Source of the DNA: an uncultured Clostridia bacterium
GTDB lineage: Bacteria; Bacillota; Clostridia; Christensenellales; Borkfalkiaceae
Direction: 5' to 3'
DNA length: 64,000 bases
NCBI GenBank assembly: GCA_947629515.1
Contig: CANRDY010000001.1
Coordinates: 24,948 to 88,947, forward strand
Translations under genes and position numbers: made by a program
Part shown: one piece after another, positions 1 to 64,000 of the stretch
How the letters are laid out: the number at the start of each line of letters is the position of its first letter
Numbering within the stretch: position 1 is the first letter of the stretch
The notes under the pieces: model-generated
Told to the model about the DNA's origin: nothing
What the model saw: the letters and a program-made list of their open reading frames with translations, nothing else
Databases searched by the model: none

Positions 1-258
1 GAGGACATTTGAAATTTTTTCGACGGCGATAAAGTTGACGTCTTTATGGAGCTTTGCCGTTTCGCACACGAATTTGCCCTTTCCGCAACCTATTTCGAGG
101 TGCAGAGGGTTTGTGTTGCCGAAGAGCTTTTCGAAGGGCAGATATTCCCTTTCGAGGGCGGAAAGCGACATATTCTTTTGGGTGATATCCGCCATTGTAA
201 CTATGTCGGAACACGCCGCAAGGCGTTCGTCGAGGCGGGATTTACGGTGCATGCGCAT
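1..258 (-). CDS. trmB: tRNA (guanine46-N7)-methyltransferase, N-terminal 86 codons (CDS continues beyond left edge)
   Basis: Hand translation of minus strand from ATG 258-256: MRMHRKSRLDERLAACSDIVTMADITQKNMSLSALEREYLPFEKLFGNTNPLHLEIGCGKGKFVCETAKLHKDVNFIAVEKISNVL. The MRM(R)HK start and LEIGCGKG SAM motif match Firmicute TrmB. Absent from the ORF track because the frame has no stop inside the window. Confidence 0.75.
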   Translation of the reverse strand, partial: MRMHRKSRLDERLAACSDIVTMADITQKNMSLSALEREYLPFEKLFGNTNPLHLEIGCGKGKFVCETAKLHKDVNFIAVEKISNVL

Positions 259-556
259 ACTTTTTTCTCCTCAACAATTCTACCACACGGCGGGCGTTTT
301 TGCAAACATATACGCGGCTGTTTTGAAAATATGGCGCGGAAGCGTTAACTTTGATATATGCGCGCACGTTTTGGGGAAATTCGCAAAAGAACGGTTCGAA
401 AAAAGTCACGCAAAAAAGTCCAAAAAAATGAGGGCGGACGGTCAAAAAAGTTACAACTTTTTTTTGAGTTTATTTTTGGGTTTTGGGTTTGAAACGCGGG
501 TTTCGGCGTTACCTATATTTGCCGGGTGAAAATAAAAAAATTTCAAGGAGAGAAAG

Positions 557-1099
557 ATGACTTTTGAAGAAATTTGCAATATTTTCGCCTGTTACGGCGC
601 GGATACCGCTTTGCTTGCGCTTTTGACGGTGGCGACGGTACAGCTTCTTAAAAAGACGGTCTTTAAGAACGTTCAAAAAAAGATGCTGACCTTTTTGCCC
701 GTGGCGCTCGGCATTATATTCTATGCCGCCTACGCCGCCGCGGTGCACGCGAGCTTTTACTTCCTCGTTGAGAATTTGACCCTTATTGCCGAAAAGGGCG
801 TAGGTGTGGGCGCGCTTGCGACCGTATACTATGTCGCATACGAGCAGTTTGTACGCGGGGATCTTTCGCTGAGCGGGGCGGAAAACGTAATTGCCGAACT
901 TATAAGCGGATATGTGAACGAGGGAACGGAGCGCGATACGGCAACCGCCGTTGCAAAAGCCGTACAGCGCGACGTGACGGGGAACGGAACCGCCAAGACG
1001 GCTGAAATTATCTCGGGCAATGCGCGCGAAAACGTGTCTGCGCGCGAGATACAGACCCTTTCGAGGGTGATCGTAGAATGTCTTGCGCATATGCGGTGA
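557..1099 (+). CDS. hypothetical membrane protein
   Basis: 180-aa ORF with AAGGAGAGAAAG SD directly upstream of ATG. Hydrophobic helices in the first ~110 aa. GC hairpin terminator follows. Family not recognised. Confidence 0.6.
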   Translation: MTFEEICNIFACYGADTALLALLTVATVQLLKKTVFKNVQKKMLTFLPVALGIIFYAAYAAAVHASFYFLVENLTLIAEKGVGVGALATVYYVAYEQFVRGDLSLSGAENVIAELISGYVNEGTERDTATAVAKAVQRDVTGNGTAKTAEIISGNARENVSAREIQTLSRVIVECLAHMR

Positions 1100-1114
1100 G
1101 CGTCGTAAACATGG

Positions 1115-1148
1115 GCGGGCGCGCAGTTTTTAACTGCGCGCCCGCTTT
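1115..1148 (+). terminator. intrinsic terminator after 557-1099
   Basis: 14-bp perfect stem GCGGGCGCGCAGTT/AACTGCGCGCCCGC, 3-nt loop, then TTT. Confidence 0.7.
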
Positions 1149-1160
1149 GGTGTGTTGCGG

Positions 1161-1467
1161 TGATGATTATTGGGAAGTGCACCCCCTCAGTCCGCTTCGC
1201 GGACAGCTCCCCCTCACAAGTGAAGGGGCGCGAATATTTTTTCCTTATTCCCTCCCCCTTGGTAAGGGGGAGGAATTGAAGGTGGGGGTTGCTTGTACGA
1301 AGTGAGAAAAGTTCGGTTGCCCTTGCAATTACGAAGTGAGAAAGTCCGAAGAAGCAAGTTATGCAAGGAAAGCGAGGAAAACCCGAAGGAGTTTACTATA
1401 AGGTAAATGACTGAGGGTTGCCGCAGCTTGACACAGCAGAACGCCGCTTATTCGGACTTTTCGGTAG
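1161..1467 (+). repeat. composite repeat: C-tip, E, E, F; right end abuts gerC-type stop codon
   Basis: GATTATTGGGAAGTGC (C tip). CCCCCTCAGTCCGCTTCGCGGACAGCTCCCCCTCACAAGTGAAGGGG (E). TCCCTCCCCCTTGGTAAGGGGGAGGA (E). F unit 1292-1467 is near-identical to 7855-8008, 21475-21600 and 28108-28230. Confidence 0.9.
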
Positions 1468-2844
1468 TTACTTGGCGGAGCGGATGGATACGGAATACTC
1501 TACCCCCAATTGGGTGAAAAGGGCGGCGGGGTCGGAAGAATAGTCGGCGGCAAAACGGCGATATAACCTTTCGCGCAGGTTCAATACGTCGCACTCCTCG
1601 CGCGTTATCACCTCTAAAAGCGAGGCAAATCTGTTCTTTATCTCCTCTTCCGCGCCGCGCAGAACTTCGGGGGAAATATCGTCGTCCGAAGCCGTCTCGC
1701 TCGGGTCGACGGGCTTGCGCACGCCCGCTATCTGCGCGCTCGCCTTAAACGAGAGCTTTACCACGGGTCTCCCACCGTCCATTTTTACTTCGACCGCGCC
1801 CGAAGTCTCTTTAAGCCCCAGCGTGTAGTGCCTGCCCCCGGCGTCGCACGGGAGCACGGCAAGGCGTATGTCGTTTTTGAGCACATCGAGGGCGAACGAC
1901 TGTCTGTCGTCGAGTATGCCAGCAAACATTCCGTCCCTGAAGATCGCCGTCTTGCGCGCGGTGAACTCCATGGGCTTTTGCCCGCCGCCGCTTCCGCTTT
2001 GCCCGCCGCCTTGTGAGCCGCTTCCCCCTTGTGAACCGCCGCTTCCGCTTTCGCCCGAATTTTGTGAACCGCCGCTTCCTTCCGATCCCGCACCCGAGCC
2101 GCCCTGCTCCGAGCTTCCGCCGCCGTTTCCACCGCTGCCTCCGCTTCCGCTTTCGCCCGAACTTCCGCCGCTTTGCGGGGGTTTGCTTCCCACATTATCG
2201 CCGTCGCCGCCCTCCGCCGAAGTGCCCTGTTCGCCGAACTCGATATAGGGCATATAGCACGCCCTGCTCTTCGAAAAGTTCATAACGGCTATGTCTTTTA
2301 AGTTTACGCTCGACACGTTAGCCGACTTTTTGAGTTCGTCCGAGAGCACGCGCTGAATGGCGGTTGCGGTGAGGTCTGACGTGCTCGTCTTCATTTCGAG
2401 CATATCCGCGGCGTTGCCCTTGCACATCGCCGTGAGGGCGGTCAGCTCGGAATAGTTCTTTCTGTAAAAACATCCGAGTATTCTGAAAAGCTCCTTGTCT
2501 TTACAGCTCTCGCCTATCAGAATGAGTTTGCAGAACTGGAGCTTGGGATAAAAGCCCGTTTTTGCGTTTATCTCGTTGAGCGCGTCGGCGACCGTTTTGC
2601 CGCTTCCCTGTATCTGCGCGTACTCCACGCTGTCGCCGCTCTGCGAGGGCTTGGGAACGGCGAGCTGGGCGGTGACCTGCACCTCGTCGGGCGTGCTGTC
2701 GACGCCGACGGCGACGATTATCGACGACTTGTTCAGATCGACCAGCCCGAAGTCGTTGGTGAAAAACAGCCCCAAAAGGGCGAGGAGTATTATCCAATAA
2801 AAGACGGGCGAGAACCTCTTTATGTCGAACGAACGCTTAGCCAT
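1468..2844 (-). CDS. spore germination protein, Ger(x)C family, with ~90-aa Gly/Ser-rich insert
   Basis: Track ORF 1468-3090 trimmed to ATG 2844 (MAKRSFDIKRFSPVFYWIILLALLG...). ATGGCTAA start/stop overlap with the upstream B-subunit gene. GerAC-like blocks AKTGFYPKLQFCKLILIGESC and LAVLPCD. Third gene of an A-B-C operon. Confidence 0.8.
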   Translation of the reverse strand: MAKRSFDIKRFSPVFYWIILLALLGLFFTNDFGLVDLNKSSIIVAVGVDSTPDEVQVTAQLAVPKPSQSGDSVEYAQIQGSGKTVADALNEINAKTGFYPKLQFCKLILIGESCKDKELFRILGCFYRKNYSELTALTAMCKGNAADMLEMKTSTSDLTATAIQRVLSDELKKSANVSSVNLKDIAVMNFSKSRACYMPYIEFGEQGTSAEGGDGDNVGSKPPQSGGSSGESGSGGSGGNGGGSSEQGGSGAGSEGSGGSQNSGESGSGGSQGGSGSQGGGQSGSGGGQKPMEFTARKTAIFRDGMFAGILDDRQSFALDVLKNDIRLAVLPCDAGGRHYTLGLKETSGAVEVKMDGGRPVVKLSFKASAQIAGVRKPVDPSETASDDDISPEVLRGAEEEIKNRFASLLEVITREECDVLNLRERLYRRFAADYSSDPAALFTQLGVEYSVSIRSAK

Positions 2845-4258
2845 TCTGCACCCCTCTCTTGCGCATGACCGCGGCTCTCCCGCGTTTTTGCGCGCGCTCC
2901 TTTTGTGAACCGTTACTGCTTTGTGAAGTAACGCTTCCGCTTTTTTGCGAACTTTCGCCTGTGTTTTGTGAAGTAACGCTTCCGTTTTGTGAAGCATTAC
3001 TTCCTCTTTCGATCGAGCTTTCGACTGTGTTTTGTGAAGTAGCACTTCCGCTTTTATATGAACTTTCGCCTGAATTTTGTGAAGCGTCACTTCCGCTTTC
3101 AGAAGAACTTTCGCCCGAAGCCGACCTTTTGCGGGGGGAAGGATCGCCCGACCGAGGCGTTCCCTTTAAAGTTCCGTTTGACATTCCCCTTGGCGTTCCG
3201 TTCGCCCTTTCACGGTTCAACAGCCAGCAGAGCGCGGGGGCGAGGGTGGCGAAAACGAGGGTGACTATGCCCGCCCAATCGGCGAAAAAGGCGGTGATGA
3301 GGGTGAAAAAGTGACTGCAAAGATAGAGTATCAGGGCGAGGACGGCGTTGACGGCAAGCGAATACGCATAAGGCTTTTGCACGCCGACGCACTCGCCGAA
3401 GCAGACGGCGGCGAGCTGTATGTTGAGAACGAGGGCGAAGAGCATTACCGTTTCGAGGACGTACAGAGCGAAGAGGTCTATTCTGCCTATCATATCTATC
3501 GCCGAAAAATAGAGGGCGGTTTTGGAGACGGCGAACTGCCGCGAGGGGGCTATGCCCGCATATATGCCGTAGAAGAGCGACAAGAAGCCCAGAACTGCCG
3601 CGGCGGCTATGGCGTAACTTATAACTATCTTTGCCGCGTCGCCCTTTTTATACTCGAATCTGCCCAAAAACATCAGCATATATGCCGGTTCCGCAAATCT
3701 GAACGCCGTTTTCCACGACCCGCCGAAGAGGGCGGTCGGGGGCGTTTTGAGCATGGGCAACAGGTTCGCAAAGTCTACTTCCGAAAAGGACATAAACAAA
3801 ATGAGTATTCCCGAAAAAAGGAATACGGGGAGCGAAATGTCGGCGCACCTGCCCATGTTTTCGAAGCCCTTTCCGCCCGCGTACACAAGGAAGAAAAAGA
3901 CGGGCAAAAACACGAGGAGCGGCGGCGTGGTGTCGTAAAAAATGGCGTGGACGTACATCTGCTGTTCGAAGAGCGGAACGAGCGCGGTGAACGCGAAAAA
4001 CAGCCCGAAGAGGGCGATGATAACGCGCGCCGCCGTTTTGCCGAAGGTATCCGAAAGCAGTTCGAACAGCGTTTTGTCTGTGCGCGAAGCTAAGAACGCG
4101 ACCGACCACAGCGCGACTCCCTGCACCAGAAAATCTACGCCCGCCGAAAACAGCAGGTCTCTGCCGCTGTATAAGCTGAGCTGAGTGGGGTACAGCAAAA
4201 GTTTGGAAACGATGGTATATATCGCCATTATGAAGCATATCTGCCTAACTTTCAACAT
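2837..4258 (-). CDS. spore germination protein, GerAB-type permease subunit, with Ser-rich repetitive C-terminal tail
   Basis: 473 aa with ~10 hydrophobic helices and a GerAB/spore-permease-like N-terminus. Start overlaps the A-subunit stop by 14 nt. Last ~110 aa are 15-aa repeats (SQN.GESS.KSGS..). Confidence 0.8.
   Translation of the reverse strand: MLKVRQICFIMAIYTIVSKLLLYPTQLSLYSGRDLLFSAGVDFLVQGVALWSVAFLASRTDKTLFELLSDTFGKTAARVIIALFGLFFAFTALVPLFEQQMYVHAIFYDTTPPLLVFLPVFFFLVYAGGKGFENMGRCADISLPVFLFSGILILFMSFSEVDFANLLPMLKTPPTALFGGSWKTAFRFAEPAYMLMFLGRFEYKKGDAAKIVISYAIAAAAVLGFLSLFYGIYAGIAPSRQFAVSKTALYFSAIDMIGRIDLFALYVLETVMLFALVLNIQLAAVCFGECVGVQKPYAYSLAVNAVLALILYLCSHFFTLITAFFADWAGIVTLVFATLAPALCWLLNRERANGTPRGMSNGTLKGTPRSGDPSPRKRSASGESSSESGSDASQNSGESSYKSGSATSQNTVESSIERGSNASQNGSVTSQNTGESSQKSGSVTSQSSNGSQKERAQKRGRAAVMRKRGVQNG
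2900..3120 (-). repeat. in-frame ~45-nt tandem coding repeats (about 4.5 units) forming the GerAB-type tail
   Basis: TTTGTGAAG recurs near 2919, 2964, 2985, 3029 and 3075. Translated as SQNTGESSQKSGSVT-like 15-mers. Confidence 0.8.
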
Positions 4259-5681
4259 TCTTTTTGAGCCTCACTTTTTGCTTGCTTTTTAACACCTCGG
4301 GGCGGTTTTTGAGGGTGTAGAGATTGGCTTTTACCATGCCGTCCTTTAAGTCGCCCGCTATCGCGGGGGCGAAGGGCGCAAGCAGCGGAACGCCATAGGA
4401 CTGTTCGGTGACGAGATAACTTATTAAAAATACGGTAAAGACCGCGACCCCGAACGGACCTATACTGCCCGCTATTATGAGGTATATCCACCTTAAAGTA
4501 GCCGTCGTTTCGACGAGGTCGGGGACGGTATAAAGGCATATTGCCGAAAAGGCAACAATTATTATCGCGGGCGTGGAGATTATTCCCGCCTTTACGGCTG
4601 TATCGCCCAAGACGAGCGCGCCCACTACCGAAAGGGCAAGCCCCACGTACTTGGGCATTCTTATCGAGGCTTCGTTGAGAACTTCGAGCACGAGTAACGT
4701 TAAAAACATTTCGATACTCGGCGAAAGGGGTATTCCCTGCACCGAGCTGGATATTTTAAGCAACAGTCTGAAAGGTATGAGCTGTATCTTGAACAGCTGT
4801 GCCGAGACGTACAGCGCGGGCAGAAATATGCCGATGAGCACGGATATGAAGCGGATAATGCGCAGCGTCGTGGCGCGATAACTGCTTGAATAATAGTCCT
4901 CGCCCGTCTGAAAGTCCTCGACTATCATGTAGGGAACGGTGAGGGCGATGGGCGAGCCGTCGACGAGTATCCCCACTCTTCCCTCGGAGATCTTGGAACA
5001 GAAGATGTCGGGTTTTTCGCTTGTGGCGCACCTTTTGAACACCGAGCGCGGGCGGGAAGATACGAACGCCGATATATACGATGAATCGGGCACGACGTCT
5101 ATCTGCGTGCTCTCGATCTCCTTTTGGAGTATTTCGGGCAGACCCTTTCGGCAAACGCCGTCGATATATACAATGGCGACGGTGGTCTGGGAACGCTTGC
5201 CGCATTTGAGGGTTTTTATCTGCAATTTGTCGCTCTTTATGCGCTTGCGCACAAGCCCCATATTGGTCTTTATTTCCTCGACGAACCCCTCGCGCGGTCC
5301 TTTGACGGCTATCTGCGTGGGCGGCTCGGCAATGGCGCGGGCGGGCGGTTTTTTAAGACCTATTATAAAAAAGTCGCGCTCGCCGCCAACGAACAGCACG
5401 GCGTTGCCGTCGGATATTTCCTCTATGGCGTCGGGTATCGACGAGCAGTCCTTTACCTCGGGGGAAGCCAAAAGCCGCCTTACGGTGTGAATGTCGTCGG
5501 CTTTTTTTACGGTGCGCAGGGGCTTGACTACAAGCTCGCCCAAAAGGGCTTTGTCGGCAATGCCGTCGGCATATATCGCGGCGAATTCCTTGCCGCCCTC
5601 CGAGACGAACTCGAACACGAGCACGTCCTCGGAGACGAGCACGTCCTTTACCGACTTTATTTGCTTTTGAAGTGAATCCAT
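4245..5681 (-). CDS. spore germination protein, GerA (GerAA/KA) family
   Basis: 478 aa. Conserved GerA core EPPTQIAVKGPREGFVEEIKTNMGLVRKRI and TTVAIVYIDG, plus C-terminal membrane block. First gene of the operon. Confidence 0.85.
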   Translation of the reverse strand: MDSLQKQIKSVKDVLVSEDVLVFEFVSEGGKEFAAIYADGIADKALLGELVVKPLRTVKKADDIHTVRRLLASPEVKDCSSIPDAIEEISDGNAVLFVGGERDFFIIGLKKPPARAIAEPPTQIAVKGPREGFVEEIKTNMGLVRKRIKSDKLQIKTLKCGKRSQTTVAIVYIDGVCRKGLPEILQKEIESTQIDVVPDSSYISAFVSSRPRSVFKRCATSEKPDIFCSKISEGRVGILVDGSPIALTVPYMIVEDFQTGEDYYSSSYRATTLRIIRFISVLIGIFLPALYVSAQLFKIQLIPFRLLLKISSSVQGIPLSPSIEMFLTLLVLEVLNEASIRMPKYVGLALSVVGALVLGDTAVKAGIISTPAIIIVAFSAICLYTVPDLVETTATLRWIYLIIAGSIGPFGVAVFTVFLISYLVTEQSYGVPLLAPFAPAIAGDLKDGMVKANLYTLKNRPEVLKSKQKVRLKKNVES

Positions 5682-5777
5682 AAAAATATTATCGGTAACT
5701 TTTTACAAAATATCCATGGGGGGAGGGTTGGGGGGCGGCGGGAGCGCGCACGAGACAATAAACAAGCGGTTTTTTTG

Positions 5778-6050
5778 TTCGCGTTTCAAAGGGCAAGCAC
5801 AGACCACCTTGGGATTATCTCGGTCAATCTGCCGTTTCCCGCAAGCGGGAACCCTCGGCAGAGCGTCGGGCTACGCCCTCGCGCGAACCCGCTTCGCGGG
5901 CTTCTCATAGCGTTCGAAATGACAGTGCCTTATGTTGCGCCGATAATATGCGCGCGGGCGTTCCAACGCCCGCGCGCGAACAGTGCCTTAATGCGCTCCG
6001 ATAATATTTAAAATAGCGGCGGGCGGCAAAATGCCGCCCGCCGCACGCAC
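5778..6050 (+). repeat. composite repeat: C (long variant), I hairpin, duplicated C-tip, I hairpin
   Basis: CGTTTCAAAGGGCAAGCACAGACCAC...GAAATGACAGTGCCTTATGTTGCGCCGATAATAT. Hairpin 5950-5977 GCGCGCGGGCG/CGCCCGCGCGC. Second copy of the C tip at 5980-6012. Hairpin 6016-6044 GCGGCGGGCGGC/GCCGCCCGCCGC. Confidence 0.85.
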
Positions 6051-6060
6051 ACACAACAAC

Positions 6061-6155
6061 TTTTTTGCGTGAGCAAAAAAATTTCACTTGCGCGTAGCGC
6101 AAATTTCACTCGCACGCAGTGCGAATTTCACTTTTGCCGCAAGGCAAAATTACCT
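6061..6155 (-). repeat. A array (inverted orientation): 4 hairpins separated by GTGAAAT; begins 2 nt after the stop of gene 6156-6833
   Basis: Plus strand reads TTTTTTGCgtgaGCAAAAAA ATTTCAC TTGCGCgtaGCGCAA ATTTCAC TCGCACgcaGTGCGA ATTTCAC TTTTGCCgcaaGGCAAAA. Confidence 0.9.
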
Positions 6156-6833
6156 CTACTCCCTTTGCAAGAACGCTTTACAAAAAAGCTCTTCGTTTAC
6201 CTCGCCCGCAAGCACGCTCTGCACGGCTTTTACGCCCAGCTCCACCGCCTCTTCCAATACGCCCGCAAACAGCGAAAAGTCGTATTCGCACCTGTATGTC
6301 TGCCGCTTTGTGCGGTAAAGATAGCGCGTGTAGTCGAAGTGCCGCTTTAAGCACCTCTCCACGCCCGTCAGCGTGACGGTGGGAACGACCTGCTTTATGC
6401 TGTCGTACACCGCCCCCGTACATGCAAGCACCATGTCGCGCGGAAGGATCGTTCTGCGGGTCCTGTAAAATTTGCTTGCGTAAAGCCCCACGTCGCTCTC
6501 GAATTTCTGATGGGCGAAGAGCATGCGCTTACCCTCTTCAAAGGCATATACTATGGGGTGAATCGTGCTGTCGAGCGCGTAGTGCGTTGCCCAGCCCGCA
6601 AGGTAGCACTTGTTGCCCGAGAGCAGTTTTTTGAAGAGTTCGTCGGCTTTTTGCGCGTGCAGCTCCCGCCCCAAATTGGCGCGCGAGAGCTTCATGTTAT
6701 AGGCAAAGAACACGTCGCCCCCCTGCGCGCCGAGAATGTACAGCGCGCGCGAGGTTATCAGCTTTCTCGAATTACCGCCGATCTGCTCGTAAATGCGGTC
6801 GGCGGCTATTGTGTGGGTGAAATAATCGGGCAT
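6156..6833 (-). CDS. zinc-dependent phospholipase C-like family protein
   Basis: 225 aa. MPDYFTHTIAADRIY... N-terminus and GAQGGDVFFAYN block resemble the Firmicute Zn_dep_PLPC-domain hypothetical proteins. Assigned from memory of the family only. Confidence 0.5.
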   Translation of the reverse strand: MPDYFTHTIAADRIYEQIGGNSRKLITSRALYILGAQGGDVFFAYNMKLSRANLGRELHAQKADELFKKLLSGNKCYLAGWATHYALDSTIHPIVYAFEEGKRMLFAHQKFESDVGLYASKFYRTRRTILPRDMVLACTGAVYDSIKQVVPTVTLTGVERCLKRHFDYTRYLYRTKRQTYRCEYDFSLFAGVLEEAVELGVKAVQSVLAGEVNEELFCKAFLQRE

Positions 6834-6834
6834 A

Positions 6835-7659
6835 TTATAAGTTTTGACGTTTTCCGTAAAATAAATACTGCTGGAAGTATCCCGAATTTGCGCCGAAAAG
6901 ATCGGTGAAATATCGGGACATAGCCTTTCTGTCTGTGAGCGAACCGTTGAAATCCTCTTTGTATACCTTTTCGAGCCATACGTCCACGGGGAAGCGATCG
7001 CGCCGCGAAAAGCCGAAAAGGGCTATGCAGTCGGCTACCTTTTCCCCTATTCCCTTATAGGTCAGAAGCTCGCTTGTAAGCTCTGCCGAAGAGAGGTTTT
7101 TGAGCCTTTCGACGCCCTCTCTCTCTATCCTTTGCGCCGTTTCGAAGAGGAACTTGTCGCGATAGCCGCATCCGACGTTTTTGAAAAAATCTGCGCCTTG
7201 TTCCGACAGTGCGCGGGTGGTGGGAAAAGCGTAATATTCGTTCCCCAAAAAACTCTTCCTTTCGCCTAAACCCTCGCATATCCTCGAGATAATGCCCTTT
7301 ATGCGGGGGATATTGTTGTTTTGGGAGATGATGAAAGAGTAGATCATTTCCTCGCAGTTCTGGTTGAGAAGCCTTAGCCCCGAAAAGGCGCGCGCGCTTT
7401 TTGCAAGCAGTTGAAAGCCGCTCTCCTCGGCGGTTTTTACTATTTGCGAGTAGTCGCGGGCGAGGTCGAAAAAGTTGAAAAAATAGTCGGGGTCGTCGCT
7501 TTCGACAACAGTTCTGCAACCGTCCTTATAAAGGTAGCACGCCTTGTCGAGGGAGAACACGATAAAGCCGCTTTTGAAGGGTTCGAAGCGGAATATCTGA
7601 CCGCAGTCGAGGGTGTGCAGAGGATCGAAGAACTTTGAATCGTAGTCAAATTTTTTCAT
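6835..7659 (-). CDS. ogg: 8-oxoguanine DNA glycosylase / DNA-(apurinic site) lyase (OGG, HhH-GPD superfamily)
   Basis: LDCGQIFRF N-terminal motif and HhH-GPD segment YKGIGEKVADCIALFGFSRRDRFPVDVW. Confidence 0.8.
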   Translation of the reverse strand: MKKFDYDSKFFDPLHTLDCGQIFRFEPFKSGFIVFSLDKACYLYKDGCRTVVESDDPDYFFNFFDLARDYSQIVKTAEESGFQLLAKSARAFSGLRLLNQNCEEMIYSFIISQNNNIPRIKGIISRICEGLGERKSFLGNEYYAFPTTRALSEQGADFFKNVGCGYRDKFLFETAQRIEREGVERLKNLSSAELTSELLTYKGIGEKVADCIALFGFSRRDRFPVDVWLEKVYKEDFNGSLTDRKAMSRYFTDLFGANSGYFQQYLFYGKRQNL

Positions 7660-7762
7660 AGGTATGCGCTTTTTTTGTGGGAACGCGCCGCGCCGCTTTG
7701 CGGCGCGGGTTTTAAAAAAATTGTACCATTTGCCGCGGGGTTTGTCAAGTTGATGACGTAAT

Positions 7763-8010
7763 CGAATATTATTTGGAATACACCCCCTCAGTCCGCGTTC
7801 GCGGACAGCTCCCCCTCACAAGTGAAGGGGCGCGAATGGGGAGTTTAGTGTGCTCGGTTGCCCTTGCCCGTACGAAGTGAGAAAGTTCGAAGAAGCAAGT
7901 TATGCAAGGAAAGCGAGGAAAACCCGAAGGAGTTTACATTGTAGTAAATGACTGAGGGTTGCCGCAGCTTGACACAGCAGAACGCCGCTTATTCGGGCTT
8001 TTCGGGAGTT
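7763..8010 (+). repeat. composite repeat: C-tip, E, F
   Basis: CGAATATTATTTGGAATACACCCCCTCAGTCCGCGTTCGCGGACAGCTCCCCCTCACAAGTGAAGGGG, then the F unit, near-identical to 1292-1467. Confidence 0.9.
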
Positions 8011-8034
8011 AATGGCAAAATTGAAATTTTGCCA

Positions 8035-8835
8035 TCACACAATTTTCTCGTACAGGGTTTTGGTCTGCAACAGAGCGCAGAGTTCGTCCTCGGTTATTTC
8101 GTCGAGGAATTTGTCGTCGGACGAGTATATCTGCAACACAAGATAGCGCGAGGCGTCCATGTAACGCAAGGCGTCGCGGAATGTGGCGTCCTCGCTCAAA
8201 ATGACGTACCGCACTTCCCTGCCCCTCTTCTTTTTGCGCGCGGCAAAGTCGATTCGCCTTGCGGGCGGGGGCGGCGAAAACGCCGAACACAGCAACATTA
8301 CCGCCGCCGCCAAAAGACTTAAATTGTGATATACCGTAAAGAAAAGGGCTACTATTACCGCAACCAGCGCAACGTTGACCCCGCGGAGAATGAGGTTTAC
8401 CGTTCGGGGCTTTAAGCACTTCAACAGAGCGCACCGAGCTACCCTGCCGCCGTCGAGGGGATAGGCGGGCAAAAGGTTCAGAACAAGCATACCCGCGTTT
8501 GCGTAGAACAAGAGGTCGGTGTAGGCGTACACCTGCGGCACGAACCACCAAAGCCCCGCAACGGCGACGCATATAAGAAAGTTTACCAAAGGTCCCGACA
8601 GCGCAAGGCGTATTTCGTCGGCGGGGGATATGCCGTCCAGCTCGCACACTGCCGCCGCGCCGTATGGCATAAGCCGCACGCGGGTACATTCGAACCCCAG
8701 CTTTTCGGCGCAAAATATATGACCGCACTCGTGCAGAAGTGCGGTCAACGCGCATATTATGAACACCGTAAATCCGCCGAACAGCGCAGTGAACAGACCG
8801 ACCGCGAGAAAGAGCGGATGTATGGATATTTTCAC
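8035..8835 (-). CDS. spoIVFB: site-2 (M50) intramembrane metalloprotease, SpoIVFB-like
   Basis: HECGH zinc motif in TM helix, NLLPAYPLDGGR motif, C-terminal CBS-like region. Follows a SpoIVFA-like gene with a 4-nt overlap. Confidence 0.8.
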   Translation of the reverse strand: MKISIHPLFLAVGLFTALFGGFTVFIICALTALLHECGHIFCAEKLGFECTRVRLMPYGAAAVCELDGISPADEIRLALSGPLVNFLICVAVAGLWWFVPQVYAYTDLLFYANAGMLVLNLLPAYPLDGGRVARCALLKCLKPRTVNLILRGVNVALVAVIVALFFTVYHNLSLLAAAVMLLCSAFSPPPPARRIDFAARKKKRGREVRYVILSEDATFRDALRYMDASRYLVLQIYSSDDKFLDEITEDELCALLQTKTLYEKIV

Positions 8836-9560
8836 GAATTCCAGACGGGCGCTTCTTTTTCGGAGAGGGTGTAACAGTTGAGGAGCGTGCCGTTGTCGAA
8901 AAGCGACACGTTTACCGAAGCAGAACCGTCGGTGTAGGCGAACGGCACGTTGGGCGCAACTTTTTCGCCCTCGGCGGCATAGACGTTAGTAAGCCCGTTT
9001 ATTATGCTCGAAAAGGTCGAGGTGTGCGCTATTTCAACGGTGTAAAGCCCGTCGTTTTCAATTATCGACGACACCTTTCCCTCGCACACGGGATAAACGC
9101 TGCACTTTGCCTGAAAGGTTATAACGCCGTTTTCGTCGAGCTGAACGTCGGCGTCGGAAAGATCGCTGACGACGGGCGAGAGCGTAAGCTGGTTGAACGA
9201 CGGCTCGCTTTCGGGCGCGGGCTTCGAGAGGGAAGCTATGAATGTGTTTATCGCGCTGTGGGGCATGAATACGTTGGTCAAAAAGATGGCGAGGGCAATG
9301 ACGCACACCGCCGCCATTTCACCTATCAGAACCATACTGCCCCTGTCACGCTTTGCGCCTACCGTGCGCACGGGCGGGTCGGATAGATCTTCCGCCGCAA
9401 CGAACGCGCCTACGCGCTCGTTCACGCTGTCGACCACTCTGTCTTTAAGGTCGTCGTGCGGTTTTTCCTGCGTTCTCTTTCTGAATAAACTCTTTTTCTT
9501 TGTGACCGTCACCGTGCTGACGGGTATTTCAAGCATTTCGGCATAGTCGAGTTCCTGCAT
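8832..9560 (-). CDS. SpoIVFA-like membrane protein with degenerate M23/LytM domain
   Basis: 242 aa with one TM helix. C-terminal CEGKVSSIIENDGLYTVEIAHTSTFSSIINGLTNVYAAEGEKV resembles a LytM fold lacking catalytic His residues. Position immediately upstream of the spoIVFB-like gene supports the call. Confidence 0.55.
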   Translation of the reverse strand: MQELDYAEMLEIPVSTVTVTKKKSLFRKRTQEKPHDDLKDRVVDSVNERVGAFVAAEDLSDPPVRTVGAKRDRGSMVLIGEMAAVCVIALAIFLTNVFMPHSAINTFIASLSKPAPESEPSFNQLTLSPVVSDLSDADVQLDENGVITFQAKCSVYPVCEGKVSSIIENDGLYTVEIAHTSTFSSIINGLTNVYAAEGEKVAPNVPFAYTDGSASVNVSLFDNGTLLNCYTLSEKEAPVWNS

Positions 9561-9643
9561 TTTGCGCCTCCCGCAATTTTTAGTCTAACTTAGTCTATGA
9601 GGGGCGGAGCGCAAATAGAACGCTTTTTTTGAACCTTTTTTTG

Positions 9644-10489
9644 TCAGCCCAAAAGACCGTAAAGGGCGTTTGAAAGACGGGCGAAATCCTCGGGCGAGAG
9701 GGTCTCGCCACGGGCTTTGGGGCAAACGCCGCAGTCCGAAAGCACTTCCGCCGCCTTTTCGCGCGAGAGGGGGAAGTTGTTTACAAGGTTGTTTTCGAGC
9801 GTCTTGCGGCGCGCCGCAAAGGCGGCGCGTACGACTTTTTTATAATATTCCGCGCTCTCCACGCAAAGCCGACCGCGTTCGGCGGTCAGCTTTACCACCG
9901 CGCTGTCGACGTTGGGGCGGGGGTAAAACAGCTCGCGCGGGACTTTTTTTATTATCTCCGCGCGCGCGTACAGCGCGAGCTGGGCGGTAATTGCCCCGTA
10001 CTCGGGCGTGTTCTCCCTTGCGCACAGCCGAAGGGCGACCTCTTCCTGAACCATTACGGTGAGGCTCTTCCACTTCTCCCCCTCTTCGGCAAGTTTTGCG
10101 ATGACGGGCGTGGTGACGTAATAAGGAAGGTTTGCCACAACGCTGTACTCCCCCGCCCGCCTTTCAAGTTCCTTTAAGTCAACGGAGAGGAAGTCCGAAA
10201 AGATCACCTCTGCGTTGGGGCAGTCGGCAAGGGTCCTTTCGAGCACGGGTTTAAGGCTTTTGTCGACCTCGAACGCCACGACCCTGCCCGACTTGCCAAC
10301 GGCTTTCGAAAGCTCCCTTGTGAGCGTGCCCGCCCCGCAGCCTATCTCTATCGCCGTTGCGCCCTCTTCCACGCCCGCCCCGCGGACTATCGAAGAAAGC
10401 AGGTTTTTATCTGTTATGAAGTTTTGTCCGAGCTTCTTTTTGAAGCCGAAGCCGCACTCGCGTAAAATGGCAAATACGTCGTTTTCCAT
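9644..10489 (-). CDS. rsmA: 16S rRNA (adenine1518/1519-N6)-dimethyltransferase
   Basis: KKKLGQNFITDKN, IEIGCGAGTLT SAM motif, NLPYYVTTP. Confidence 0.9.
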   Translation of the reverse strand: MENDVFAILRECGFGFKKKLGQNFITDKNLLSSIVRGAGVEEGATAIEIGCGAGTLTRELSKAVGKSGRVVAFEVDKSLKPVLERTLADCPNAEVIFSDFLSVDLKELERRAGEYSVVANLPYYVTTPVIAKLAEEGEKWKSLTVMVQEEVALRLCARENTPEYGAITAQLALYARAEIIKKVPRELFYPRPNVDSAVVKLTAERGRLCVESAEYYKKVVRAAFAARRKTLENNLVNNFPLSREKAAEVLSDCGVCPKARGETLSPEDFARLSNALYGLLG

Positions 10490-10544
10490 ATTTTAGCCGC
10501 CTTTTGGGGGGAATAGCGCGCCGCTCGCGGCGCAAACTCTTATT

Positions 10545-10645
10545 GCGCGGAAAAGTTCCGAAAGCGTTATACTTTAAGTAAAAGCGCGGAGTGTTTCCGA
10601 CAGCGTTTATTTTTAAGTTAAAGCGCGGAGTATTTTCCGAACGCC
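10545..10645 (+). repeat. 39-nt tandem repeat, 2.6 copies, between tatD stop and rsmA start
   Basis: GCGCGGAAAAGTTCCGAAAGCGTTATACTTTAAGTAAAA / GCGCGGAGTGTTTCCGACAGCGTTTATTTTTAAGTTAAA / GCGCGGAGTATTTTCCGAACGCC. Confidence 0.85.
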
Positions 10646-10752
10646 TCACCTATGATAAGAAAGCCCGCAACCTTTACGCGGGCTTAGCTTTTTTAATGGA
10701 TTTTTGCGAAAAATTCCGAAATTTTTAAATATACTTTGATATTTTTGAAGTT

Positions 10753-11529
10753 TTAGTTGAGTTTGAAAAACAGCGCGTGGGCGTTCTGCCAGATAGTTTG
10801 GGCGGTCTGCTCTTCGTCCTCGCCCCTTATTTCCGCCATGTTGCGCACTATCTCGGGTATGGAAAGCGGGGTGTTGGGGAACTTTCCATAGAGGGAAGCG
10901 GGGGCAAGGTAGGGACTGTCGGTCTCGCTCAAAAGCCGTTGTGCGGGCAAAGCCTTTATCGCCTTTTTCGCCCTCTTCGAACCGCTCCACGTGCTCGATC
11001 CGCCGAACGAAAAATACAGTCCCAAACGCGCGAACTGCTCCGCCATTTCAGCCGAATGGGAATAGCAGTGCATGAGCGCGCCGTGCTTCAATAAAGCGCG
11101 GTTTTTTGTGAGTAATTCAAGCATATCCTCGGCGCAATCGCGCGAGTGAATGACGACGGGCAAGCCCAGCCCGTCGGCAAGGGCGAGCTGTTTTTCGAAT
11201 ATCTCCCACTGCCTTTTTTTGTCTGTTTCGGGGTAGTGATAGTCCAGCCCGATCTCGCCTATGGCAACGCACTTTGGGTGGGCGGCAAGCCGTTCTGTCT
11301 CCTTTAATGCGCTCTCCGAAAAGCCCGCAAGCTCGGTGGGGTGAACGCCCGCCGTAAAATAACAGCCCCCGAACCGCTCGGAAAGGTCTTTTGAAAATTG
11401 GCTCGAAGCCAAATCGAACCCCGCGGAGATCACCTTTTCGACCCCCGCCTCTTTCATAGCCGCAAAGAGCGCGGAAAGTTCCCCGTAATATCCGCCGTCG
11501 AGGTGGCAGTGCACGTCGATATATTTCAC
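10753..11529 (-). CDS. tatD: TatD-family metal-dependent hydrolase
   Basis: MKYIDVHCHLD start and conserved His/Asp/Glu blocks (HPKCVAIGEIGLDY, VVIHSRD). Confidence 0.85.
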   Translation of the reverse strand: MKYIDVHCHLDGGYYGELSALFAAMKEAGVEKVISAGFDLASSQFSKDLSERFGGCYFTAGVHPTELAGFSESALKETERLAAHPKCVAIGEIGLDYHYPETDKKRQWEIFEKQLALADGLGLPVVIHSRDCAEDMLELLTKNRALLKHGALMHCYSHSAEMAEQFARLGLYFSFGGSSTWSGSKRAKKAIKALPAQRLLSETDSPYLAPASLYGKFPNTPLSIPEIVRNMAEIRGEDEEQTAQTIWQNAHALFFKLN

Positions 11530-13529
11530 GAAAGCAGGCTCCCGTTTGGAACGTCCTTTTCGGGGGAGACGACCGACAGCGTGCCGTCGGGCGATTGGGC
11601 GCAGATTATCATTCCCTCCGACACAATGCCCTTCATCTCGCGCGGGGGCAGGTTGCAGACGACGATAACGCGCTTTCCCACCATTTCTTCGGGGGTATAG
11701 TGCGCGGCTATGCCCGAGAGAACCGACAGCTTCCGCGCGCCTATGTCGATGGTTTCGTGCAGCAGTTTGCTCTTTTTAACGCCCTCGCACGCGACTACCG
11801 TTCCCACGCGCATTTCTATCTTTGCAAAGTCGTCGATGGTTATCTGTTCTTTTTTGTCCTCTTTATCCTCTGCCGCGGGGGCTGCTTCCGCCCTCTGAGC
11901 CTCTTCTATCTTCTCTATCACGGGTTTCAATTCCTCTTTGTTTATTCTTACAAACAGCGTTTCGGGGGTCTTTGTTACGGTGTAACTTTGGTTGAACGCG
12001 AAAGTTTCAAGGCTTTCAAGCCCGCGATCCTTCCCCCCGATCTCCGCCGATATCCTTTTTGAAGCCGTGGGCATGAAGGGCTTTAACATATTCCCGGCTA
12101 TATCTATCGCGCTCAGAAGGTTATAAAGCACTTCCGAAAGACGGGGTTTGTTTTCCTCGCTTCGGGCGAGTATCCACGGCGTTGTTTCGTCGATATATTT
12201 GTTGGCGCGGCGGAGCACCGTCATAACCGCGTCGAGCGCGTCGGACACCCTGTATTCGTCCATCGCCCTCTCTACTTCGCCTTTGAGCGCGGAGACAATT
12301 TCAATAAACCCGCCGTCGGCTTCGCCAATGGCTTTTGTGCGCGCCGCCGTTCCGCCCAAGTATTGGTTGGTCATCGACACCGTGCGCTTGACGAGGTTGC
12401 CGAGGGTGTTGGCAAGGTCGGAGTTGACCCTTTCGGCGATAAGCTCCCAGCTTACATAGCCGTCGTCGGCGTACGGCATTTCGTGGAGAAGGTAATATCT
12501 CAAAGCGTCCGTGCCGAAAACGCCCGCAAGGTCGTCGGCGTAGAGCACGTTGCCGCGGGACTTCGACATTTTTTCGCCCTCTTTAAGCAGCCAGCCGTGA
12601 CCGAAAACGCACTTGGGGAGAGGTTCGCCCAACGCCATTAAAAATATGGGCCAATATATGGTATGAAAGCGCATTATGTCTTTGCCAATGACGTGCACGT
12701 CGGCGGGCCAGAGCTCTTTGTACTTTTGCGAACTGCCCTCGGGCGAGTAGCCGACGCCCGTTATATAGTTGGTGAGCGCGTCGAGCCACACGTAGACTAC
12801 GTGCTTGTTGTCGAAATCGACGGGTATGCCCCATGTAAAGGTCGAACGCGACACGCAGAGGTCCTGCAACTTCGTCTTTAACGTTCCCTCTTCAACGGCT
12901 TTTATAAGCTCCTCGTCCGATTTTCCGATGTACTCGTCGGCAAGCAGAAAGTTGTTTAACATCTCTCTTTGGCGCGAGGCGGGCTGTATGAACCCGCGGT
13001 GGGTGAGAATGTGCTCTACAAGGCGGGGGGCGTATTTGCCCATTTTGAAGAAATACGCCTCTTCGCGGGCGGGCTTCACCTCTCTTCCGCAGTCGGGGCA
13101 ACGACCGTTGACGAGCTGATTTTCAGACCAGAAGCTCTCGCACGGGGTGCAGTAAAGTCCCTCGTAAGAACCCTTGTATATGTCGCCCCGTTCATAAAAC
13201 TTTTTGAATATCGCCTGAACGGAAGCAACGTGGTCGGCGTCGGTCGTGCGCATGAACTTATCCGCCGAGATATCCGTGACGGCGTTTAAGTTCTTCAAAA
13301 CCTCGACTACCCCGTCGACGTACTCCTTGGGGCTTTTGCCCGCGGCTTGCGCCTTTTGCTCGATTTTAAGCCCGTGCTCGTCGCTTCCCGTCATAAAGAA
13401 TACGTCGTAGCCCTGCATGCGCTTGAACCGCGCGATGGCGTCGGACAGCACGATCTCGTACGTGTTGCCTATGTGAGGTTTGCCCGAGGCGTAGGTTATG
13501 GCGGTGGTGATGTAGAATTTACGCGACAT
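11526..13529 (-). CDS. metG: methionine--tRNA ligase with C-terminal tRNA-binding (EMAP-like) domain
   Basis: 667 aa. ITTAITYASGKPHIGN (HIGH), KMSKSRGN (KMSKS), zinc knuckle CPDCG. Confidence 0.95.
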   Translation of the reverse strand: MSRKFYITTAITYASGKPHIGNTYEIVLSDAIARFKRMQGYDVFFMTGSDEHGLKIEQKAQAAGKSPKEYVDGVVEVLKNLNAVTDISADKFMRTTDADHVASVQAIFKKFYERGDIYKGSYEGLYCTPCESFWSENQLVNGRCPDCGREVKPAREEAYFFKMGKYAPRLVEHILTHRGFIQPASRQREMLNNFLLADEYIGKSDEELIKAVEEGTLKTKLQDLCVSRSTFTWGIPVDFDNKHVVYVWLDALTNYITGVGYSPEGSSQKYKELWPADVHVIGKDIMRFHTIYWPIFLMALGEPLPKCVFGHGWLLKEGEKMSKSRGNVLYADDLAGVFGTDALRYYLLHEMPYADDGYVSWELIAERVNSDLANTLGNLVKRTVSMTNQYLGGTAARTKAIGEADGGFIEIVSALKGEVERAMDEYRVSDALDAVMTVLRRANKYIDETTPWILARSEENKPRLSEVLYNLLSAIDIAGNMLKPFMPTASKRISAEIGGKDRGLESLETFAFNQSYTVTKTPETLFVRINKEELKPVIEKIEEAQRAEAAPAAEDKEDKKEQITIDDFAKIEMRVGTVVACEGVKKSKLLHETIDIGARKLSVLSGIAAHYTPEEMVGKRVIVVCNLPPREMKGIVSEGMIICAQSPDGTLSVVSPEKDVPNGSLLS

Positions 13530-13645
13530 TTTTAAAAACTCCTGCTCCTTGCATAAGGTTTACAGCAAGAGTATACCACCTTTTGCGTTAGTTGTAAAAC
13601 GCTTAAAGGCGAATATAACAAATTTTGCGCTCATAAACATAGTTT

Positions 13646-14242
13646 ATGAATTTTATTTTTACCGCCGTTTTAATGCTCTCCATTGCAATGCTCGCCGTTG
13701 TATCGCCCGAGAGCGCGCTTTCGTCTATGCTTGCGGGGGCGGAGCGGACGCTTGCGGTGTGCGCCTCGCTGTTCGCAATTTACGCGGTGTGGTGCGGGCT
13801 TTCGAGAGTTGCCGAAAAGAGCGGGCTTTCGGCGGGAATGGCTAAGGCGTTGATGCCGCTTACGGGCAAAATATTTGCCTCGCAAAATAAAAACGCCCTC
13901 GAATATACCTCGATGAACCTTGCGTGCAACCTGTTGGGGCTGGGGGGAGCTTCCACCCCCTACGCCGTAAAAGCCGTGCGCGCCTTCGAAGAGGACGGCA
14001 ACTTTTTTGCGCAGTCGCTGCTGTTTGTTATAAACGCAACTTCGGTGCAGATAGTGCCCGCGACCGTCATCGCGCTGAGGGCGGGCGCGGGCAGCGCAAG
14101 CCCCTCCGACATATTCCTCCCCTCGCTCGTGTGTACGGTCTTTTCGACCGCGTTCGCCGTGGGGCTTTTTATTGTGTGGACAAAGCTCAAAAAGTTCAAA
14201 GGGCGCAAAAGGTTCAAAAAATCAAAAGGGCAAAACGGGTGA
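13646..14242 (+). CDS. spmA: spore maturation protein A (nucleoside-recognition/Gate domain)
   Basis: 198-aa membrane protein. N-terminus and AERTLAVCASLFAIYAVWCGL block are typical of SpmA. Followed by spmB. Confidence 0.8.
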   Translation: MNFIFTAVLMLSIAMLAVVSPESALSSMLAGAERTLAVCASLFAIYAVWCGLSRVAEKSGLSAGMAKALMPLTGKIFASQNKNALEYTSMNLACNLLGLGGASTPYAVKAVRAFEEDGNFFAQSLLFVINATSVQIVPATVIALRAGAGSASPSDIFLPSLVCTVFSTAFAVGLFIVWTKLKKFKGRKRFKKSKGQNG

Positions 14243-14287
14243 AAAGGGCGGCGAAAAGGGTGAAGTTAAAAATTTTAAGGTGAGCAA

Positions 14288-14791
14288 ATGGGCGTTATAA
14301 TTCCGCTGATATTTTTGGGGGTAATGGGGTACGCGCTCTTTAAGCGGGTGAAAATTTACGACGAATTTACGGCGGGCGTGGGCGAGGGGGCGAGGTTCAC
14401 GCTCTCGGTCCTGCCCTGCCTTGCGGCGGTGTTTATGATGTGCGAGCTGTTCGAAGCCTCGGGGCTTTCGGCCATGCTCGAAAAAACGCTCGCTCCCGTG
14501 TTCTCGGCGTTCGGCATACCAAAAGAGCTTACAAAGCTGACACTTATGAAGCCCTTTTCGGGAAGCGGATCGCTTGCGCTTCTTACGGAAATCATAAAAA
14601 AATACGGCGCGGACAGCTATATCGCGCGGTGCGCTTCGGTGTGCTTCGGTTCGTCCGAGACGGCGTTCTATATCTCCGCCGTGTACTTTGCGGGTCTTAA
14701 AAAAAAGCGGCTGGCGATTCCGCTTATAATTGTGCTTTTTTCGGGGTTTTTGGCGACCGTGTTGGGCTGTCAACTATGCAAATTTATGTAA
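14288..14791 (+). CDS. spmB: spore maturation protein B
   Basis: 167 aa. KPFSGSGSLALL and GSSETAFYISAVYF motifs of SpmB. Paired with spmA. Confidence 0.8.
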   Translation: MGVIIPLIFLGVMGYALFKRVKIYDEFTAGVGEGARFTLSVLPCLAAVFMMCELFEASGLSAMLEKTLAPVFSAFGIPKELTKLTLMKPFSGSGSLALLTEIIKKYGADSYIARCASVCFGSSETAFYISAVYFAGLKKKRLAIPLIIVLFSGFLATVLGCQLCKFM

Positions 14792-15004
14792 ACGTGTTGA
14801 AAAATAACAAAATTTGTTGACGAAAACTAAATTCAAAATGTTACAAAAATTTTTTAATAATCGTTTTACATTTGGTTCGGGGGAATTTATAATTATTAAT
14901 GTAAACAGCAATTATAAATTTGCTCACTCATCATTTTTCCCCCTTATCATATAGAGGCGGCGCAAACTCCGGTTTGCGTCGTTTCTGCGTTTAAAGGCAG
15001 GGCG

Positions 15005-15156
15005 GCGGGGGCGCGTTTGCGCCCCCGCGGCAAGCGTTCCGCTTGAGCGGCGTGTCGCAAGCGTTTCGCTTGATCAAGTGTCTTAACAGCGTGAAAGTAA
15101 AACAGCGGAAAGGCTGTTCAACGGGAAGCGGCGGGCGGCATTTTGCCGCCCCCGCG
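15005..15156 (+). repeat. repeat modules I, B (with internal duplication), I
   Basis: GCGGGGGCGC/GCGCCCCCGC hairpin. CAAGCGTTCCGCTTGAGCGGCGTGTCGCAAGCGTTTCGCTTGATCAAGTGTCTTAACAGCG...GGCTGTTCAAC. GCGGCGGGCGGCATTTTGCCGCCCCCGC. Confidence 0.85.
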
Positions 15157-15264
15157 GTGAAATTTTTTTGCTTGCGCAAAAAAGTGAAATTCGCACTGCG
15201 TGCGAGTGAAATTTGCGGCGTTCCGCCGCAAGTGAAATTTTTTACCTACGGTAAAAAGTTATGG
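15157..15264 (+). repeat. A array: 4 x (GTGAAAT + perfect hairpin), closed by GTTATGG
   Basis: GTGAAAT TTTTTTGCttgcGCAAAAAA GTGAAAT TCGCACtgcGTGCGA GTGAAAT TTGCGGCGttcCGCCGCAA GTGAAAT TTTTTACCtacGGTAAAAA GTTATGG. Confidence 0.9.
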
Positions 15265-15862
15265 TAAACGTTTCTTTTAATCAAGTATCTTAACGGCGGA
15301 GAAATAAGCGAGCGTTTAGGCTGTTCAACTTGAACAACCCCCACCTTTAATTCCTCCCCCTTGTAATTTCTACGTCCTCATTCCCTCCCCTTTTTCAAGG
15401 GAGAGGGTAGGGTAGGGGTAGCGTGAGCACGCGGGGAGCAAAGAACAAACGGCTTTTGGTTCGCGTTTCAAAGTGCAAGCACAGACCACGGGGGGATTCT
15501 CTCACTCAATCCCGCGCCTACGGCGCGTGTCATATCCCTCGAAATGACAGTGCCTTATGTTGCTCCGATATTATTTAAAATTGCTCCCCCCTCTTAAATT
15601 CTCCCCCCTCGCAAGCGAAGGGGGAGGGTTGGGTATGGGGAAGTGCGCGAAGGAGCGCGAATATTTTTTCCTTATTCCCTCCCCCTTGGTAAGGGGGAGG
15701 AATTGAAGGTGGGGGTTGCAATTACGAAGTAAAAAAGTCCGAAGAAGCAAGCAAGACAAGGCGAACGAGCGACGACCGCAGCGAGTGTACAATGAAGTAC
15801 ACGAACAAGGCGGAGCGACGTTCAACACAGTATTGCGTAGCTTATTCGGGCTTTGCGGGAGC
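15265..15862 (+). repeat. composite repeat: degenerate B, E, C (15460-15580), E, E, F; right end abuts desulfurase stop codon
   Basis: Module sequences match copies at 56868-56955, 30611-30805, 1236-1291 and 63222-63375. Confidence 0.9.
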
Positions 15863-15863
15863 G

Positions 15864-17057
15864 TTAACCTCTGGCTTTTTTAACCGCCGCCTCCAACACC
15901 CCCAAAGCGTACTCAACATCTTGCTCCGTGTTCTGCACGCCGAACGAAAAGCGAACGGCGGAACGGGCGCGCTCTTCCCCCGCCATACCGCGTATCACGC
16001 GCGAGGGCACGGTCGCGCCCGCGGAACACGCCGAACCCGTCGAGGCGCAAACGCCGTTCAGATCGAGGTTGAAAAGCACGTTCGCACCCGCGCAACCCTC
16101 GAACGAAAGATTTACTATCCCGCCCGAAAGAACGTTACGTGCGCCGTTGAGCCGCGCGCCCCCGATTTTAAGCGCGCCGTTCAAAAATTCTTCGCAAAGC
16201 GTCCGAACCCGCGCGTAGCCCGCTCTGTCGGAAACGGCGAGCGAAAGCGACTTTGCAAGCCCCACCGACCCCGCAACGTTGACGGTGCCGCCCCGAAGCC
16301 CCCGCTCCTGCGTGCCGCCGCACACCAGCGGGGCGAGCCGCTCGCCCTTTTTTATATACATCGCCGCAACGCCCTTAGGTCCGCCGAACTTGTGCGCGGA
16401 AACGGCAAATGCAGAGCACTCACCCACGGGAAACTTCCCGAGGTGCACGCCCTGCACAAAATCGCAGTAGTAAAAAATCCCGCGGTTGCGGCAAATTTCG
16501 CCTATTTCGCCGTATTTTTGAAGCACGCCCGTCTCGTTGTTGACCGCCATCACGGCACAGAAAAACGTGTCGGGACGGATCGCCCGCAGCACTTCTTCGG
16601 GGGGAACCACGCCGTCGGACGACGGCTCGATAAAGGTAACGTCCACCCCCGCTTCCCGCATTTCAAGCGCGCTTTCGTATACGCACGGGTGCTCGACGGC
16701 GGACACTATAATGTGCCCTCTGCCGCCTTTGTCGCCGGCGTTTACGGCTTGTGCGTTTACGGCGCGAGGGGGAAAGTTACCTGCCGTAACTCCCATTTTT
16801 TTGAAGTGGTTTATGCACGCGCCCTTAACGGCGAGGTTGCCCGCCTCGGTTCCGCCCGAAAGAAAATATACCTCGCCCGACTCACAGCCGAAAACCGAGG
16901 CGACTTCATCGCGCGCAGAAAGCAGAGCCTCTGCCGCCGCTCTGCCCGCCGCGTGGCTCGACTGCGAGTTGCCGAACTCGCTCAAAAAATACGGGGTCAT
17001 CGCCTCGAACACCTCTTTTTTTACGGGCGTCGAGGCGGCGTTGTCAAGATAAATCAT
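15864..17057 (-). CDS. cysteine desulfurase (class V aminotransferase, NifS/IscS type)
   Basis: MIYLDNAASTP start, SAHKFGGPKG PLP-lysine motif, GSACSAG active-site Cys loop. Confidence 0.85.
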   Translation of the reverse strand: MIYLDNAASTPVKKEVFEAMTPYFLSEFGNSQSSHAAGRAAAEALLSARDEVASVFGCESGEVYFLSGGTEAGNLAVKGACINHFKKMGVTAGNFPPRAVNAQAVNAGDKGGRGHIIVSAVEHPCVYESALEMREAGVDVTFIEPSSDGVVPPEEVLRAIRPDTFFCAVMAVNNETGVLQKYGEIGEICRNRGIFYYCDFVQGVHLGKFPVGECSAFAVSAHKFGGPKGVAAMYIKKGERLAPLVCGGTQERGLRGGTVNVAGSVGLAKSLSLAVSDRAGYARVRTLCEEFLNGALKIGGARLNGARNVLSGGIVNLSFEGCAGANVLFNLDLNGVCASTGSACSAGATVPSRVIRGMAGEERARSAVRFSFGVQNTEQDVEYALGVLEAAVKKARG

Positions 17058-17144
17058 ATTTTTGTCTGTTTAACTCCCCGCGTTGTGCGTTATAACGCGC
17101 GGGGTTTTTTATTGAAAATTTAAATATATATTGATATTTTTAGG

Positions 17145-18047
17145 TCAGACTTCGCGGAAAGAAGCGAGCAGAGCCTTTATGGCGAGCATGCGCCCTTCGT
17201 TCTCCTCGAACTCCCTGCCGAGCGCGGTGGATGAGTTCTTTTCGTTGAGCGAACAGTTGCGGCGGGCTTCCCACATTTTACGCGAGAAAATGAGTTCGAC
17301 GACAAAGTTGACGGCGGCGAGCGCGGCGAACACTATGGTCAAAATGAGGAATTTGCCCGTCTGCTCGGTGAAGATGAACAGCCCCATCGATATGGCGAGC
17401 GCGACGAACGCGACGAGGGGCACGAGGGCTATCGAAAACACGAGCGTGGCGCGCTTGCTGCGCTCGGCGAACACGTCGCGGCGTTCGGCTTTTTTGCGCT
17501 CGTTCTCGACCCTGAGTTCTGCCGTGCGTTCGGCTACGGCGCAGTACTCCGCGTATAGGGGTTCTGACATGGCGGCAAGGGTTGCCTTTTGCTCTTCGGT
17601 GCAATATTTTGCGACATTTTCCGAAAGTGCGTCGTCTATCCTCTCGCGGTTGAACTCGGTGAGGTTGCGGGTGAGCGCGATGACTTCGAGCATATACGCC
17701 TCGCCGCAGGTCTCGTCCGCCTGCGCGGCAAGGGCAAGGCTGTTCAACGCCTCTTCGAAGTTCTCGCTCTCTATCGAGGCGCGCGCCTTTTGCAGAAGCG
17801 ACGCGATCGCCTCTTTGCGCCTTTGTTCTTCCTCGGCTTTCGCCTTTTCGCGGGCGGCAAGCTGTTCGGGGGTCATAACGGCGGCGTCCTCGTCGTCGGT
17901 CTCGAACTCGGGGACTTCGAACGAAATGCTCTCTTCCTCTTCGTCGGGGTTCTCGATATACAGCTCGTCCTCGCCGTTTTCGTTCTTGCGAATTTTGTAT
18001 TTTTTACCCTTGTTTATATCGTCGTCGATAAGTCTTTCTTCCGCCAT
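17145..18047 (-). CDS. hypothetical protein (acidic N-terminus, coiled coil, two C-terminal TM helices)
   Basis: 300-aa ORF with AAAGGAG SD. No family recognised. Confidence 0.55.
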   Translation of the reverse strand: MAEERLIDDDINKGKKYKIRKNENGEDELYIENPDEEEESISFEVPEFETDDEDAAVMTPEQLAAREKAKAEEEQRRKEAIASLLQKARASIESENFEEALNSLALAAQADETCGEAYMLEVIALTRNLTEFNRERIDDALSENVAKYCTEEQKATLAAMSEPLYAEYCAVAERTAELRVENERKKAERRDVFAERSKRATLVFSIALVPLVAFVALAISMGLFIFTEQTGKFLILTIVFAALAAVNFVVELIFSRKMWEARRNCSLNEKNSSTALGREFEENEGRMLAIKALLASFREV

Positions 18048-18092
18048 ACGGCTGCTCCTTTACCCAAAAATTTAAATATATATTGATATTTT

Positions 18093-18950
18093 TTAGTCTT
18101 TATAGGCGGGAACGCTCTTTGCAGTGAAGCAGGGGAACGACCCTTTATACCTGCTCTTCGCCCACGCGCAAAGCTCGGGACTGTCGAAGAGCGCGTACGC
18201 CGCGCTTCCCGATCCCGTCATACTCACCCCCACGGGGAAGAACGCGCAAAGCTCGTTTAACGCGGTCTCTATCTGCGGGTTCAGACTGACGGCGGGGGGA
18301 GTCAACGCGTTGAAGAGCGTTCTGCCGAGGGTGTAGATATCGCCCTTTTTTAAGGCGCGCTCCGCCTCGAAAGTCGCCCGCGGCACTGCGGCGCGTTCGC
18401 CGTAGCGGCGATAACACTCGGCGGTGGACACGCCCTGCGGGGGAGTTGCGATGAGGAAAAAGAGCTTCAACACGGAACTTACGGGAATGACCGTTTCGCC
18501 CCGCCCAGATATGCGCGCGAACCCGCCGCGGAGCATATACGGAACGTCGCTGCCGAGGGTCGCGGCAAGAGCCGAAAGTTCCTCGGGCGTGCCTTTTTTA
18601 TACAGCTTGGACATTCCCCTTAAAACGCCCGCCGCGTCGGCGGAAGAGCCGCCCAGACCCGCGCCGATGGGGATATTTTTGTACACGGTTATGTCCGCGC
18701 CCGTCGTGCCGAACGTGCGCACGAACATGTCGCCCGCGCGTTTGGCGTTGTTCAGCTCGGGGGGAATGGTCTCGCTCCCCATTCCGCGCATGAACACGTT
18801 TACAAGACCGTCCTTGCGCTTTTTGAGGGTTATCGAATCGGCGACGTCTATTGTGCATGCGAGGCTTTCGAGAGTATGATAGCCGCCCTGAACGCCCGTT
18901 ATGTCGAGCGTGAGATTGATTTTAGCGTAACTTTTGATATGCACTCCCAT
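18093..18950 (-). CDS. ispE: 4-diphosphocytidyl-2-C-methyl-D-erythritol kinase
   Basis: SYAKINLTLDITG, GGYH, PIGAGLGGSSADAA GHMP-kinase motif. Start set at the second Met (MGVHIKSYAKINL) by analogy with IspE N-termini; the track ORF extends to 18980. Confidence 0.85.
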   Translation of the reverse strand: MGVHIKSYAKINLTLDITGVQGGYHTLESLACTIDVADSITLKKRKDGLVNVFMRGMGSETIPPELNNAKRAGDMFVRTFGTTGADITVYKNIPIGAGLGGSSADAAGVLRGMSKLYKKGTPEELSALAATLGSDVPYMLRGGFARISGRGETVIPVSSVLKLFFLIATPPQGVSTAECYRRYGERAAVPRATFEAERALKKGDIYTLGRTLFNALTPPAVSLNPQIETALNELCAFFPVGVSMTGSGSAAYALFDSPELCAWAKSRYKGSFPCFTAKSVPAYKD

Positions 18951-19023
18951 ACGAAAATTATAACATATGCGCGCAAGCATTTCAATTGTTTTGGCAATAT
19001 TTGTGAAAAAGTATGGGAAGGGC

Positions 19024-19335
19024 GGCGGGCGCGCGATTTTAATCGCGCGCCCGCGCGTTTATGCGCGGGTCTCATAGCGTTCGAAATGACAGTGCCTTAA
19101 TGTGCTTCGATATTATTTAGAAATGCTCCCCCTCAGTCCGCAAAGCGGACAGCTCCCCCTCGCGGCTTGCCGCGAGGGGGAGCGAATTAGGTTAGCTGTT
19201 AATGCGCAAAGGAGAGCGAATGGGGTCGGTTGTTAACGCTCGAGAGAAGCGGATAGTTAAGGGCTATTTTCGCGAAAAGAGCGAATAGTTAAAAGTTATT
19301 TTTGCAAAGAACGAACAGTTTAAATTTTTCCCTCT
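19024..19335 (+). repeat. repeat modules I, C 3' half, E variant, then ~5 degenerate 27-30-nt tandem units
   Basis: GGCGGGCGCGCGATTTTAATCGCGCGCCCGC. CGCGGGTCTCATAGCGTTCGAAATGACAGTGCCTTAATGTGCTTCGATATTATTT. CCCCCTCAGTCCGCAAAGCGGACAGCTCCCCCTCGCGGCTTGCCGCGAGGGGGAG. Then GAGCGAATTAGGTTAGCTGTTAAT-like units at 19178-19330. Confidence 0.8.
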
Positions 19336-19340
19336 TCCCC

Positions 19341-20807
19341 TCACCCTACGGCGGGGCGGAAAATGAGAATACGCTCCTTGCCCGTTAAGGGGAATTTTAA
19401 GTCGGGGTTGGACTTTATGATGTCGTCGGGCGCGCCGCACGCCTTTTTGGCGGTCTCCCAAAGTCCGTCGCCCGCCTTGGGAATGTACACCGAGATCGCG
19501 CTCAGCCGTCTTTCGATCGGTTCGCCCTCGGAAACTTCGCAAAGGTATTTAACGCACCTCGTCTCACGCTCGGTCACGCAAATTTTCAACGCCGCTTCGG
19601 CTTCGCACTCGCCCTCGGCGCGCTGGCGCACGCTTATCCCGCACACCGCCGCGGTTATCTCCGCGCAGGTCAAATCGCATCCCGTAAGGCTGATAAAAAA
19701 CGGCAGACTTATCTGTGAAGAACGGATCTCGCCGTTCTGCATATACAACAGCGTTGCGTTAACGCTCCCGCCTATGCCGTCCTCGGACGGCGAGAACTCG
19801 GCTTTGGGCAGCGCAGTCGCGAGGAACGCGCAGGTGTAGTCGAGCTTGGCTTTTACGGCGCACAGCCCCGAAACGCGCTCGGAAAAGATTTTTATGCCCG
19901 TCGGGACTTCGTTTTTCTCCTCGGCGTAATTGAGGCTTAAATTGTTGGTGAGGCTGAACGCGTCGATAACGAGCGGGATCTCTTCTTCCTCATAAAATGA
20001 GCCAGTGAACGCAAGCGTGCTGTCGATAGTTACCTCGCACTTGCCGCTCTCCTCGTTGACCTTGCACTCGACGTTGAGTTCTTTTATCTCCGCGCGGCAT
20101 GAAGCGGGGCGGGGAAGAATTGCTTGCTCGCAGGTTATTTCAGCCTTATAGGGTATAACTCTGTCGAGCCCCACGGGCGAGGCGTCGCGCACGGCGAGAA
20201 GCGATAAATACAGCTCGCCCGTCACCTCGATATAGTCCGTTTTGACCTCGCACGAGAGGACGAGAAGTTCAGCCGAGGGCACGAGCACGTCGCTCGCCAC
20301 GCAGTCGAACGAATCTTCAAGCTCGCTTTCGCCCGAAAAGTGAACGCACGTAAGAAGTTTTTGCGTGCCGCCGTCGGTCACCGCGCCGTCGAGAGCCGAA
20401 AGGTAACTGCGCATTGCGCCGTCGTATACCGATATTTCCGCCCCCACTACCACCGCGACGGCAAATGACGAGCCTTCGCGGCGGATGGTCGTTCTTTCAC
20501 AAGTCAGCACACAGCCGCACTGCTCGGAGGGCGTGAACGCCTCGTTGTCGCAGAAGTGCGAAAATTCCGCGCCCTTTTGCATGCGGCAGAGGTTTTCGCC
20601 GTCGGAGTAGACGAGCGTGCATATGAGCCTGCCCGAATAATTTATTCTGCCCGAAGAGACTTCGGCGGAGTTGAGCGAAACCTGCGGATAGACCGCAGTT
20701 GCTTCGCCGATGTCCTGTCCCGTGAACTTGATTTCGACTATGGTCTGTGACTTGAATGTGCCGATCTTGCGCGTGTATGCGCCCGACTGATAGGTTGCGT
20801 TTAACAT
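19341..20807 (-). CDS. DUF3794-like repeat protein with C-terminal LysM domain (SipL/SpoVID-like sporulation protein)
   Basis: Track ORF trimmed to ATG 20807 (MLNATYQSGAYTRKIGTF...), which is preceded by GGAGGA SD. C-terminus ISVYIPKAGDGLWETAKKACGAPDDIIKSNPDL is LysM-like. The upstream 142 codons of the track ORF read through repeat DNA. Confidence 0.6.
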   Translation of the reverse strand: MLNATYQSGAYTRKIGTFKSQTIVEIKFTGQDIGEATAVYPQVSLNSAEVSSGRINYSGRLICTLVYSDGENLCRMQKGAEFSHFCDNEAFTPSEQCGCVLTCERTTIRREGSSFAVAVVVGAEISVYDGAMRSYLSALDGAVTDGGTQKLLTCVHFSGESELEDSFDCVASDVLVPSAELLVLSCEVKTDYIEVTGELYLSLLAVRDASPVGLDRVIPYKAEITCEQAILPRPASCRAEIKELNVECKVNEESGKCEVTIDSTLAFTGSFYEEEEIPLVIDAFSLTNNLSLNYAEEKNEVPTGIKIFSERVSGLCAVKAKLDYTCAFLATALPKAEFSPSEDGIGGSVNATLLYMQNGEIRSSQISLPFFISLTGCDLTCAEITAAVCGISVRQRAEGECEAEAALKICVTERETRCVKYLCEVSEGEPIERRLSAISVYIPKAGDGLWETAKKACGAPDDIIKSNPDLKFPLTGKERILIFRPAVG

Positions 20808-20892
20808 ATTTCCTCCAAACTTTCGAGGCGTTCGCCGTTTTACAAGGTATAATATGCGGCAAGAGCGGGGTTTATTACTATTTGGCGAAAGG

Positions 20893-21036
20893 CAAAAAAG
20901 TTGCGCCGTACCGCCGCAAGGGAAGGGGAGCGAATGGGGCAGGGTATGCGCGCGGGCGACTTTGCAAGAACGAAGTGCCTTATGTCGCTCCGATATTATT
21001 GGAAAGCGCGCGGGCGTTGAAACGCCCGCGCGCATA
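20893..21036 (+). repeat. fragments of modules A, E, C-tip and I in the divergent spacer upstream of veg
   Basis: AAAAGTTGCGCCGTACCGCCGCAAG; GGAAGGGGAGCGAATGGGG; AGTGCCTTATGTCGCTCCGATATTATTGGAAAG; hairpin GCGCGCGGGCGTTGAAACGCCCGCGCGC. Confidence 0.75.
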
Positions 21037-21066
21037 TTTTTGATAAAAACAGGCAACAATAATTGT

Positions 21067-21312
21067 ATGATAAAGGTAAATCTGACTATAAATACCATAA
21101 AGCAAAGGATAGCCTCGCTTATGGGCGCAAACGTGATCGTTAAACTCAACCTCGGCAGAAATAAGTTCGTGACTTTTCCCGCCACGCTCAACGGGATATA
21201 TCCGTCGCTGTTCACCGTAAGCCCCGACGACAAAAACTTTTTGGGAAAGACCGCGTATTCGTACTCCGAAATTTTATGCGGCAGAGTTAAAATTCAAAAA
21301 GCCGAAGCGTAA
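21067..21312 (+). CDS. veg: Veg protein (DUF1021)
   Basis: Internal ATG of track ORF 20854-21312. MIKVNLTINTIKQRIASLMGANVIVKLNLGRNKFVTFPATLNGIYPSLFTV...YSYSEIL aligns along its length with B. subtilis Veg. Confidence 0.85.
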   Translation: MIKVNLTINTIKQRIASLMGANVIVKLNLGRNKFVTFPATLNGIYPSLFTVSPDDKNFLGKTAYSYSEILCGRVKIQKAEA

Positions 21313-21327
21313 ACGCTTCGGCTTTTT
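21301..21327 (+). terminator. intrinsic terminator of veg
   Basis: GCCGAAGCG taaa CGCTTCGGC followed by TTTTT; the stop codon lies in the loop. Confidence 0.85.
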
Positions 21328-21352
21328 CAGTGGAATGGTTTGGGGGGGGTAA

Positions 21353-21632
21353 AAGTGCCATAAGGTGCTCCGATAGCATTTAAAAATACTCCCCCCTCTT
21401 CAATTCTCCCCCCTCGCAAGCGAAGGGGGAGGGTTGGGTATGGGGAGTGCGCGAAAGGGGTAGTTAAATGCGCTCGGTTGCCCTTGCCAGAACGAAGTTA
21501 GAAAGTTCGAAGAAGCAAGTTATGCAAGGAAAGCGAGGAAAACCCGAAGGAGTTTACTATAAGGTAAATGACTGAGGGTTGCCGCAGCTTGACACAGCAG
21601 AACGACGCATATACGAAGTTTAACGGGAGCTA
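21353..21632 (+). repeat. composite repeat: C-tip, E, F, G; last nt shared with stop codon of 21630-22142
   Basis: AGTGCCATAAGGTGCTCCGATAGCATTTAAAAA; CTCCCCCCTCGCAAGCGAAGGGGGAGGG; F unit; GCATATACGAAGTTTAACGGGAGC-TA. Confidence 0.9.
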
Positions 21633-22142
21633 AAAGTCCTCGTCGTCATCGTCATCATCCTCGTCATCATCCTCGTCATCGTCGTCAAGATCGTCATCGT
21701 CGCCGAGGTCGTCGAGAGGATCGACTTCGTCGAAGAACTCGTCGTCGTTTTCGTCGGTCTTGTCGTCGTCGCCGTCGAACTCTTCGGCAAGCTCCTCTTC
21801 AAGCTCCTCGCCGTCGACGGTAAGGTCGCTCTCGTCCTCGTCGAGGTAGTTCTTCCACTCCTCGTCCTTTTCGATATCGACGTCCTCTTCTTCCTCGTAC
21901 TCCTGTTGAAGCCGACAGTTCTCGCACATCTTTTCGCCGTAGCGTATGGGGTTGACGCCGCACACGGGGCAGACTTCGCTCTGTTCAAGCTCTTCGTCAA
22001 GCTCCTCGTACTCTTCCTCGTCGAGGTCGGCAAATTGCAGGCGGTTGCCTTCAAGCTCTGCCTTGCACACGTCGCAGTACTGCTGTTTTTCGCTGTCGAT
22101 ATAGTTAAGTTCGCATCTCGGACACTTGATATACTTTATCAT
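21630..22142 (-). CDS. zinc-ribbon protein with long poly-acidic C-terminal half
   Basis: 170 aa. CPRC...CDVC and CPVC...CENC pairs. C-terminal ~90 aa are almost entirely D/E. Confidence 0.6.
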   Translation of the reverse strand: MIKYIKCPRCELNYIDSEKQQYCDVCKAELEGNRLQFADLDEEEYEELDEELEQSEVCPVCGVNPIRYGEKMCENCRLQQEYEEEEDVDIEKDEEWKNYLDEDESDLTVDGEELEEELAEEFDGDDDKTDENDDEFFDEVDPLDDLGDDDDLDDDDEDDDEDDDDDDEDF

Positions 22143-22294
22143 AAAAGATAGCTCTCTCCGCTTTTCCTTTTTAACAGCATATGCGCGCGGGCGGATACGC
22201 CGACATACGCCGTCTTTTTTTTGAAAACATTATAGTAATATTTATTGTATTTGTAAACTGTTTTTTTATTTATTTTAAGACTATTTTTCAAAAA

Positions 22295-22335
22295 TTTATT
22301 TTGAAACGGGCTTGCGCACGCCGCAAGCCCGTTTT
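22295..22335 (-). terminator. intrinsic (bidirectional-looking) terminator of lipoprotein gene
   Basis: AAACGGGCTTGCG/CGCAAGCCCGTTT 13-bp stem, flanked by an A-run and a T-run. Confidence 0.8.
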
Positions 22336-22429
22336 ATGACATTTTTTTATATTTTATTCGCCGCCGAAGGCTTACTGCCGGATCGGCTCTTTGCCGTACC
22401 CGCAGTTCGGCTCAGAGCTTAGCCGTCGG

Positions 22430-24709
22430 TCAGTTTTCGGTTCCGCCGCTCTCGCCGCCGTTATCCGCGCCGCCGCTCTCGCCCGAGCCTTCGCCCGTGT
22501 CGTACACGTCGATGTTCTTGTCGTCGGTGGTGTCGACCTTTATTCTGCGCTTTGCGTAAGCGGGCTTCTTTTCGCCCTTTGACTTGCGCACGGCGAAGAT
22601 TATGCCGAACGCTATGCCCGCCGTAACAAGCAGACCTATAAGGCACATACCTATTATAAAGAACACCTTGGCAACGGTGGGCAACCCGCCGTACCAGCCC
22701 GTATCGTCCGCCGTCGGATAGGCTTTGAGATACGCCGACTTGTAGTCCGCGGAGAGCTTTTGGCTGTCACCGTCGCTCATTTTACCGAGCACGGAGTAGT
22801 AATAATCCCTGCGGTTGGCGTACACCTGCGCGCCGTTTACGTTGCGGGTATTTGCGTAATCTTTCCAATCGTTGTCCGCTGTGGGAGTCATGAACTCGTC
22901 GAGCTTTGCAAGCGTCTGATCGGAATATACGGGGTCGTCGTCCTCTTCGAGTTGAGCGTTGACGGCTTCGGCAAGCTCGCTCACGTACGCTCTGTCGGAA
23001 GTGTAGAAGAGATATTTCACCGCGTCGGAGAGGTTCGCATAGCTCTCTTCGGGGTATTTGTCGGTATCGGAGTACTCGCCCAAAACGCCGTCGTCGCCCA
23101 ACACGTTGTTGTAGCTTTCGGTGTATTTGCCGAGGTCGATATTGTTCATCATGTTGCCGTTACTATCGCGCAGGTCGCACGCCATAATGTAGTTATAGGT
23201 GCTCATGCTGTCGGTTTCGCTTGCGAACAACAGCTGCCCGTCGATGAGTTCGGGCATATACCAATCGCTTGCCGCGTCGAGGTCTAAAACCTTAACGTCC
23301 TTATAGTCGGTCTCGCTCTGGTAGCCGGGCATCTTCGAATAGCTCTGCGCGCCGCCCGTGTAGTTTACGCGGTTTATGGTGTAGCCGTTGCCGCCCGTGA
23401 CCGAATAATATAAATAGTCGCCCTCGGTGAAAAGCAACGTAGCCGTGCCCGAATTGACAACGCGATAGCAACCCTGCGAGGGAGCGATCGCACTGCTGAG
23501 CTTGCCGCCCGACGGCTTGTTTATGGTGATACCGCCGCTGCTTTCGGCATACAGCACGCCGTAGAGCGCGCCCTCTTTGAAGATGTATTTATAGCCGTCT
23601 GCGGTCGAACCGTCGTCGGCAAGGCGAGCCGCAGCTTCGGGGTTGCGGCTTACGGGGTTCTTTCCGTCGGTCGAAAGGCTCTGCACTTCGAGGTCGAAGA
23701 GGTATTCCGTGGAATCGGCGACGGAGGTCTTGCGGGTGTAGAAAAGGTGACCCTGCGTTGACGCCTTTAAGGTGTAGGTATAGTTGAGTTGGTTCTTTTG
23801 GTCGTTGCCGTAGTTGAAGGGCGTGAACTCGTTGTTCTTGCCGCCCAAGCCGTCGAACACAAGGTCGCCGCAGTTGATATACCTGTCGGTCTCGGGATCC
23901 CAGCCGATTATCGAGGAAGTATCGTAGGTTTTAGCCGTTTCGGCTTTCGCCGTCACTGTGTAGACCTGATTGTAGTTGTAGTCGGTATCCGCCGAATAGT
24001 CGTGCACGGACATCGTGTAGAACACGCGGGGCGAGGTCTTGTCCTCGTCGAATTTGTAATCGGAGATATTGTAGGCGAGGAGCGTGTCTTTGCCGTCGGC
24101 GAGGTTATAGGAGTGAAGATTTTTAACGCCCGTCGTCTCGTCGTACAGCTTCTCCTCGGGAACGACGTACAAGACGTAGACCTTGCCGTCCTCTTCCACT
24201 ATCCTGTAATCGTAGGTGGTGGCTTTGAACTGCATTAAAGGATCGCGTACAGTCTGTGAACCGTCGAGCTTAGTATACTTTACGTCGAGCACGTCGTTCA
24301 GCACGGTACCGTCGGAATTTCTGTCGGTGGACGGCGTGGTGTAGTAAATGTTGTCGCCGTAGATATACAGACCGCCGTCGTGGTTGCCCGAGTAGGCGAC
24401 GACGGGAGCGACGGTCTGCGCCGAGGAATAATTATGCGCCGCAAGATCGCTTTGGGAAATGCGCATTACCGAACCCTTGACGGGAGTGCCGTAGGTGTTG
24501 TCGGCGGCGTTGCCCTCTATTCCGTTGATGAAATAGACGTATTCGCCCTTTTTGACGGCGAAGCCGCCGTTGGAACTGACCGCGCCCGAGGTGTCGCCGT
24601 CGAGCGTCGTTCCACCCAAATAGGGCGAACAGCCCGCCGAAACGGCTACGCCTATGGTGAGAGCCGAAGCGAGCATTGCGCATATAATTTTAGTGAAAGG
24701 CTTTTTCAT
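22430..24709 (-). CDS. large putative lipoprotein / cell-surface protein with C-terminal TM anchor
   Basis: 759 aa. Signal peptide with lipobox (AVSAGC). Long Y/D/T/G-rich beta-rich ectodomain. TM helix near the C-terminus and a G/S/E tail. GGAG SD. Confidence 0.7.
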   Translation of the reverse strand: MKKPFTKIICAMLASALTIGVAVSAGCSPYLGGTTLDGDTSGAVSSNGGFAVKKGEYVYFINGIEGNAADNTYGTPVKGSVMRISQSDLAAHNYSSAQTVAPVVAYSGNHDGGLYIYGDNIYYTTPSTDRNSDGTVLNDVLDVKYTKLDGSQTVRDPLMQFKATTYDYRIVEEDGKVYVLYVVPEEKLYDETTGVKNLHSYNLADGKDTLLAYNISDYKFDEDKTSPRVFYTMSVHDYSADTDYNYNQVYTVTAKAETAKTYDTSSIIGWDPETDRYINCGDLVFDGLGGKNNEFTPFNYGNDQKNQLNYTYTLKASTQGHLFYTRKTSVADSTEYLFDLEVQSLSTDGKNPVSRNPEAAARLADDGSTADGYKYIFKEGALYGVLYAESSGGITINKPSGGKLSSAIAPSQGCYRVVNSGTATLLFTEGDYLYYSVTGGNGYTINRVNYTGGAQSYSKMPGYQSETDYKDVKVLDLDAASDWYMPELIDGQLLFASETDSMSTYNYIMACDLRDSNGNMMNNIDLGKYTESYNNVLGDDGVLGEYSDTDKYPEESYANLSDAVKYLFYTSDRAYVSELAEAVNAQLEEDDDPVYSDQTLAKLDEFMTPTADNDWKDYANTRNVNGAQVYANRRDYYYSVLGKMSDGDSQKLSADYKSAYLKAYPTADDTGWYGGLPTVAKVFFIIGMCLIGLLVTAGIAFGIIFAVRKSKGEKKPAYAKRRIKVDTTDDKNIDVYDTGEGSGESGGADNGGESGGTEN

Positions 24710-24831
24710 ATCTTAACTCCGTTACGGAAATGCGAGTTTTAAATTTCAAGCACTTTCAATTATATACCAAACGGCGTATTTAAGCAATGATTTTGACTTG
24801 ATTTTGATAAAAAAATGTATTAAAAGGAGCA

Positions 24832-25314
24832 ATGTTTTTGGAAAAATCAACCCTTTTGAACTTACTTAAAGCCATCGACGCTTTGCAGAAGGGAAGTTCC
24901 GCCCAAAACGCGGGCGGCGAAAATAACGGCGGCGATCCCTCGCCCGACCTCTTCGGGAGCAATTACGGAAGTTTTGAAAATGCGAACGGCGGAGAACGCG
25001 GGGGCGCGAACGGCGGAGAACGCGGGGGCGCGAACGGCGGTTCGGGAAGCGGCTTCGGGGGCGGCTTCGGGGGCGCGAACGACCGACGCGGCTTTGACAG
25101 CGGGCGCGGCGCGGGTGAAGCGCGCGGCGGATCGGGGGGCTTTGGCGGAAACGGCGTGAACGGCGGAAAAGTTTTGAACGGCGGTTCGGGAAGCGCGGGC
25201 GCGCCGACGGGCGGGAGTTTGCCGAGCGGGTTTGTCGATATGCCGAACTTTATGTACGAGGCGTTGGTGCGCCACGAGCACGTGCGCAACAGAATCAAAA
25301 AGAGAAAAGAGTGA
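24832..25314 (+). CDS. hypothetical Gly-rich low-complexity protein
   Basis: 160 aa. Structured ends (MFLEKSTLLNLLKAIDALQKG... and ...FVDMPNFMYEALVRHEHVRNRIKKRKE) flank a G/N/S-rich core that includes a tandem NGGERGGA repeat. Start could be the TTG at 24838, which has better SD spacing. Confidence 0.5.
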   Translation: MFLEKSTLLNLLKAIDALQKGSSAQNAGGENNGGDPSPDLFGSNYGSFENANGGERGGANGGERGGANGGSGSGFGGGFGGANDRRGFDSGRGAGEARGGSGGFGGNGVNGGKVLNGGSGSAGAPTGGSLPSGFVDMPNFMYEALVRHEHVRNRIKKRKE

Positions 25315-25385
25315 AAAGGTTGCGCTACGCGCAAGGGAAATTTTTGCCTAACGGCAAAAGTGAAATTTGCGGCGTACCGCCGCAA
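25311..25385 (+). repeat. A array (3 hairpins); first linker GTGAAAA contains the TGA stop of 24832-25314
   Basis: GTGAAAA gg TTGCGCtacGCGCAA GGGAAAT TTTTGCCtaacGGCAAAA GTGAAAT TTGCGGCGtacCGCCGCAA. Confidence 0.85.
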
Positions 25386-26050
25386 GCGTTCCGCTTGAGC
25401 GGCGTGTCGCCGCGGACGGGCGTCTTAACGACGGGGAAGTAAGACGGCGGAAAGGCTGTTCAACGGGAAGCGGCGGGGCGCGTTTGCGCCCCGCCGCATT
25501 TTTAAATAATAACTGTCACCCTGAGCAAGCGAAGCGCGTCGAACGGGTCTATTCCGCAGTATAGCGGAGCTTTTTATAAGGTGAATATTATTTGGAAGTG
25601 TTAACGCGTTTCAAAGTGCAAGCACAGACCACCTTGGGATTATCTCACTCAATCCCGCGCCTACGGCGCGTGTCATGTCGTTCGAAATGACAGTGCCATA
25701 ATGCGCTCCGATATTATTTGGAAGTCCTACCCCCACCCTGCCCTCCCCCTCCAAATGGAAGGGGAGGAATGGGCGATTGTTAGGTTGCTGTACGAAGTGA
25801 GAAACTTTGGAGGCGAGCGGGGATTTCTCAAAACAGCGGACACCCGCTGTTTTGCCCCGCGAGGTGAGCTTGCGCATAGTGCAAGGCGCAAGCGGTGACC
25901 GAGAACGGCGTTTTTCCTTGCGCCGTTCGAGAAGCGAGCAGAACGAGGAGCGCGAGCAGTTTGCGAGGGAGCTTACAATGACGTAAGTGACCGAGCAAAA
26001 GCGGAGCGCGACAATGTTATGCGAAGCATATACGAAGTTTAACGGTAGCC
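25386..26050 (+). repeat. composite repeat: B, I, D (25505-25570), C (25604-25724), E variant, F with nested H (25813-25933), G
   Basis: Each module matches the copies listed in the summary key. Ends 4 nt before the stop of 26055-27365. Confidence 0.9.
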
Positions 26051-26054
26051 GAAA

Positions 26055-27365
26055 TTAACACAACGAATTAACGCGCCTGTAATCATCCCTCAACAAGCTG
26101 ACGTTAGTGGCAAGCTGACTGCTGCTTTCGCTTTGGTGCTTCATAAACTCGTTTGCAATATTCTGCCTGCTCGATATCCGCGCAAGATAAGCCGTATGCA
26201 CTCCCTGCGTTATCTGTATATTTGTTACTTTGGTATCTATGCGGTCGACCTTGCTGTCTAATCGGTCTACCTTGGCTTCAACACTGCCTATATAACCGCA
26301 GATCTTAGCCGACTCTTCGGCGACCATTTCGGAAATTCTATCGAAATTCTGCTGTAAGCTGTGCTGTATTCTGTCGGCGTTGTCTTTGATGGTTTCGCAA
26401 ATTCTGCGCGTTGCCTCTTGCATGGTATCGACTATCCTCTGCGTTTGCTCCTCGCGGTCGGCAAGTTGCAACGACTCTTTCATGCTTTCGGCGCGCCCCG
26501 TCTCGAATGTGTAGATCATGTAGTCCACGTATTTCCAATCGCGCGGGTTCAAAAAATCTCCGTAAAGTTTTTCGAGTGCGGAATAAAAAACCATTGCATT
26601 GGAAATTATCGCATTGGCTTTCCTCTTCTCTTCGTCAAGTTCGCTATCTGCCTTCTGCACTTCCTTGTTGTAACTTTCCTCGGCACTGTTGAAAGAATAT
26701 CTTGCGTTTTCAGCCGATCGCTCCGCACGGCGACGTTGCTTGCTATATCGTCCCGCACTAAATAAGTAACCAAAAGAGCGACGAAAATTATGCCACGCGC
26801 TGCCTACATTATCTGAGATTTGTTTGTCGTCTATAAACCATTTATACATTAGATAACCTAAAACCGCCGTAAGTCCTCCGCATACAAGCGGCGCGAGAAA
26901 GAAAATAGCGTACATCCAACCCTCAGGTATAGACGCAAGAAAATACCCGTACCAACCGTATGCTACTTCCATCCAGCCGGAATCCAAATGAAATAAATAA
27001 TTAATTAAACTTCCTAAAACGATTGTCAAAAAATACAAAGTAGCTCCGGCAAACGCAAGCAGTAACGCTATCAAAAATAATGAAAGTAAAGTCCATGCCA
27101 ATGCTTTAATAAAGTCAAGCGGCAATCTGTTTCGTGAGTTTTTAGCAGAATTTTCTCTTTCCTCTTTTTCGTCAAAATATTCTTCCGCATCGTTCAATTT
27201 TGATTGTGCAACCTGCAAACGCTCTTCCGCCGCACGAAGTTTTGCTTCGTGCTCAGACTGCGCGCGCGCCGTTATGTCGTCGCTCTTCTGCTTTTCGCTC
27301 GCCAAAACGCACATGCCCGCCCTTACCGCATATAGCTTGGTAACAACTTCGTTTACGCTTTCCAT
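26055..27365 (-). CDS. hypothetical membrane protein with N- and C-terminal coiled-coil regions
   Basis: 436 aa. AAGGAG SD. Central block of ~4 hydrophobic helices. Visibly AT-richer than neighbouring genes. No family recognised. Confidence 0.6.
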   Translation of the reverse strand: MESVNEVVTKLYAVRAGMCVLASEKQKSDDITARAQSEHEAKLRAAEERLQVAQSKLNDAEEYFDEKEERENSAKNSRNRLPLDFIKALAWTLLSLFLIALLLAFAGATLYFLTIVLGSLINYLFHLDSGWMEVAYGWYGYFLASIPEGWMYAIFFLAPLVCGGLTAVLGYLMYKWFIDDKQISDNVGSAWHNFRRSFGYLFSAGRYSKQRRRAERSAENARYSFNSAEESYNKEVQKADSELDEEKRKANAIISNAMVFYSALEKLYGDFLNPRDWKYVDYMIYTFETGRAESMKESLQLADREEQTQRIVDTMQEATRRICETIKDNADRIQHSLQQNFDRISEMVAEESAKICGYIGSVEAKVDRLDSKVDRIDTKVTNIQITQGVHTAYLARISSRQNIANEFMKHQSESSSQLATNVSLLRDDYRRVNSLC

Positions 27366-27382
27366 AACTTTCTCCTTGGTTT

Positions 27383-27398
27383 TAGCCCCATGGGGCTA
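27383..27398. promoter_or_regulatory. perfect 16-bp palindrome in divergent promoter region (candidate operator of the XRE regulator)
   Basis: TAGCCCCATGGGGCTA, between the divergent genes 26055-27365 and 27453-27662. Confidence 0.4.
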
Positions 27399-27422
27399 TT
27401 TACATATATTTTACTCCCATAG

Positions 27423-27431
27423 TGCTAAAAT
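27423..27431 (+). promoter_or_regulatory. extended -10 promoter element for XRE gene
   Basis: TGCTAAAAT (TGnTAAAAT) 22 nt upstream of ATG 27453. Confidence 0.45.
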
Positions 27432-27452
27432 GTCAACAGGAATTAAGTAAAT

Positions 27453-27662
27453 ATGAAAATTATGGTTGCCGAAAGGCTGAAAGATTTAATGGACGAGCAG
27501 AACCTCAATCAGGTGGCGTTGGCAAAAAAGATAGGCGTTAAGCAGAACACGATAAGCGCGTGGCTGTTGAAAAAGAAAGAGCCGTGCATTACGAGTTTGT
27601 GGCTTGTAGCCGACTACTTCGGCGTGGATATTGACTATTTGGTGGGAAGAAAGGAATATTAA
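27453..27662 (+). CDS. XRE-family helix-turn-helix transcriptional regulator
   Basis: 69 aa. LNQVALAKKIGVKQNTISAWLLKKKEP...LVADYFGVDIDYLVGR is a canonical HTH_3 (Cro/C1) domain. Confidence 0.8.
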   Translation: MKIMVAERLKDLMDEQNLNQVALAKKIGVKQNTISAWLLKKKEPCITSLWLVADYFGVDIDYLVGRKEY

Positions 27663-27667
27663 AAATA

Positions 27668-28345
27668 ATGCGGCGGGCACTTTTCAAAGTGCCCGCCGCA
27701 AGCGTTCCGCTTAACTATGTGTCTTAACGACGTGAAAGTAAAACAGCGGAAAGGCTGTTCAACACGAGGGCTGACCCCCTCCCTTGTATTCCCTCCCCCT
27801 GTTCTTTCTTCTATTCCCTCCCCTTCCGTTTCGGAGGGGGAGGGCGAGGGTAGGGGTGGCGGGAGTGCATAAGGGGCAATGAACGTACAATTTTTCGGTT
27901 CGCGTTTCAAAGTGCAAGCACGGACCACGGGGGGATTCTCTCACTTAATCGCCCGCGCATTTATGCGCGGGTCTCATAGCGTTCGAAATGACAGTGCCTT
28001 ATGTTGCTCCGATATTATTTGAAAGTGCACCCCCTCAGTCCGCGTTCGCGGACAGCTCCCCCTCTCGGCAAGCCGTGAAGGGGAGCGAATGGCGCGGGCG
28101 GAAGTATGGTTGCCCTTGCAATTACGAAGTGAGAAAGCCCGCAAGAAGCAAGTTATGCAAGGAAAGCGAGGAAAACCCGAAGGAGCTTACAATGACGTAA
28201 GTAACTGAGGGTTGCCGCAGCTTGACACAGCTTTATGTTGAACAGCTCAAACGCTCGGCTACCCCAACGCTGTTAAGACACTTGGTCAAGCGGAACGCTT
28301 GCGACGCATATACGAAGTTTGCGGCAGTTATACGAAGTTTACGGG
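27668..28345 (+). repeat. composite repeat: I, B, E (long), C (27900-28026), E, F, inverted B, G x2; overlaps the last codons of 28339-28983
   Basis: GCGGCGGGCACTT/AAGTGCCCGCCGC; CAAGCGTTCCGCTTAAC...GGCTGTTCAAC; CCCTCCCCTTCCGTTTCGGAGGGGGAGGG; remaining modules as in the key. Confidence 0.9.
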
Positions 28346-28983
28346 AGTTTCAAAGCTATCATCAGAACGATCGGCGCACGGGCATACTCCTCCTCCGCAA
28401 GCCGCCGCTCTTCACAGTCGGAATAGTCGCGCTCGATCGAGGGATAGTGCAACCTTATCTCCGTCTCTTCCGAAATGTCCTTTTCTCTGTCGACTTCGGT
28501 CACCGTGTAAAGTTTCTTCTCGCCGCCGCACGTCAAAAGCAAGCCGTCGCCCTCGCCGATATACCTCAACTGCGGCAAGTCGTCAAGCTCTATTTCGCCT
28601 TTTCGCGCACGCTCGAAAACCTTTTTTGTCACTTCGAGTTCGAACTGCTCGCGCACGTCTTCGGGAACAAACCCGAATCTGTCGAACCGCTCTGCGGGGT
28701 ATACGGGATCGCGCACGTCGAATGCGTACTTGGCATAGTCCATTCTGCCGAAAAGCCCGTGCGCTTCAGCCATGATTTCCCCCCAACACCTCTGCGAACA
28801 GCGAAAAGCCTTGCCGTCGTTGAGGACGGGCGCGCACAGCAAACTCTCCTGATGCGCCCAGCCCGAAAACATATAACCGTGCGCTTTTATGTCGTCTATA
28901 ATGGCGTTCCGCGCCGCCCAGAATGTGTTTACCTCGCCGATATCGTCGTCGTATTCCGTCCAGCCCACTACTCTGTATTTCAT
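28339..28983 (-). CDS. hypothetical protein
   Basis: 214 aa. GGTGGAG SD. The last four sense codons plus stop (LKLP*) lie inside repeat module G. No family recognised. Confidence 0.55.
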   Translation of the reverse strand: MKYRVVGWTEYDDDIGEVNTFWAARNAIIDDIKAHGYMFSGWAHQESLLCAPVLNDGKAFRCSQRCWGEIMAEAHGLFGRMDYAKYAFDVRDPVYPAERFDRFGFVPEDVREQFELEVTKKVFERARKGEIELDDLPQLRYIGEGDGLLLTCGGEKKLYTVTEVDREKDISEETEIRLHYPSIERDYSDCEERRLAEEEYARAPIVLMIALKLP

Positions 28984-29185
28984 AACTCCACCTGCTTACG
29001 TCCCGTAAATTTGCGCGCCTTCGCGCGGCTTTTCAATCAAAGTCCTTTTCGCACGTCTATAATAACGCACGATGTTACGTTACTAATAAACGCAAAATTG
29101 CACGTTATAAATCGACGCCCGTGCGCGCGTTCTTCAATAAAATTATAAAATTTAAGGGCGTCGCGCGGACGCCCTTTTTTTAACT

Positions 29186-30424
29186 TTACTTTATGCTCGA
29201 TTTGATTTTGAGCCTTATGTGGCGGGGCAGACCGTTGACCCACAGAGGCGAGATCTCGGCCTGTACGAGCGGGTAAATGTAGTGAACAAGCTCGGGCTTG
29301 ACGTTCGTGCCGTCCTCGGTTATCCATTCGAGGGGAACCTTCTTTTCGACGTTGGCGATGAAATGCACGTCGGCGGGTTCGGTTATGCACATATAAGGGT
29401 CGTCGGAGATCCTCTTGAGGGTTATAACTTCGCCCGTGTGCCCTTCGAACGCCGCCTTGACTGCCGCGCCGCCTACGTTGAAAGCTTCGGTCACGTCGAC
29501 GCGCGCCTGTATGTGCGAGGCGCACCTTTGAAGGGACGAAAGCTCGATAGCCCTTGTTTTAACGCCGTACTTCTCGGCGACCTTGCCCGCAAGGAAACGA
29601 GCCGTTCCCGCAAGCTGTTTGTGACCGAATGCGTCGACATAGTCCACGTGGTCAGAAAGTTCGCACACGTATCTGCCGTCGGCGACTTTAACGCCCTCGG
29701 AGACGGCTATGACGACAGACCTCTCCTCTTTGAGGAGCTTGCCGATATACGTAAGGAATTTGTCTACGTCGAATACCACTTCGGGAAGGTAGATGGCGTC
29801 GACGCCCTCGCAGTCCTCGCCCTTTGCAAGCGCGGTCGCGGCGGTGAGCCAGCCGGCGTTTCTGCCCATAACTTCTATTACCGAAACTACGGGATAGTCG
29901 TAGACGAGACCGTCGCGGATTATCTCCTTGGTGGTTGCGGCTATGTACTTTGCCGCACTGCCGTAACCGGGCGTGTGGTCGGTGAGCGCAAGGTCGTTAT
30001 CGATGGTCTTGGGAACGCCGACAAAGCGAATGGGGCTTTTTATCTGCGCGCCGTAGTCGGACAGCTTTTTGATGGTGTCCATCGAATCGTTGCCGCCTAT
30101 GTAGAAGAAAGCGTAAATTTCAAGTTCTTCCAATATGGCGAATATCTTTTGGTAAGTCTCTTCGTTACCCTCGATATCGGGGAGCTTATAACGGCAAGAG
30201 CCGAGGAACGACGACGGCGTTCTTTTAAGCAAATCCATATCAAGTTCGGTTTTAAGGCGTAAAGAGAGGTCGACAACGTCCCTGTCCAAAAGCCCTTTGA
30301 TGCCGTGAACCATGCCGTAAACTATGTCTGCGCCCCTGTCTTTGGCGGTTTTGAATACGCCGAGAAGGCTGGAGTTGATTACGGCGGTAGGTCCGCCCGA
30401 CTGTCCTACAATTACGTTTTTCAT
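29186..30424 (-). CDS. pfp: 6-phosphofructokinase family, probably pyrophosphate-dependent (Pfp type)
   Basis: 412 aa. MKNVIVGQSGGPTAVINSS start. IGGNDS in place of the ATP-type GGDGS. PKTIDNDL motif. Confidence 0.8.
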   Translation of the reverse strand: MKNVIVGQSGGPTAVINSSLLGVFKTAKDRGADIVYGMVHGIKGLLDRDVVDLSLRLKTELDMDLLKRTPSSFLGSCRYKLPDIEGNEETYQKIFAILEELEIYAFFYIGGNDSMDTIKKLSDYGAQIKSPIRFVGVPKTIDNDLALTDHTPGYGSAAKYIAATTKEIIRDGLVYDYPVVSVIEVMGRNAGWLTAATALAKGEDCEGVDAIYLPEVVFDVDKFLTYIGKLLKEERSVVIAVSEGVKVADGRYVCELSDHVDYVDAFGHKQLAGTARFLAGKVAEKYGVKTRAIELSSLQRCASHIQARVDVTEAFNVGGAAVKAAFEGHTGEVITLKRISDDPYMCITEPADVHFIANVEKKVPLEWITEDGTNVKPELVHYIYPLVQAEISPLWVNGLPRHIRLKIKSSIK

Positions 30425-30520
30425 AGAGAATCCCCCTAAATTAATCGGAAATTTTTTTGAGGCGAACTTTACCCGCCAGCTTAATTGATTATAACATATT
30501 AATGTATAAAAAGCAATATC

Positions 30521-31061
30521 ACATTGAAATTTTTTTGCGAGAATTGTGAAATTTTTGCGCGGGTGCGGGGGAAAGGGACGGGACGCTTACTCAATAGCTT
30601 ATTTTTTGATACCGTTTCAAAGTGCAAGCACGGACCACCTTGGGATTCTCTCGGTCAATCCCGCGCCTACGGCGCGTGTCATATCCCTCGAAATGACAGT
30701 GCCATAATAAGCTCCGATAATATTTGAAATGCTCCCCCCTCTTTAATTCTCCCCCCTCGCAAGCGAAGGGGGGAGGGTTGGGTATGGGGAAGTGCGCGAA
30801 GGGGGAGTTTAGGGCGTTCGGTCGTCCTTGCAATTACGAAGTGAGAAACTTTGTAGATGCGAGCAGAACGAGGAGCGCGAGCAGTTTGCGAGGAAGCGTA
30901 CACAGAAGTACGTAACCGAGCAAAAGCGGAGCGCGACACAGCTTTATGTTGAACAGCCTATCCGCCGTATTACCTCAACGCTGTTAAGACACTTGGTCAA
31001 GCGGAACGCTTGCGAAGCATATACGAAGTTTTCGGGAGTATACGAAGTTTAACGGGAGCTA
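30521..31061 (+). repeat. composite repeat: A fragment, C (30611-30729), E, F, inverted B, G x2; last nt shared with stop of 31059-32033
   Basis: Modules as in the key. Terminal sequence GCATATACGAAGTTTTCGGGAGTATACGAAGTTTAACGGGAGC-TA. Confidence 0.9.
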
Positions 31062-32033
31062 ACGGTTCACAATGTCGAACTCATCACACACCACCAGCTT
31101 AAACCTCGAAAGGGCGTCGCTTTCGAGCGCGCAACGGTGCATGTCGACCCCTCTGACAGTGCGGTCGCCGTAGGTCGTGTAGTAATAAATGCCGCGGTCG
31201 GCGTTACAACAGGACGAATAAATCGTCGTCTCGTTGCCGCCTTTCAGCCGAACACAGCCGCGCGGCTGTTCGACCGAGCAAAGTATGTGGAAAAATTGGT
31301 TCACGCTGTCGACCTCGCTGCCGTCGGAAAGCGAGTTGCTTTTGACGAACGCCGCCTTGATGAACCGCGAACGCGAGGACATATCCCCCGGCAAGCCCGC
31401 CCCTCCCAGCCCTCTGCTGTATGCCGCGATCGGAACTTCGGGCGCGAACGTGTTTTCGGGTTCGTACGGGGTCAGGCGCAGGTAATCGGCAAGGCTGAGT
31501 TCCATATCGGGGAACGGCGGGTTGTTGGTCAGCACGCCTATACGGTTCTCATAAATTTTAAGACCGTCCGCCGTCGGTTCAACGGTAATCGCGCGGGCGG
31601 CGTCGGCAATTATCCAATGCAGGGGCGTGGGCGGCAGTTCTGCGCTGAACGGGATATCCGCAAGATTTATGCGGGCAAGTTCGCTCTCCGCCTCGCTCAC
31701 GCTTGCGCATTTGCCGAGGATATAGGGTATGAACTCGTAGGGGGCGACGTTGACCGCGCCGTCGCGGACGGGGGCGTAGAACGCATTGCCGGGGAAGTTC
31801 AGACCCGCCATTGCAAGACCCTTTTCGTTGACCGCGTCGTAATAGAGCGGATAGCCGCCGCTTACATACGCCATTCCTATCATGGCGTGAAGTTGGCGGG
31901 GGGCTTCGGCACGGCTGAACTTTATGGGAAAATTGCGCGGGGTGACGCAGACCTCGACGTCGTAGGTGAACTCGAAGTCGAGATTTCTGCCGAAGTAAAA
32001 ATCGCGGGTTTTATAGGTGATGGCTGTGCACAT
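31059..32033 (-). CDS. choloylglycine hydrolase family protein (Ntn linear amide C-N hydrolase; bile-salt-hydrolase-like)
   Basis: Trimmed to MCTAITYKTRDFYFGRNLDFEF (Cys2 nucleophile after Met). 324 aa. Confidence 0.8.
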   Translation of the reverse strand: MCTAITYKTRDFYFGRNLDFEFTYDVEVCVTPRNFPIKFSRAEAPRQLHAMIGMAYVSGGYPLYYDAVNEKGLAMAGLNFPGNAFYAPVRDGAVNVAPYEFIPYILGKCASVSEAESELARINLADIPFSAELPPTPLHWIIADAARAITVEPTADGLKIYENRIGVLTNNPPFPDMELSLADYLRLTPYEPENTFAPEVPIAAYSRGLGGAGLPGDMSSRSRFIKAAFVKSNSLSDGSEVDSVNQFFHILCSVEQPRGCVRLKGGNETTIYSSCCNADRGIYYYTTYGDRTVRGVDMHRCALESDALSRFKLVVCDEFDIVNR

Positions 32034-32084
32034 ATCGTTACTCCTTTTTGTAAGTTTTTGCAACACGTGGGAGAATATTCCGCA

Positions 32085-32262
32085 ACAAGCGTTCCGTAAG
32101 CGTTCCGCTTAATCAATGGGCGGCGTGTCGCCGCGGACGGGATTCTTAACGGCGTTAAGATAGACAGCGTGTCGGCTGTTCAACAAGCGTTCCGCTTGAC
32201 CATGTGTCTTAACGGCGAGGAAGCAATACGGCGGATCGGCTGTTCAACTTAAATTTTAAGTG
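32085..32262 (+). repeat. module B, about 2.5 tandem copies
   Basis: CAAGCGTTCCGTAAGCGTTCCGCTTAATC...GGCTGTTCAAC CAAGCGTTCCGCTTGACCATGTGTCTTAACGGCG...GGCTGTTCAAC. Confidence 0.85.
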
Positions 32263-32329
32263 TGCGCGGACAGTTAAGGCGCGAACTTTACGTTTGGCGC
32301 AGTACCGTTGCAAATTTACGCTTAAATAC

Positions 32330-32358
32330 TTGACAAACGAAAAACAATGTCGTAAAAT
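32330..32358 (+). promoter_or_regulatory. consensus sigma-A promoter of small RNA 1
   Basis: TTGACA - 17 nt - TAAAAT. Confidence 0.65.
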
Positions 32359-32364
32359 AAAATC

Positions 32365-32446
32365 ACAAAGGGGAACCCAAAGCGGTTGACCTCGACAAGT
32401 TTAAAAAATAACCGTCAAGCTATCAACTATCGGCGGTTATTTTTTT
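32365..32446 (+). ncRNA. predicted ~80-nt non-coding RNA, 3' end antisense to small ORF 1
   Basis: Runs from the predicted TSS (~7 nt after the -10) to the bidirectional terminator. No ATG in the transcript. Paralogous to 35668-35757. Confidence 0.4.
32403..32446. terminator. bidirectional intrinsic terminator shared by small RNA 1 and small ORF 1
   Basis: AAAAAATAACCG ... CGGTTATTTTTTT: A-run/T-run-flanked stem usable on both strands. Confidence 0.65.
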
Positions 32447-32544
32447 ACGCGCTTAATCGCTATGTACTCGACTTCGTCGAGCAACAGCTCAAGCTGTTTA
32501 AGGAGCTCGCAGAGTTGCGATACTAATTCGCTAAACTCGGTCAT
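32437..32544 (-). CDS. small ORF 1, 35 aa (MTEFSELVSQLCELLKQLELLLDEVEYIAIKRVKK)
   Basis: AAAGGAGGTG SD 8 nt upstream of ATG 32544. Stop codon lies inside the terminator stem. Paralogue at 35748-35852. The track lists a longer 97-aa frame that reads through repeat H. Confidence 0.45.
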   Translation of the reverse strand: MTEFSELVSQLCELLKQLELLLDEVEYIAIKRVKK

Positions 32545-32599
32545 AAGCCTCACCTCCTTTGAAAGAAAATGTTTTACTCCATTTTCCCCCTCGAGAGGT

Positions 32600-32704
32600 C
32601 TTCTCGCGCGGCGTAAGGAGCAACGCCGCGCTCGGTCACCGCTTGCGCATTGCACTATGCGCAAGCTCATCTTACACAAGAAAACAGCGGGTGTCCGCTG
32701 TTTT
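32600..32704 (-). repeat. module H (inverted relative to other copies), between promoter and SD of small ORF 1
   Basis: Matches 25833-25933 and 36335-36433 in reverse complement. Contains AAAACAGCGGacacCCGCTGTTTT. Confidence 0.85.
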
Positions 32705-32766
32705 AAGAATTTTGTGTTCGACGCCTGCAAGGATTCCCCCTTGCTTCGAAAATTAATATTAAAATT

Positions 32767-32795
32767 AGTATAAACTTTTTGTAATATTTTGTCAA
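32767..32795 (-). promoter_or_regulatory. consensus sigma-A promoter of small ORF 1
   Basis: Minus strand TTGACA - 17 nt - TATACT. Confidence 0.6.
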
Positions 32796-32875
32796 TAAAA
32801 ATTTTAATTAAATCGCGCGCGGGCGTTTGAGAACGCCCGCGCGCATACAGTACTTAGATATTATTGAGAAAACGC

Positions 32876-33400
32876 TTAAGCGGAACGCTTATTCGTAAAT
32901 GCAAAGAACGTAACTACTCCCGTAGCGATGGCGGAAAGGATCGAAAATACCCCCGAAACTATCGCGCCCGCACCAAGCGTGTAAGATTTTTTTAATTCAT
33001 TAACATACTCCGCGGGCGTTCCCTCGGGGACCGCAGGCGCGCAGAAAGGTACGGCAAGGAAGTAGAATATTCCCGCAAGCAGGAAGCATACCGCCGCTAC
33101 GGGGGCTATGTACTTACAGTTGAAGAATGCCGAAAGCACGGCAAACACTATCCCCACAAGCAAGAGCAAATACGTAAAGAAGTTCATAAACGAGAACGCG
33201 AAAACGGGTTGCGTGTGCACAACACCCAAAAGATCGGTCATGCTCTCCGAATAGCCGAACATGGTCTGCGCACCCGAATAGGTTATCGACGTTTCTTTTA
33301 TCGCAACCGACGGCGCGAACATTAAAAACAGGGTGATAAGCCCCAACACTGCCGCGGCAAGCGCGATGATGGTCGTTAAATCGAGTTTAAACTTTTTCAT
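32876..33400 (-). CDS. hypothetical membrane protein (4-5 TM helices)
   Basis: 174 aa. GGAGG SD. Followed by I-type hairpin 32815-32844. Confidence 0.6.
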   Translation of the reverse strand: MKKFKLDLTTIIALAAAVLGLITLFLMFAPSVAIKETSITYSGAQTMFGYSESMTDLLGVVHTQPVFAFSFMNFFTYLLLLVGIVFAVLSAFFNCKYIAPVAAVCFLLAGIFYFLAVPFCAPAVPEGTPAEYVNELKKSYTLGAGAIVSGVFSILSAIATGVVTFFAFTNKRSA

Positions 33401-33660
33401 AGAATACCTCCGAGCGTTATTCTATCATATATATTGACATTTTGCAAGCGCAGGAACGGTTTTTAAGGTTTTTTGCAAAAGCCGTAAAAGTGTGGAATTT
33501 TATAAAAAATCACCGCAAACTTTCGGCGGAATTTTAAAAGAACTCCCCGCGTTCGGGGGCGGCAAAAGCCGACACAAAAATCGAACAAAAGCCGACGGGA
33601 GAGTCTGCGGATGAGGCAAAAACAGCCTACCGATAAGGCGACAAAAGCCTGCGGATAAGG

Positions 33661-33693
33661 CAAACAAAAAAGCCGACGGAAAACCGTCGGCTT
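33661..33693 (-). terminator. intrinsic terminator of rplM-rpsI operon
   Basis: Minus strand AAGCCGACGGttttCCGTCGGCTT followed by TTTTTTGTTTG. Confidence 0.85.
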
Positions 33694-33697
33694 ATCG

Positions 33698-34111
33698 TTA
33701 ACGTTTGCTGAACTGGGGAGCGCGGCGAGCCTTTTTCAAGCCGTACTTCTTTCTTTCCTTTACGCGGGGGTCGCGGGTGAGGAAGCCCTCTTTTTTGAGC
33801 GCGGGACGGCAGCCCTCTTCCGCCTGCAAAAGCGCGCGGGCAATGCCGAGGCGAATGGCGTTAGCCTGCCCCGTGTATCCGCCTCCGTAGACGTTTACCA
33901 GAACATCGTACTTGGCTTCGACGCCCAAAAGCGCGAGGGGCTGTTTTACCACGTATTGCAGAACCGACTGAGGGAAATAGTCCTCAAAAGCCCTTTCGTT
34001 GATTTGGATAACTCCCGTTCCAGCGGGGATAAGGCGAACGCGGGCTATTGCCTTCTTTCTCCTTCCCGTTCCCCAGAATTGAAGTTTTTTCTTTAAATTA
34101 GCCTTTGCCAT
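33698..34111 (-). CDS. rpsI: 30S ribosomal protein S9
   Basis: [19 protein letters not shown] ... [25 protein letters not shown]. Confidence 0.95.
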
Positions 34112-34129
34112 AAAAACTACCTCTCACCA

Positions 34130-34567
34130 TTAAAATAATTTGAGCTCTACGGGTTGTTGTGCCTCGTGGTTGTGCTTTGCGCCCTTGAACACTTTGAGCT
34201 TTTTGATCATATCTCTCCCGAGAGAGTTTTTGGGAAGCATCCCCCTTACCGCTTCGTAAACGGCAACGTCGCTCTTTTCGGCTATCATCTTTTTATAGGA
34301 AACTTCTTTCAACCCGCCGATATAGCCCGTGTGATATCTGTAATACTTGTCGTCGAGCTTCTTGCCCGTGAGCGCAACTTTGTCGGTGTTTACGACTATA
34401 ACGAAGTCGCCCGTGTCGACATTGGGCGTAAAGGTGGGCTTATTTTTGCCGCGAAGTATGGCGGCTACTTTGGAAGCAAGCCTGCCGAGGGGAACGCCCG
34501 TCGCGTCGACGACGTACCACTTTCTTTCAACTTGTGCGGGCTTTGCCATATAGGTTTTCATTTTCAA
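34130..34567 (-). CDS. rplM: 50S ribosomal protein L13
   Basis: [24 protein letters not shown]...; the start may be either of the first two Mets. Confidence 0.95.
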
Positions 34568-34625
34568 CTCCTTGATTTGCCGCTTTTTTGGCGACTTTTC
34601 AATCTGTAACTCGCAATGTAAACTT

Positions 34626-34654
34626 ATTTTATTATTTTATAAAATTTCTGTCAA
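34626..34654 (-). promoter_or_regulatory. consensus sigma-A promoter of rplM-rpsI
   Basis: Minus strand TTGACA - 17 nt - TAAAAT, ~55 nt upstream of the rplM ATG. Confidence 0.65.
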
Positions 34655-34714
34655 GCTGTTTTGTGTTGCGTTTACAAACTTTTTTATTTATTTTTCGAAT
34701 ACATAAAAATTCAA

Positions 34715-34802
34715 GCGTTTTAACGGCGTTGAGGTAATACGGCGGGTCGGCTGTTCAACGGGAAGCGGCGGGCACTTTGCAAGTGCCCGCCGCCGCAAGC
34801 GT
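34715..34802 (+). repeat. partial B plus I hairpin
   Basis: CAAGCGTTTTAACGGCGTTGAGGTAATACGGCGGGTCGGCTGTTCAAC; GCGGCGGGCACTTTGCAAGTGCCCGCCGC. Confidence 0.8.
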
Positions 34803-34810
34803 TCGGATAT

Positions 34811-35008
34811 TCAGTCTGTTTCGCCGACGGATACCGAAAAGGTCTGACCGTTGGAAAATTCCATTTTAAATCCCCCGCTCAAAATTCTGAATTTACAGCA
34901 AAACAGCTCCTCTGCCGCCGTGTACAGCTCCTGCGTAAGACTGCCCGCCGAAAACCTCGCCTCGTTCTCCAAACCGTCGCGGTCGACGGTCTTTTTTCTT
35001 TCGTCCAT
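34811..35008 (-). CDS. hypothetical small protein (65 aa)
   Basis: AAAGGAGAAG SD 5 nt upstream of the ATG. Divergent from the tandem-HTH gene. No family recognised. Confidence 0.45.
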   Translation of the reverse strand: MDERKKTVDRDGLENEARFSAGSLTQELYTAAEELFCCKFRILSGGFKMEFSNGQTFSVSVGETD

Positions 35009-35137
35009 AAATGCTTCTCCTTTATTTATATTGTGCCTTTAATTTCGGCATACTTAAATTATATCATCGGTTTGTCGAACTATCAAGTATTTGTTTGACG
35101 AACCGATGTATGTTTATAGTCGGAAAAGGACTAATTT

Positions 35138-35581
35138 ATGGATATTTTGTCGAATTTTTCGGAGCGGCTGAACGAATACATGCAGTACGCGAACCTGAAC
35201 AGCGTTGCGCTTTCGGAAAAACTCGGGGTTGCGCGTTCGACCGTTTCGGAACTTGCGCGCGGCAAGTTTCTGCCGACCTACTCCACTTTCTGCAAGATAA
35301 TCGAATATTTTTCATGCTCGGCGGACTACATTTTGGGCTTGTCGGACGACCCCAAAGAAAACGCCGTTTTCTGGGAAATTCAACCCTTTGCAACCGCTTT
35401 GCGCGAAGCGTTGTCGCGCTTCGGCAAGTCGCAATACGAGCTTGAAAAGGAACAGAGCATTTCGGGTTCTATCGTGTACGATTGGCTTTTCAACGGCGCG
35501 TTGCCGTCCATTCCGAACCTCTGCAAGGTCGCCCGCTTTTTCGACTGCACGATCGACTTCCTTTTGGGAAGAGAAAAGTAA
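35138..35581 (+). CDS. transcriptional regulator with two tandem XRE-type HTH domains
   Basis: 147 aa with two HTH_3-like units (LNSVALSEKLGVARSTVSELARGK...YILGL and ...ISGSIVYDWLFNGALPSIPNLCKVARFFDCTIDFLLGR). Confidence 0.7.
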   Translation: MDILSNFSERLNEYMQYANLNSVALSEKLGVARSTVSELARGKFLPTYSTFCKIIEYFSCSADYILGLSDDPKENAVFWEIQPFATALREALSRFGKSQYELEKEQSISGSIVYDWLFNGALPSIPNLCKVARFFDCTIDFLLGREK

Positions 35582-35632
35582 GGCGGCGGGCGTTGATACG
35601 CCCGCCGCACAATAAAAAATTTCGCAATATGC

Positions 35633-35661
35633 TTGACAAACGGAAAGCAATGTCGTAAAAT
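35633..35661 (+). promoter_or_regulatory. consensus sigma-A promoter of small RNA 2
   Basis: TTGACA - 17 nt - TAAAAT; near-identical to 32330-32358. Confidence 0.65.
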
Positions 35662-35667
35662 AAAATC

Positions 35668-35757
35668 ACAACAAGGGCTTGCCCTAAACGGTCAGCCCCG
35701 TCGGCTAATTAAAAAATAACTGCCTTCCGCGACTAAACTTTGGGCGGTTATTTTTTT
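35668..35757 (+). ncRNA. predicted ~90-nt non-coding RNA, 3' end antisense to small ORF 2
   Basis: From the predicted TSS to the bidirectional terminator, with no ATG. The first ~25 nt resemble both small RNA 1 and the 5' UTR of small ORF 2. Confidence 0.4.
35711..35757. terminator. bidirectional intrinsic terminator shared by small RNA 2 and small ORF 2
   Basis: AAAAAATAACTGCC ... GGCGGTTATTTTTTT. Confidence 0.65.
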
Positions 35758-35852
35758 ATTGTCAAAAAGATTTTATCTTTTGTGACGCGGACGACCTCTA
35801 TGTACCCCTCGTCGAGTAAACTCAACAAAAAGGTTATAAGCTCGATCCTCAT
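35748..35852 (-). CDS. small ORF 2, 34 aa (MRIELITFLLSLLDEGYIEVVRVTKDKIFLTIKK)
   Basis: Hand translation (below the ORF-track length cut-off). AAAGGGGGTG SD 8-9 nt upstream of ATG 35852. Stop lies inside the terminator stem. Shares the LLDE..YI...(R)V.K pattern with small ORF 1. Confidence 0.45.
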   Translation of the reverse strand: MRIELITFLLSLLDEGYIEVVRVTKDKIFLTIKK

Positions 35853-35918
35853 AAAAATTTCACCCCCTTTACGGGGCATGATTAACCGCCTTCGGGAAAC
35901 CCTTGTTGCTTGGATTTT

Positions 35919-35947
35919 ATTTTAGTATTATTGTTTTAATTTGTCAA
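35919..35947 (-). promoter_or_regulatory. consensus sigma-A promoter of small ORF 2
   Basis: Minus strand TTGACA - 17 nt - TAAAAT. Confidence 0.65.
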
Positions 35948-35966
35948 GAGGTTTTTTTATTGAAGT

Positions 35967-36631
35967 GCGCGCGGGCGTTTGAGAACGCCTGCGCGCGTAT
36001 ATTATGTTGTATTACATTATTATTTAAATATGAGTTCGCGTTTCAAAGTGCAAGCACGAACCACGGGGTCGAGTGCGGCGGTGTTCCTTACGCCGCGCGA
36101 GAAATTCTCTCGCTCAATCCCGCGCCTACGGCGCGCGTCATATCCCTCGAAATGACAGTGCCTTAATGCGCTCCGATAATATTTGAAAATGCTCCCCCCT
36201 CTTTAATTCTCCCCCCTCGCAAGCGAAGGGGGAGGGTTGGGTATGGGTAGGGCGCGAATGGGGAGTTTAGTGCGCTTGATTACCATTGCAATTACGAAGT
36301 GAGAAAGTTCGAAGGCGAGCGGGGATTTCTCAAAACAGCGGACACCCGCTGTTTTGCCCCGCGAGGTGAGCTTGCGCATAGTGCAAGGCGCAAGCGGTGA
36401 CCGAGCGCGGCGTTGCTCCTTACGCCGCGCGAGAAGCAAGCAAGACAAGGCGAACGAGCGACGACCGCAGGGAGTGTACAATGAAGTAAATGACTGAGCA
36501 AAAACGTAAGCGCGACACTGCTTTATGTTGAACAGCCTATCCGCCGTATTACTTCCCCGCTGTTAAGACACTTGGTCAAGCGGAACGCTTGCGACGCATA
36601 TACGAAGTTTACGGGCTTTGCGGTAGCTTAT
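35967..36631 (+). repeat. composite repeat: I, C (36036-36190, carrying a partial H hairpin at 36070-36103), E, F with nested H (36315-36433), inverted B, G; ends 4 nt before alaS stop
   Basis: Modules as in the key. Confidence 0.9.
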
Positions 36632-38431
36632 TTACTCTAAAATTGCTTTAATGCGCTTAACTCCCGCCGACACGTTCTCCTGCTTGACGATTTTGAATAC
36701 GCCCAGCTCGCCCGTGCTTTTGGCGTGCGGTCCGCCGCAGATCTCCCGCGAAAAATCGCCTATAGAGTAGGTCTTTACCCTTTCGCCGTACTTGCTTTCG
36801 AAAAGCCCCACAAACCCGCGCGATTTGGCTTCGTCGTAGCTCATCTCTTCCATAACGACGGGCACGTCCTTTTGTATCTGCCCGTTGACAAGCTCCTCTA
36901 CCGCCGTCACCTCTTCGGGCGTGAGCTTGCGCGAAAAGTTAAAGTCGAACCGAAGCCGCTCTTCGGTGATATTGCTGCCTTTTTGCTCTATGTCGGGCGA
37001 GAGCACTTTTTTGAGAGCGGCGTGCAAAAGGTGGGTGGCGGTGTGCAGGCGGGTGGTCTCTTCCTTGTGGTCGGCAAGCCCGCACGCAAACTTAGCCTCG
37101 CTCCCCGCGCGGCTCTTTGCCTGATGCTCGGCGAACGCGGCGGCGTAACCCTCCACGTCGACTTCAAGCCCCTTTTCCCTCGCCATTTCGCCCGTTATTT
37201 CGACGGGGAACCCGTAGGTATCGTAGAGGTGGAACGCCGTTATTCCGTCTATCTTTCCCCCTTGGGGGAGAACGGCGGCAACTTTTTCGAACTCCTTTAA
37301 GCCCTGTTGAAGGGTGCGCGAGAACTTGCCCTCTTCCTTTTCGAGTTCCTCGTATATCTTTGAGGAATTTTCGGTAAGTTCGGGGTAGACCTCGGCGTAT
37401 TTATTTATTATGGCGGAGGCGATGTCCTTTAACGAACCCTGCGCAAGCCCGATATTTCTGCCGAAGCGCACGGCGCGCCTTATTATTCTGCGAAGAATGT
37501 AGCCCTGATCGGTGTTCGAGGGCACTATCCCCTTTTTGTCGCCGAGCATAAACACGGCAGTGCGCGCGTGGTCGAGCACGACGCGGAACGCGCGGGTAAC
37601 TTCGCCCCCCTCGGAATACTTCCTGCCCGTCAGCTTTTCGATAACGGCGATCGCCTCTTCGAAGATGTCGGTCTCGTAAACGCTCTCCTTTCCGCCCAAA
37701 ATGCAGAGGGTGCGTTCAAGCCCCATGCCCGTGTCGACGTTGCGCTGTGCGAGCGGTTCGTACTTGCCCTCGGCGTTCTTGTTGTACTGCATGAACACGT
37801 CGTTCCATATTTCGAGGAACGTGCCCGCGGGGGCTTTGTCGAAGTCGAACGCCCCCAGCTTGTCGGCTTCGGCGTGGTTGCGGATTATGTGCATTTCGGT
37901 ATCGGGACCGCACGGACCGGTAGTTCCCGCGGGTCCCCACCAATTGCCCGATTTGGGCAAGAAGAATATGTGCTCTTTTTTTATACCGCATTCAAGCCAG
38001 AGCTTCGCGCTCTCCTCGTCGCGCGGGCAGTCGCCGTCGCCCGCAAAACAGGTAACGGCTATGTCGTCGGAGGGTATCCCCAGATACTTGGGCGAGGTAA
38101 GAAACTCGTAAGACCACGGTATCATCTGCTCTTTGAAGTAGTCGCCGAGCGACCAGTTGCCCAACATTTCGAAGAAAGTACAGTGCGCGCTGTCGCCCAC
38201 CTCGTCGATATCGCCCGTGCGCACGCACTTCTGCACGTCGCAAAGCCGCCTGCCCGCGGGGTGCTTTTCGCCCAAAAGATAGGGCACAAGGGGGTGCATG
38301 CCCGCGGTGGTGAACAGAACCGTGGGGTCGTTTTCGGGAATGAGCGAGGCGGACGGTATGACCGCATGCCCCTTCTCCGCAAAAAAGTCAAGATAGAGTT
38401 TGCGCAGCGTTCGGCTTGTAAAATTTTTCAT
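36632..38431 (-). CDS. alaS: alanine--tRNA ligase, short form (599 aa; ends after editing domain, no C-Ala domain)
   Basis: LRKLYLDFFAEKGHAVIPSASLIPENDPTVLFTTAGM, FFEMLGNWSLGDYFK, editing-domain HTATHLLH and CGGPH motifs. Confidence 0.9.
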   Translation of the reverse strand: MKNFTSRTLRKLYLDFFAEKGHAVIPSASLIPENDPTVLFTTAGMHPLVPYLLGEKHPAGRRLCDVQKCVRTGDIDEVGDSAHCTFFEMLGNWSLGDYFKEQMIPWSYEFLTSPKYLGIPSDDIAVTCFAGDGDCPRDEESAKLWLECGIKKEHIFFLPKSGNWWGPAGTTGPCGPDTEMHIIRNHAEADKLGAFDFDKAPAGTFLEIWNDVFMQYNKNAEGKYEPLAQRNVDTGMGLERTLCILGGKESVYETDIFEEAIAVIEKLTGRKYSEGGEVTRAFRVVLDHARTAVFMLGDKKGIVPSNTDQGYILRRIIRRAVRFGRNIGLAQGSLKDIASAIINKYAEVYPELTENSSKIYEELEKEEGKFSRTLQQGLKEFEKVAAVLPQGGKIDGITAFHLYDTYGFPVEITGEMAREKGLEVDVEGYAAAFAEHQAKSRAGSEAKFACGLADHKEETTRLHTATHLLHAALKKVLSPDIEQKGSNITEERLRFDFNFSRKLTPEEVTAVEELVNGQIQKDVPVVMEEMSYDEAKSRGFVGLFESKYGERVKTYSIGDFSREICGGPHAKSTGELGVFKIVKQENVSAGVKRIKAILE

Positions 38432-38504
38432 ATTGTTCCTCGATTATTTCTAAGGGTTTTGAATTGAGTTGTTTATTCGGATCGCCCGCCTCGCTTTTGT
38501 CGGC

Positions 38505-38556
38505 GGTTCGAACGCGGTTGCGGTTCGAACGTGCTTATGGTTCGAACGCGGTTTGA
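38505..38556 (+). repeat. GGTTCGAACG motif repeated 3 times with exact 17-nt period (plus a degenerate 4th at 38579), upstream of alaS
   Basis: Motif starts at 38505, 38522 and 38539. Confidence 0.8.
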
Positions 38557-38604
38557 CAAGGGAGCGGAGAACGGGCGAGGTTCGCGCAACACGGTTTGCA
38601 AAAA

Positions 38605-39996
38605 TTACTTTTTCGAAAGGGCGTAGCCCTCTTTGCCGTCCTTTACGGAATACCCCGCCGCCTCGATCTGAGCGCGGAGGGCGTCGGCTTCGCCCCAATT
38701 GCGGGCGAGCTTTGCCTGCCAGCGGCGTTCGGCAAGCGAAAGAACTTCGTCGGGCACGACCTCGACGTTCTTTGCGGCAACTTCGGCGAGGTACGCCTTT
38801 GCGTCCTTTTTGAAGATACCGAGGAGCGAATAGGTCGAACGAATCTGCTTTACGTCGTCGGCGCAGGTTTTGTCGCCCTTTGAAAGTTTTGCCGAAACTT
38901 CCTTAAAAAGCGAATACAGCTCCGACAGCGCGAGGGCGGTGTTGAAGTCCTCGTCCATGTCCCTGTTGAACTGCTCGTCTATGGCGGGGTTGCCACCCTC
39001 GCCCTTGCCGAATTTTTCTTCGACTTCGGCGATTATGCGGTAGAACTCGGTCAGATGCCGCTCGGCTTCTGGAAAGAGGTCGTCGGTTATGTTTATGTCG
39101 TTGCGGTAGTTGTTCTGCAAAAGGGCGAACTTTATCGCCTCGTTGGTGTATTTTTTGAGGAGGTCTTTCAAAAGGAGGGAATTGCCGAGGCTCTTCGACA
39201 TCTTCTGCCCGTTGACCTTTATAAGCCCGTTGTGCGTCCAATACTTTGCGAACTGCTTGCCCGTGAGGCTTTCGCTCTGGGCTATCTCGTTTTCGTGGTG
39301 GGGGAATATCAGATCCCTCCCGCCGCCGTGGATATCGATCATATCGCCGAACGCGGCGCGGTTCATTGCCGAGCACTCTATGTGCCAGCCCGGTCTGCCC
39401 TTGCCCCACGGGGAATCCCAGCTTATCTCGCCCTCTTTTGCCGCCTTCCACAGCGCGAAGTCGGCGGGGCTTTCCTTTTCTTCGCCGTTTTCGACGCGCA
39501 CGCCGTCGAGCATGTCCTCGACCGAACGGTTCGAAAGACAGCCGTAGCGTTTGAAGGAACTCACCCTGAAATACACGTCGCCGTTGGGGGCGGCGTAGGC
39601 GTGACCGCCCTCGATGAGCTTTTGCACAAAGTCGATTATATTGTCGATATTTTCGGTGGCTTTGAGCCAGATCGTCGGGTCGTCTATGTCCATTTCCGCC
39701 ATTACGGCGTTTATTTTTTCTATCATCTGCGCGGCGTAGACGTCGGCGGGGATACCCGTTTCCCTGCTCTTTTGAATTATCTTGTCGTCCACGTCGGTGT
39801 AGTTGCGGGCGTAAGTCACCTTGTAACCAATCTTTTCGAGGTACTTGCGCATTACGTCGTATATGAGCGCCTGATAGCCGTGCCCCACGTGCGCCTCGCC
39901 CGAGACGGTTATGCCGCAGGCGTACATCTTCACCTTGCCCTCTTCGAGCGGTTCGAAAACTTCCTTTCTGCGGGTGAGCGTGTTATATATTCTCAT
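38605..39996 (-). CDS. cysS: cysteine--tRNA ligase
   Basis: YACGITVSGEAHVGHG (HIGH), KMSKSLGN (KMSKS). Confidence 0.95.
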   Translation of the reverse strand: MRIYNTLTRRKEVFEPLEEGKVKMYACGITVSGEAHVGHGYQALIYDVMRKYLEKIGYKVTYARNYTDVDDKIIQKSRETGIPADVYAAQMIEKINAVMAEMDIDDPTIWLKATENIDNIIDFVQKLIEGGHAYAAPNGDVYFRVSSFKRYGCLSNRSVEDMLDGVRVENGEEKESPADFALWKAAKEGEISWDSPWGKGRPGWHIECSAMNRAAFGDMIDIHGGGRDLIFPHHENEIAQSESLTGKQFAKYWTHNGLIKVNGQKMSKSLGNSLLLKDLLKKYTNEAIKFALLQNNYRNDINITDDLFPEAERHLTEFYRIIAEVEEKFGKGEGGNPAIDEQFNRDMDEDFNTALALSELYSLFKEVSAKLSKGDKTCADDVKQIRSTYSLLGIFKKDAKAYLAEVAAKNVEVVPDEVLSLAERRWQAKLARNWGEADALRAQIEAAGYSVKDGKEGYALSKK

Positions 39997-40765
39997 TTTT
40001 ATCCTCTTTGCTCCCGTGAGCCGTCTGCATATCCTGCCGTTGATCTCCTTGTTGCCGAACCGTACCTTGTGGAACGCTCTGTTCTGCGTTCGTGGAAGGG
40101 TCGGATTGCAAGGGGGAAACGGCGTTCAACCTCTCTTCGAGGCGGGCGAGCTTTTCTTCAAGCTCGTAAGTGCGCTCGCGCAGAGCGCAGACCTCGGTGA
40201 CGACGGGGTCGTCCTTTTCCTGATAGAGGTCTACCCCCTCGGTAGAGCCTTTAATTCTTACTACCCTTGCGGGAACGCCCACCACCGTGGCGTGGGGGGG
40301 AACGTCTTTGAGCACGACCGCGCCCGCCCCCACCTTGGCGTAATCGCCCACGGTTATGTTGCCGAGGACCTTAGCCCCCGCCGAGATGACGCAGTACTTG
40401 CCTATCGTGGGGTGACGCTTGCCCGTCTCCTTGCCCGTGCCGCCCAAGGTGCAGTTCTGATAGAGGATGGTGCCCGTGCCTATTTCTGCCGTTTCGCCTA
40501 TGACTACCCCCTGCCCGTGGTCGATGAACACGCCCGCGGCTATCTTTGCGGCGGGGTGTATTTCGATGCCCGTGCGGAATTTAGCCCACTGCGAGGTCAT
40601 GCGGGCGAGAAGCTTTAAGTGCATTCTGTAAAGTCTGTTCGCCCAGCGATGCCAGCTTAAAGCGTGCACGCCCGAATAGGTGAGCCATATTTCGAACTTG
40701 TTTCGCGCGGCGGGGTCGTTCGCCTTTGCCGCCGCTATGTCCATTCGCAATCTCTTGAAAAACAT
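39983..40765 (-). CDS. cysE: serine O-acetyltransferase with ~90-aa C-terminal extension
   Basis: DPAARNKFEIWLTYSGVHALSWHRWANRL, hexapeptide repeats GIEIHPAAKIAAGVFIDHGQGVVIGETAEIG. Overlaps the cysS start by 14 nt. Confidence 0.9.
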   Translation of the reverse strand: MFFKRLRMDIAAAKANDPAARNKFEIWLTYSGVHALSWHRWANRLYRMHLKLLARMTSQWAKFRTGIEIHPAAKIAAGVFIDHGQGVVIGETAEIGTGTILYQNCTLGGTGKETGKRHPTIGKYCVISAGAKVLGNITVGDYAKVGAGAVVLKDVPPHATVVGVPARVVRIKGSTEGVDLYQEKDDPVVTEVCALRERTYELEEKLARLEERLNAVSPLQSDPSTNAEQSVPQGTVRQQGDQRQDMQTAHGSKEDKNENI

Positions 40766-40966
40766 AGTTTACCACATTATATATTAATCTCTTTGCAAAT
40801 GCAATTTATTTTGGGGGGCTTACGGCTTTTTATTTGCGCTTTATAAAAGGCTTTTTGCAAGATTTTTTATAAGAGGCGAAGCACGGTCGAACCGCCCCGC
40901 CCCTCGGTTCTTTGAAAAAAAATAACAGTTTTTATGTAATTTTTGTAAATAAACCCCCCGCTTTCC

Positions 40967-40995
40967 TTGACAAAGGCGTGTTAAAAGTTTACAAT
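40967..40995 (+). promoter_or_regulatory. consensus sigma-A promoter of DeoR-family gene
   Basis: TTGACA - 17 nt - TACAAT, 38 nt upstream of ATG 41033. Confidence 0.65.
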
Positions 40996-41032
40996 ATGAT
41001 TAGAATGTTAATTTTTCACAGGAGATTTTGCG

Positions 41033-41791
41033 ATGAAAAGGGAAAGGATCGAAGAAATAGCCGAAATACTCGATAAGCGCGGGAAGATGACTCTCGAACA
41101 GCTCGAAGAGGCCTTCCCCAACGTCTCGCAGATGACGATAAGGCGCGATCTGTGCCAGCTCGAAGCCGACGGGCGGGTGATAAGGATACGCGGCGGAGCT
41201 ATGTCGGTGAAAGAAGTGCAGAAGGTCTCGGGCGAGGAGTACGTCAAAAAGACGACTATACACATCGACGAGAAGATGAGCATTGCCCAAAAGGCTGCCC
41301 AGCTCATCGACGAGGGCGAGTGCATATTCATCGACGGCGGCACGACGGCTTATTACCTTGTAAAGGAAATGCCCGACGTTAAGTGCAACATATTCACCAA
41401 CGGCGTTGCCGTTGCGATGGAGCTTGCGCAGAAGAAGAACATAAACATTACCGTGGTCGGCGGACAGCTTATGAAAGACAACCTTTCGACGGCTTCCCCC
41501 GTCTCGAAGGACTACTTCGACAGAACCAACTTCGAAACGGCTATGGTCTCGGCGACGGCGTTCACGATTGACAACGGCTTTTCGTGCAACAGCCAGATAG
41601 AGGCGGACCTTTTGAAAAACGTATTCAGAAAAGCGAGACGGGTTTATATGATGCTCGACAGCTCGAAGATAGGAAAGATAAACCCCTACACCTTTGCGAA
41701 GATAGAGGATATCGACGTGCTCATAACCGACCGCGAGTTCCCCAAGGAGCTTAAAGATCTGTTCGAGAGCCGCAATATCGTCGTAATGTAA
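41033..41791 (+). CDS. DeoR-family transcriptional regulator
   Basis: N-terminal HTH (MTLEQLEEAFPNVSQMTIRRDLCQLEADGRVIRIRGGA) plus DeoR C-terminal sugar-phosphate sensor domain. Confidence 0.85.
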   Translation: MKRERIEEIAEILDKRGKMTLEQLEEAFPNVSQMTIRRDLCQLEADGRVIRIRGGAMSVKEVQKVSGEEYVKKTTIHIDEKMSIAQKAAQLIDEGECIFIDGGTTAYYLVKEMPDVKCNIFTNGVAVAMELAQKKNINITVVGGQLMKDNLSTASPVSKDYFDRTNFETAMVSATAFTIDNGFSCNSQIEADLLKNVFRKARRVYMMLDSSKIGKINPYTFAKIEDIDVLITDREFPKELKDLFESRNIVVM

Positions 41792-41810
41792 AATATCATA
41801 AGTATAATAT

Positions 41811-41851
41811 GCGGCGGCGCGCCATGGGCGCGTCGCCGCTTTGCGTTTTTT
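41811..41851 (+). terminator. intrinsic terminator of DeoR-family gene
   Basis: GCGGCGGCGCGCC atg GGCGCGTCGCCGC (one G.U on the plus strand) followed by TTTGCGTTTTTT. Confidence 0.75.
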
Positions 41852-41866
41852 GATATAAACCCCCTC

Positions 41867-44842
41867 TTACTCCGTTCTGAGGGCGACGACGGGGTCTTTC
41901 TTTGCGGCGGCGGAAGCGGGGATAAGCCCCGAAACGAGGGTGAGCGTTACGCTTACGAGTATCATTACGAGAGCCTGCCACCAGGGGAGCGCGGCTATCG
42001 TGAAGATGCCGAACAGCGTTCCTATTATCAGGTTCAGAATGAGCGACAGAAGATAGGTGACGGCAATGCCAACTACGCCCGCGGCAAGACCAATTATAAA
42101 GGTCTCGGCGTTGAACAGGCGTTTTATGTCCTTCTTCCTTGCGCCTACCGCTCTTAAAATGCCTATCTCCTTTATTCGTTCGACGACGGACACATAGGTT
42201 ATTATTCCCACCATTACCGTGGACACGACGAGCGCGAGGGCGGTGAACGCCACGAGCGCAACCGTTATCATCTCTATCATGGTGTTTATCATATTTATGA
42301 TTAGCCCCACGGAGTCGGTGTATTTTATGACCTGCGCCTCGGAAAGATCCGTGAGTTTTACCTCTTGCCCGTCGGCGTTGATATAGGTGAACGTGCCGTC
42401 GTCGCTCTTGCACGCATCGTTCCACTTGTCGAGGTAGTCGGTGACAAGCCCCTTGCTGTCGAAGTTGACGGGATAGATGTTTATCCGCGTGGGCAGTCTG
42501 TCGCCGCCGAGCATGGCGGGCGTTACCTCGTAGGGGTTTTCGCTCTGCGACATCGAGGTCATCATCATCGACATCATGCTCATGCTCTTCGAAATAAACG
42601 TCGTAGCCTTGCCCGAGAAATCCTCGTATCTGAACGAGTAATTATAGGGTATCGTAAAAGCCCCGAGGGTGTAGTTCTTCGCCGTCTCCACCACTTTGCT
42701 CTTTTCGGAAGAGGCGAGCGCGTGTTCGGTGAGGGCGTTCGTGTAGTACATTCCCGCCGAAAGCGCGCCGTAGGATATGCCCTTTTTCTTCTGCAATATG
42801 AGTTTTACTTTAAGGTCGACGTCTTCGGCTGTCGACCTGTCCGCGGCAAACTCCCGAGCGTCGTCGCGATAAGTATAGGGAAACATACTTGCGGGAACCA
42901 ACCTCGTTCCCCCCACGCCGTCGGGAACAGAAAAAGTTTCGGTGGGATCGGTCGGGGCGGCGAACACGGTATCGTTGGGATACCACTTGAAGGTCTTTGC
43001 GTTTTCACCCGTGAATACCCCGTAGTCAAGCCCGTTTTGGGTTATGTCCTTGATGAGGTCTTTGTATTGGGGATATTTGCCGTCGACGTCCTCGCCGTAC
43101 TTATCCATAGCCTTGTAGGCGTATGTCAAAAACTGCTCTTCGGTGAGGTAGCCGAACTGCCCCATATTTATATCGGTGACCGCGCTGTCGTCGAGGACGA
43201 GCACAAGGCTGTCTTTCGAGGTCATTATCTCGTTTATCTCGTTTTGGGTGAGGTCTTTGCCCTTGCCCGTGGCGTCGGCGATTATGTCGTACTGCGACAT
43301 TATGAATTCGGGATTATCTGGAAGTTCTCTGAAAGTGCCCGCGGTGCTTATAAGGTAGGAATAGCCCTCGTACTTCTCGTTGCCCTCCAACGCCTTATCG
43401 AGTACGGAGGTGTACATCGAGCGTATGCCCGTGACCGAAAGGGTTTGGGGTTGGCTGTCCGCCGAAAACTTAAAATCGGTGTATATGTTGTTGGCTATGT
43501 TAAAGCCGTAGCCGTACTGTACGGCGTTGCAGTACTCCGAGGGCATTGCGTCCACGTAGTTGACGTAGTCCTCGGTTATGTCGTTTACCGTGCTCGCTCC
43601 GCCCAATCCCATAAGCGTGTCGAGAACGGAGTCGACGAACACCCTTTCGGGCTTGGGCTTGCCCTCGTTCGTGCCCATTGTTTCGGCAAGGTCCAAAAGC
43701 GAATCGAGATCGAGCGCGGTCTGCGTTACCGAAAGGGGATAGCCCGAGAGCATGTCGTCTTCCATGCTCTGTATGTAGCCCTGCACGCCCGCCGATATGG
43801 CGAGGACCATCGAAACGCCTATAATGCCTATACTGCCCGCAACGGCTACCATTGCCGTGCGCTTGCTCTTCGAAAGCAGATTTTTGAGCGAAAGCCCGAA
43901 CGCCATAAATATGGACATCGAGGTCTTTTTCTTTTTGCCCTTGCTGCGCTTGCCCTTAACGGCGCTCCCGTCGTCGGCGGTTTCTCCCTCTTCCGTGTTT
44001 GCGGCGGAAGTATCTTCGGCTGTTTTTTCTGCGGAAGCCTGTGCGGAAGGTTCGCCCGAAGCGGGTTCAGCCTTGGGTTCAACAGCTGGTTGAGCATTAG
44101 GTTCAGCCGAATTTTCAGCCGAAAGTTCAGCCGAATTTTCAGCCGCGGAGGCATGCTCCGCGCCGTCGAAGGGCATCGTGTCGTCGACGACTTCGCCGTC
44201 GACGAGGCGGATTATTCGCGTGGAGTACTTTTCGGCAAGCTCGGGGTTGTGCGTGACCATAATGACGAGCCTGTCGCGGGAGATTTCCTTGAGAAGCTCC
44301 ATTATCTGCACGCTCGTCTTGGAGTCGAGCGCGCCCGTCGGCTCGTCGGCAAGCAGAATTTCGGGGTCGTTGATGAGCGCGCGGGCGATCGCCACCCTCT
44401 GCGCCTGACCGCCCGAAAGCTGGTTGGGGCGGTTTTTTATCTTGTCGCCAAGCCCCACTTTTTTTAACGCCTCTTCGGCGCGCGCACGGCGTTCTTCCTT
44501 GTCGACGCCCGCGATCGTCAAGGCAAGCTCGACGTTTTGCAAAATGGTCTGGTGGGGTATCAGGTGATAGCTTTGAAAGATGAAGCCTATCGAGTGGTTG
44601 CGGTAAGTGTCCCAATCCCTGTCTTTATACTGCTTGGTGCTTACGCCCTCTATGAGAAGATCGCCCGAGGTGTATTGGTCGAGACCGCCGATTATGTTCA
44701 AAAGGGTGGTCTTGCCGCAGCCCGACGCGCCGAGTATCGAGACGAACTCGTTGCGGCGGAATCTGACGCTTATCCCGCGGAGTGCGTGAACGGGTCCACC
44801 CGCCGCCTGATAATCCTTTTTTATGTCTATTAATTCAAGCAT
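41867..44842 (-). CDS. fused ABC transporter ATP-binding / FtsX(MacB)-type permease protein
   Basis: 991 aa. N-terminal ATPase (GASGCGKTTLLN Walker A, LSGGQAQRVAIARAL signature). Large extracytoplasmic domain. C-terminal FtsX-like 3-TM block. Confidence 0.85.
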   Translation of the reverse strand: MLELIDIKKDYQAAGGPVHALRGISVRFRRNEFVSILGASGCGKTTLLNIIGGLDQYTSGDLLIEGVSTKQYKDRDWDTYRNHSIGFIFQSYHLIPHQTILQNVELALTIAGVDKEERRARAEEALKKVGLGDKIKNRPNQLSGGQAQRVAIARALINDPEILLADEPTGALDSKTSVQIMELLKEISRDRLVIMVTHNPELAEKYSTRIIRLVDGEVVDDTMPFDGAEHASAAENSAELSAENSAEPNAQPAVEPKAEPASGEPSAQASAEKTAEDTSAANTEEGETADDGSAVKGKRSKGKKKKTSMSIFMAFGLSLKNLLSKSKRTAMVAVAGSIGIIGVSMVLAISAGVQGYIQSMEDDMLSGYPLSVTQTALDLDSLLDLAETMGTNEGKPKPERVFVDSVLDTLMGLGGASTVNDITEDYVNYVDAMPSEYCNAVQYGYGFNIANNIYTDFKFSADSQPQTLSVTGIRSMYTSVLDKALEGNEKYEGYSYLISTAGTFRELPDNPEFIMSQYDIIADATGKGKDLTQNEINEIMTSKDSLVLVLDDSAVTDINMGQFGYLTEEQFLTYAYKAMDKYGEDVDGKYPQYKDLIKDITQNGLDYGVFTGENAKTFKWYPNDTVFAAPTDPTETFSVPDGVGGTRLVPASMFPYTYRDDAREFAADRSTAEDVDLKVKLILQKKKGISYGALSAGMYYTNALTEHALASSEKSKVVETAKNYTLGAFTIPYNYSFRYEDFSGKATTFISKSMSMMSMMMTSMSQSENPYEVTPAMLGGDRLPTRINIYPVNFDSKGLVTDYLDKWNDACKSDDGTFTYINADGQEVKLTDLSEAQVIKYTDSVGLIINMINTMIEMITVALVAFTALALVVSTVMVGIITYVSVVERIKEIGILRAVGARKKDIKRLFNAETFIIGLAAGVVGIAVTYLLSLILNLIIGTLFGIFTIAALPWWQALVMILVSVTLTLVSGLIPASAAAKKDPVVALRTE

Positions 44843-44939
44843 ATAAATTCTCCTTTTTTAAGAAATTTATATAGTTTTTGGTTGGGTTTGTGGGGGGGGG
44901 AAGTGATTTGGGACGAAATTATTAATAACTGTAATTTCG

Positions 44940-45216
44940 TTCGAGGGCTTTGCCCGACCCCTCGCCAAAGGCGAGACCGAAGCAAGCAAACTTCTAATAA
45001 TAACTGTCACCCTGAGCAAGCGAAGCGCGTCGAACGGGTCTATTCCGCAGCATAACGGGGTTTTTGTAAGGTGAATATTATTTGGAAGTGATAGCGCGTT
45101 TCAAAGTGCCCCGAGCAGACCACGGGGGGATTCTCTCACTCAATCCCGCGCCTTTGGCGCGTGTCATATCGTTCGAAATGACAGTGCCTTAATGTGCTCC
45201 GATATTATTTGGAAGT
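44940..45216 (+). repeat. composite repeat: D-like, D (44996-45060), C (45094-45216); C tip supplies the stop codon of 45205-45966
   Basis: AACTGTCACCCTGAGCAAGCGAAGCGCGTCGAACGGGTC; CGTTTCAAAGTGCCCCGAGCAGACCAC...CCGATATTATTTGGAAGT. Confidence 0.9.
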
Positions 45217-45966
45217 TTCTTCGGGTTCTTCGGAAGATAAAGTTTCGGGGGCGGGGGTCGAAAGCGATTGGGAGTAGTTTTCGAGGTGCTCCTTTAAGGT
45301 GAACTCCGACTTGAACGGAGCGAAAAAGCTCGCACGCTTTGCGCCCGATTGCTCTATCTTTTCCTTTGCCTTTTCTTTGAGCTTTTCGAACGATACAACT
45401 ATGCTGTGCTCTTTGGCAAAACTGCGGATCTTTGCGGTGAGGTTCAGAGAGTGCGCGAGGTCGACTATGAAGAACCCCGAGAACAGCCCGATTATGTAGG
45501 CAAATTCTATGTTTTCGACGAACCATATTACCGCGTCTATGGCGTACGGGCGTATTACAAAGTAGAAAAACGCGCCGACGAGCGTCCACAAAAATGAGAA
45601 CAGCGGGCAGATTATTCCCTGTATGTTGCCCCAACGGTTGGTGTAGTCCCACAGCTTTATCTTCATTCCCTTTATAAAGATAAGCCCCGCTATGTACTCG
45701 ATGAGCGTCATGAACGCGCCCATGATCAAAATTATCAGAATGGCGTCGACCCACGGATAGCCCGTGTATATTGGAATGAACGAGACGGCAAACAGCCCCA
45801 CTATCCCGAAGCCGTATAACGGCAGATAGGGTCCCGTCAAAAAGCCGGGGTTTATCCACTTTTTGGCGGTGAAAAATCTGCGGAAGAGCACTTCCGTCAC
45901 CCAGCCCAGCATACTGCCCGTTATAAACAGAAAACACGCTACCAAAAACGCCGTATATACCTGCAT
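45205..45966 (-). CDS. polytopic membrane protein (resembles DUF1113 / putative ABC-transporter type IV family)
   Basis: Trimmed to MQVYTAFLVACFLFITGSMLGWVTEVLFRR. 253 aa with 6-7 TM helices. Family assignment is from memory only. Confidence 0.55.
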   Translation of the reverse strand: MQVYTAFLVACFLFITGSMLGWVTEVLFRRFFTAKKWINPGFLTGPYLPLYGFGIVGLFAVSFIPIYTGYPWVDAILIILIMGAFMTLIEYIAGLIFIKGMKIKLWDYTNRWGNIQGIICPLFSFLWTLVGAFFYFVIRPYAIDAVIWFVENIEFAYIIGLFSGFFIVDLAHSLNLTAKIRSFAKEHSIVVSFEKLKEKAKEKIEQSGAKRASFFAPFKSEFTLKEHLENYSQSLSTPAPETLSSEEPEETSK

Positions 45967-46029
45967 ATCTCTTCTCCCGTGCGTCGCTTTATACTGTGCG
46001 CGGCGATCGTCGCGCAAATTATCAAACCG

Positions 46030-47679
46030 TTATTTTACCGCCTGCGCGGCGGCGGCAAGGCGTGTTAAACTGCGCTCCTTGCCGAGTATCTTCATAATGG
46101 AGCAGAGGTCGGGGGAGTTGGGCGAACCCGTAATTGCGATCCTCAGCACCTCGGCTACGTCGGAAACGCTCCCCTTGTACGCCGAGGGGTTCTGCTTGTA
46201 TTCGCTCGTCTCCGCGGCAAAGCCGAGGGCGCGGGCTACCTCTTTAACCTTTTCGAACCACGTCTGATTGTCGTCGGCGGGGTCGTATTTTCGGGCGAAA
46301 GAGCCGAGAATTTCCCTCACCGTTTCGGCGGGCTGTCTGAACGAATAGTCGGGGGTGAAGGTATCGTCGAAGAAATAATCTATAAGCCTTATTCCCTGCT
46401 CGGCGCGCTCGATGTCCTTTCTCCTCTTCTTCAAGCCGAAGCCCGTTACAAGGGCGAGCACTTTTATAATATACGTTTGGTCGTCGAATCTGCGCCTGTC
46501 GGACGGGCTTCCGAACTCCTCCGCCCAGCCTTTCAGAAAGGCGCACACCTCTTCGGGGGTCAAAAGGGCGATTTCGTTTTTGGAAATATCGGACAGCTTG
46601 TCAAGGTCGAACAGCGCGCCGCTCTTGCCCATTTTGTCTACGCGGAAGCCGAACTCCCGCCAGCTCTTTTGGGGATTTTTGAGCGACCACTCCTCGAAAT
46701 TGGAGTTCAATATGGTAAGCAGATATTTTATGACCGCGTCGGGATAATAGCCCGCCTTGCGGTAATAGTCGAGGGATAGTTCGGGGTCTTTGCGCTTCGA
46801 GAGCTTGCGCTTTGTGCCGCCGTCCATCTTCAGAAGCGAGGGCGTATGCCCGTAACGGGGCGTCTGAAAGCCCAGCACTTTGAAAAGTTCGAGGTGCACG
46901 GGCAGGCTCGAAAGCCATTCCTCGCCCCTTATTACGAGCGTCGTCCTCATAAAGTGGTCGTCGATCGCGTGGGCGAAATGATAGGTGGGTATGCCGTCGG
47001 ACTTTAAGATGACCACGTCCTGATCGTTTTCGGTAACGGTAATTTCCCCCTTTATCTCGTCGCGGAAAGCGTGTTTTATATTGACGTCGCCCTGCGACTT
47101 CAACCTTATCACAAAGGGCTTGCCCTCGCTGAGATTTTTGTATATCTGCTCCTCGGTAAGGTTGCGGCATTTGGCGTAGACCCCGTAATATCCCGTTACC
47201 AGCTTCTGCGCGTTCTGCTCTTCCCTCACCTTTTCAAGCTCTTCTTCGGTGCAAAAACAGGGGTACGCAAGCCCCTCTTCGATGAGCTTTTTTGCAAAGG
47301 CGCGGTATATTTTGGCGCGCTGCCGCTGATAGTACGGGGCGTAAAGGTTGGGCGCGTCCATCTCCGCCCCCTCGTCGAACTTTATGCCGAAGTAGTCGAG
47401 CGAGCGTATAACGCTTTCGACCGCTCCGTCCACCTTGCGCTTTTCGTCGGTGTCCTCTATGCGCAGATAAAAAACGCCGCCCGTGGTGTGCGCCGTCCGC
47501 TCGTCGGCGAGCGCGGAATAGAGGTTGCCGAGGTGTATGAACCCCGTGGGCGAGGGCGCAAGGCGCGTTACCTCCGCCCCCTTTTTAAGGTCGCGCGGGG
47601 GATAGATCTTTTCGTACTCCTCAGTGGGGAGCAGATCGCCGTCGGGTATGAGCGAGCAAGCAAGTTTTTTGAGATCCAT
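46030..47679 (-). CDS. gltX: glutamate--tRNA ligase family protein
   Basis: Trimmed to MDLKKLACS (AGGA SD). RLAPSPTGFIHLGN (HIGH). KLSKRK (KMSKS-like). The upstream 40 codons of the track ORF read through a 27-nt tandem repeat. Confidence 0.85.
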   Translation of the reverse strand: MDLKKLACSLIPDGDLLPTEEYEKIYPPRDLKKGAEVTRLAPSPTGFIHLGNLYSALADERTAHTTGGVFYLRIEDTDEKRKVDGAVESVIRSLDYFGIKFDEGAEMDAPNLYAPYYQRQRAKIYRAFAKKLIEEGLAYPCFCTEEELEKVREEQNAQKLVTGYYGVYAKCRNLTEEQIYKNLSEGKPFVIRLKSQGDVNIKHAFRDEIKGEITVTENDQDVVILKSDGIPTYHFAHAIDDHFMRTTLVIRGEEWLSSLPVHLELFKVLGFQTPRYGHTPSLLKMDGGTKRKLSKRKDPELSLDYYRKAGYYPDAVIKYLLTILNSNFEEWSLKNPQKSWREFGFRVDKMGKSGALFDLDKLSDISKNEIALLTPEEVCAFLKGWAEEFGSPSDRRRFDDQTYIIKVLALVTGFGLKKRRKDIERAEQGIRLIDYFFDDTFTPDYSFRQPAETVREILGSFARKYDPADDNQTWFEKVKEVARALGFAAETSEYKQNPSAYKGSVSDVAEVLRIAITGSPNSPDLCSIMKILGKERSLTRLAAAAQAVK

Positions 47680-47703
47680 AAAATTTTCCTTTGAGGTTTT
47701 TTG

Positions 47704-47784
47704 CAAACGTCGGGGCAGGTTTACCGCCGACAAAAGTCGGAGTAGGTTTATAGCCGACAAACGTCGGGGTCGGTTTATTGCCGA
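47704..47784 (+). repeat. 27-nt tandem repeat, 3 in-phase copies, upstream of gltX
   Basis: CAAACGTCGGGGCAGGTTTACCGCCGA / CAAAAGTCGGAGTAGGTTTATAGCCGA / CAAACGTCGGGGTCGGTTTATTGCCGA. CCGACaaaaGTCGG hairpins straddle the unit junctions. Confidence 0.9.
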
Positions 47785-47843
47785 TAAATAACGGCGCAAA
47801 TATAAGGCGTTGCGGTTGGAAGTTCGCCCTTATATATGCGCAT

Positions 47844-48476
47844 TTACTGTTGCTTTTTTTGTCTGTTCGAGGTCTTTTTCGAGGCGAACCCGCGGTAGAC
47901 GAACCACAAAATTATCAAAAGTTCGAACACCGCCGCACAGATATACAAGTAATATATCTGCGTGAATTGGGGGCAAAAAGTCAACACGTATATGTGAAAG
48001 ATGAGCACGCCCGTCCACAGAATGAGCGAGCTTGTTACAGCGTTGGTCACCCGATTGCCCCACTTGACCGAAAAGACGGTGAGCACTATCGCCGTGGGCA
48101 GCGGCGCGACGACGAACACGAGGTAGGCGTACGCCGCCGTTGCGGGAATGAAGTAGAAAAGGGTGAAAACGCCCGTCGCCACAAACCACACCAAAACCAC
48201 GCACAATGCGACGGTGAACACGCGTTTGAGCGATATGTTGAGGTGGGGTTTACCCTGCGGGGCGGTGTTGCCCTTGATTATGTCGTCGACGGTTATCCCG
48301 TAAATTTCGGCAAGCTGTACAAGAACGCGGACGTCGGGGATAGCCTCGCCCCTCTCCCACTTCGATACGGCTTTGTCGGAGTAGTTCAACATCTCCGCAA
48401 GCTGAAGCTGGGTGAGCTTAGCCTGCGTTCTCAGCTCTGTAAGATTTTTTGCGATTATGTCTTTCAGATCGTCCAT
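47844..48476 (-). CDS. XRE-family HTH regulator fused to a 4-TM membrane domain
   Basis: Trimmed to MDDLKDIIAKNLTELRTQAKLTQLQLAEMLNYSDKAVSKWERGEAIP. C-terminal hydrophobic helices. Confidence 0.7.
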   Translation of the reverse strand: MDDLKDIIAKNLTELRTQAKLTQLQLAEMLNYSDKAVSKWERGEAIPDVRVLVQLAEIYGITVDDIIKGNTAPQGKPHLNISLKRVFTVALCVVLVWFVATGVFTLFYFIPATAAYAYLVFVVAPLPTAIVLTVFSVKWGNRVTNAVTSSLILWTGVLIFHIYVLTFCPQFTQIYYLYICAAVFELLIILWFVYRGFASKKTSNRQKKQQ

Positions 48477-48520
48477 ATTATATATTTTAGCACGCGCGCG
48501 CGGAAAAGACAAGCAAATTA

Positions 48521-48565
48521 GCAACTCTACTGTAAGTAGAGTGTGAAAATAAAGCGGTAGAGTTG
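48521..48565. promoter_or_regulatory. inverted repeat CAACTCTAC ... GTAGAGTTG with central GTAGAG (candidate operator upstream of the XRE-TM gene)
   Basis: 9-bp arms at 48521-48529 and 48557-48565; small hairpin CTCTACtgtaaGTAGAG at the left arm. Confidence 0.35.
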
Positions 48566-49088
48566 AGAAATTTAAGCGTTTATCCCGAATTTTATAAAGT
48601 GGAGCGCATTAGGCCCTAAAAAAGTTGTAATTATCCGACAAAATGTAATACTGTTATAGTGCGATATAAGTTCGGCTTGCGTGAGCGGGCTTGGGCTTTC
48701 TCGGAACTGCGGCGGCGGTTAGCTTGGGCTGGCGGGCGGCTTGCGGCGGCTTAACGTAGTCTTGCCGAACTGCGGCGGCGGCTTGCGTTGGCAGGGAAAG
48801 TTCCTTGAACGGAACAGCCTGCGGCGGGGCGTGGTTGCACGAAGTTGCAAAAGCCTTTTAATGCCCGGGGGGCGGGCTTCGGCTTGAACCGCTCTTTGCG
48901 ATCCTTCCCCCGTGCATGTGCGGAAAACCCTTCCGAAAAAACCTTTGGGCGGGGCGAAGTTCCCCATAAAAACTATCGTAAAAAGGGTCGCGCTTTTAAG
49001 CGGGGGCGAAAAAAATGCCCGCAAAAGGCGCACGGGCGGGGAAAGTTACCGCAAAACTTTATTGTAAATATCCTTAAAAGAGGTAGAA

Positions 49089-50024
49089 ATGTTTGATATT
49101 TATTGCGATTCGGGCGCGAACATTCCCGAAGAACTCTTAACAAAATACGATATTAAGGTGCTTTCGTACGTGATTAGCGTAAACGGCGAAGAGCGGCTTT
49201 GCCGCAACGAGGGCGAAGATTTTGCCGCCACCGCCAAAAAGTTCTACGACGATATGCGCGCGGGGGCTGAGGTGAAGACCTCGCTTCTGACCGCCGAAAT
49301 TATAGCCGAAACGATCAGACCCTCGCTCGAAAGGGGGCGCGACGTGCTGTTTACCTTTATTTCGTCGGGCATAAGCGGCACTTACAACCAGGGGCTTAAA
49401 GCCAAAGAACAGCTCGAAAAGCTCTACCCCGACAGAAAGGTGTTCGTCTGCGACAGCGCGAACGCCTCTATGGGCGAGGGCTTGCAGGTCATTCAGGCGG
49501 CAAAACTGAGGGATATGGGCGAGAGCGCGGAGGCTTGCGCGCAGTGGATAAAGGACAACGCCTATAAGATAAACAGCTATCTTACCGTGGGAGATTTGAA
49601 ATATTTGAAGCGCACGGGGAGAATTTCGGCTACACTCGCCATTGCGGGGACGATCCTCAACATCAAGCCCGTTTTGCGGGCGGACGGCGGCGACAACGCG
49701 AAGATAGTTTTCTTCGACAAAAAGCGGGGCAGAAAGCACGCCATCGAGGCTCTTGCCGAGGCGTTTGCCGAAAACGCCGAGAACCCGCAAGAGCAGACGG
49801 TCGCCATTTGCCATGCCGACAGCGAAGAGGACGCGCTCACCTTAAAGTCGCTCATCGAGGAAAAGGGCGCGGGCGAGGTAATTGTGGAATACTACGACAT
49901 CTGCACGGGTTCGCACGTGGGACCGGGGACGGTCGCCCTCTTCTTCTACGGCAAGGACCGCCGCGCCGCCGACAAGCCCAAGCCCAAACTTTTCGGGCGC
50001 AAACCTTCCGTGCAAAAGGCGTAA
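49089..50024 (+). CDS. DegV-family fatty-acid-binding protein
   Basis: MFDIYCDSGANIPEELLTKYDIKVL..., GTYNQG, and HVGPGTVALFF at the C-terminus. Confidence 0.85.
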   Translation: MFDIYCDSGANIPEELLTKYDIKVLSYVISVNGEERLCRNEGEDFAATAKKFYDDMRAGAEVKTSLLTAEIIAETIRPSLERGRDVLFTFISSGISGTYNQGLKAKEQLEKLYPDRKVFVCDSANASMGEGLQVIQAAKLRDMGESAEACAQWIKDNAYKINSYLTVGDLKYLKRTGRISATLAIAGTILNIKPVLRADGGDNAKIVFFDKKRGRKHAIEALAEAFAENAENPQEQTVAICHADSEEDALTLKSLIEEKGAGEVIVEYYDICTGSHVGPGTVALFFYGKDRRAADKPKPKLFGRKPSVQKA

Positions 50025-50045
50025 AAGGGTGCGGGCGTGATTTTT

Positions 50046-50630
50046 TGATTGCGCAAAAAAGTGAAATGAAAAAGTATGCGGCGGGCACTTTGAAAAGTGC
50101 CCGCCGCTATTTCCGATAATAACTGTCACCCTGAGCAAGCGAAGCTCGTCGAACGGGTCTATTCCGCAGTATAGCGGAGTTATTATAATAAGGCGGTTAT
50201 TATTTAAAATAGGGTACGCGTTTCAAAGAGCAAGCACGGACCACAGGGGGATTCTCTCACTCAATCGAACCCGCTATCGCGGGATTCTTATGTCGTTCGA
50301 AATGACAGTGCCATAATGTGCTCCGATATTATTTAGAAGTGCTTGAACGAAGTAAATTGCAATTACGAAGTGAGAAACTTCGGAGATGCGAGTTATGCAA
50401 GGAGCGCGCGGATTTTGCGATAGGAGCTTACAATGAAGTAAGTGTCGTACCGAAGGCGTTAGCCTTACCGAGCAAAAACGCAAGCGCGACACCGTTTTAT
50501 GTTGAACAGCCTATCCGCCGTATTACCTCAACGACGTTAAGACACTTGGTCAAGCGGAACGCTTGCGAAGCATATACGAAGTTTAACGGGAGCAAAGCGC
50601 GCGGGCGCGGCAAACGCCGCGCCCGCGCGC
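50046..50630 (+). repeat. most complete composite repeat: A fragment, I, D (50115-50180), C (50216-50340), F, inverted B, G (ends 50593), I hairpin (50597-50630)
   Basis: Modules as in the key. Fills almost the whole degV / LMW-PTP spacer. Confidence 0.9.
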
Positions 50631-50656
50631 GCCAAAAAACACCTTTTTTCTTTTTA

Positions 50657-51139
50657 CTACTCCCCTTCCCCCATTTCGCCGCCGCGCTCGCGCAACAGGT
50701 ACTGCCAAAAGGCGTTCAATCCCTCGTCGAGTTCGCGGTAGGTTCTCTCGAAATCGCGCGTATACCAGGGATCTTCCACGTCGCGCGGGTCGCCCGTGAA
50801 ATACATAAGTTTGAAAACCTTGTCGCCGAAGTTCCCGCCCGTGAGCCGAAGCACGTCGAAGAGGTTTCCGCCGTCCATCACAATAATATAGTCGCTGTTT
50901 ATGACGTCGGGCAGGGTAAGCTGGCGGGCGGTATGCCTTTTAACGGGCACACCGTGTGCGCGCAACGCCTCGAGCGCGGGGGTATGTATGGGGTTGCCCT
51001 CTTCGTAGTCGGACGTGCCGAACGAGTTTATTTCGAACTTATCGGCAACACCCTTATCCTTAACGAGCTTTTCAAACATAAACTCCGCCATGGGCGAACG
51101 GCAGATATTGCCGAGGCATACAAAGGATACGGTTATCAT
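50657..51139 (-). CDS. low-molecular-weight protein-tyrosine phosphatase
   Basis: VCLGNICRSPMAE active-site P-loop (CX5R-S) at residues 8-20. Confidence 0.85.
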   Translation of the reverse strand: MITVSFVCLGNICRSPMAEFMFEKLVKDKGVADKFEINSFGTSDYEEGNPIHTPALEALRAHGVPVKRHTARQLTLPDVINSDYIIVMDGGNLFDVLRLTGGNFGDKVFKLMYFTGDPRDVEDPWYTRDFERTYRELDEGLNAFWQYLLRERGGEMGEGE

Positions 51140-51723
51140 CAGTCACCTATTTTGAGCTTTTGCCACGGGGTGTGCGTGGGCGCGTAGCCCTCGATATAGT
51201 CGAGAATTTTGTCGGCGGAGTCGAAATAGGAATACATCTCGTAGCACTTAAAGGTTATGAACCGTCTTTTTGTGACCGTTTTCATGAACTCTTCGAGCGA
51301 ATCGTAGTAGTTTTCGACGTTGAAAATGGCGATCGCCTTGTCGTGACGGGCGAGTTGTTTTAAGGTGAGCACCTCGAAGAACTCCTCGAACGTGCCTATC
51401 CCGCCGGGGACTACTATAAAGGCGTCGGCTACGTCCTCCATCGTCTGCTTGCGTTCGGACATGGTCTTTGTGTAGGTGATCTCGTCGCACCCGTCGTAGA
51501 GCACTTCCACTCCCTCGTCGCGGAAAAATTCGGGGATAACGCCGTGGATATAGCCGCCGCCCCTCTTCACCCCGCGCGCGACCGCGCCCATCAGCCCCGT
51601 CGCGCCGCAGCCGAATACGAGCGAGTGCCCGCGCTTTGCGAGCTTTTCGCCCAGCTCTTCCACCGCCTTTATATAAATGTCGTCAATGTGCGCGCTCGAC
51701 GCGCCGAATACGCAGATCTTCAT
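51139..51723 (-). CDS. LOG-family (TIGR00730) nucleotide-binding protein / lysine-decarboxylase-like
   Basis: VFGASS..., PGGIGTFEEFFE motif. Confidence 0.8.
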   Translation of the reverse strand: MKICVFGASSAHIDDIYIKAVEELGEKLAKRGHSLVFGCGATGLMGAVARGVKRGGGYIHGVIPEFFRDEGVEVLYDGCDEITYTKTMSERKQTMEDVADAFIVVPGGIGTFEEFFEVLTLKQLARHDKAIAIFNVENYYDSLEEFMKTVTKRRFITFKCYEMYSYFDSADKILDYIEGYAPTHTPWQKLKIGD

Positions 51724-51740
51724 ATTAAACCTCTTTTATC

Positions 51741-51769
51741 ATTATATACTCTTTTGCGCTAAATGTCAA
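51741..51769 (-). promoter_or_regulatory. perfect consensus sigma-A promoter of LOG / LMW-PTP operon
   Basis: Minus strand TTGACA - 17 nt - TATAAT, 18 nt upstream of ATG 51723 (AAGAGG SD in between). Confidence 0.7.
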
Positions 51770-51900
51770 TACAAGGCAGAACCGTCCCTCTCCGATCCTT
51801 CCCCCCTTGCCTTGTCTGTAAAACTTGCTTTTATTATTTATTTGCAACAACGCCCTGCGGGCTTCGGTGCGACGGAACGCAAGCCCTACGTATGCACATT

Positions 51901-51949
51901 GTCCACCAACGCCCCGCGACGCTTTATGCGTCGCGGGGCGTTGGTGGAC
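51901..51949 (-). terminator. 22-bp perfect hairpin following and including the tmRNA 3' end
   Basis: Minus strand GTCCACCAACGCCCCGCGACGC ataa GCGTCGCGGGGCGTTGGTGGAC. Confidence 0.7.
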
Positions 51950-52324
51950 GAGTCGGGACTTGCACCCGAGTCTTGACGGTGTCGTCGGAGCTTTCTACAT
52001 ACTTATTCCGCCTTTGGCTTGACCGCGCTTCCCGACGGACGGGGCGGGCGCGGGGCAGACCGCAAAAAATTTTGCACGGGCGCGCGCGGTCGGACGCGCG
52101 CTGTGCTATCCGTTAAGATGACGCTCTGCGCCGTCAACGGAATACGGCGCAAAACGGACCGCTTTAAGTTAAGCGGCGAGCGCGCAGCTTGCAGCTCTGT
52201 ACGAGGGGAAAGCTACGACTTTTTCGCTTTTATCTGCGTTTGAATTTAGTTTCCGTTTTTACAAAGCCGAGCCTTTGGTATGCTTTTCTCCTTCTCTTCC
52301 GCCAATCGAATCTGAAACTCGCCC
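51942..52324 (-). ncRNA. ssrA: tmRNA (ssrA), ~383 nt
   Basis: Minus strand 5' GGGCGAGUUUCAGAUUCGAUUGG... and 3' ...UCGGGUGCAAGUCCCGACUCGUCCACCA. The 7-bp acceptor stem GGGCGAG/CUCGUCC has a G3.U70 pair, followed by discriminator A and encoded CCA. Internal tag frame GCA GAU ... GCG CUC GCC GCU UAA (52237-52169) ends ...ALAA-stop. Confidence 0.8.
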
Positions 52325-52453
52325 GAAAGGCGGCGCGCTTTTTTGCGTGCGCGAACCTTGTTTACTATATTATATATTGCCCCGAGCAAAAAAATCAAGC
52401 GTTTGTTTTTGATTTTTATTGACTTTTCGGTCCAAATACTATAAAGTTAAAGT

Positions 52454-53365
52454 ATGATTTATACGGTGACCTTCAACCCCTCGCTCGACTACTACGTTCG
52501 GGTGAACAATATCAAAAGCGGAATTATAAACCGCACTTCGGGCGAACGCCTTACCGTGGGCGGCAAGGGTCTTAACGTGTCGCTCGCGCTCAAAGAGCTG
52601 GGCGACCAATCGCTTGCGCTGGGGTTCATCGCGGGATTCACAGGCGAATATATCCGCGACAGAGTTGCCGAGTTAGGGCTTAAATTCGACTTTATCGACG
52701 TTTCGGGCAGAAGCCGCATAAACGTAAAGGTGAGAAGCAACACCGAAACCGACATAAACGGCACGGGCGCGGAGGTGAGCGCGGCGGACGTAAACAAGCT
52801 CGTCCGCAAGTTAAAAGCCCTTCTGAAAGAGGGCGACTGGCTCGTCATCTGCGGGAGCGTGCCCTCGACCCTCGACTACAACACCTACGCCTCTATCTTA
52901 AAAAGGCTCAAAGGTATTCAGGGCATAAACGTCGTCGTCGACGCGTGCGGCAAACTGCTCACCGAAACGCTCAAATACAAGCCCTTCCTCATAAAGCCCA
53001 ACATATACGAAATGTGCGAGATATTCGGGCTTTCGACCGTGCCCGACCTCGAGGAGATCTTCGCCTACGCCCGCAGATTGCAGGAGATGGGCGCAAGGAA
53101 CGTAATAGTCTCGATGGGAAGTTCGGGGGCGGCGATGGTCACCGAGACTTCGCAGTCGATGTACGTGCGCGCGGCGAGGGGTCAGCTCGTCAACTCGGTG
53201 GGCGCGGGCGACTCGATGATCGCGGGATTTCTGCACGAATATATCAGATCGGGCAACTACTTCTCCGCGCTCAACTACGCCACGGCGGCGGGAAGCGCGT
53301 GCGCGTTCACCAAAGACCTTGCGACCAAAGAGCAAATAGAATATATCGAGAGTCTTATGCTATGA
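52454..53365 (+). CDS. fruK: 1-phosphofructokinase / tagatose-6-phosphate kinase (PfkB family)
   Basis: MIYTVTFNPSLDYY start, GGKGLNVS, GAGDSMIAGF. Confidence 0.8.
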   Translation: MIYTVTFNPSLDYYVRVNNIKSGIINRTSGERLTVGGKGLNVSLALKELGDQSLALGFIAGFTGEYIRDRVAELGLKFDFIDVSGRSRINVKVRSNTETDINGTGAEVSAADVNKLVRKLKALLKEGDWLVICGSVPSTLDYNTYASILKRLKGIQGINVVVDACGKLLTETLKYKPFLIKPNIYEMCEIFGLSTVPDLEEIFAYARRLQEMGARNVIVSMGSSGAAMVTETSQSMYVRAARGQLVNSVGAGDSMIAGFLHEYIRSGNYFSALNYATAAGSACAFTKDLATKEQIEYIESLML

Positions 53366-53904
53366 GTTCGGGCGGGGGCGAAGTTACCGACTGCCGCGAA
53401 ACCAACGGCGAAAGTTTGCAAAAGCTGGGCGAGGAACTTTATTTCGTGCCGCGCGGGGAAATTTACGGCGAACTTGAACGCAGGCTTTTCGAACGGCTCG
53501 GCTATCGGGCTAAGATACTCAAAACGCAGAACGGCAAGCCGTATGTCGAGGGAACCCCCCTCTGTATTTCGCTTGCGCACAGCGGCGACAGGGGCGTATT
53601 TATAATAAGCAAAAGCCCCGTAGGAATCGATTTGGAGCTTTACGGCAGAGGCGTTCCAAAGGGCGTTTTCAACTCCTTTTCTGAGCGAGAACGGGGCGAA
53701 ATCACGTGCGAGGACGGCTTCCTTGCGCACTGGACGGCGCGGGAGGCTTTTATAAAACTCAACGGGTACAACTTGTGGGAAAGCGTAAAACATATTGAGT
53801 TTTTCGGCGGAAAGCTGTACTATTTCGGGCAGCAGGCAGACGTTGAACTTAGCTTCGAACGCTTTAAGTTCGGCGTGGCGTGCGTGTGCAGAGGAAAGTT
53901 ATGA
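53362..53904 (+). CDS. 4'-phosphopantetheinyl transferase superfamily protein
   Basis: ATGA overlap with the fruK stop. ISLAHSGD, GIDLE and W.AREAFIK motifs. 180 aa. Confidence 0.65.
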   Translation: MSSGGGEVTDCRETNGESLQKLGEELYFVPRGEIYGELERRLFERLGYRAKILKTQNGKPYVEGTPLCISLAHSGDRGVFIISKSPVGIDLELYGRGVPKGVFNSFSERERGEITCEDGFLAHWTAREAFIKLNGYNLWESVKHIEFFGGKLYYFGQQADVELSFERFKFGVACVCRGKL

Positions 53905-54557
53905 AGTGTTTTGTTATAGCAATGGAAAAAGAGGCGCAGCCGTTCATAGATAAAATGGACGTTTTAAGCGACGTTGTGATAAACGGCAAGCGCACGGTGC
54001 GCGGCGAACTCGGCGGCGAGATGTGCGCCGTGGTGGTGTGCGGCGTGGGCAAGGCGAACGCGGCGAGCGGAGCGCAGTACTGCGCCGATCTGCTCGGGGC
54101 GGACATCATCATTAACGCAGGAGTTGCGGGCGGGCTCAATAAAGACCTTGCCGTCGGCAATATATACGGCGTTTCGGAGGTCGTTCAGTACGACTTCGAC
54201 CTCTGCCATATAAATAATACCGAGATAGGCACGCTCAACGAGTTCGACAAAAACTACCTTGCGCTGAGCGTTAGCGACGTTTTCCCCGCAAAAAGGCTGG
54301 GCACGGGCGACCGCTTCGACGACAGAGAAAGCGACTTTTTACTGCTCACCAACACCCTCAAAGCCGATATGAGGGACATGGAGTGCGGGGCGATCGCTCA
54401 GGTGTGCGCGCACGCGGGCGTGCGGTGCTATTCGTTCAAGGCTATTTCGGATATAGCGGGAAGCGGCTCGACTACCGAGCAGTATTATAAAAACCTTTCG
54501 CTCTGCCTTGCCGCACTCTCAGAGAACGCCGAAAAAATACTCTTTGCAAGCGTTTAA
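53901..54557 (+). CDS. mtnN: 5'-methylthioadenosine/S-adenosylhomocysteine nucleosidase family (PNP_UDP_1)
   Basis: ATGA overlap with the upstream stop. MKCFVIAMEKEAQPF, GVGKANAASG, DMECGAIAQV. Confidence 0.7.
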   Translation: MKCFVIAMEKEAQPFIDKMDVLSDVVINGKRTVRGELGGEMCAVVVCGVGKANAASGAQYCADLLGADIIINAGVAGGLNKDLAVGNIYGVSEVVQYDFDLCHINNTEIGTLNEFDKNYLALSVSDVFPAKRLGTGDRFDDRESDFLLLTNTLKADMRDMECGAIAQVCAHAGVRCYSFKAISDIAGSGSTTEQYYKNLSLCLAALSENAEKILFASV

Positions 54558-54619
54558 GGGCATTTTTGCCGCCCGAACCGACCGCGCGCAAGCGCGGTTT
54601 TTAAGGAGAAAAAACACGA

Positions 54620-55291
54620 ATGAAACCTTTGGGCGGAGGCTGGGACGAACTGCTCGAACCCCTCTTTTCGGACGAAAAATATCAACATATACGGCAATTT
54701 CTCATTTACGAGTACTCGCACTACACCGTCTACCCCGACATGTACGATCTTTACAATTGCTTTCGGTTCACCCCGCTCTCCTCGCTCAAAGCCGTCATTT
54801 TGGGTCAGGACCCCTACCACGAGCCGGGGCAGGCGCACGGGCTGTGCTTTTCGGTAAAGGCGGGCGTAAAGCTCCCCCCTTCCCTCCAAAATATCTTTAA
54901 GGAAATACGGGACGATTTGGGCATCGAAGAACCGAACTGCGGCGACCTTACCAAATGGGCGAAGAGCGGAGTGCTGCTCATGAACGCCACACTCACCGTG
55001 CGCGAACACATTGCCAACTCCCACGCGAAGTGCGGCTGGAGCTGGTTCACCGACGGAGTTATAAAGCTCATAAGCGAGCGCACGCGGAACAACGTGTTCA
55101 TTCTTTGGGGCGGCAACGCGCGGAGCAAAGCCCCTCTCATCGACACTTCGAAACACCTCATTTTGCAGTGCGCGCACCCCTCGCCCCTCTCGGCGTACAA
55201 CGGCTTTTTCGGGTGCAGGTTCTTTTCCAAAACAAACGAATACCTCGTCTCCCACGGCAAACAGCCCGTCGATTGGGATCTGAATACATAG
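54620..55291 (+). CDS. ung: uracil-DNA glycosylase
   Basis: VILGQDPYH, LLMNATLTV, and HPSPLSA near the C-terminus. Confidence 0.9.
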   Translation: MKPLGGGWDELLEPLFSDEKYQHIRQFLIYEYSHYTVYPDMYDLYNCFRFTPLSSLKAVILGQDPYHEPGQAHGLCFSVKAGVKLPPSLQNIFKEIRDDLGIEEPNCGDLTKWAKSGVLLMNATLTVREHIANSHAKCGWSWFTDGVIKLISERTRNNVFILWGGNARSKAPLIDTSKHLILQCAHPSPLSAYNGFFGCRFFSKTNEYLVSHGKQPVDWDLNT

Positions 55292-55477
55292 GCGCGGGCG
55301 GCGTTACCAAGCCAAACGCTTTTGGGGCAAATTGTAACATTACCCCGAAAAAAAAGCGTTAAAAAAAGTGTTACGTTACCAAAAAGAACGCGTTGAAGCA
55401 AGTTGTAACGTTACCCCGAAAATGCGGTTCAAAAGGCAAAAAACTCAATATATATTGATATTTTTAACAGGTGAATT

Positions 55478-56686
55478 ATGAAATATGTAGTTGTGCTCGG
55501 CGACGGAATGGCAGATTGGAAAATGGACAGCCTCGGCGGCAAGACCTGCCTTGAAAAGGCAAAAACGCCCGTTCTGGACGGCATTGCGCCCCGCTCGGAA
55601 GTGGGGCTGTGCAAGACCGTGCCCGCGGGAATGAAGCCGGGGAGCGACGTGGCGAATATGTCGGTGATGGGCTTTAACCCCGCCGATTTTTACACGGGGC
55701 GTTCCCCCCTCGAAGCCGTTTCGATGGGAATAGATTTGAAGCCCACCGACGTGACGTTGAGGTGCAACCTCGTCACCCTTTCGGACGGCGGGGCTTACGA
55801 GGATAAGACCATGCTCGACTATTCGGCGGGCGAGATATCCACCGAAGAGGCGCGGGAACTTATAAACTTTTTGAAGGATCATCTGGACGGCGGGGGGTTT
55901 ACTTTTTACCCCGGCATTTCGTACCGCCACTGCCTTGTTGCCGACTGCGGAAAGACGGGGCACACCCTTACCCCGCCCCACGATATTTCGGACAGAAAGA
56001 TAACGGAGTACCTTCCCAAGGGCGAAAATGCGCATATATATTTAGATTTTATGAAAAAGAGCTACGAATTGCTCAAAGACCACCCCGTAAATTTAAGGCG
56101 GAAAGCCGAGGGCAAAAACCCCGCCAACAGCATTTGGCTGTGGGGCGAGGGCACGAAACCCGCGCTCGAAAACTTTGAAAAACTGCGCGGGTTAAAGGGC
56201 GGAGTTATTTCCGCAGTCGACCTTGTTAAGGGCATCGGCATGCTTGCGGGAATGAAGATAATCGAGGTCGAAGGATCGACGGGAGAATATCACACCAACT
56301 TCCTCGGCAAGGCGAACGCCGCCGCCGACGCGCTCATCGGCGGGTTGGATTACGTATATATCCACATGGAAGCCCCCGACGAGTGCGGTCACCACGGCGA
56401 CCCCGAGCACAAGATCTATTCTATCGAGCAAATCGATTCGAAGGTCGTAAAGACCCTTTTGGAGAGGCTGAAAGGGGAAAGGTTTGCAATGCTCGTCTGC
56501 CCCGACCACCCCACTCCCTGCGCCTGCAAAACGCACGTCTCCGACCCTATACCCTACCTTATTTACACAAACACAAAAGACCTCGGCAACGGCGCGCCGC
56601 GCTACACCGAGGACGAGGCGGCAAAGACGGGCGAGTACGTCGCCGACGGCTACAAGCTCATCGAAAAGCTGTTGGGGATAAAGTGA
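55478..56686 (+). CDS. apgM: cofactor-independent phosphoglycerate mutase, archaeal-type (ApgM family)
   Basis: MKYVVVLGDGMADW start, HMEAPDECGHHGD, metalloenzyme-superfamily blocks. 402 aa. Confidence 0.8.
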   Translation: MKYVVVLGDGMADWKMDSLGGKTCLEKAKTPVLDGIAPRSEVGLCKTVPAGMKPGSDVANMSVMGFNPADFYTGRSPLEAVSMGIDLKPTDVTLRCNLVTLSDGGAYEDKTMLDYSAGEISTEEARELINFLKDHLDGGGFTFYPGISYRHCLVADCGKTGHTLTPPHDISDRKITEYLPKGENAHIYLDFMKKSYELLKDHPVNLRRKAEGKNPANSIWLWGEGTKPALENFEKLRGLKGGVISAVDLVKGIGMLAGMKIIEVEGSTGEYHTNFLGKANAAADALIGGLDYVYIHMEAPDECGHHGDPEHKIYSIEQIDSKVVKTLLERLKGERFAMLVCPDHPTPCACKTHVSDPIPYLIYTNTKDLGNGAPRYTEDEAAKTGEYVADGYKLIEKLLGIK

Positions 56687-56840
56687 GTTTTTGCTAACGC
56701 AAAAGTGAAATTTTTTTGCGTAAGCAAAAAAGTGAAATTTGCGGCGTGCCGCCGCAAGTGAAATTTGCACTTCGTGCAAGTGAAATTTTTGCCTTACGGC
56801 AAAAGTGAAATTTTTTGCGCTATCGCGCAAAAAGTTGTGG
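56683..56840 (+). repeat. A array, largest copy: 7 hairpins; first linker GTGAGTT contains the TGA stop of apgM; closed by GTTGTGG
   Basis: Stems TTTTGC, TTTTTTGC, TTGCGGCG, TTGCAC, TTTTGCC and TTTTTGCGC, each with a perfect complement. Loops taac/gtaa/tgc/ttc/ttac/tatc. GTGAAAT linkers at 56705, 56732, 56758, 56780 and 56805. Confidence 0.9.
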
Positions 56841-57200
56841 TAAAAATTATGCGGCGGGCGCCGCGGTAACCCCCCACCTTTCATTCCTCCCCCTTGTAAT
56901 TTCTCCGCCCAATATTCCCTCCCCTTTCTCAAGGGGGAGGGGAGGGTAGGGGTTTTTCTTATAATATCGGAGCATATTAAGGCACTGTCATTTCGAGGGA
57001 TATGACACGCGCCGTAGGCGCGGGATTGACCGAGATAATCCCAACGTGGTCTGTGCTTGCTCTTTGAAACCAACACCCACATTTCTGTAATAATTACTCC
57101 GCTATGCTGCGGAATAGACCCGTTCGACGCGCTTCGCTTGCTCAGGGTGACAGTTATTATTATAATGCGGCGGGCGACTTTTCAAAGTCGCCCGCCGCTT
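56841..57200. repeat. composite repeat with inverted modules: I, E, inverted C (56957-57072), inverted D (57097-57160), I hairpin
   Basis: E is in the usual orientation, but C and D are reverse-complemented relative to all other copies. GCGGCGGGCGACTT/AAGTCGCCCGCCGC hairpin at 57168-57199. Confidence 0.9.
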
Positions 57201-57228
57201 CATATTTTTATATACGCTTTATATCCTT

Positions 57229-58269
57229 TCACGCAACGGCGTTGCCCTCTGGGAGAGATTCGCCCTCTTCGCTCTTGCCGCCCGAAACTTTCGCCTTGTA
57301 GCTTCTGTAATTGATAATATTGAGCACCATAACGGCGAACGCAACGCAGGTATAGGCATATCCCCCGCCGGCTATCGTCCAGCCGATGTCCCAAGAATAT
57401 CTCAAAAACAACAGATAAACAGTGTTCAAAGTCAACGAAACGAGCACGGAAATAACGGTGCATACCGCCGCAACCACCGTCGAAACGCAGAGTTTGCGCA
57501 GGCTGTCCTTGCCTCTGAAATGCCCGAACGCCTTTGCGGTGTTATAGGCGAGAGTGCCGAATGAGAGAACATAGAAATAACCGAGCGTTATGAGCAGAGC
57601 TATAAGGTAACCGTTCATAAGATAGGGATATCCCGTCTCCGCTTGATGTCTGCTCAGAACCTGCGCAAACAAACCGAAAATCACGGGCGCATACGCCGCA
57701 ACATACACCGCCATAAGCGAGAGGAAAGCGGTCGAGGCGATGAGCGTTACCTTGCGCAATGTGTCGCGTCCGAAACTTTCTGCGCTTTCCGAGGCTATAA
57801 GTTGGGGTTTATACTTGTTGAAGTTGACAATGTGAAGTATTATCGCGGCAACGTAAACCGCCGTGAACACAAGCCCGCCGCCCGCTATGCAGACACTTGC
57901 GGCAGTGAATGTGCGGAACGACGTAAGAAAGAGCAGATTTGCGACAAAGGAAGTTACGACCCCGAAAACGCCGAGAACGGCGGCGACCAACAGCGCGTTG
58001 CGCAAAGAGGGCAAAACGCTTTCGCCCCTCTGCGCCTTTAACGCAAAAACCGTGAGGGGAATAAGGGGTATCGCAAGCAACAGATACGCTGTGATGAGCG
58101 GCAGAAAATTCGAGACGTACAACGCCCGCACGGCTAAAAGCTCGGTCATGGGCAGTTGAGGTATCATCGACGTGGCGAACGAGCAAAACAGCGGAACGAA
58201 CGCCGCGGTATACGTCCACGCCATGCACGTCAATATGAACGCCGACAGAAAGACTTTACTGTTTTTCAT
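57229..58269 (-). CDS. hypothetical polytopic membrane protein (~10 TM helices)
   Basis: 346-aa ORF, strongly hydrophobic throughout. No family recognised. Confidence 0.6.
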   Translation of the reverse strand: MKNSKVFLSAFILTCMAWTYTAAFVPLFCSFATSMIPQLPMTELLAVRALYVSNFLPLITAYLLLAIPLIPLTVFALKAQRGESVLPSLRNALLVAAVLGVFGVVTSFVANLLFLTSFRTFTAASVCIAGGGLVFTAVYVAAIILHIVNFNKYKPQLIASESAESFGRDTLRKVTLIASTAFLSLMAVYVAAYAPVIFGLFAQVLSRHQAETGYPYLMNGYLIALLITLGYFYVLSFGTLAYNTAKAFGHFRGKDSLRKLCVSTVVAAVCTVISVLVSLTLNTVYLLFLRYSWDIGWTIAGGGYAYTCVAFAVMVLNIINYRSYKAKVSGGKSEEGESLPEGNAVA

Positions 58270-58321
58270 ATTATTTTATATTCTCCATTATTGAAAGAGT
58301 GAGGAACGAGTTGAACGCGGT

Positions 58322-58366
58322 TTGTACGCTTAGAACGCTCAAAACGCTCAGAACGCTCAGAACGCG
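58322..58366 (+). repeat. 9-nt tandem repeat (5 units, YAGAACGCT-like) flanked by GAACGCGGTTT on both sides
   Basis: TTGTACGCT TAGAACGCT CAAAACGCT CAGAACGCT CAGAACGCG. Confidence 0.8.
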
Positions 58367-58526
58367 GTTTTTGCGAACGATATTTTCAAGTAAAGTATAT
58401 AACCATATAAAGCATTTGTCAAGAATTTGCGGACTATTTTTTGTCGGGCGAAGCGGCGAAACGCTTGCGGCGGGCGACTTTGAAAAGTCGCCCGCCGCAC
58501 AGTTTTTTACCTTATATTTTTTATCG

Positions 58527-59111
58527 TCAATTAAAAAGCTCTATCGTCTTGTCTATTATTTCACAGATTTTGTCGAAGCCGGAACGGGTCTGCGAGGAAC
58601 AGCATATAACGTTGCCCGTGCCGCACTTATACGCCGCCGCGATCTTCAGCAGTATCCGCGCCGTCTGCGCACGCGAGAGCTTGTCCGCCTTTGTAGCCGT
58701 CACCGTAAAGGGTATGGCGTAATAATAGAGATACTCCGCCATCTGCAGATCGTCGGGGGTAGGTTCGCGGCGAATGTCCGTAAGCGCGAACACGTGCGCC
58801 GTTTTTTCCTCTTTGAAGAAGTCCTCCAAGAGGTTCGCCCACTTCTCCTTTTCGCCCTTGCTCACCCTTGCGAAGCCGTACCCCGGCAGGTCGGCAAGCA
58901 CAAACCCGCCGAAGTCGAAGTAGTTGACGAGCCGCGTCCGCCCCGGTTCCTTTGAGACCTTGGCGAGTTTTTTGTTGTTCGCAAGCGCGTTGATAAAGCT
59001 CGATTTGCCCACGTTCGACTTGCCGCATACGGCAATGAGCGGTTTTTCGGGCTTCAAAAATTGGCTCTTCGAAGCCGCGCTCGTTATAAATTTTCCCTGA
59101 AAATTTTGCAT
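58527..59111 (-). CDS. engB: ribosome-biogenesis GTPase YsxC/EngB
   Basis: GKSNVGKSSFINAL G1 motif, DLPGYGFA G3 motif. Confidence 0.9.
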   Translation of the reverse strand: MQNFQGKFITSAASKSQFLKPEKPLIAVCGKSNVGKSSFINALANNKKLAKVSKEPGRTRLVNYFDFGGFVLADLPGYGFARVSKGEKEKWANLLEDFFKEEKTAHVFALTDIRREPTPDDLQMAEYLYYYAIPFTVTATKADKLSRAQTARILLKIAAAYKCGTGNVICCSSQTRSGFDKICEIIDKTIELFN

Positions 59112-59181
59112 ACTCTGTACGAAATTCCCCCGCCGTTAAGCTCTGAAAAAATTTTTCGGCTGCCCCGCTCAACGAGGCTTA

Positions 59182-61500
59182 TCACAGCCCGACTATGGCG
59201 TTTTTGAACACCGCGTCGGCGCAGGTAACGGGGATAAAGCGCAACTTTTCGCGCACGTCGGCGGGGATCTCCTCTAAATCCTTTTTGTTGTCGGCGGGGA
59301 TTATCACCTCGTAAATACCCGCGCGGTAGGCGGCGAGAGCCTTTTCTTTAAGTCCGCCTATGGGCAAAACCTTGCCGCGGAGGGTAATTTCGCCCGTCAT
59401 CGCCACGTCGTGCCGAACGGGTTTTTTGGTGAACGCCGAAAGTATGGCGCACGCCATGGTTATGCCCGCGCTCGGTCCGTCTTTGGGGGTCGCGCCCTCG
59501 GGAACGTGAACGTGGATATCTGTGGTTTCGAACGCGTCCTCGGGTATGCCGTATTCCCCGCTCTGCGAGCGGATATAGGTGATAGCCGCACGCGCGCTCT
59601 CCTGCATGACGTCGCCGAGCTTGCCCGTTAACATAACGTTGCCCTTGCCGTGCATTGCCGACACCTCGATGGTAAGGGTCACGCCGCCGAACGCCGTCCA
59701 CGCAAGCCCCGTAGCCGCGCCCACTTCGTCCTCGCTTCTCAAAGGTTTATCTTCGTATCTGCGCGAACCGAGATATTCCCCGACGGCTTTGACGCCCACG
59801 GTGTGTTTTTTATCGTCGCCGCCCGCTATCTTTACGGCGAGTTTGCGGCATACGGCGTCGATCTGCCTTTCGAGGGAGCGCACGCCCGCTTCGAGCGTGT
59901 AGCCCGCTATAATGAGGTCGAGGGCTTCGTCGGTGAATTTGACGTGCGAAAGTTCAAGCCCGTTAGCCTTTACGCGCTTGGGAACGAGATACCTCTTTGC
60001 TATCTCCCTCTTCTCTTCCTGCGTGTAGCCGTTAAGCTCTATTACTTCCATTCTGTCGAGCAGGGGTCGGGGAATACCGTCGAGGCTGTTCGCCGTGGTT
60101 ATAAAGAGAACTTTGCTGAGGTCATAGGGAACTTCGAGATACCTGTCGCGGAAAGTCGAGTTCTGCGCGGGGTCGAGCACTTCCAGAAGCGCGCTGGCGG
60201 GATCGCCGCGCATATCCGAAGAGAGCTTGTCTATTTCGTCGAGCAGAAAAACGGGGTCGATAGTGCCCGCGTTCTTCATGCCCGCTATTATCCTTCCGGG
60301 GATCGCGCCTATATACGTCTTGCGGTGACCGCGTATCTCCGCCTCGTCCTTTACCCCGCCGAGGCTCATTCTGACGAACTTGCGCTTTAAGGCGCGGGCG
60401 ACGGACGATGCTATCGAGGTCTTGCCCACACCGGGCGGACCTACAAGGCAGAGTATGGGCGCGTTGAGTCCGCCCGTGAGTTTGAGCACGGCAAAGTACT
60501 CGGTTATGCGCTCCTTTACCTTTTCAAGCCCGTAGTGGTCCTCTTCGAGCACTTTTACCGCCTCTTCGAGGGTGGCGTCGCCGTCGGTCTTTTCGTGCCA
60601 AGGCAGATCCAAAAGCCAATCGAGGTACATTCTGAGCACGTTGTAGTCGGGCGAGGTCTGCTGCATTTTGTCCATTCTGTACAGCTCTTTAAGGGCTTTT
60701 TGCTCGACCTCTTCGGGCATGCCCTTTTGCTTTATGCGCCGTTCAAGCTCCTGCTTTTCATCCTCGTCGTCGCCCAGCTCGCCGTGAATTGCGCGGAGCT
60801 GTTCGCGAAGATAATACTCCTTTTGGTTCTTCTCTATGTTCTGGCGAACGGTCGCGTTTATCTTGTGTTCGAGCCGTCCTATTTCAAGCTCGTCGTTGAG
60901 AACTTTCCCCAGCATTTTAAGGCGTTCTATAACGCGCACTTCTTCCAGAAGTTCCTGCTTTACGGTAACCGACGTGCGCAGACTTTCGGCAATAACGCCG
61001 ACGAACCGCTCGGGCTCAACGTCTTTGCCGCTCAGCTTTTCGGCTATGTCGCGGGGGAAGCGCGCAGGATCTTCGGAACATATCTCTTTGAGAATGTCGA
61101 GCGAGGTGCGCATATACGCCTCTTCGAGGGCTTCCTCGCCGCGTATGGGTTTAAGTTCGGAAACGTCGGCAGTTATCGCGCCCTCGGAAAGGGAAGTTCC
61201 GACTATCTGCGCGCGGTAGTCGCCCTCTACCGTCACCCGCACGCTGTTGCCGGGCAGACGGGCAATTTGCTTTATATAGGCGACCGTGCCTACTTCGAAA
61301 AGATTTTCAAGCGTTACCTTTTCGATCTCCGCGTCCTTTTGGGCAACGACGAACACGCGCGAGCCGCAGTTTTCGCCCGCGTAGCGGAGAGCCGCAAGCG
61401 AGAAAGTTCTGCCCACGTCGAACGATATTGTGGTCGCGGGAAAGACCACCCTGCCCCGAAGCGCAAGCACGGGGAGATTTTCTGTACGGTTCCTTGCCAT
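59182..61500 (-). CDS. lon: ATP-dependent Lon protease
   Basis: Trimmed to [21 protein letters not shown] (AGGAGT SD). GPPGVGKTS Walker [12 protein letters not shown] catalytic Ser. Confidence 0.95.
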
Positions 61501-61604
61501 ATGTACTCCTTGTAAAAATAAGCGCAACGCCCCTTAAAAAGAGGCAATTGCGCGAAAAATTTTATTGAAATTTGCCTGCCGCCTTTAAGCGAAAACCCTT
61601 GGAC

Positions 61605-62837
61605 TTACGCCGATTCTTTGTAAATTATTTTGGGTTCTGCCCTTTCGGTTACGCACTCTCTTGTAACTATAACCTCTTTTACGTCCTTTTCGGAGGGAAG
61701 TCTGTACATGACGGGGGTCATAAAGCCCTCGATTATAGTCCTTAAACCCCTCGCACCCGTTTTAAGGCGTATGGCGGTGCTTGCTATTTCGCGCACGGCG
61801 GAATCTTCAACGGTGAGTTTTACGCCGTCCATGGCTATGAGTTTTTGATATTGTTTGATTATGGCGTTGCGCGGCTGAGTTAAAATGCTGACGAGCGCGT
61901 CCTCGTTCAGGGGGTGAAGGCTTACCACTATGGGAACGCGACCGACGAACTCGGGGATAAGCCCGAACTGCGTGAGATCCTGAGGCTTTACGTCGGAGAG
62001 CATTTCGTACATGTCCTCGTCGCCCTCTTTTACTTTGCCGCCGAAGCCGAGGGTGGTGCTGTCTTTGCGCTTTTGAACTATCTTGTCAAGCCCCACGAAC
62101 GCCCCGCCGCAGATGAACAAGATGTTGGTGGTGTCTATCCTCAAACACTCCTGCTGGGGGTGCTTTCTGCCGCCCTGCGGGGGAACGTTTGCCACCGTGC
62201 TTTCGATTATCTTCAAAAGGGCTTGCTGTACGCCCTCGCCCGATACGTCGCGGGTTATCGAAACATTCTCGCTCTTGCGGGCAATTTTGTCTATCTCGTC
62301 GATATATATAATTCCCCTCTGGGCGCGTTCTATGTCGTAGTCGGCGTTCTGTATGAGCTTTAACAGAATGTTCTCAACGTCCTCGCCCACATAGCCCGCC
62401 TCCGTCAAAGTGGTGGCGTCGGCGGCGGCAAAGGGCACGTTGAGAATTTTTGCAAGCGTTCTTGCAAGCAAGGTCTTGCCGCAACCCGTAGGTCCCAAAA
62501 GCAGAATGTTGCTCTTTTCTATCTCTACGTCGTCGTCGGGCGAACCCTCTTGCTTGCCCAAGCTGTTGATGCGCTTGTAGTGGTTGTAGACTGCGACGGA
62601 GAGCACTTTTTTAGCCTCGTGCTGTCCTACGATATATTTGTCAAGCTCCGCCTTTAATTCGGCGGGGGGCTTTAAGGGCACTGCCTGCGTTTCGGCGGGG
62701 GACTCGCCGTCCTTTAACATATCGCGGCAGATCTCGATACATTCGTCGCATATGCACGCGCCGTTTTTGCCCGTTATCAGCCTTTGTACCAATTCCGCGG
62801 GCTTGCCGCAGAACGAACAGGTTTTTTGGTCTTTCAT
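61605..62837 (-). CDS. clpX: ATP-dependent Clp protease ATP-binding subunit ClpX
   Basis: N-terminal zinc finger CSFCGK...[15 protein letters not shown] Walker [10 protein letters not shown]. Confidence 0.95.
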
Positions 62838-62888
62838 ATTATTTGAGTCCTTGTTTTGGGGAACCTTTTGTTCCCCGATGGGAGTATG

Positions 62889-63098
62889 TAAACGTTCCGT
62901 TTAATCAAGTGTCTTAACGGCGTTGAGGGAAAACGGCGGAGCGGCTGTTCAACGCGAGCAAGCGTTCCGCTTGACCATGCGTCTTAACAGCGTTGAGGGA
63001 AAACGGCGGAACGGCTGTTCAACGCGAGCAAGCGTTCCGCTTGACCATGCGTCTTAACGGCGTTGAGGGAAAACGGCGGAGTGGCTGTTCAACGCGAG
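62889..63098 (+). repeat. module B, three tandem copies with exact 70-nt period
   Basis: Units at 62889-62958, 62959-63028 and 63029-63098. The last two differ at only 3-4 positions. Confidence 0.9.
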
Positions 63099-63521
63099 AG
63101 GTGACCCCCTCCCTTGTGTTCCCTCCCCCTGTTCTTCCTTCCATTCCCTCCCCTTCCGCCTCGGAGGGGGAGGGCGAGGGTAGGGGTAGCGGGAGTGCGC
63201 GAATGGGGAGTTTAGGGTGCTCGGTCGTCCTTGCAATTACGAAGTGAGAAAGTTCGAAGAAGCAAGCAAGACAAGGCGAACGAGCGACGACCGAAGCGAG
63301 TGTACAATGAAGTACACGAACAAGGCGGAGCGACGTTCAACACAGTATTGCGTAGCTTATTCGAGCTTTGCGGAAGCTGTACGAAGTGAGAAACTTTGTA
63401 GATGCGAGTTATGCAAGGAGCGCGCGGATTTTGCGAAAGGAGCTTACAATGACGTAAGTGACTGAGCAAAAACGCAAACGCGACACCGCAGAACGAAGCA
63501 TATACGAAGTTTGCGGCAGTA
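63099..63521 (+). repeat. composite repeat: E (long), F, second F variant, G; right end abuts clpP stop codon
   Basis: CCCTCCCCTTCCGCCTCGGAGGGGGAGGG. F at 63222-63375 matches 15712-15862. F at 63376-63490 matches 50355-50480. GCATATACGAAGTTTGCGGCAGTA. Confidence 0.9.
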
Positions 63522-64000
63522 TTACCGTTTGTAAAAGACACGATCGATCAACCCATACCCCATCGCCTCTTCGGCTGACATGTAGTTGTCGCGGTCGGTG
63601 TCGCGCTCGATTATCTCTAAGGGCTTACCCGTGTTCTGCGAAAGTATGGTGTTCAGCTTGCGCCTTGTCTTTAAGATATGGTCTGCGGCTATTTTGATGT
63701 CGCTCGCCTGTCCCTGCGCGCCGCCCAAAGGCTGGTGGATCATTATCTCGCTGTTGGGAAGGGCGAACCTCTTGCCCTTCTGCCCGCTCGAAAGCAAAAA
63801 CGCGCCCATGCTCGCCGCCATGCCTATGCAGATGGTGCTTACGTCGCACTTGATATAGTTCATGGTGTCGTAAATGGCAAACCCCGCCGATACCGAGCCG
63901 CCCGGGCTGTTGATATACAGACTGATGTCTTTCGACGGGTCTTTGTTTTCAAGGAAGATGAGCTGCGCCACAACGGTGTTCGCCACCGCGTCGTCTATCT
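63522..64000 (-). CDS. clpP: ATP-dependent Clp protease proteolytic subunit, C-terminal part (CDS continues beyond right edge)
   Basis: [26 protein letters not shown] (catalytic Ser), IMIHQPLGG. The frame is open to the window edge (..[12 protein letters not shown]). Confidence 0.9.

Follow-up and report, generated by a model that had tools for sequence, protein, structure and literature searches.

Among the families of bacterial MITEs such as BOX/RUP/SPRITE, Correia/NEMIS and ERIC, several use TA as their target. REP elements that lie near stop codons reportedly influence both translation and the stability of the mRNA, those of E. coli as barriers to 3' exonucleases or modulators of translation termination. 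BOX, RUP, SPRITE and other bacterial MITEs are small, ORF-less, hairpin-forming, multi-copy sequences that cluster and nest, and copies of ERIC at the 3' ends of genes change transcript levels (PMC10969869). The Gut-1 motif was described in 2010 as confined to the human gut and as a likely non-coding RNA (PMC2864571).

We analysed a 64-kb stretch of genome from an uncultured gut Clostridia bacterium (hereafter the window, meaning the whole stretch of 64,000 nucleotides), in which self-comparison by BLAST delimited about 15 interspersed repeat blocks of 160 to 840 nt that together make up about 11% of the sequence. These composites share modules in a common order, and the minus strand holds nearly all genes of the window. 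The composites are mosaics of nested small elements, BIME-like or BOX/RUP-like in kind: as with the pneumococcal BOX, RUP and SPRITE elements, they cluster and insert into one another, and as with the REP/BIME sequences of E. coli, they are ordered mosaics of conserved structure at gene 3' ends and between cistrons. Small nested extragenic repeats are a known kind of sequence; what is unusual here is the precision of their docking at stop codons. We know of no such precision, 8 of 10 termini at the stop, in the BOX/RUP, Correia/NEMIS or ERIC families.

The module F is a discrete, ORF-less 140-nt unit found in 12 copies in the 64 kb, all 12 of which start on the plus strand. A segment that had been called G in an earlier reading of the sequence consists of a 70-nt hairpin (D2) plus terminal units, inserted in F. 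In window order, the copies and their neighbours are as follows.

1330 to 1467, plus strand: F copy c1, subfamily a, 0 nt from the TAA of a gerC-like gene (1468)
7871 to 8008, plus strand: F copy c7, abutting the first TA downstream of the spoIVFB TGA stop (8035)
15723 to 15861, plus strand: F copy c15, subfamily b, 2 nt from the TAA of a cysteine desulfurase gene (15864)
21491 to 21629, plus strand: F copy c21, 0 nt from the TAG of a 170-aa gene (21630; TAG followed directly by CTCCCG)
25791 to 26048, plus strand: F copy c25, 6 nt from the TAA at 26055 (436-aa gene)
28123 to 28347, plus strand: F and G of composite c27, reaching into a 214-aa gene (28339 to 28983; gap -9 nt)
30601 to 31058, plus strand: composite c30, from the self-BLAST block and module map
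30835 to 31058, plus strand: F and G segment of c30 (inverted 70-nt D2 module and terminal units)
31020 to 31058, plus strand: a tandem pair of terminal units of 19-20 nt, TATACGAAGTTTTCGGGAG and TATACGAAGTTTAACGGGAG, which close c30 on the right, from an alignment of 11 termini
31059 to 31061, minus strand: TAG stop of a bile-salt hydrolase gene (31059 to 32033; NCBIfam choloylglycine hydrolase, E = 8e-125)
36293 to 36627, plus strand: F and G of composite c35, 4 nt from the alaS TAA (36632)
45183 to 45216, plus strand: D9 module of a truncated composite, at a CmpB-like gene (45205 to 46017)
50364 to 50592, plus strand: F and G of composite c50, followed by a GC-rich hairpin and then the LMW-PTP stop (50657; 64 nt)
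56688 to 57204, minus strand: the sole inverted composite, a Gut-1-type array beginning 1-2 nt after a TGA
63240 to 63379, plus strand: F copy c62a, subfamily b, 96% identical to c15, nested between an E module and c62b
63380 to 63518, plus strand: F copy c62b, 3 nt from the clpP TAA (63522)

On the plus strand, the right ends of ten composites read ...GCATATACGAAGTTT(N1-2)CGGNAG or ...GCTTATTCGGRCTTTNCGGNAG. Taking the last G of CGGNAG on that strand as the terminus and counting to the first base of the stop, we obtained gaps of 0, 26, 2, 0, 6, -9, 0, 4, 64 and 3 nt in window order. For eight of these ten F/G termini the gap to the stop of the upstream gene, which is co-oriented, is between -9 and +6 nt, and each of the remaining two is separated from its stop by one hairpin (gaps of 26 and 64 nt). 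Most of the genes concerned were identified by family scans as gerC-like, spoIVFB (an M50 peptidase; Pfam Peptidase_M50), cysteine desulfurase, bile-salt hydrolase, alaS, LMW-PTP and clpP; the 170-aa and 214-aa genes were confirmed through orthologues or homologues, and the 436-aa ORF had no family match in these scans and no orthologue at the same locus in relatives. Searches for exact-protein matches on record for the bile-salt hydrolase and alaS found none.

A sequence-only reading of the window had placed all ten right ends at or very near a stop codon, which holds for eight termini and fails for the two that stand away from theirs. The distances it gave refer to the same loci and differ from our CGGNAG-based gaps by 0 to 3 nt, because one to three variable bases had been included in the terminus. 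At the bile-salt hydrolase gene, for example, where TAG is followed by CTCCCG (junction TAG|CTCCCGTTAAAC), the gap is 0 by our definition, and the earlier parse (GGGAGC) made the third stop base the last base of the repeat. Three of its particular observations were borne out: the terminus that ends inside the coding sequence at 28339 (-9 nt), the separation of about 25 nt at spoIVFB (26 nt, with a small hairpin at 8011 to 8032 in the gap) and the hairpin that separates the repeat from the LMW-PTP gene, a GC-rich structure that fills the 64-nt gap. Its argument that insertion at random between genes could not be so precise is supported by two placement nulls, one in which termini fall uniformly within each intergenic region (Fisher p = 2.2e-6) and one that asks for at least 8 of 10 termini within 6 nt of the stop in a 50-nt landing zone (p = 5e-6). 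The sample for all docking statistics is one 64-kb window.

The count of ten had passed over composites that lack an F or G end, some of which dock and some of which do not. A Gut-1-type hairpin array at 6149 begins 6 nt after the TAG at 6156, and another begins at 56688, 1-2 nt behind a phosphoglycerate mutase gene on the plus strand (55478 to 56686). The D9 module overlaps the stop at 45205, so that the CmpB-like gene takes its final three codons and its TAA from the repeat. Two composites, at 19187 and 32847, are undocked, lying 153 and 28 nt from the stop. Other module types thus abut stops too, one of them a TGA stop, and docking is not specific to F.

An artefact of assembly or of ORF calling was considered as the source of these junctions and is ruled out by independent assemblies together with orthologous C-termini. 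The junction at 21630, GACTTTTAG joined to CTCCCGTTAAAC, recurs without a single difference in 7 contigs, which come from 7 samples and were built by two assemblers, and all seven contigs with the 170-aa gene stop inside the repeat. Docking of the F/G termini at stop codons is confirmed as a real feature.

The comparison with orthologous loci that the earlier reading had proposed separates the position of the stops from the sequence that follows them. The nearest other species have a PPi-phosphofructokinase (PFK) about 91% identical to that of the window and about 80% nucleotide identity in syntenic genes, and we compared five syntenic loci in three to four related species. The clpP product ends in VFYKR in relatives and window alike; the 170-aa protein ends in DF in the window as in relatives, all of its orthologues ending in DF or LF; the desulfurase ends within one residue of the relatives' end; and AlaS is two residues shorter in the window, where the gene ends in TAA and those of all three relatives in TGA. 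The 214-aa coding sequence reads 9 nt into the last terminal unit, CTCCCGTAA, which adds Leu-Pro-stop, and its homologues have variable short tails, so this ending represents a tolerated replacement. Behind these stops the relatives carry 5 to 35 nt of unique spacer and then an intrinsic terminator. Judged from these alignments, the stops of the window are ancestral to within two codons, and the composite stands in place of the short native 3' region that relatives retain. Repeat-free spacers (clpX-lon, rpsI) resemble those of relatives and unique spacers of 70 to 150 nt persist in the window; intergenic DNA has not shrunk in general.

Two relatives carry a copy of F just after the rpsI terminator rather than at a stop, and in a sister species a degenerate F terminus directly follows the clpP stop (score 32, against 19.5 +/- 3.2 for shuffled sequences; three control regions were not significant in this test). 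When the pattern of the terminus was scanned against 185,579 species genomes and against the JGI metagenomes, it gave single chance matches only, none with extended similarity, and an Rfam search at E <= 1 matched only the Gut-1 arrays and tmRNA, with F and G free of any match. No empty site was found within the species, the composite being present in 7 of 7 sampled strains (contigs with the 170-aa gene). L045 is identical to the window; a strain 97.6% identical to it (L096) keeps the first unit at the stop of the 214-aa gene and has a different terminal segment behind it, a difference that implies exchange of modules between copies. Three genes are missing from the relatives, those for the bile-salt hydrolase and the 214-aa and 436-aa proteins, and each is followed in the window by a docked composite.

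The boundaries of F are set by c62a, a clean nested insertion of 140 nt with TA on each side: 5'-CGAAGTG...CGGAAGCTG-3'. When these 140 nt and one TA are removed, the flanks restore the junction of E module and F seen in c30, with 69 of 72 spanning bases identical. The whole element folds into one long imperfect stem-loop, in which 11-12 base pairs are preserved by changes on both sides across four subfamilies (87-97% identity within, 60-79% between). Of the 15 positions in its inner arms, AAAGTTCGAAGAAGC and GCTTATTCGGGCTTT, 12-13 are paired. Complementarity is lacking in the outer 8-10 nt (CGAAGTGA.. and ..CGGNAGY), so that the tips lack inverted repeats, and direct repeats of the terminal unit occur at both ends. 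Fold energies on the plus strand range from -38 to -52 kcal/mol, with z-scores of -4 to -7 (c1, again one long hairpin, gives -51.8 to -55.5 kcal/mol depending on the segment folded), and in 6 of 6 simple copies the minus strand folds less well, the plus strand being more stable by 5-15 kcal/mol. The single orientation of the copies and their division into subfamilies are the population structure of a mobile element. The idea that younger copies stack at the stop did not hold at clpP, where the stop-proximal c62b is old (79% identical to its nearest paralogue, against 96% for c62a, and with a counterpart in the degenerate F terminus that the sister species has at this stop) and the distal c62a is young.

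Of the 13 termini and units examined, 11 are followed by a TA at a distance of 0-3 nt. Where a gene is docked, this TA on the right belongs to its stop codon, and the plus-strand base that precedes it (T or C) both ends F and complements the third base of the stop. F thus supplies that third base with its own last one, which explains both the nucleotide shared between repeat and stop and the two TAG stops. The nested copy c62a, which is not at a stop, ends in G instead. The docked stops comprise 6 TAA and 2 TAG, and none of the window's 12 TGA stops is used in this way (0 of 12; p = 0.054, Fisher two-sided 0.08), a bias against TGA that is suggestive only. The single TGA gene with an F copy is spoIVFB, where the copy lies at the first TA beyond the stop. 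At the left end, F heads are preceded by TAA (4 copies), TAG (2), ATA (2) and others, and no single tetranucleotide stands out. A test for duplication of the target found TA on both sides of c62a, a pattern in which a 2-nt duplication is indistinguishable from a TA carried by the element.

Preference for TA does not by itself account for the choice of the stop. The orthologous intergenic regions of relatives offer 4-24 TA sites each, and the stop's TA was chosen at all four loci with orthologous empty sites, for which the probability would be about 4e-5 if the choice were uniform. An extra target determinant, or selection, is therefore needed. Among the three options that the sequence-only reading had raised, site-specific insertion at gene 3' ends retains the most direct support, with the qualification that a preference for TA does not suffice; relatives alone show insertion at a terminator, as the F copy behind the rpsI terminator, and not in the window.

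Among known systems, F comes nearest to MITEs flanked by TA and to hairpins of the REPIN type, yet it lacks defining features of each. It shares with the TA-duplicating MITEs of the IS630/Tc1-mariner kind a size below 300 bp, the lack of an ORF, dispersed copies and subfamilies, but its tips are not terminal inverted repeats and it does not insert in either orientation. Unlike BOX/RUP, Correia and ERIC elements, to which it has no sequence similarity, it keeps one orientation (12 of 12) and has tips that are not inverted repeats. A REPIN is built from a pair of 35-nt REPs, whereas F is one 140-nt hairpin and the modules do not alternate in orientation; the GTAG head of REPs is absent from F, whose terminus CGG[N]AG gives GTAG in only 3 copies. 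No RAYT gene occurs in the window, and the sole Y1_Tnp gene found is an ordinary IS200-type gene in a different species (relative L079). With the PATEs of IS200/IS605, F has in common a single orientation relative to most genes and probably to replication, dependence on a hairpin, the lack of a clear target duplication and a very short adjoining target that remains open to further insertions. PATEs have a defined tetra- or pentanucleotide target, of a kind that does not emerge for F, and separate subterminal hairpins, where F is one long hairpin; its better-folding strand, unlike theirs, is opposite to the gene-sense strand. As in integron attC sites and MIRUs, the repeat begins at or overlaps the stop of the preceding gene in one orientation. 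It differs from attC in lacking the core sites (RYYYAAC ... GTTRRRY), in the involvement of housekeeping genes and in the absence of an integrase from the window; GTTRRRY is fitted by GTTAAAC in one unit variant only, and not by CGCAAAC, CGAAAAC or CGTAAAC. Small MIRU-like overlapping ORFs and an SD-ATG in the apical loop were sought by inspection of the sequences and are not conserved between F copies, and F, unlike MIRU, has no conserved small ORF that overlaps stops and starts.

Our tentative preference, which we hold as plausible but short of probable, is that F (and F with G) is a non-autonomous mobile element that inserts at the TA of the stop in one orientation. F is a 140-nt imperfect long hairpin and a component of lineage-specific mosaics that fill the space downstream of genes. 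It would integrate at TA in a fixed orientation, at eight genes using the TA of a TAA or TAG stop, and its last base (A or G on the gene strand) would rebuild the stop, leaving the frame to end at its ancestral position. The composite directly follows the stop, at the place of the spacer and intrinsic terminator of relatives, and might be transcribed as the 3' UTR of the gene. The copies would have arisen by transposition, with an enzyme supplied in trans by a gene elsewhere. The stop's TA would be favoured by an additional feature of the target where coding sequence gives way to non-coding sequence, and the preference could be strengthened if insertions that hit the ORF or the next gene's promoter were selected against.

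Several observations count against this explanation. TA preference leaves the choice of one particular TA without a cause, relatives have F after a terminator, and family scans found no transposase, recombinase or integrase gene in the 64-kb window. Tips without inverted repeats and a single orientation are atypical for TA-duplicating MITEs, modules other than F abut stops as well, and none of the seven sampled strains offers an empty site.

Selection for an RNA function in the 3' UTR would account for the same pattern if a co-transcribed stem that starts 8-15 nt after the stop were favoured, for instance because it blocks 3' exonucleases or modulates the termination of translation, and insertions elsewhere were lost. 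Orientation does follow the upstream gene, including that of the inverted composite behind the plus-strand gene; the hairpin has been kept by compensatory changes; different module types all abut stops; and the shortfall of TA preference as a sole cause also speaks for selection. The clpP-clpX interval points the same way, as no promoter-like or terminator-like site lies on the gene strand between the two genes, which suggests that transcription would read through from clpP to clpX. We nevertheless consider this function rather unlikely to be the cause of docking. The gene-sense strand is the one that folds worse in all six simple copies, a stabiliser would not need an exact spacing of 0 nt, and F is also found behind a TAA that is not a stop at spoIVFB, nested in another composite, and in relatives beyond a terminator, outside the likely transcript.

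The better fold of the plus strand raises the converse idea, that this strand is the functional one, either through a transcript that would start in the D5 module and run through F in the direction of the gene end or through F acting as a one-way terminator or insulator that would halt convergent antisense transcription shortly ahead of the coding region. We regard this as distinctly improbable. D5 carries a promoter-like ATGACA-17-GATAAT on the plus strand, kept in about 10 copies, but its conservation extends well past the two hexamers and is not specifically promoter-like. A three-hairpin module of about 110 nt, which makes up the insertion in c25, is flanked within F by near-identical direct repeats of 9-11 nt, and in c25 and c35 it lies on the plus strand, in the same sense as a 5'-leader copy (small ORF, 32600 to 32709). 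The stability and z-scores of the plus strand in the simple copies fit such a role as well. The F stem on that strand, however, has no U-tract after it (CUUUUC or UUU occurs only within the stem), and the count of wobble-compatible substitutions is ambiguous between strands.

With a similarly low probability, the element or its enzyme might recognise where translation ends instead of a DNA word, for example by integration into DNA exposed as the ribosome leaves the transcript at the stop, and F would then be a transposable element with stop codons as its target; or the mosaics might form a genome-wide, orientation-specific system of 3'-end processing or insulation, for which the hairpins would have to begin at the stop.

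Neutral compaction, in which F landed somewhere downstream and later deletions removed the DNA up to the stop, could accommodate the F copy behind the rpsI terminator in relatives, the two undocked copies with just a hairpin in the gap and the truncated composite fused into a gene end. It is highly unlikely all the same: at 8 loci the terminus of F is preserved but for a few bases at most, and eight independent deletions exact at both boundaries would be improbable; the genome also retains composites of 300-840 nt and unique spacers of 50-150 nt, and its repeat-free spacers are no shorter than those of relatives. That the terminal unit is the site of a site-specific recombinase, capturing genes like cassettes as at integron attC, is hardly likely at all, even with direct repeats of the unit at both F ends, 11 contiguous unit bases that match the 13-bp loxP arm (AACTTCGTATA), a docked composite behind each of three genes that relatives lack and strains that differ behind the first unit, since the docked housekeeping genes clpP, alaS and desulfurase stand at ancestral positions, no second inverted arm lies at the spacing of a recombinase site, the attC core motifs appear only by chance in one variant and the window encodes no integrase.

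Whichever of these readings applies, nested small repeats occupy the sites at which housekeeping genes of relatives keep their native spacers and terminators. Should docking be a matter of target choice, F would be an unusually precise small element that uses the stop's TA and rebuilds the stop, and would offer a handle on how such elements locate safe sites; if it reflects selection, it would point to a 3'-end function in gut Clostridia. Repeats of this kind also fragment metagenome assemblies exactly at stop codons.

The far ends of the composites form GC-rich hairpins, as displaced native terminators might, and several have no T-run on the gene strand. The excess of C over G on the gene strand, considered in connection with C-rich tracts that might load Rho or serve in termination, has a skew of only 0.09, and transcription appears to continue from clpP into clpX.

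The Gut-1 family (RF01706) matched three arrays in the window, two above its threshold at 56.5 and 52.3 bits and one just below it at 47.7 bits. The Gut-1 module is distinct from F and G. The arrays consist of tandem GTGAAAT plus a variable hairpin and lie inside the mosaics in either orientation, which suggests that Gut-1 is a repeat element rather than a stand-alone sRNA gene, and would let this orphan Rfam motif be read as one module of a repeat mosaic.

The window contains three matches to the Rfam Gut-1 motif (RF01706), a family described there as an 'sRNA':

56730-56816, plus strand, Gut-1 match
15155-15243, plus strand, Gut-1 match
6054-6133, minus strand, Gut-1 match

Each consists of GTGAAAT followed by a hairpin of variable sequence, repeated in tandem. 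The tandem structure of these arrays, their place as a single module within the repeat mosaics and their presence in both orientations in the window suggest that Gut-1 is not an independent RNA gene but a repeat element.

The best-conserved piece of the composites is the D5/D9 module, present in 10-12 copies. It carries ATGACA-17-GATAAT on the plus strand, directed at the gene end, and its conservation is not limited to these hexamers, reaching past both. G-quadruplex-type motifs, mostly within one module, D15, number 11 on the plus strand versus 4 on the minus strand; this bias implies that the gene-sense RNA of the composites has C-rich tracts.

30693-30721 and 36152-36180, examples of the D5/D9 module
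15399, 21425, 30768, 36228 and 63166, examples of D15 copies

A three-hairpin module of ~110 nt was found both inside copies of F, the 140-nt hairpin element, and at a separate locus:

25829-25930, plus strand, module inside an F copy
36327-36436, plus strand, module inside an F copy
32437-32795, minus strand, locus with a promoter-like site, the module and a small ORF

The minus-strand copy is flanked on one side by a promoter-like site (TTGACA-17-TATACT) and on the other by an ORF of 36 codons, which comes with a terminator and a strong ribosome-binding site. One possibility is that a leader or regulatory RNA acquired mobility to give this module; the opposite course, from mobile module to RNA, is another.

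Three related species lack the following three genes at the corresponding positions; in the window a composite directly follows each gene:

26055-27365, gene for a 436-aa protein
28339-28983, gene for a 214-aa protein
31059-32033, bile-salt hydrolase gene

Past window position 28204, a contig of the same species (L044) carries other modules and other genes; the difference is either genuine variation or the product of a join at the repeat. The veg gene has the opposite orientation to that in three related species, and composite c21 therefore sits between two convergent stops.

20854-21312, plus strand, veg gene, bordered by repeat pieces 20974-21040 and 21296-21633

A related-species contig (L079) encodes an ordinary IS200-type Y1 transposase of 156 aa (1933-2403, adjoining deoR, with lower G+C), which shows that the clade contains this enzyme family; no connection of this gene to the repeats was found. 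A ClpX homologue (P0122; 679 aa, E = 3.6e-245) from a 3.8-kb ENA contig exceeds, as recorded, the normal length by 269 residues, and its gene call may extend upstream across a clpP-clpX composite in that other assembly.

Rfam also identified a full-length tmRNA (106.7 bits, E = 1e-40), and ARAGORN reported neither a tmRNA nor a tRNA in the window.

51942-52324, minus strand, tmRNA

At the matching site in relatives, ~790 nt without genes separate pfkB from a LOG-family gene.

Follow-up and report, generated by a model that had tools for sequence, protein, structure and literature searches.

A multi-copy family of covarying, rod-like hairpins at gene ends in gut Clostridia

ERIC elements are imperfect palindromes of about 127 bp that occur in many copies in intergenic regions, are conserved across genera and positions, and are thought to act as RNA hairpins. 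BOX elements of Streptococcus pneumoniae (Firmicutes) are also intergenic and are built from the modules boxA, boxB, and boxC, of which the end modules pair with each other to give a long stem-loop and the internal module is optional or repeated. The attC sites of integrons, such as the Vibrio cholerae repeats, are imperfect palindromes of 55 to 140 nt that lie directly after an ORF in one orientation and fold on only one strand, the one complementary to the coding strand. Multi-copy motifs of the Gut-1 type share with the element described here that covariation defines them, that gut metagenomes are their main source, and that no function is known for them. REP, BIME, and REPIN sequences, again like this element, are dispersed extragenic palindromes at gene 3' ends that form mosaics and keep their stems by compensatory change. 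REPs are described as palindromic units of 20 to 40 bp with a GTAG or CGTC tag at one end (PMC3733652).

The element in question, module F, is repeated in a stretch of 64,000 nucleotides from an uncultured Clostridia bacterium, here called the window. Its core measures about 110 nt (130 to 150 nt including the basal stem), and GTAG is found at the 5' junction in 7 of 150 copies, GGAG, TTAG, and AGAG being commoner, which does not fit a REP or REPIN unit. Nor does F, with its asymmetry and its conserved mismatches, resemble the near-symmetric doublets of REPINs, and there is no RAYT among the 26 window ORFs scanned. Compared with ERIC, F is unrelated in sequence, occurs in another phylum, shows an antisense bias, head-to-tail arrays, and tandem G.A motifs, and has a wobble pattern that favors the strand opposite to the mRNA. 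BOX elements, too, are unrelated to F in sequence and are found in one species group, whereas F is conserved in many genera; we know of no report of an antisense bias or of G.A platforms in BOX elements. Identification as an integron attC site was rejected, with 1 of 188 copies having the RYYYAAC/GTTRRRY core pair on either choice of top strand. A cassette array was rejected as well: the neighbors of F are queA, lysS, prfB, clpP, secA, smc, alaS, and pfk, no integrase is present in the ORFs scanned, and tandem F arrays, unlike attC cassettes, have no ORF between copies. As for MITE features, the F arms are inverted repeats, and the flanks are complementary rather than direct repeats, with a possible TA...TA in 49 of 150 copies. 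An intrinsic terminator was likewise rejected at the locus, where the region 30400-31100 holds no stem followed by a T run on either strand; since the A and T runs of the family are symmetric, they give no terminator direction.

Searches of the whole window with cmscan against Rfam 15 (4227 families) gave no match on any F copy, either at the gathering thresholds or at E <= 1 with permissive filters, and no description of the F element was found in a literature search. From the motifs of the Gut-1 type, F differs by this lack of an Rfam match and by a far greater abundance per genome. Module F is best explained as one copy of an undescribed family of rod-like hairpins of 110 to 150 nt in gut Clostridia. 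Gut-1 itself (RF01706) is present in the window, among the same repeat mosaics as F.

The window is a chromosome segment with a G+C content of about 53%, in which the majority of genes lie on the minus strand and the intergenic regions, 300 to 1000 nt in length, are crowded with repeat modules. The 26 ORFs scanned by Pfam are housekeeping or sporulation genes, without a match to transposase or integrase families, including Y1 transposase. Between the phosphofructokinase and choloylglycine-hydrolase-family genes lies a complete copy of F (Table 1). Its plus strand folds at -64.7 kcal/mol (z = -3.2; equaled by 0 of 200 shuffles), and its minus strand folds at -54.6 kcal/mol (z = -1.55), no better than shuffled sequences. 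The covariance model of the family matches positions 30851-30958 here. The copy is not truncated; rather, the D2 insert separates GACACAG from TTGCGAAGCATATACGAAG, and in the minimum-energy fold of 30833-31040 the arm formed by the latter pairs with 30849-30862 and thereby closes P0 to P2 across the insert. The span 30818-30945, to which the structure had been assigned in a preliminary description of this DNA, takes in only the 5' two-thirds of the element. Short ORFs on the minus strand at 30591-30939 were rejected as genes, as their copies differ by 1- and 2-nt indels and the frame is thus not preserved. The lengths of F copies fall into all three classes modulo 3 (65, 43, and 42 copies), and substitutions track base pairs, not codons.

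Table 1. Coordinates, strand, and characteristics of F copies and associated features in the window.
Feature	Position	Strand	Remarks
F copy, uninterrupted	1346..1453	+	Covariance model, 101 bits
F copy, uninterrupted	7887..7994	+	Covariance model, 102 bits
F copy, uninterrupted	15739..15847	+	Covariance model, 92 bits
F copy, uninterrupted	21507..21614	+	Covariance model, 100 bits
F copy, uninterrupted	25926..26033	+	95 bits; another upstream hairpin replaces hairpin 2
F copy with 68-nt D2 insert	28140..28317	+	Covariance model
Phosphofructokinase gene	29186..30424	-	Start towards the intergenic region filled with repeats
Promoter-like core of module C	30693..30721	+	ATGACA-17 nt-GATAAT; directed at F, some 130 nt upstream of it
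Complete F element	30833..31040	+	Long hairpin; 5' and 3' ends pair across the nested insert
Hairpin 2 of the preliminary description	30836..30854	+	CTTTGT, its 3' half, serves as 5' strand of P0
F 5' arm	30851..30896	+	5' strands of P0 to P4; purine-rich; conserved GA steps; from alignment A2 and pair counts
P5 (hairpin 1 of the preliminary description)	30897..30912	+	CGTAC-ACAGAA-GTACG; tip of the long hairpin
F 3' arm, first part	30913..30941	+	3' strands of P4 and P3; GACACAG at its end
Nested 68-nt insert	30942..31009	+	Reverse copy of D2, a repeat module of 70 nt; sits in an F internal loop
F 3' arm, second part	31010..31028	+	TTGCGAAGCATATACGAAG; 3' strands of P2, P1, and P0
Choloylglycine-hydrolase-family gene	31059..32066	-	Converges on F; stop codon about 20 nt past the F 3' end
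F copy with D2 insert	36429..36607	+	Covariance model; chimeric, P4 and P5 partly broken
F copy with D2 insert	50383..50581	+	Covariance model; P5 is followed by a further insert of 22 nt
F copy, first of a head-to-tail pair	63254..63362	+	Between clpX-like and clpP-like genes
F copy, second of the pair	63396..63505	+	115 bits; 17 nt separate its end from the clpP-like stop codon (minus strand)

There are 11 F copies in the window according to nhmmer, all on the plus strand, and the same 11 were confirmed by the covariance model run on both strands with its filters off. Those at 1313, 7854, and 21474 are 88 to 93% identical over 158 nt. The 68-nt D2 insert is found at the identical point in 4 of the 11 (28231-28298, 30942-31009, 36521-36588, and 50495-50562). 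Beyond the window, a pattern taken from the invariant center of F, chosen to leave the hairpins under test unconstrained, identified at least 120 loci in metagenomes, and a slightly tighter pattern identified at least 106 loci in species-representative genomes. A profile search with nhmmer gave about 250 (251) copies in 157 loci among the matches listed. The genome records with F, again among the matches listed, are all uncultured Clostridia from animal or human guts, and the more finely named carriers among these matches are Christensenella, Christensenellaceae, Ca. Borkfalkiaceae, Ca. Scatosoma, Ca. Gallimonas, and Ca. Coproplasma; the named members of the family belong to Christensenellales/Christensenellaceae or to Clostridia incertae sedis. 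At some of the F loci, the orthologues of window proteins are 65 to 83% identical to them. Head-to-tail arrays of 2 to 7 copies are common, and all copies of a region have one orientation. Copies within one genome are near-identical or chimeric with broken helices (36429 in the window; strain variant L001), and one orthologous site, e.g., clpP-clpX, holds different F subtypes in different genomes. F copies multiply, exchange segments, and carry nested inserts within genomes. No F homologue was found in phages, plasmids, or viral contigs (viral-contig scans; blastn against phages and plasmids).

The fold of the family is a single long hairpin of six stacked helices, P0 to P5, that are interrupted by tandem G.A/A.G mismatches. 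Nested long-range pairs emerged from a mutual-information scan of all column pairs in a sequence-only profile alignment, and RNAalifold gave 17 pairs, 14 of them with compensatory changes, on a sequence-only MAFFT alignment of 150 distinct F copies (A2). A structure of 32 pairs was curated by hand, with shuffled partners and partners slid by 1 to 3 columns as controls; its order is P0, P1, P2, P3, P4, P4', a two-pair step, and the P5 tip, where P0 is the basal helix, which differs in sequence between copies, and P1 holds an invariant G.A mismatch. On A2, 92.4% of the cells of this structure pair, compared with 77.0% for shuffled and 22 to 42% for slid partners, both sides vary in 25 of the 32 pairs, and covariation scores 0.374 versus 0.134 for shuffled partners; none of these measures was reached by any of 500 shuffles. 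In a model-fitted alignment, 93.9% of cells pair and the covariation score is 0.450, the number of pairs changing on both sides being 24 to 25 across alignments. Pairing is thus kept through compensatory changes beyond what the shuffled and slid controls produce, as in a structured RNA or a structured single-stranded element, and accepted RNA families are supported by covariation to the same degree. At the level of sequence comparison, these results demonstrate that selection maintains the F fold, which the preliminary description had proposed from the variants in the window and which holds on the large alignment.

Covariation is well illustrated by the tip helix. Among 150 family members, P5 has one pair that is UA in 95 and CG in 50, one that is UA in 81, GC in 60, and AU in 6, and one that is GU in 100 and GC in 44; two of its pairs carry compensatory changes in 50 to 66 sequences, and TTTAC/GTAAA, CTTAC/GTAAG, TGTAC/GTACA, CGTAC/GTACG, and CATAC/GTATG are all present. 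P4' occurs in more than 12 compensatory versions, including AACCC/GGGTT, TTTTGC/GCAAAA, TTTGCC/GGCAAA, TTTCCC/GGGAAA, CTTGCC/GGCAAG, and TTCCCC/GGGGAA. The tandem G.A/A.G mismatches are found at four sites, conserved in 77 to 147 of the 150 copies, and the second pair of each G.A step alternates among A.G, C.A, and A.A. By eye, the 5' strand of P0 covaries with the 3' end of the element across the window copies (GTCCGA/TCGGAC, GTTCGA/TCGGGC, GTTCGA/TCGAGC, and CTTTGT/ACGAAG).

The earlier, local interpretation of these sequences had two small hairpins within an enclosing stem. All sequences and coordinates on which it was based are present to within 1 nt. For hairpin 1, the changes among TTTAC/GTAAA (1392-1407 and 7933-7948), GTGTAC/GTACAC (15785-15802), CGTAC/GTACG (30897-30912), and CTTAC/GTAAG (28186-28201) were confirmed, and the covariation proposed for it is real and far above chance in the 150 family members. 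Hairpin 2 is present as quoted at 50366-50382 and 30836-30854, but the covariation claimed for it is not supported: its 5' half, ACGAAG, is invariant, and the changes in its 3' half (CTTCG, CTTTGT, GTTCG, GTCCG, and GCCCG) are one-sided, some of them breaking the stem. Changes in this 3' half go with changes at the 3' end of the element, and it is therefore assigned to the 5' strand of P0; in copies where both candidate partners are ACGAAG, the hairpin 2 and P0 pairings are indistinguishable. The enclosing stem also shows one-sided change only (GCAAG/GCGAG); its partner CTTGC is absent outside this genome, and in the family fold GCRAG pairs with the 3' arm (P1/P2). The conserved fold is one long hairpin, with whose covarying helices P0 to P2 both hairpin 2 and the enclosing stem conflict.

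Several known motifs were considered for the G.A steps and the loop, and none was retained. By eye, the bulge geometry of the G.A/GGA motifs misfits a simple K-turn, the pair that ought to be noncanonical in a loop E shows Watson-Crick covariation, and GGA lies outside hairpin loops, against a reading as CsrA sites. A mini-ORF in the P5 loop (AAGGAG-N6-ATG-AAG-TAA) is not conserved.

As to which strand folds, pairing and folding features moderately favor the plus strand, at about two to one, as the probable folded strand. RNA of the plus strand folds better than RNA of the minus strand in 147 of 165 copies, with means of -38.5 versus -32.0 kcal/mol (a difference of 6.5), and the unpaired plus-strand positions are 47% A and 32% G, the paired positions being balanced. 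The basal stems are not conserved in sequence, so their mismatches sample many loci; among single mismatches flanked by Watson-Crick pairs, a strand-symmetric method counted 23 G.T versus 4 A.C (P = 3e-4) and a folding method without G.U pairs counted 32 versus 4, with some of these cases related by descent and roughly 15 versus 3 independent. The pair that closes P5 is predominantly G.U, and two other pairs of the structure are G.U 21 and 10 times and in no case A.C. In the conserved core, 52 G.U stand against 61 A.C when the dominant pair (G.U in 102 of 139 copies) is set aside, and among the 1x1 mismatches of the core obtained by folding without G.U pairs, where the conserved G.A dominates, A.C (29) exceeds G.T (3), so that the wobble signal of the core is not a clean one, which counts against the plus strand. 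The earlier argument that wobble pairs favor the plus strand is weaker than it was made out to be: the bias is there because of one dominant G.U position and the variable basal stems, and the rest of the core is balanced. G.T and G.A are tolerated in DNA hairpins too, and therefore the pairing pattern fits RNA and single-stranded DNA alike. A deamination bias on an exposed coding strand would be expected to push the counts the opposite way; third-position GC skew gives an estimated bias of +0.016, a measure by which replication and transcription orientation are not separable.

The position of F relative to genes follows a consistent rule. Read in the orientation of F, 154 of the 175 next downstream genes located within 500 nt are encoded on the opposite strand (about 88%), and F copies between co-directional genes are antisense in 118 cases and sense in 6. 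The median distance between the end of the profile match and the stop codon of the adjacent antisense gene is 13 nt. Of the convergent regions, 11 have this end of F against the stop codon of the antisense gene (<=23 nt), and 2 to 3 have the other end against a sense stop codon. These counts agree with the preliminary proposal that a plus-strand transcript would run towards the 3' ends of the neighboring genes, to which this strand is antisense. F follows queA in 12 genomes, as well as lysS, prfB, clpP, secA, smc, and alaS, and orthologous positions are kept after queA, alaS, and clpP. The final codons of the gene, together with its stop codon, are often part of the basal stem. This is so at queA in the 12 genomes, where the 3' strand of the stem is formed by the last queA codons and the 5' strand follows the codons that each genome has there. 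The next gene starts no more than about 25 nt from the opposite F end in about a quarter of copies, and in about a quarter, F nearly fills the gap from the stop codon to the next ribosome-binding site or start; there is therefore no room in these for an antisense promoter outside coding sequence. One subfamily has the GGAGG of the next gene inside the stem. AAAA and TTTT frame about a third of copies (34 to 36%) at fixed, symmetric offsets, with 17 runs of at least 5 per side.

In this genome, a candidate promoter is found in module C, whose promoter-like core fits a sigma-70 promoter at 10 of 12 positions. The core is exact in 10 window copies, with invariant hexamers and a variable spacer, and a core of the form ATGACA-17-GATAWT lies 55 to 250 nt upstream of six or seven of the F copies in the window. 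The swaps of the module C hairpin among three versions, as previously described, are present. A 28-base pattern of the core had 0 matches in the contigs of species-representative genomes, and module C is therefore taken to be lineage-specific, the species of the window being without a close representative in that collection. In other genomes, 36 promoter-like sites were found in 189 regions upstream of F with no positional peak, and therefore no dedicated F promoter is claimed outside this genome.

Our preferred reading, with a probability of about 0.4, is that F is a structured RNA of the plus strand, antisense to the end of a gene, that presents its G.A platforms to a protein. As this strand most likely carries the selected fold, we take the working molecule to be an antisense RNA: the purine-rich plus strand would be transcribed towards the 3' end of the adjacent gene, and in this genome transcription may start at the promoter-like core found in module C. 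The hairpin has its base beside or over the stop codon of the adjacent gene, and the conserved G.A platforms together with the A-rich loops could form a protein-binding surface. Judging from its position, such an RNA may affect the convergent gene in cis at its 3' end, because antisense transcription is stopped there or through pairing with the complementary 3' UTR or intercistronic RNA. More tentatively, and in our estimation doubtful in this full form, F would be a new class of multi-copy structured noncoding RNA spread over a wide range of gut Clostridia, in which a rod of tandem sheared G.A pairs recruits a lineage-specific protein and controls the 3' end, read-through, or decay of the convergent transcript.

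Unlikely in our view, though the main rival to an antisense RNA, is that the sense mRNA is the molecule that works. The reverse complement of F would then form a hairpin of the REP/BIME, ERIC, or BOX kind in a 3' UTR or between cistrons, starting immediately past the stop codon, for which protection from 3' exonucleases, an RNase III site, termination, or coupling of a stop codon to a ribosome-binding site would be the roles. This is what placement argues for and what the strand-specific features argue against. The ratio of 118 antisense to 6 sense copies, the median distance of 13 nt to the stop codon, the 11 convergent regions versus 2 to 3 with the other end at a stop codon, the basal stem that includes the last codons and stop of queA or the GGAGG of the next gene, and the orthologous positions after queA, alaS, and clpP all tie F to sense genes, but basal-stem mismatches that read as G.U on the mRNA strand number 4, versus 23 to 32 on the opposite strand. 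On the mRNA strand, moreover, the conserved G.A would become C.U or U.C, and the majority G.U of P5 would become A.C. The framing of about a third of copies by AAAA and TTTT is like that of bidirectional terminators, but the locus has no canonical terminator and the A/T runs are symmetric. Minus-strand RNA still folds to about -32 kcal/mol, yet this fold is the weaker one in 147 of 165 copies and has z = -1.55 at the locus studied here.

Somewhat more improbable still is that F is a nonautonomous mobile or recombining DNA whose purine-rich strand folds as single-stranded DNA for a Y1 transposase or tyrosine recombinase, the covariation then reflecting the needs of the enzyme, as in REP/REPIN-RAYT systems or integron attC sites. 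Near-identical multiple copies, head-to-tail arrays, chimeras, the single orientation per region, the swapping of subtypes at one orthologous site, and the 68-nt module at the same point in four copies would all suit such an element, as would the folded strand being antisense to the preceding ORF and abutting its stop codon, a geometry that we take to be shared by the attC bottom strand. F shows, however, no clear sign of any tested hallmark of the known systems: there is no evident target-site duplication, the flanks being complementary and not direct repeats; GTAG and attC cores are as scarce as stated above (7/150 and 1/188); no transposase or integrase is encoded in the 26 ORFs scanned; and F is absent from the phages, plasmids, and viral contigs searched. 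Its neighbors are housekeeping genes at conserved positions rather than cassettes, its basal stems are locus-specific and include coding sequence, which a transposed unit would not bring, and it is conserved across genomes whose shared proteins are 65 to 83% identical.

Very improbable, finally, is the absence of any selected function, with template-switch correction of palindromes and gene conversion keeping the arms complementary and a few subfamilies being counted repeatedly: the same stem variants do recur in many genomes, so that cells are not independent, chimeric copies indicate frequent exchange, and template switching could extend a palindrome into its flanks and give locus-specific basal stems, but P4' has more than 12 distinct compensatory versions, correction would erase mismatches, yet G.A is kept in 137 to 147 of 150 copies, the loop sequences are conserved and strongly strand-asymmetric, and F persists across genomes with shared proteins 65 to 83% identical.

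Christensenellales-type bacteria are common in the gut microbiota, and hardly any of their noncoding repertoire has been described. F is abundant, with 11 copies in 64 kb and occurrences in many Clostridia MAGs from animal and human guts; it can be annotated with the covariance model from this analysis, and it offers an explanation of why assemblies of these genomes break in intergenic regions. Its two clearest properties are in conflict, the fold looking optimized on the antisense strand and the placement being tied to the stop codons of sense genes. Once settled, this conflict would tell whether dedicated antisense RNAs with a structure, or hairpins of single-stranded DNA, are employed by bacteria at the ends of genes. 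If the reading as a noncoding RNA is true, F would lie antisense to operon junctions and to housekeeping genes at their 3' ends, and it would represent a layer of gene-end regulation that has not been described in bacteria.

The core of module C, a repeat lying upstream of the long-hairpin repeat module F, is exact in 10 copies in the window, with invariant hexamers and a variable spacer, and judging from its sequence it reads as a candidate promoter of the sigma-70 type (ATGACA, 17 nt, GATAWT). In addition, the ATGACA hexamer belongs to an inverted repeat, TGTCAT...ATGACA, as its 3' half; the 5' half of that repeat is not retained. No match to the core pattern was found in a scan of 185,579 species-representative genomes. 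Between modules C and F is the usual place in the window of the C-run/G-run hairpins, such as CTCCCCCC-loop-GGGGGGAG, whose loops and stems both differ among members. The 70-nt repeat module D2 is present in both orientations, and its 68-nt reverse copy is inserted at the identical point in four copies of F.

Positions of repeat modules, structured RNAs and neighboring genes (in the window unless a locus is named)
Feature	Position	Strand	Remarks
Module C core	5914-5945, 15539-15570, 19081-19112, 25682-25713, 27983-28014, 30688-30719, 36147-36178, 45173-45204, 50297-50328	+	
Module C core	56965-56996	-	
C-run/G-run hairpins	1247-1286, 15380-15419, 15596-15635, 15674-15713, 21406-21445, 27818-27857, 36209-36248, 56914-56953, 63143-63182		
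D2, tandem	62890-63099		3 copies in perfect tandem
D2, further copies	15059-15128, 15266-15335, 25401-25470, 27700-27769, 32185-32254, 34696-34765		
D2, reverse copies within F	28231-28298, 30942-31009, 36521-36588, 50495-50562		68 nt
Gut-1 RNA (RF01706)	15155-15243, 56730-56816, 6054-6133	+, +, -	n = 3; Rfam match
tmRNA gene	51942-52324	-	Full-length Rfam match, 106.7 bits
Alanyl-tRNA synthetase ORF	36632-38431	-	599 aa only
Direct-repeat cluster, TGTTTTGTGAAGTAACGCTTCC and variants	2917-3105		Short repeats; spacings 21 and 45 nt
F arrays in other genomes	L173 2051-2829, L217 620-1066, L079 3986-4373 and 5485-5788, L075 606-1009, L006 5822-6186, L199 3003-3286		

Two of the three Gut-1 copies score above the gathering score and the third is slightly under it (47.7 versus 50 bits), and each is a series of short hairpins with GTGAAAT between them. 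In its defining 2010 paper, Gut-1 was described as "human gut only," with no sequenced organism harboring it (PMC2864571). In the window, Gut-1 is located in a Clostridia chromosome, within the same repeat mosaics as F, and the copy at 15155 is flanked by D2.

The alanyl-tRNA synthetase ORF stops directly past its tRNA_SAD domain, and F abuts its stop codon. F also abuts the similarly short counterpart (617 aa) in L167, one of the F-carrying loci fetched from gut metagenomes and Clostridia MAGs. The homologous ORF of a further locus, L211, falls into the same cluster, and the usual C-terminal region of the enzyme seems to be absent from this group. The TGTTTTGTGAAGTAACGCTTCC repeats lie at the 5' end of a GerAC-like spore germination gene, or just upstream of it.

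Most F copies in the window are followed by TTT-N-CGG-N-AG-like tails. At 31020-31058, an F 3' tail, TATACGAAGTTTTCGGGAG, precedes a partial second copy, TATACGAAGTTTAACGGGAG, just ahead of the stop codon of the choloylglycine-hydrolase-family gene. Outside this genome, F forms head-to-tail arrays of 2 to 7 copies with inter-unit gaps of merely 10 to 25 nt; the L173 array comprises 2.7 copies of a 235-nt unit with 98% identity.

Some F copies are chimeras combining different subtypes (window 36429-36607 and L001 2265-2461), in which the two strands of each of P5, the helix at the hairpin tip, and P4, a helix further down the rod, have ceased to match. The phosphofructokinase protein of the L001 strain is identical to that of the window. 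This comparison of sequences indicates that segment exchange between the repeats outpaces the divergence of the genes.

Follow-up and report, generated by a model that had tools for sequence, protein, structure and literature searches.

What is the pair of converging transcription units at positions 32330 to 32845 of the window (the whole 64,000-nucleotide stretch of DNA analyzed here, from an uncultured Clostridia bacterium), and how does its small RNA (sRNA) recognize the mRNA that faces it? A sequence-only reading had described this locus, here copy 1, as a paralog of a second module at 35633 to 35998 (copy 2), had suggested that both are addiction or regulatory modules, and had proposed that an anti-Shine-Dalgarno (anti-SD) stretch in each sRNA changes in step with the SD of its cognate mRNA. 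We consider that copy 1 is probably a chromosomal, antisense-RNA-controlled mini-protein cassette with the architecture of type I TA systems, forming a divergent branch of a large family from gut Firmicutes and their phages. The RNA family is large, is present in gut bacteria and phages, and has no existing name, and the peptide is not the usual membrane toxin. To our knowledge, gut Clostridia other than C. difficile have hardly been charted for type I toxin-antitoxin (TA) loci, which are difficult to find.

The structural parts attributed to copy 1 by that reading are all in place (Table 1), namely the plus and minus promoters, an ATG-free RNA of about 80 nt, a bidirectional terminator flanked by an A run and a T run, a 35-codon minus-strand ORF with its SD, and a GC-rich hairpin beyond the minus promoter. 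The promoters of both copies score 11/12 in the promoter scan, and we infer the sRNA and mRNA of both copies solely from promoters and terminators. In the MFE fold, the sRNA of copy 1 consists of a two-tier 5' stem-loop (32369 to 32392), a linker, and the terminator hairpin, which is absent from the scan list because its loop is 15 nt long and the scan covered loops of 3 to 8 nt. The core of the GC-rich hairpin (GCGCGCGGGCGTTTGAGAACGCC) recurs identically in copy 2 at 35967 to 35989 (0 expected by chance); the hairpin is not specific to the module, because it is part of a palindrome family that occurs five times within the window, and it lies at the matching position in most, not all, modules, with differing sequences. 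Both copies are neighbored by housekeeping genes (rpsI/rplM, cysS, and an alaS-like gene), with no obvious mobile element; exact-protein look-ups of the neighboring genes led to nothing but contigs of the same strain that were nearly identical to this one, and no target duplications were seen on reading the module flanks.

Table 1. Features of the two modules, numbered from the first letter of the window
Feature	Positions	Strand	Basis or remark
Copy 1: sRNA promoter, TTGACA-17-TAAAAT	32330-32358	+	Promoter scan, 11/12
Copy 1: antisense sRNA, ~82 nt, ATG-free	32365-32446	+	TSS inferred; covariance model R1, 82.9 bits, E 9e-14
Copy 1: TGACCTC, proposed anti-SD	32387-32393	+	Pairs as the 3' strand of the 5' stem-loop in the same sRNA; motif recurs in mRNA leader
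Copy 1: bidirectional terminator	32404-32446		Stems 32404-32417 and 32433-32446 (14 bp), variable 15-nt loop 32418-32432; reading, folds, cofolding
Copy 1: 35-codon ORF MTEFSELVSQLCELLKQLELLLDEVEYIAIKRVKK, type A, stop codon included	32437-32544	-	ORF list and homologs
Copy 1: Shine-Dalgarno, AAAGGAGGTGA / AAAGGAGGUGA	32550-32560	-	Read from sequence; paired with leader in MFE
Copy 1: cis anti-SD of leader, GACCUCUC	32593-32600	-	Pairs with SD in MFE; leader alignment
Copy 1: 121-nt dispersed-repeat insertion in leader	32601-32721		Leader A_win1 aligned with A_L014 and A_L026
Copy 1: 5' end of mRNA leader, hairpin GCAAGG-GGGAAU-CCUUGC	32722-32760	-	Leader alignment and fold
Copy 1: mRNA promoter, TTGACA-17-TATACT	32767-32795	-	Promoter scan
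Copy 1: GC-rich hairpin beyond mRNA promoter	32814-32845		Possible insulator or terminator
Copy 2: whole module, paralogous, type B	35633-35998		Covariance model, 94.7 bits
Copy 2: sRNA promoter	35633-35661	+	Reading and scan
Copy 2: sRNA	35668-35757	+	Reading and covariance model
Copy 2: 34-aa ORF	35748-35852	-	Reading
Copy 2: SD	35860-35870		Reading
Copy 2: cis anti-SD of leader	35872-35877		Fold and leader alignment
Copy 2: mRNA promoter	35919-35947		Promoter scan
Copy 2: GC-rich hairpin	35965-35998		Reading

Copy 1 is, as had been claimed, a diverged duplicate of copy 2 in which an sRNA and a small ORF converge. The near-identity noted between its sRNA promoter region and positions 35633 to 35675 extends over about 42 to 45 nt with 2 mismatches, the DNA of the conserved core aligns, and the resemblance between the two peptides reflects real homology, with 13 invariant columns; the module did not turn out to be a fragment of a larger known element. 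More copies occur, at least five in the same samples and others in tandem or in clusters in related MAGs, and the source organism has at least five paralogs, copy 1 among them. For comparison, we assembled 10 distinct modules, consisting of the 2 window copies and 8 more from related MAGs in different genomic contexts (one related MAG carries a SpoIIE gene, which points to a spore-forming Firmicute as the host). All 10 have two convergent near-consensus promoters, an sRNA of 81 to 95 nt, a bidirectional terminator, and the KK-stop of the ORF inside its stem; the sRNA promoter is kept throughout as TTGACAAA-N-TAxAAT, an equivalent of the mRNA promoter is found in each, and the SD and the position of the stop are conserved in all copies. 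Across modules, the ORF has accumulated many synonymous changes, and its dN/dS of 0.09 to 0.39 (0.14 to 0.28 for copy 1 against its paralogs) indicates purifying selection. The generic definition of type I TA systems asks for a protein-selected ORF of <60 aa that has a promoter and an SD to itself, and the 35- and 34-aa ORFs of the window agree with it.

The same RNA chassis extends well beyond these modules, to more than 90 candidate loci encoding 45 distinct peptides in gut metagenomes and viral contigs. Among 140 loci with the terminator pattern, 93 have an SD and an ORF of 18 to 60 aa whose KK-stop lies within the stem, the product being hydrophobic in 87 of the 93; conservation of the terminator in this wider set is by construction, because the loci were collected with the terminator pattern. 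The sRNA covariance model scores 83 and 95 bits on the window copies and 40 to 60 bits beside KK-stop ORFs of metagenomic and viral loci, and the terminator alone scores about 19 to 25 bits. Five of 35 chassis relatives match Pfam Hol_Tox (best E value, 3e-6), and two match a PHROG holin. At gathering thresholds, Rfam finds nothing on the module and only tmRNA and two Gut-1 RNAs in the window; at an E value of ≤10, it adds noise and a sub-threshold match of BsrG (RF01412) to the copy-2 mRNA (E 0.038), whose 21.4 bits fall far short of the curated gathering score of 55. Copy 2 had no blastn match in cultured phage or plasmid collections, and a scan of genome contigs for the 21-mer AATGTCGTAAAATAAAATCAC picked up just four, all from Campylobacter (L001 to L004) and presumed to be unrelated AT-rich matches.

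The peptides of the window themselves have no match in Pfam or NCBIfam at an E value of ≤10, and this includes both Hol_Tox (PF16935; 0 matches) and the Fst signature; nor did a PDB sequence search with them return anything significant. They belong to a family with 38 cluster representatives at an E value of ≤1e-3, comprising dozens of diverged members of fixed length. The type A peptide of copy 1 is predicted by AF2 to form a single helix (pLDDT of 93) that is amphipathic, coiled-coil-like, and non-transmembrane; in type A sequences, the maximal 15-residue hydropathy is 0.8 to 1.15, the longest uncharged run is 4 to 6 residues, the hydrophobic moment is 1.35 to 1.74, there is no Trp, Pro, or Gly motif, and the C terminus is invariant (IEYIAIKRxKK). 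The type B peptide of copy 2 (34 aa) is predicted to form a helix and a beta-hairpin, and its hydropathy is intermediate, with the hydrophobic relatives scoring 2.1 to 3.3. A Foldseek search with the type B model gave no match with an E value below 1, and winged-helix proteins dominate the list, which is a hint only. Because the window peptides lack a transmembrane segment, they do not correspond to the small hydrophobic toxin of type I TA systems. The 35-aa peptide is probably the effector.

Recognition between the two RNAs appears to be concentrated at their shared 3' ends. The terminator, which contains the last two Lys codons of the ORF and its TAA stop, is the sole region of sRNA-mRNA complementarity (44 bp in copy 1), and the 44 to 47 nt of perfect complementarity between the predicted RNAs constitute the cis-encoded antisense pairing expected of type I TA systems. 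Cofolding predicts only this terminator duplex of 44 to 47 bp (ddG of −40 to −49 kcal/mol), with no 5' contact in the MFE dimer. Mean ddG values are −45.5 kcal/mol for cognate versus −11.8 kcal/mol for non-cognate pairs, and window copies 1 and 2 cross-react at only −6 to −8 kcal/mol. Within each type, the right arm of the terminator is 100% identical and the loop, whose length is 15 to 19 nt across modules, is 57 to 60% identical. Both duplex partners are locked in stable hairpins, and they overlap over a shorter stretch than in the Bacillus systems, two points that weigh against the cassette reading. We also considered −1 frameshifting at the A7 run before the stop and set it aside, since the hairpin begins inside the slippery run and the spacing is therefore wrong.

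Under the cassette reading, two strong convergent sigma-A-type promoters would drive the sRNA and the mRNA, both ending at one terminator, and the sRNA would dock on the mRNA 3' end through loop-loop kissing of the complementary terminator hairpins. Each paralog would recognize only its own partner because the variable 15- to 19-nt loop would supply nearly all of the net pairing energy. The kissing complex could then zip into the 44- to 47-bp duplex over the stop codon, a putative RNase III substrate through which the mRNA would be degraded, its translation blocked, or both, as in bsrG/SR4, txpA/RatA, and par, and sequestration of the SD in cis would hold basal translation low. This last step is suggested by the predicted MFE folds of all 10 mRNAs, in which the SD is paired with an upstream leader CCUC or CCCC.

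In copy 1, the cis anti-SD GACCUCUC is what is left of the leader motif GGCGGUUGACCUC, itself a same-sense twin of the sRNA motif; upstream of it, the leader is interrupted by an insertion that is missing from all other type A copies. The inserted sequence is the reverse complement of a repeat at 36327 to 36436 (91% match over 110 nt) and holds three hairpins, one of which is terminator-like (32681 to 32704). Because of this insertion, the copy-1 mRNA is about 360 nt long, compared to about 240 nt otherwise, and the terminator-bearing repeat may attenuate or silence the ORF. The source genome is packed with modular intergenic repeats. The idea that type A leaders contain a conserved upstream mini-ORF (AUG after GAGGGGGAAA) was rejected, as its frame and length vary between copies.

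What the 5' half of the sRNA does is where the explanations diverge. Taken as a mechanism, the anti-SD proposal of the sequence-only reading would make its UGACCUC a single-stranded stretch that represses translation mainly by pairing with the cognate SD and that co-evolves with it, comparable to SprA1AS or to the action of par RNA II at DRa/DRb. An anti-SD:SD match of 4 to 6 bp is possible in nearly all modules, and in par-type systems translation is indeed blocked by a 5' contact in the region of the start (PMC7472228). The covariation inferred from two copies nevertheless fails over the 10 distinct modules, as SD variants do not track sRNA variants: the SD GGGGGUGA is found alongside sRNA GACCUC (L014 and L022), GCUCC (L017 and L025), and GCCCC (type B), such that a GGGGG SD occurs with CCUC, CUCC, and CCCC. 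By RNAduplex, the sRNA 5' domain binds the translation start region of its cognate mRNA no better than that of non-cognate mRNAs or shuffles (z of −1.7 to +1.0), and a par-like 5' complementarity was rejected on these energies and on the motif table. The UGACCUC stretch is instead paired inside the sRNA's own stem, in which 6 of 6 pairs have double-sided changes among 50 distinct sRNAs (85 to 96% of cells paired), a covariation score reached by 0 of 500 shuffles; the change from CCU in type A to CCC in type B is matched by a compensatory difference (A versus G) on the opposite, 5' strand of this same stem, not by the SD. Given, moreover, that the MFE dimer makes no 5' contact and that a cis copy of the motif within the mRNA is already paired to the SD there, we judge start-site pairing to be quite unlikely. 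The motif ACAACAAGGG is common to sRNA and leader, and in four of the five MFE folds of type B the 5' end pairs with codons 6 to 10; this pairing is no more than a lead, being neither general to type A nor significant versus shuffles. The stem-loop might protect the 5' end, act in trans as a copy of the cis repressor, or provide a shared binding site. In another explanation, which we hold to be unlikely, the 5' domain competes for a leader-binding factor (protein, RNase, or ribosome) or copies the cis repressor in trans on the G-rich pseudo-SD or SD, with terminator pairing serving only to bring it close. The 5' domain of the sRNA is a same-sense copy of the leader domain and co-evolves with it: the imperfect, ~80-nt inverted arms of the module are two promoter-leader units, and because the 5' regions are inverted repeats, sRNA and leader carry the same, not complementary, sequence. 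Same-sense similarity of the sRNA to its own leader reaches a z of ≥4 in 24 of 39 modules, and in 15 modules the sRNA's own leader comes out on top of all 39 (about 1 such case expected by chance), while in 25 it is among the top three, all of which would suit mimicry, as would the structural conservation of the stem-loop. Concerted evolution of close inverted repeats by gene conversion would, however, yield the same pattern without function; the partner is only hypothetical; and copy 1 has lost most of its leader twin to the insertion, yet its ORF is still intact.

A different question is whether the controlled product is a toxin at all. The label of addiction or regulatory module holds for the type I TA architecture, but its toxin or addiction part, as judged from sequence, is unproven, given peptides that are not hydrophobic and a housekeeping context. 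It is a real possibility, to which we would give somewhat less than even weight, that the same cassette is not a TA system and that its cis-antisense RNA tunes a non-toxic small regulatory or structural protein; a comparable proposal exists for YhzE, a multicopy family of Bacillus (PMC2887945). Such a role would fit the soluble-type peptides (the coiled-coil-like amphipathic helix of type A and the resemblance of type B to the recognition-helix/wing half of winged-helix proteins, for which no Foldseek match is significant, all having E values of >1), the strong conservation of IEYIAIKRxKK, which suggests a specific partner, and the core-chromosome context. Against it, the RNA chassis is common to loci with classical hydrophobic, partly Hol-Tox-like peptides, and amphipathic helices can also be membrane-active. 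That the locus is instead a non-functional dispersed repeat of the MITE/REP kind, with a fortuitous ORF and promoters and with hairpins that terminate the flanking genes, is very improbable. The abundance of intergenic repeats in the genome, the imperfect inverted-repeat form of the module, and the membership of the GC-rich hairpin in a palindrome family would agree with such an origin, but MITE/REP elements have defined terminal inverted repeats and target duplications and lack coding constraint, and here such constraint is present, as judged from the dN/dS values with their many synonymous changes and from the dozens of diverged peptides of fixed length; in addition, the promoters, SD, and stop position are conserved in all copies, and the RNA stem covaries.

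If the chassis reading of these loci is true, their antisense RNA would work by a logic new for type I systems. The chassis comprises a promoter, a 5' stem-loop leader, an SD sequestered in cis, an ORF with its KK-stop inside a bidirectional terminator, and a convergent sRNA, the 5' half of which matches the leader in the same sense and co-evolves with it. Speculatively, and with considerable doubt on our part, it might serve gut Clostridia and their phages as a general cassette for expression and control, re-used in the lineage of the window for non-membrane mini-proteins. Cognate recognition would then proceed solely via the hypervariable terminator loop, and the effector step would be leader mimicry, in which the sRNA either copies the cis repressor in trans or acts as a decoy, instead of antisense pairing with the start site. 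The modules suggest two design principles, namely, that a variable terminator loop may insulate paralogs and that the antitoxin RNA may imitate the leader of the toxin. A searchable signature is available in the sRNA covariance model combined with the KK-stop inside the conserved stem of the terminator, and the window peptides, clearly no membrane toxins, show what else the same scaffold can encode. Toxicity of these peptides without a transmembrane segment would make them type I effectors of a new class; otherwise, the modules would exemplify antisense-controlled mini-proteins.

Three groups of known type I systems offer points of comparison. The 3'-overlapping systems of B. subtilis (bsrG/SR4, txpA/RatA, bsrE/SR5, and yonT/SR6), together with Hol_Tox (PF16935), likewise have convergent genes with 3' overlap and presumed duplex-dependent decay, an SD partly sequestered in the toxin mRNA, and Lys-rich C termini, and they are further linked to the present family by the Hol_Tox matches of some chassis relatives and the weak BsrG match on the copy-2 mRNA. 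The overlap in the Bacillus systems exceeds 100 nt, and their sRNAs have 100 to 220 nt, whereas here the sRNA has about 82 nt and the overlap is confined to the terminator of 44 to 47 nt. The par locus of E. faecalis pAD1 (RNA I/Fst-RNA II; Fst/Ldr family) resembles the window modules in its convergent promoters, shared bidirectional intrinsic terminator, short sRNA, mRNA of about 230 nt, and peptide of about 33 to 35 aa with a charged C terminus, as well as in the complementary terminator loops as the likely initiation site, the 5' intramolecular structure that hides the SD (a prediction here), and paralogs that coexist without predicted cross-talk (shared terminator, loop initiation, and SD sequestration in par according to PMC7472228). 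Unlike par, the window modules have inverted repeats rather than direct repeats of the DRa/DRb type that give 5' start-site complementarity, and their peptides lack a transmembrane helix, the conserved Trp, and PXXXG. In C. difficile (CD2517.1-RCd8, CD0956.2-RCd10, and others; PMC6563280), the toxins have a hydrophobic N-terminal transmembrane domain and no sequence similarity detected to the peptides here, and neither a conserved KK-stop in the terminator nor a leader-twin sRNA is described for them in that review. The C. difficile modules nonetheless share with the present family their clostridial hosts, convergent overlapping genes, presence in prophages, peptides of 30 to 56 aa with a Lys-rich C terminus, and multiple paralogs neutralized only by their cognate RNAs (a specificity that is predicted here).

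All the sequence features that the sequence-only reading had listed for copy 1 (32330-32845, type A ORF) are present by reading, pairwise alignment and promoter/terminator scan, the regions read for copies 1 and 2 being 32100-33100 and 35400-36300. The module as predicted consists of a convergent small RNA (sRNA) and mini-ORF mRNA, with two promoters and one common bidirectional terminator, and its paralog, copy 2 (type B ORF), lies at 35633-35998. A 24-mer spanning the -10 box and the sRNA start has exactly two occurrences in the window, and the core of the GC hairpin is repeated identically at 35967-35989 (0 expected by chance). The terminator stem contains TAA plus the final two Lys codons of the ORF, which makes the sRNA terminator's T-run complementary to the KK codons. 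The ORF ends in a seven-A run (A AAA AAA UAA; window 32440-32448), a slippery heptamer within the terminator stem of all modules; a ribosome terminating there would have to melt the sRNA-paired stem, which could link translation to sRNA access.

Parts of copy 1 and members of two repeat groups in the window
Feature	Position	Strand	Basis
Plus promoter, TTGACA-17-TAAAAT (copy 1)	32330-32358	+	Reading, pairwise alignment, promoter/terminator scan
ATG-free stretch, ~82 nt, 3' end a hairpin with A-run and T-run flanks (copy 1)		+	
Terminator hairpin, 14-bp stem, 15-nt loop (copy 1)	32404-32446		
35-codon ORF, AAAGGAGGTGA in front of it (copy 1)	32437-32544	-	
Minus promoter, TTGACA-17-TATACT (copy 1)	32795-32767	-	
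GC hairpin (copy 1)	32814-32845		
Repeat-mosaic examples	15496-15639, 21301-21444, 25639-25782, 30645-30788, 36104-36247, 45130-45273		
Palindrome family members	5954-5973, 6019-6041, 21010-21029, 32819-32840, 35586-35605		

A search with a profile of the two window peptides recovered 13 small proteins, which divide into type A (35 aa, M.EL.EL.S.LCELLKQLELLLDEVEYIAIKR.KK) and type B (34 aa, MRIELI.FLL.LLDEGYI..VRVTKDKIFLTIKK), whose contigs yielded 8 additional distinct modules, or 10 with the window copies. Three of the eight share their samples of origin with the window strain, and the genomic settings are unrelated (a 5'-nucleotidase gene, the pyr operon, spoIIE/purA, holB/tmk, rpoC and several very large surface-protein genes). 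Contig L021 carries a tandem pair of type B modules with a 372-bp period (5623-6183), and contig L017 has three type A-like modules within 2.7 kb (6001-6193, 6359-6546 and 8677-8766). The full anatomy is common to all ten: an sRNA promoter TTGACAAA-N-TAxAAT, an sRNA of 81-95 nt, an invariant terminator right arm GGCGGTTATTTTTTT, an ORF ending in KK-TAA within the terminator stem, a Shine-Dalgarno sequence (SD) matching AAAGG(A/G)GGUG, a 59-98-nt leader and an mRNA promoter TTGACA-17-TAxxxT, with a GC-rich hairpin outside the mRNA promoter in most, not all, modules. The module itself is upheld.

Very large genes (902-2454 aa) directly adjoin five of the eight non-window loci (L013, L017/L018, L021, L022 and L026), the product at L017/L018 having LRR/Flg_new-type repeats; this adjacency may be coincidence. 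Loci L023 and L024 have an identical type A ORF and sRNA, but their sequences part at the mRNA promoter's -35 region and differ from there outward, as do their neighbouring genes, a pattern suggestive of recombination or rearrangement where the module ends.

On comparative grounds the mini-ORF is a protein-coding gene. For both types, dN/dS from pairwise Nei-Gojobori comparison lies at 0.09-0.39 (dS up to ~1-1.8), and when 1.84 billion cluster representatives were searched exhaustively with an HMM, 38 proteins came up at E<=1e-3, nearly all of them type A peptides of 35 aa that end in an almost invariant IEYIAIKRxKK. On these same values and relatives we reject a fortuitous ORF in a repeat.

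How the two RNAs would interact was less well anticipated. The sequence-only reading had taken TGACCTC (32387-32393) for a single-stranded anti-SD that pairs with the ORF's SD and changes in step with it. For the ten sRNAs, RNAalifold predicts a two-tier 5' stem-loop (outer stem GGG/CC(U/C), inner stem ACC/GGU), then a linker and the terminator. A covariance model was built and searched, and among 50 distinct sRNAs, in an alignment fitted to the model, double-sided changes occur in 6/6 pairs of the stem-loop, 85%-96% of its cells are paired (42-65% in slid controls), and the observed covariation was reached by 0/500 shuffles. The supposed anti-SD is actually the 3' strand of this stem, and its CCU (type A) or CCC (type B) is balanced across the stem, where the 5' strand has A or G, respectively (column pair 8/35, with A-U in 4 of the sequences and G-C in 6). 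Across the ten modules and four relatives, SD GGGGGUGA occurs with sRNA GACCUC (L014, L022), GCUCC (L017, L025) and GCCCC (type B), and GGAGG occurs with CCUC (window copy 1) and CUCC (second L017 module), so that SD and sRNA do not covary. RNAduplex energies of sRNA 5' domains against the last 75 leader nt plus ORF start were no better for cognate than for non-cognate pairs (z versus shuffles for the 5' domain/start region, -1.7 to +1.0). Since further copies show no correlated change between sRNA and SD, we discard this mechanism. Cofolding of full-length cognate pairs instead gives a single intermolecular helix, a 44-47-bp terminator duplex (ddG -40 to -49 kcal/mol) predicted to cover the final ORF codons and stop.

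The MFE structures of 10/10 leaders have the SD paired in cis: in type A its partner is a CCUC-type element further upstream, with an internal hairpin between the two, and in type B the pairing is direct (CCCC-GUAAA-GGGG). The counterpart in par RNA I is the 5'-SL (PMC7472228). Read in the same sense, the sRNA 5' domain is homologous to the mRNA leader (type A, sRNA AAAGGGGAACCCAAAGCGGUUGACCUC and leader ...GGCGGUUGACCUC; type B, sRNA ACAACAAGGG...ACGGUCAGCCCCGU and leader GCAACAAGGG...GGCGGUUAAUCAUGCCCCGU); in the module as a whole, two promoter-plus-5'-domain units form an imperfect inverted repeat around the ORF and terminator. Among 39 modules of the window family and relatives, likeness of the sRNA to its own leader reaches z>=4 in 24, and the own leader ranks first of 39 for 15 sRNAs and in the top three for 25. 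Judging by this likeness, the two undergo concerted evolution, either by gene conversion between close inverted repeats or by selection for a common target.

Within types, identity is 100% in the terminator right arm, 80-87% in the left arm and 76-84% in the ORF, and only 57-60% in the terminator loop and 44-61% in the linker. Each partner is by itself a stable hairpin and their stems are the same, so nearly all of the duplex's net gain is due to the loop. Mean ddG is -45.5 kcal/mol for cognate pairs (range -52.5 to -39.6) and -11.8 for non-cognate ones (-28.9 to -1.8), cross-pairing of the two window copies giving only -6.1 and -7.7. With these energies the loop is the predicted address label of each paralog and would keep paralogs orthogonal; by analogy with par, first contact may be loop-loop kissing of the terminator hairpins.

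Relative to its closest paralogs, copy 1 has a 121-nt insertion in its leader (32601-32721, between GGCG and GACCUC). The inserted sequence is a dispersed repeat in inverted orientation, matching the reverse complement of 36327-36436 (91% over 110 nt); it interrupts the sRNA domain's twin in the leader and contributes three hairpins. One of these (32681-32704, AAAACAGCGG-ACAC-CCGCUGUUUU, then CUUGUGU, mRNA sense) looks like an intrinsic terminator, and for that reason copy 1 may be attenuated or silenced; its ORF, SD, cis anti-SD and both promoters are intact.

The dispersed repeat (~110-170 nt, three GC-rich hairpins) occurs inverted in the copy-1 leader and at 36293-36459 and 25791-25957, and its hairpin at 32681-32704 is terminator-like in both directions. 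At least 60 direct-repeat families, many of them modular with the same order recurring, make the intergenic regions of the window a mosaic, and the load of MITE/REP-like elements is unusually high. Two copies of Gut-1 RNA (RF01706; 15155-15243 and 56730-56816, +) score slightly above gathering; the first is bracketed by the 70-nt repeat family D2 (15059-15128 and 15266-15335), a family that also has a member close upstream of copy 1 (32185-32254) and three units in tandem at 62890-63099. The palindrome family GCGGGCG-loop-CGCCCGC (5 occurrences versus 0.02 expected) includes the modules' identical-loop hairpin and the terminator of the XRE gene 35138-35581. A tmRNA gene (RF00023, 106.7 bits) lies at 51942-52324 (-). 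In two contigs of the same strain (L010, L011), sequence departs from the window around 36263, past copy 2 and inside the repeat mosaic, through either strain-level rearrangement or assembly breaks at repeats.

A scan with the terminator pattern AATARYYGYC-N12-22-GGCGGTTATTTTTTT matched at least 120 metagenome stretches and 19 viral contigs, a set in which terminator conservation holds by construction. Among the matches listed, source-labelled metagenome contigs are mostly from human gut, and 93/140 have an SD and an 18-60-aa ORF in the KK-stop frame (45 distinct peptides, such as MTETVLLVILLVALAEVIKNIKK, MDIIEMVVTLLIIVSLIELVKNIKK and MVTYSDLFEFVIMLIAFATFIYKISKKK), 87/93 being strongly hydrophobic. 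Other features of the set do not follow from the search pattern. Many of the loci reach 40-60 bits with the sRNA model, versus ~19-25 bits for terminator-only matches; convergent promoters, sRNA/leader twinning and a common motif, ACGGUUAGCCCC, are also present, the last in exactly the same sequence in the type B module of L013. Of 35 peptides from this wider family, 5 match Pfam Hol_Tox (best E 3e-6) and 2 match a PHROG holin. Intermediates that connect the window types with this set are found in L074, L117 and viral L150, type B-like with more hydrophobic N-termini, and in the second L017 module (MSDFFDLMMLIALLSEMLERFDIEYIAIKRNKK), with a hydrophobic N-terminus and a type A C-terminus.

In the sources searched, the window peptides have neither a family name nor an annotation, no Pfam, NCBIfam or PDB sequence matches either of them, and the module RNA is absent from Rfam 15. 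Type A has a GRAVY of ~0, uncharged runs of at most 6 residues and a helical hydrophobic moment of 1.35-1.74, near delta-toxin and unlike the hydrophobic relatives; its AF2 model is a single helix (residues 2-34, pLDDT 93). Type B is modelled by AF2 as a helix (2-14) and a beta-hairpin (18-23, 28-32; pLDDT 90), for which Foldseek gave no significant match, the non-significant list being mostly recognition-helix/wing parts of winged helices. As the window peptides lack the hydrophobicity of type I toxins, the locus is not classed as a proven toxin-antitoxin system. We lean somewhat against the peptide being a toxin, and consider it fairly probable that the locus is a mini-protein cassette under antisense control, acting by way of the terminator duplex.

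Among known type I systems, the 3'-overlapping Bacillus systems resemble the window locus, with overlaps far longer than in the window modules; Rfam BsrG scores 21.4 bits on the copy-2 mRNA (curated threshold 55), and no match reaches a curated threshold. Closest in architecture is par/Fst, with which the modules have in common convergent promoters, a shared bidirectional terminator, an SD-hiding 5' stem-loop and orthogonal paralogs, although the window locus is without the DRa/DRb complementarity that defines par and without the Fst signature.
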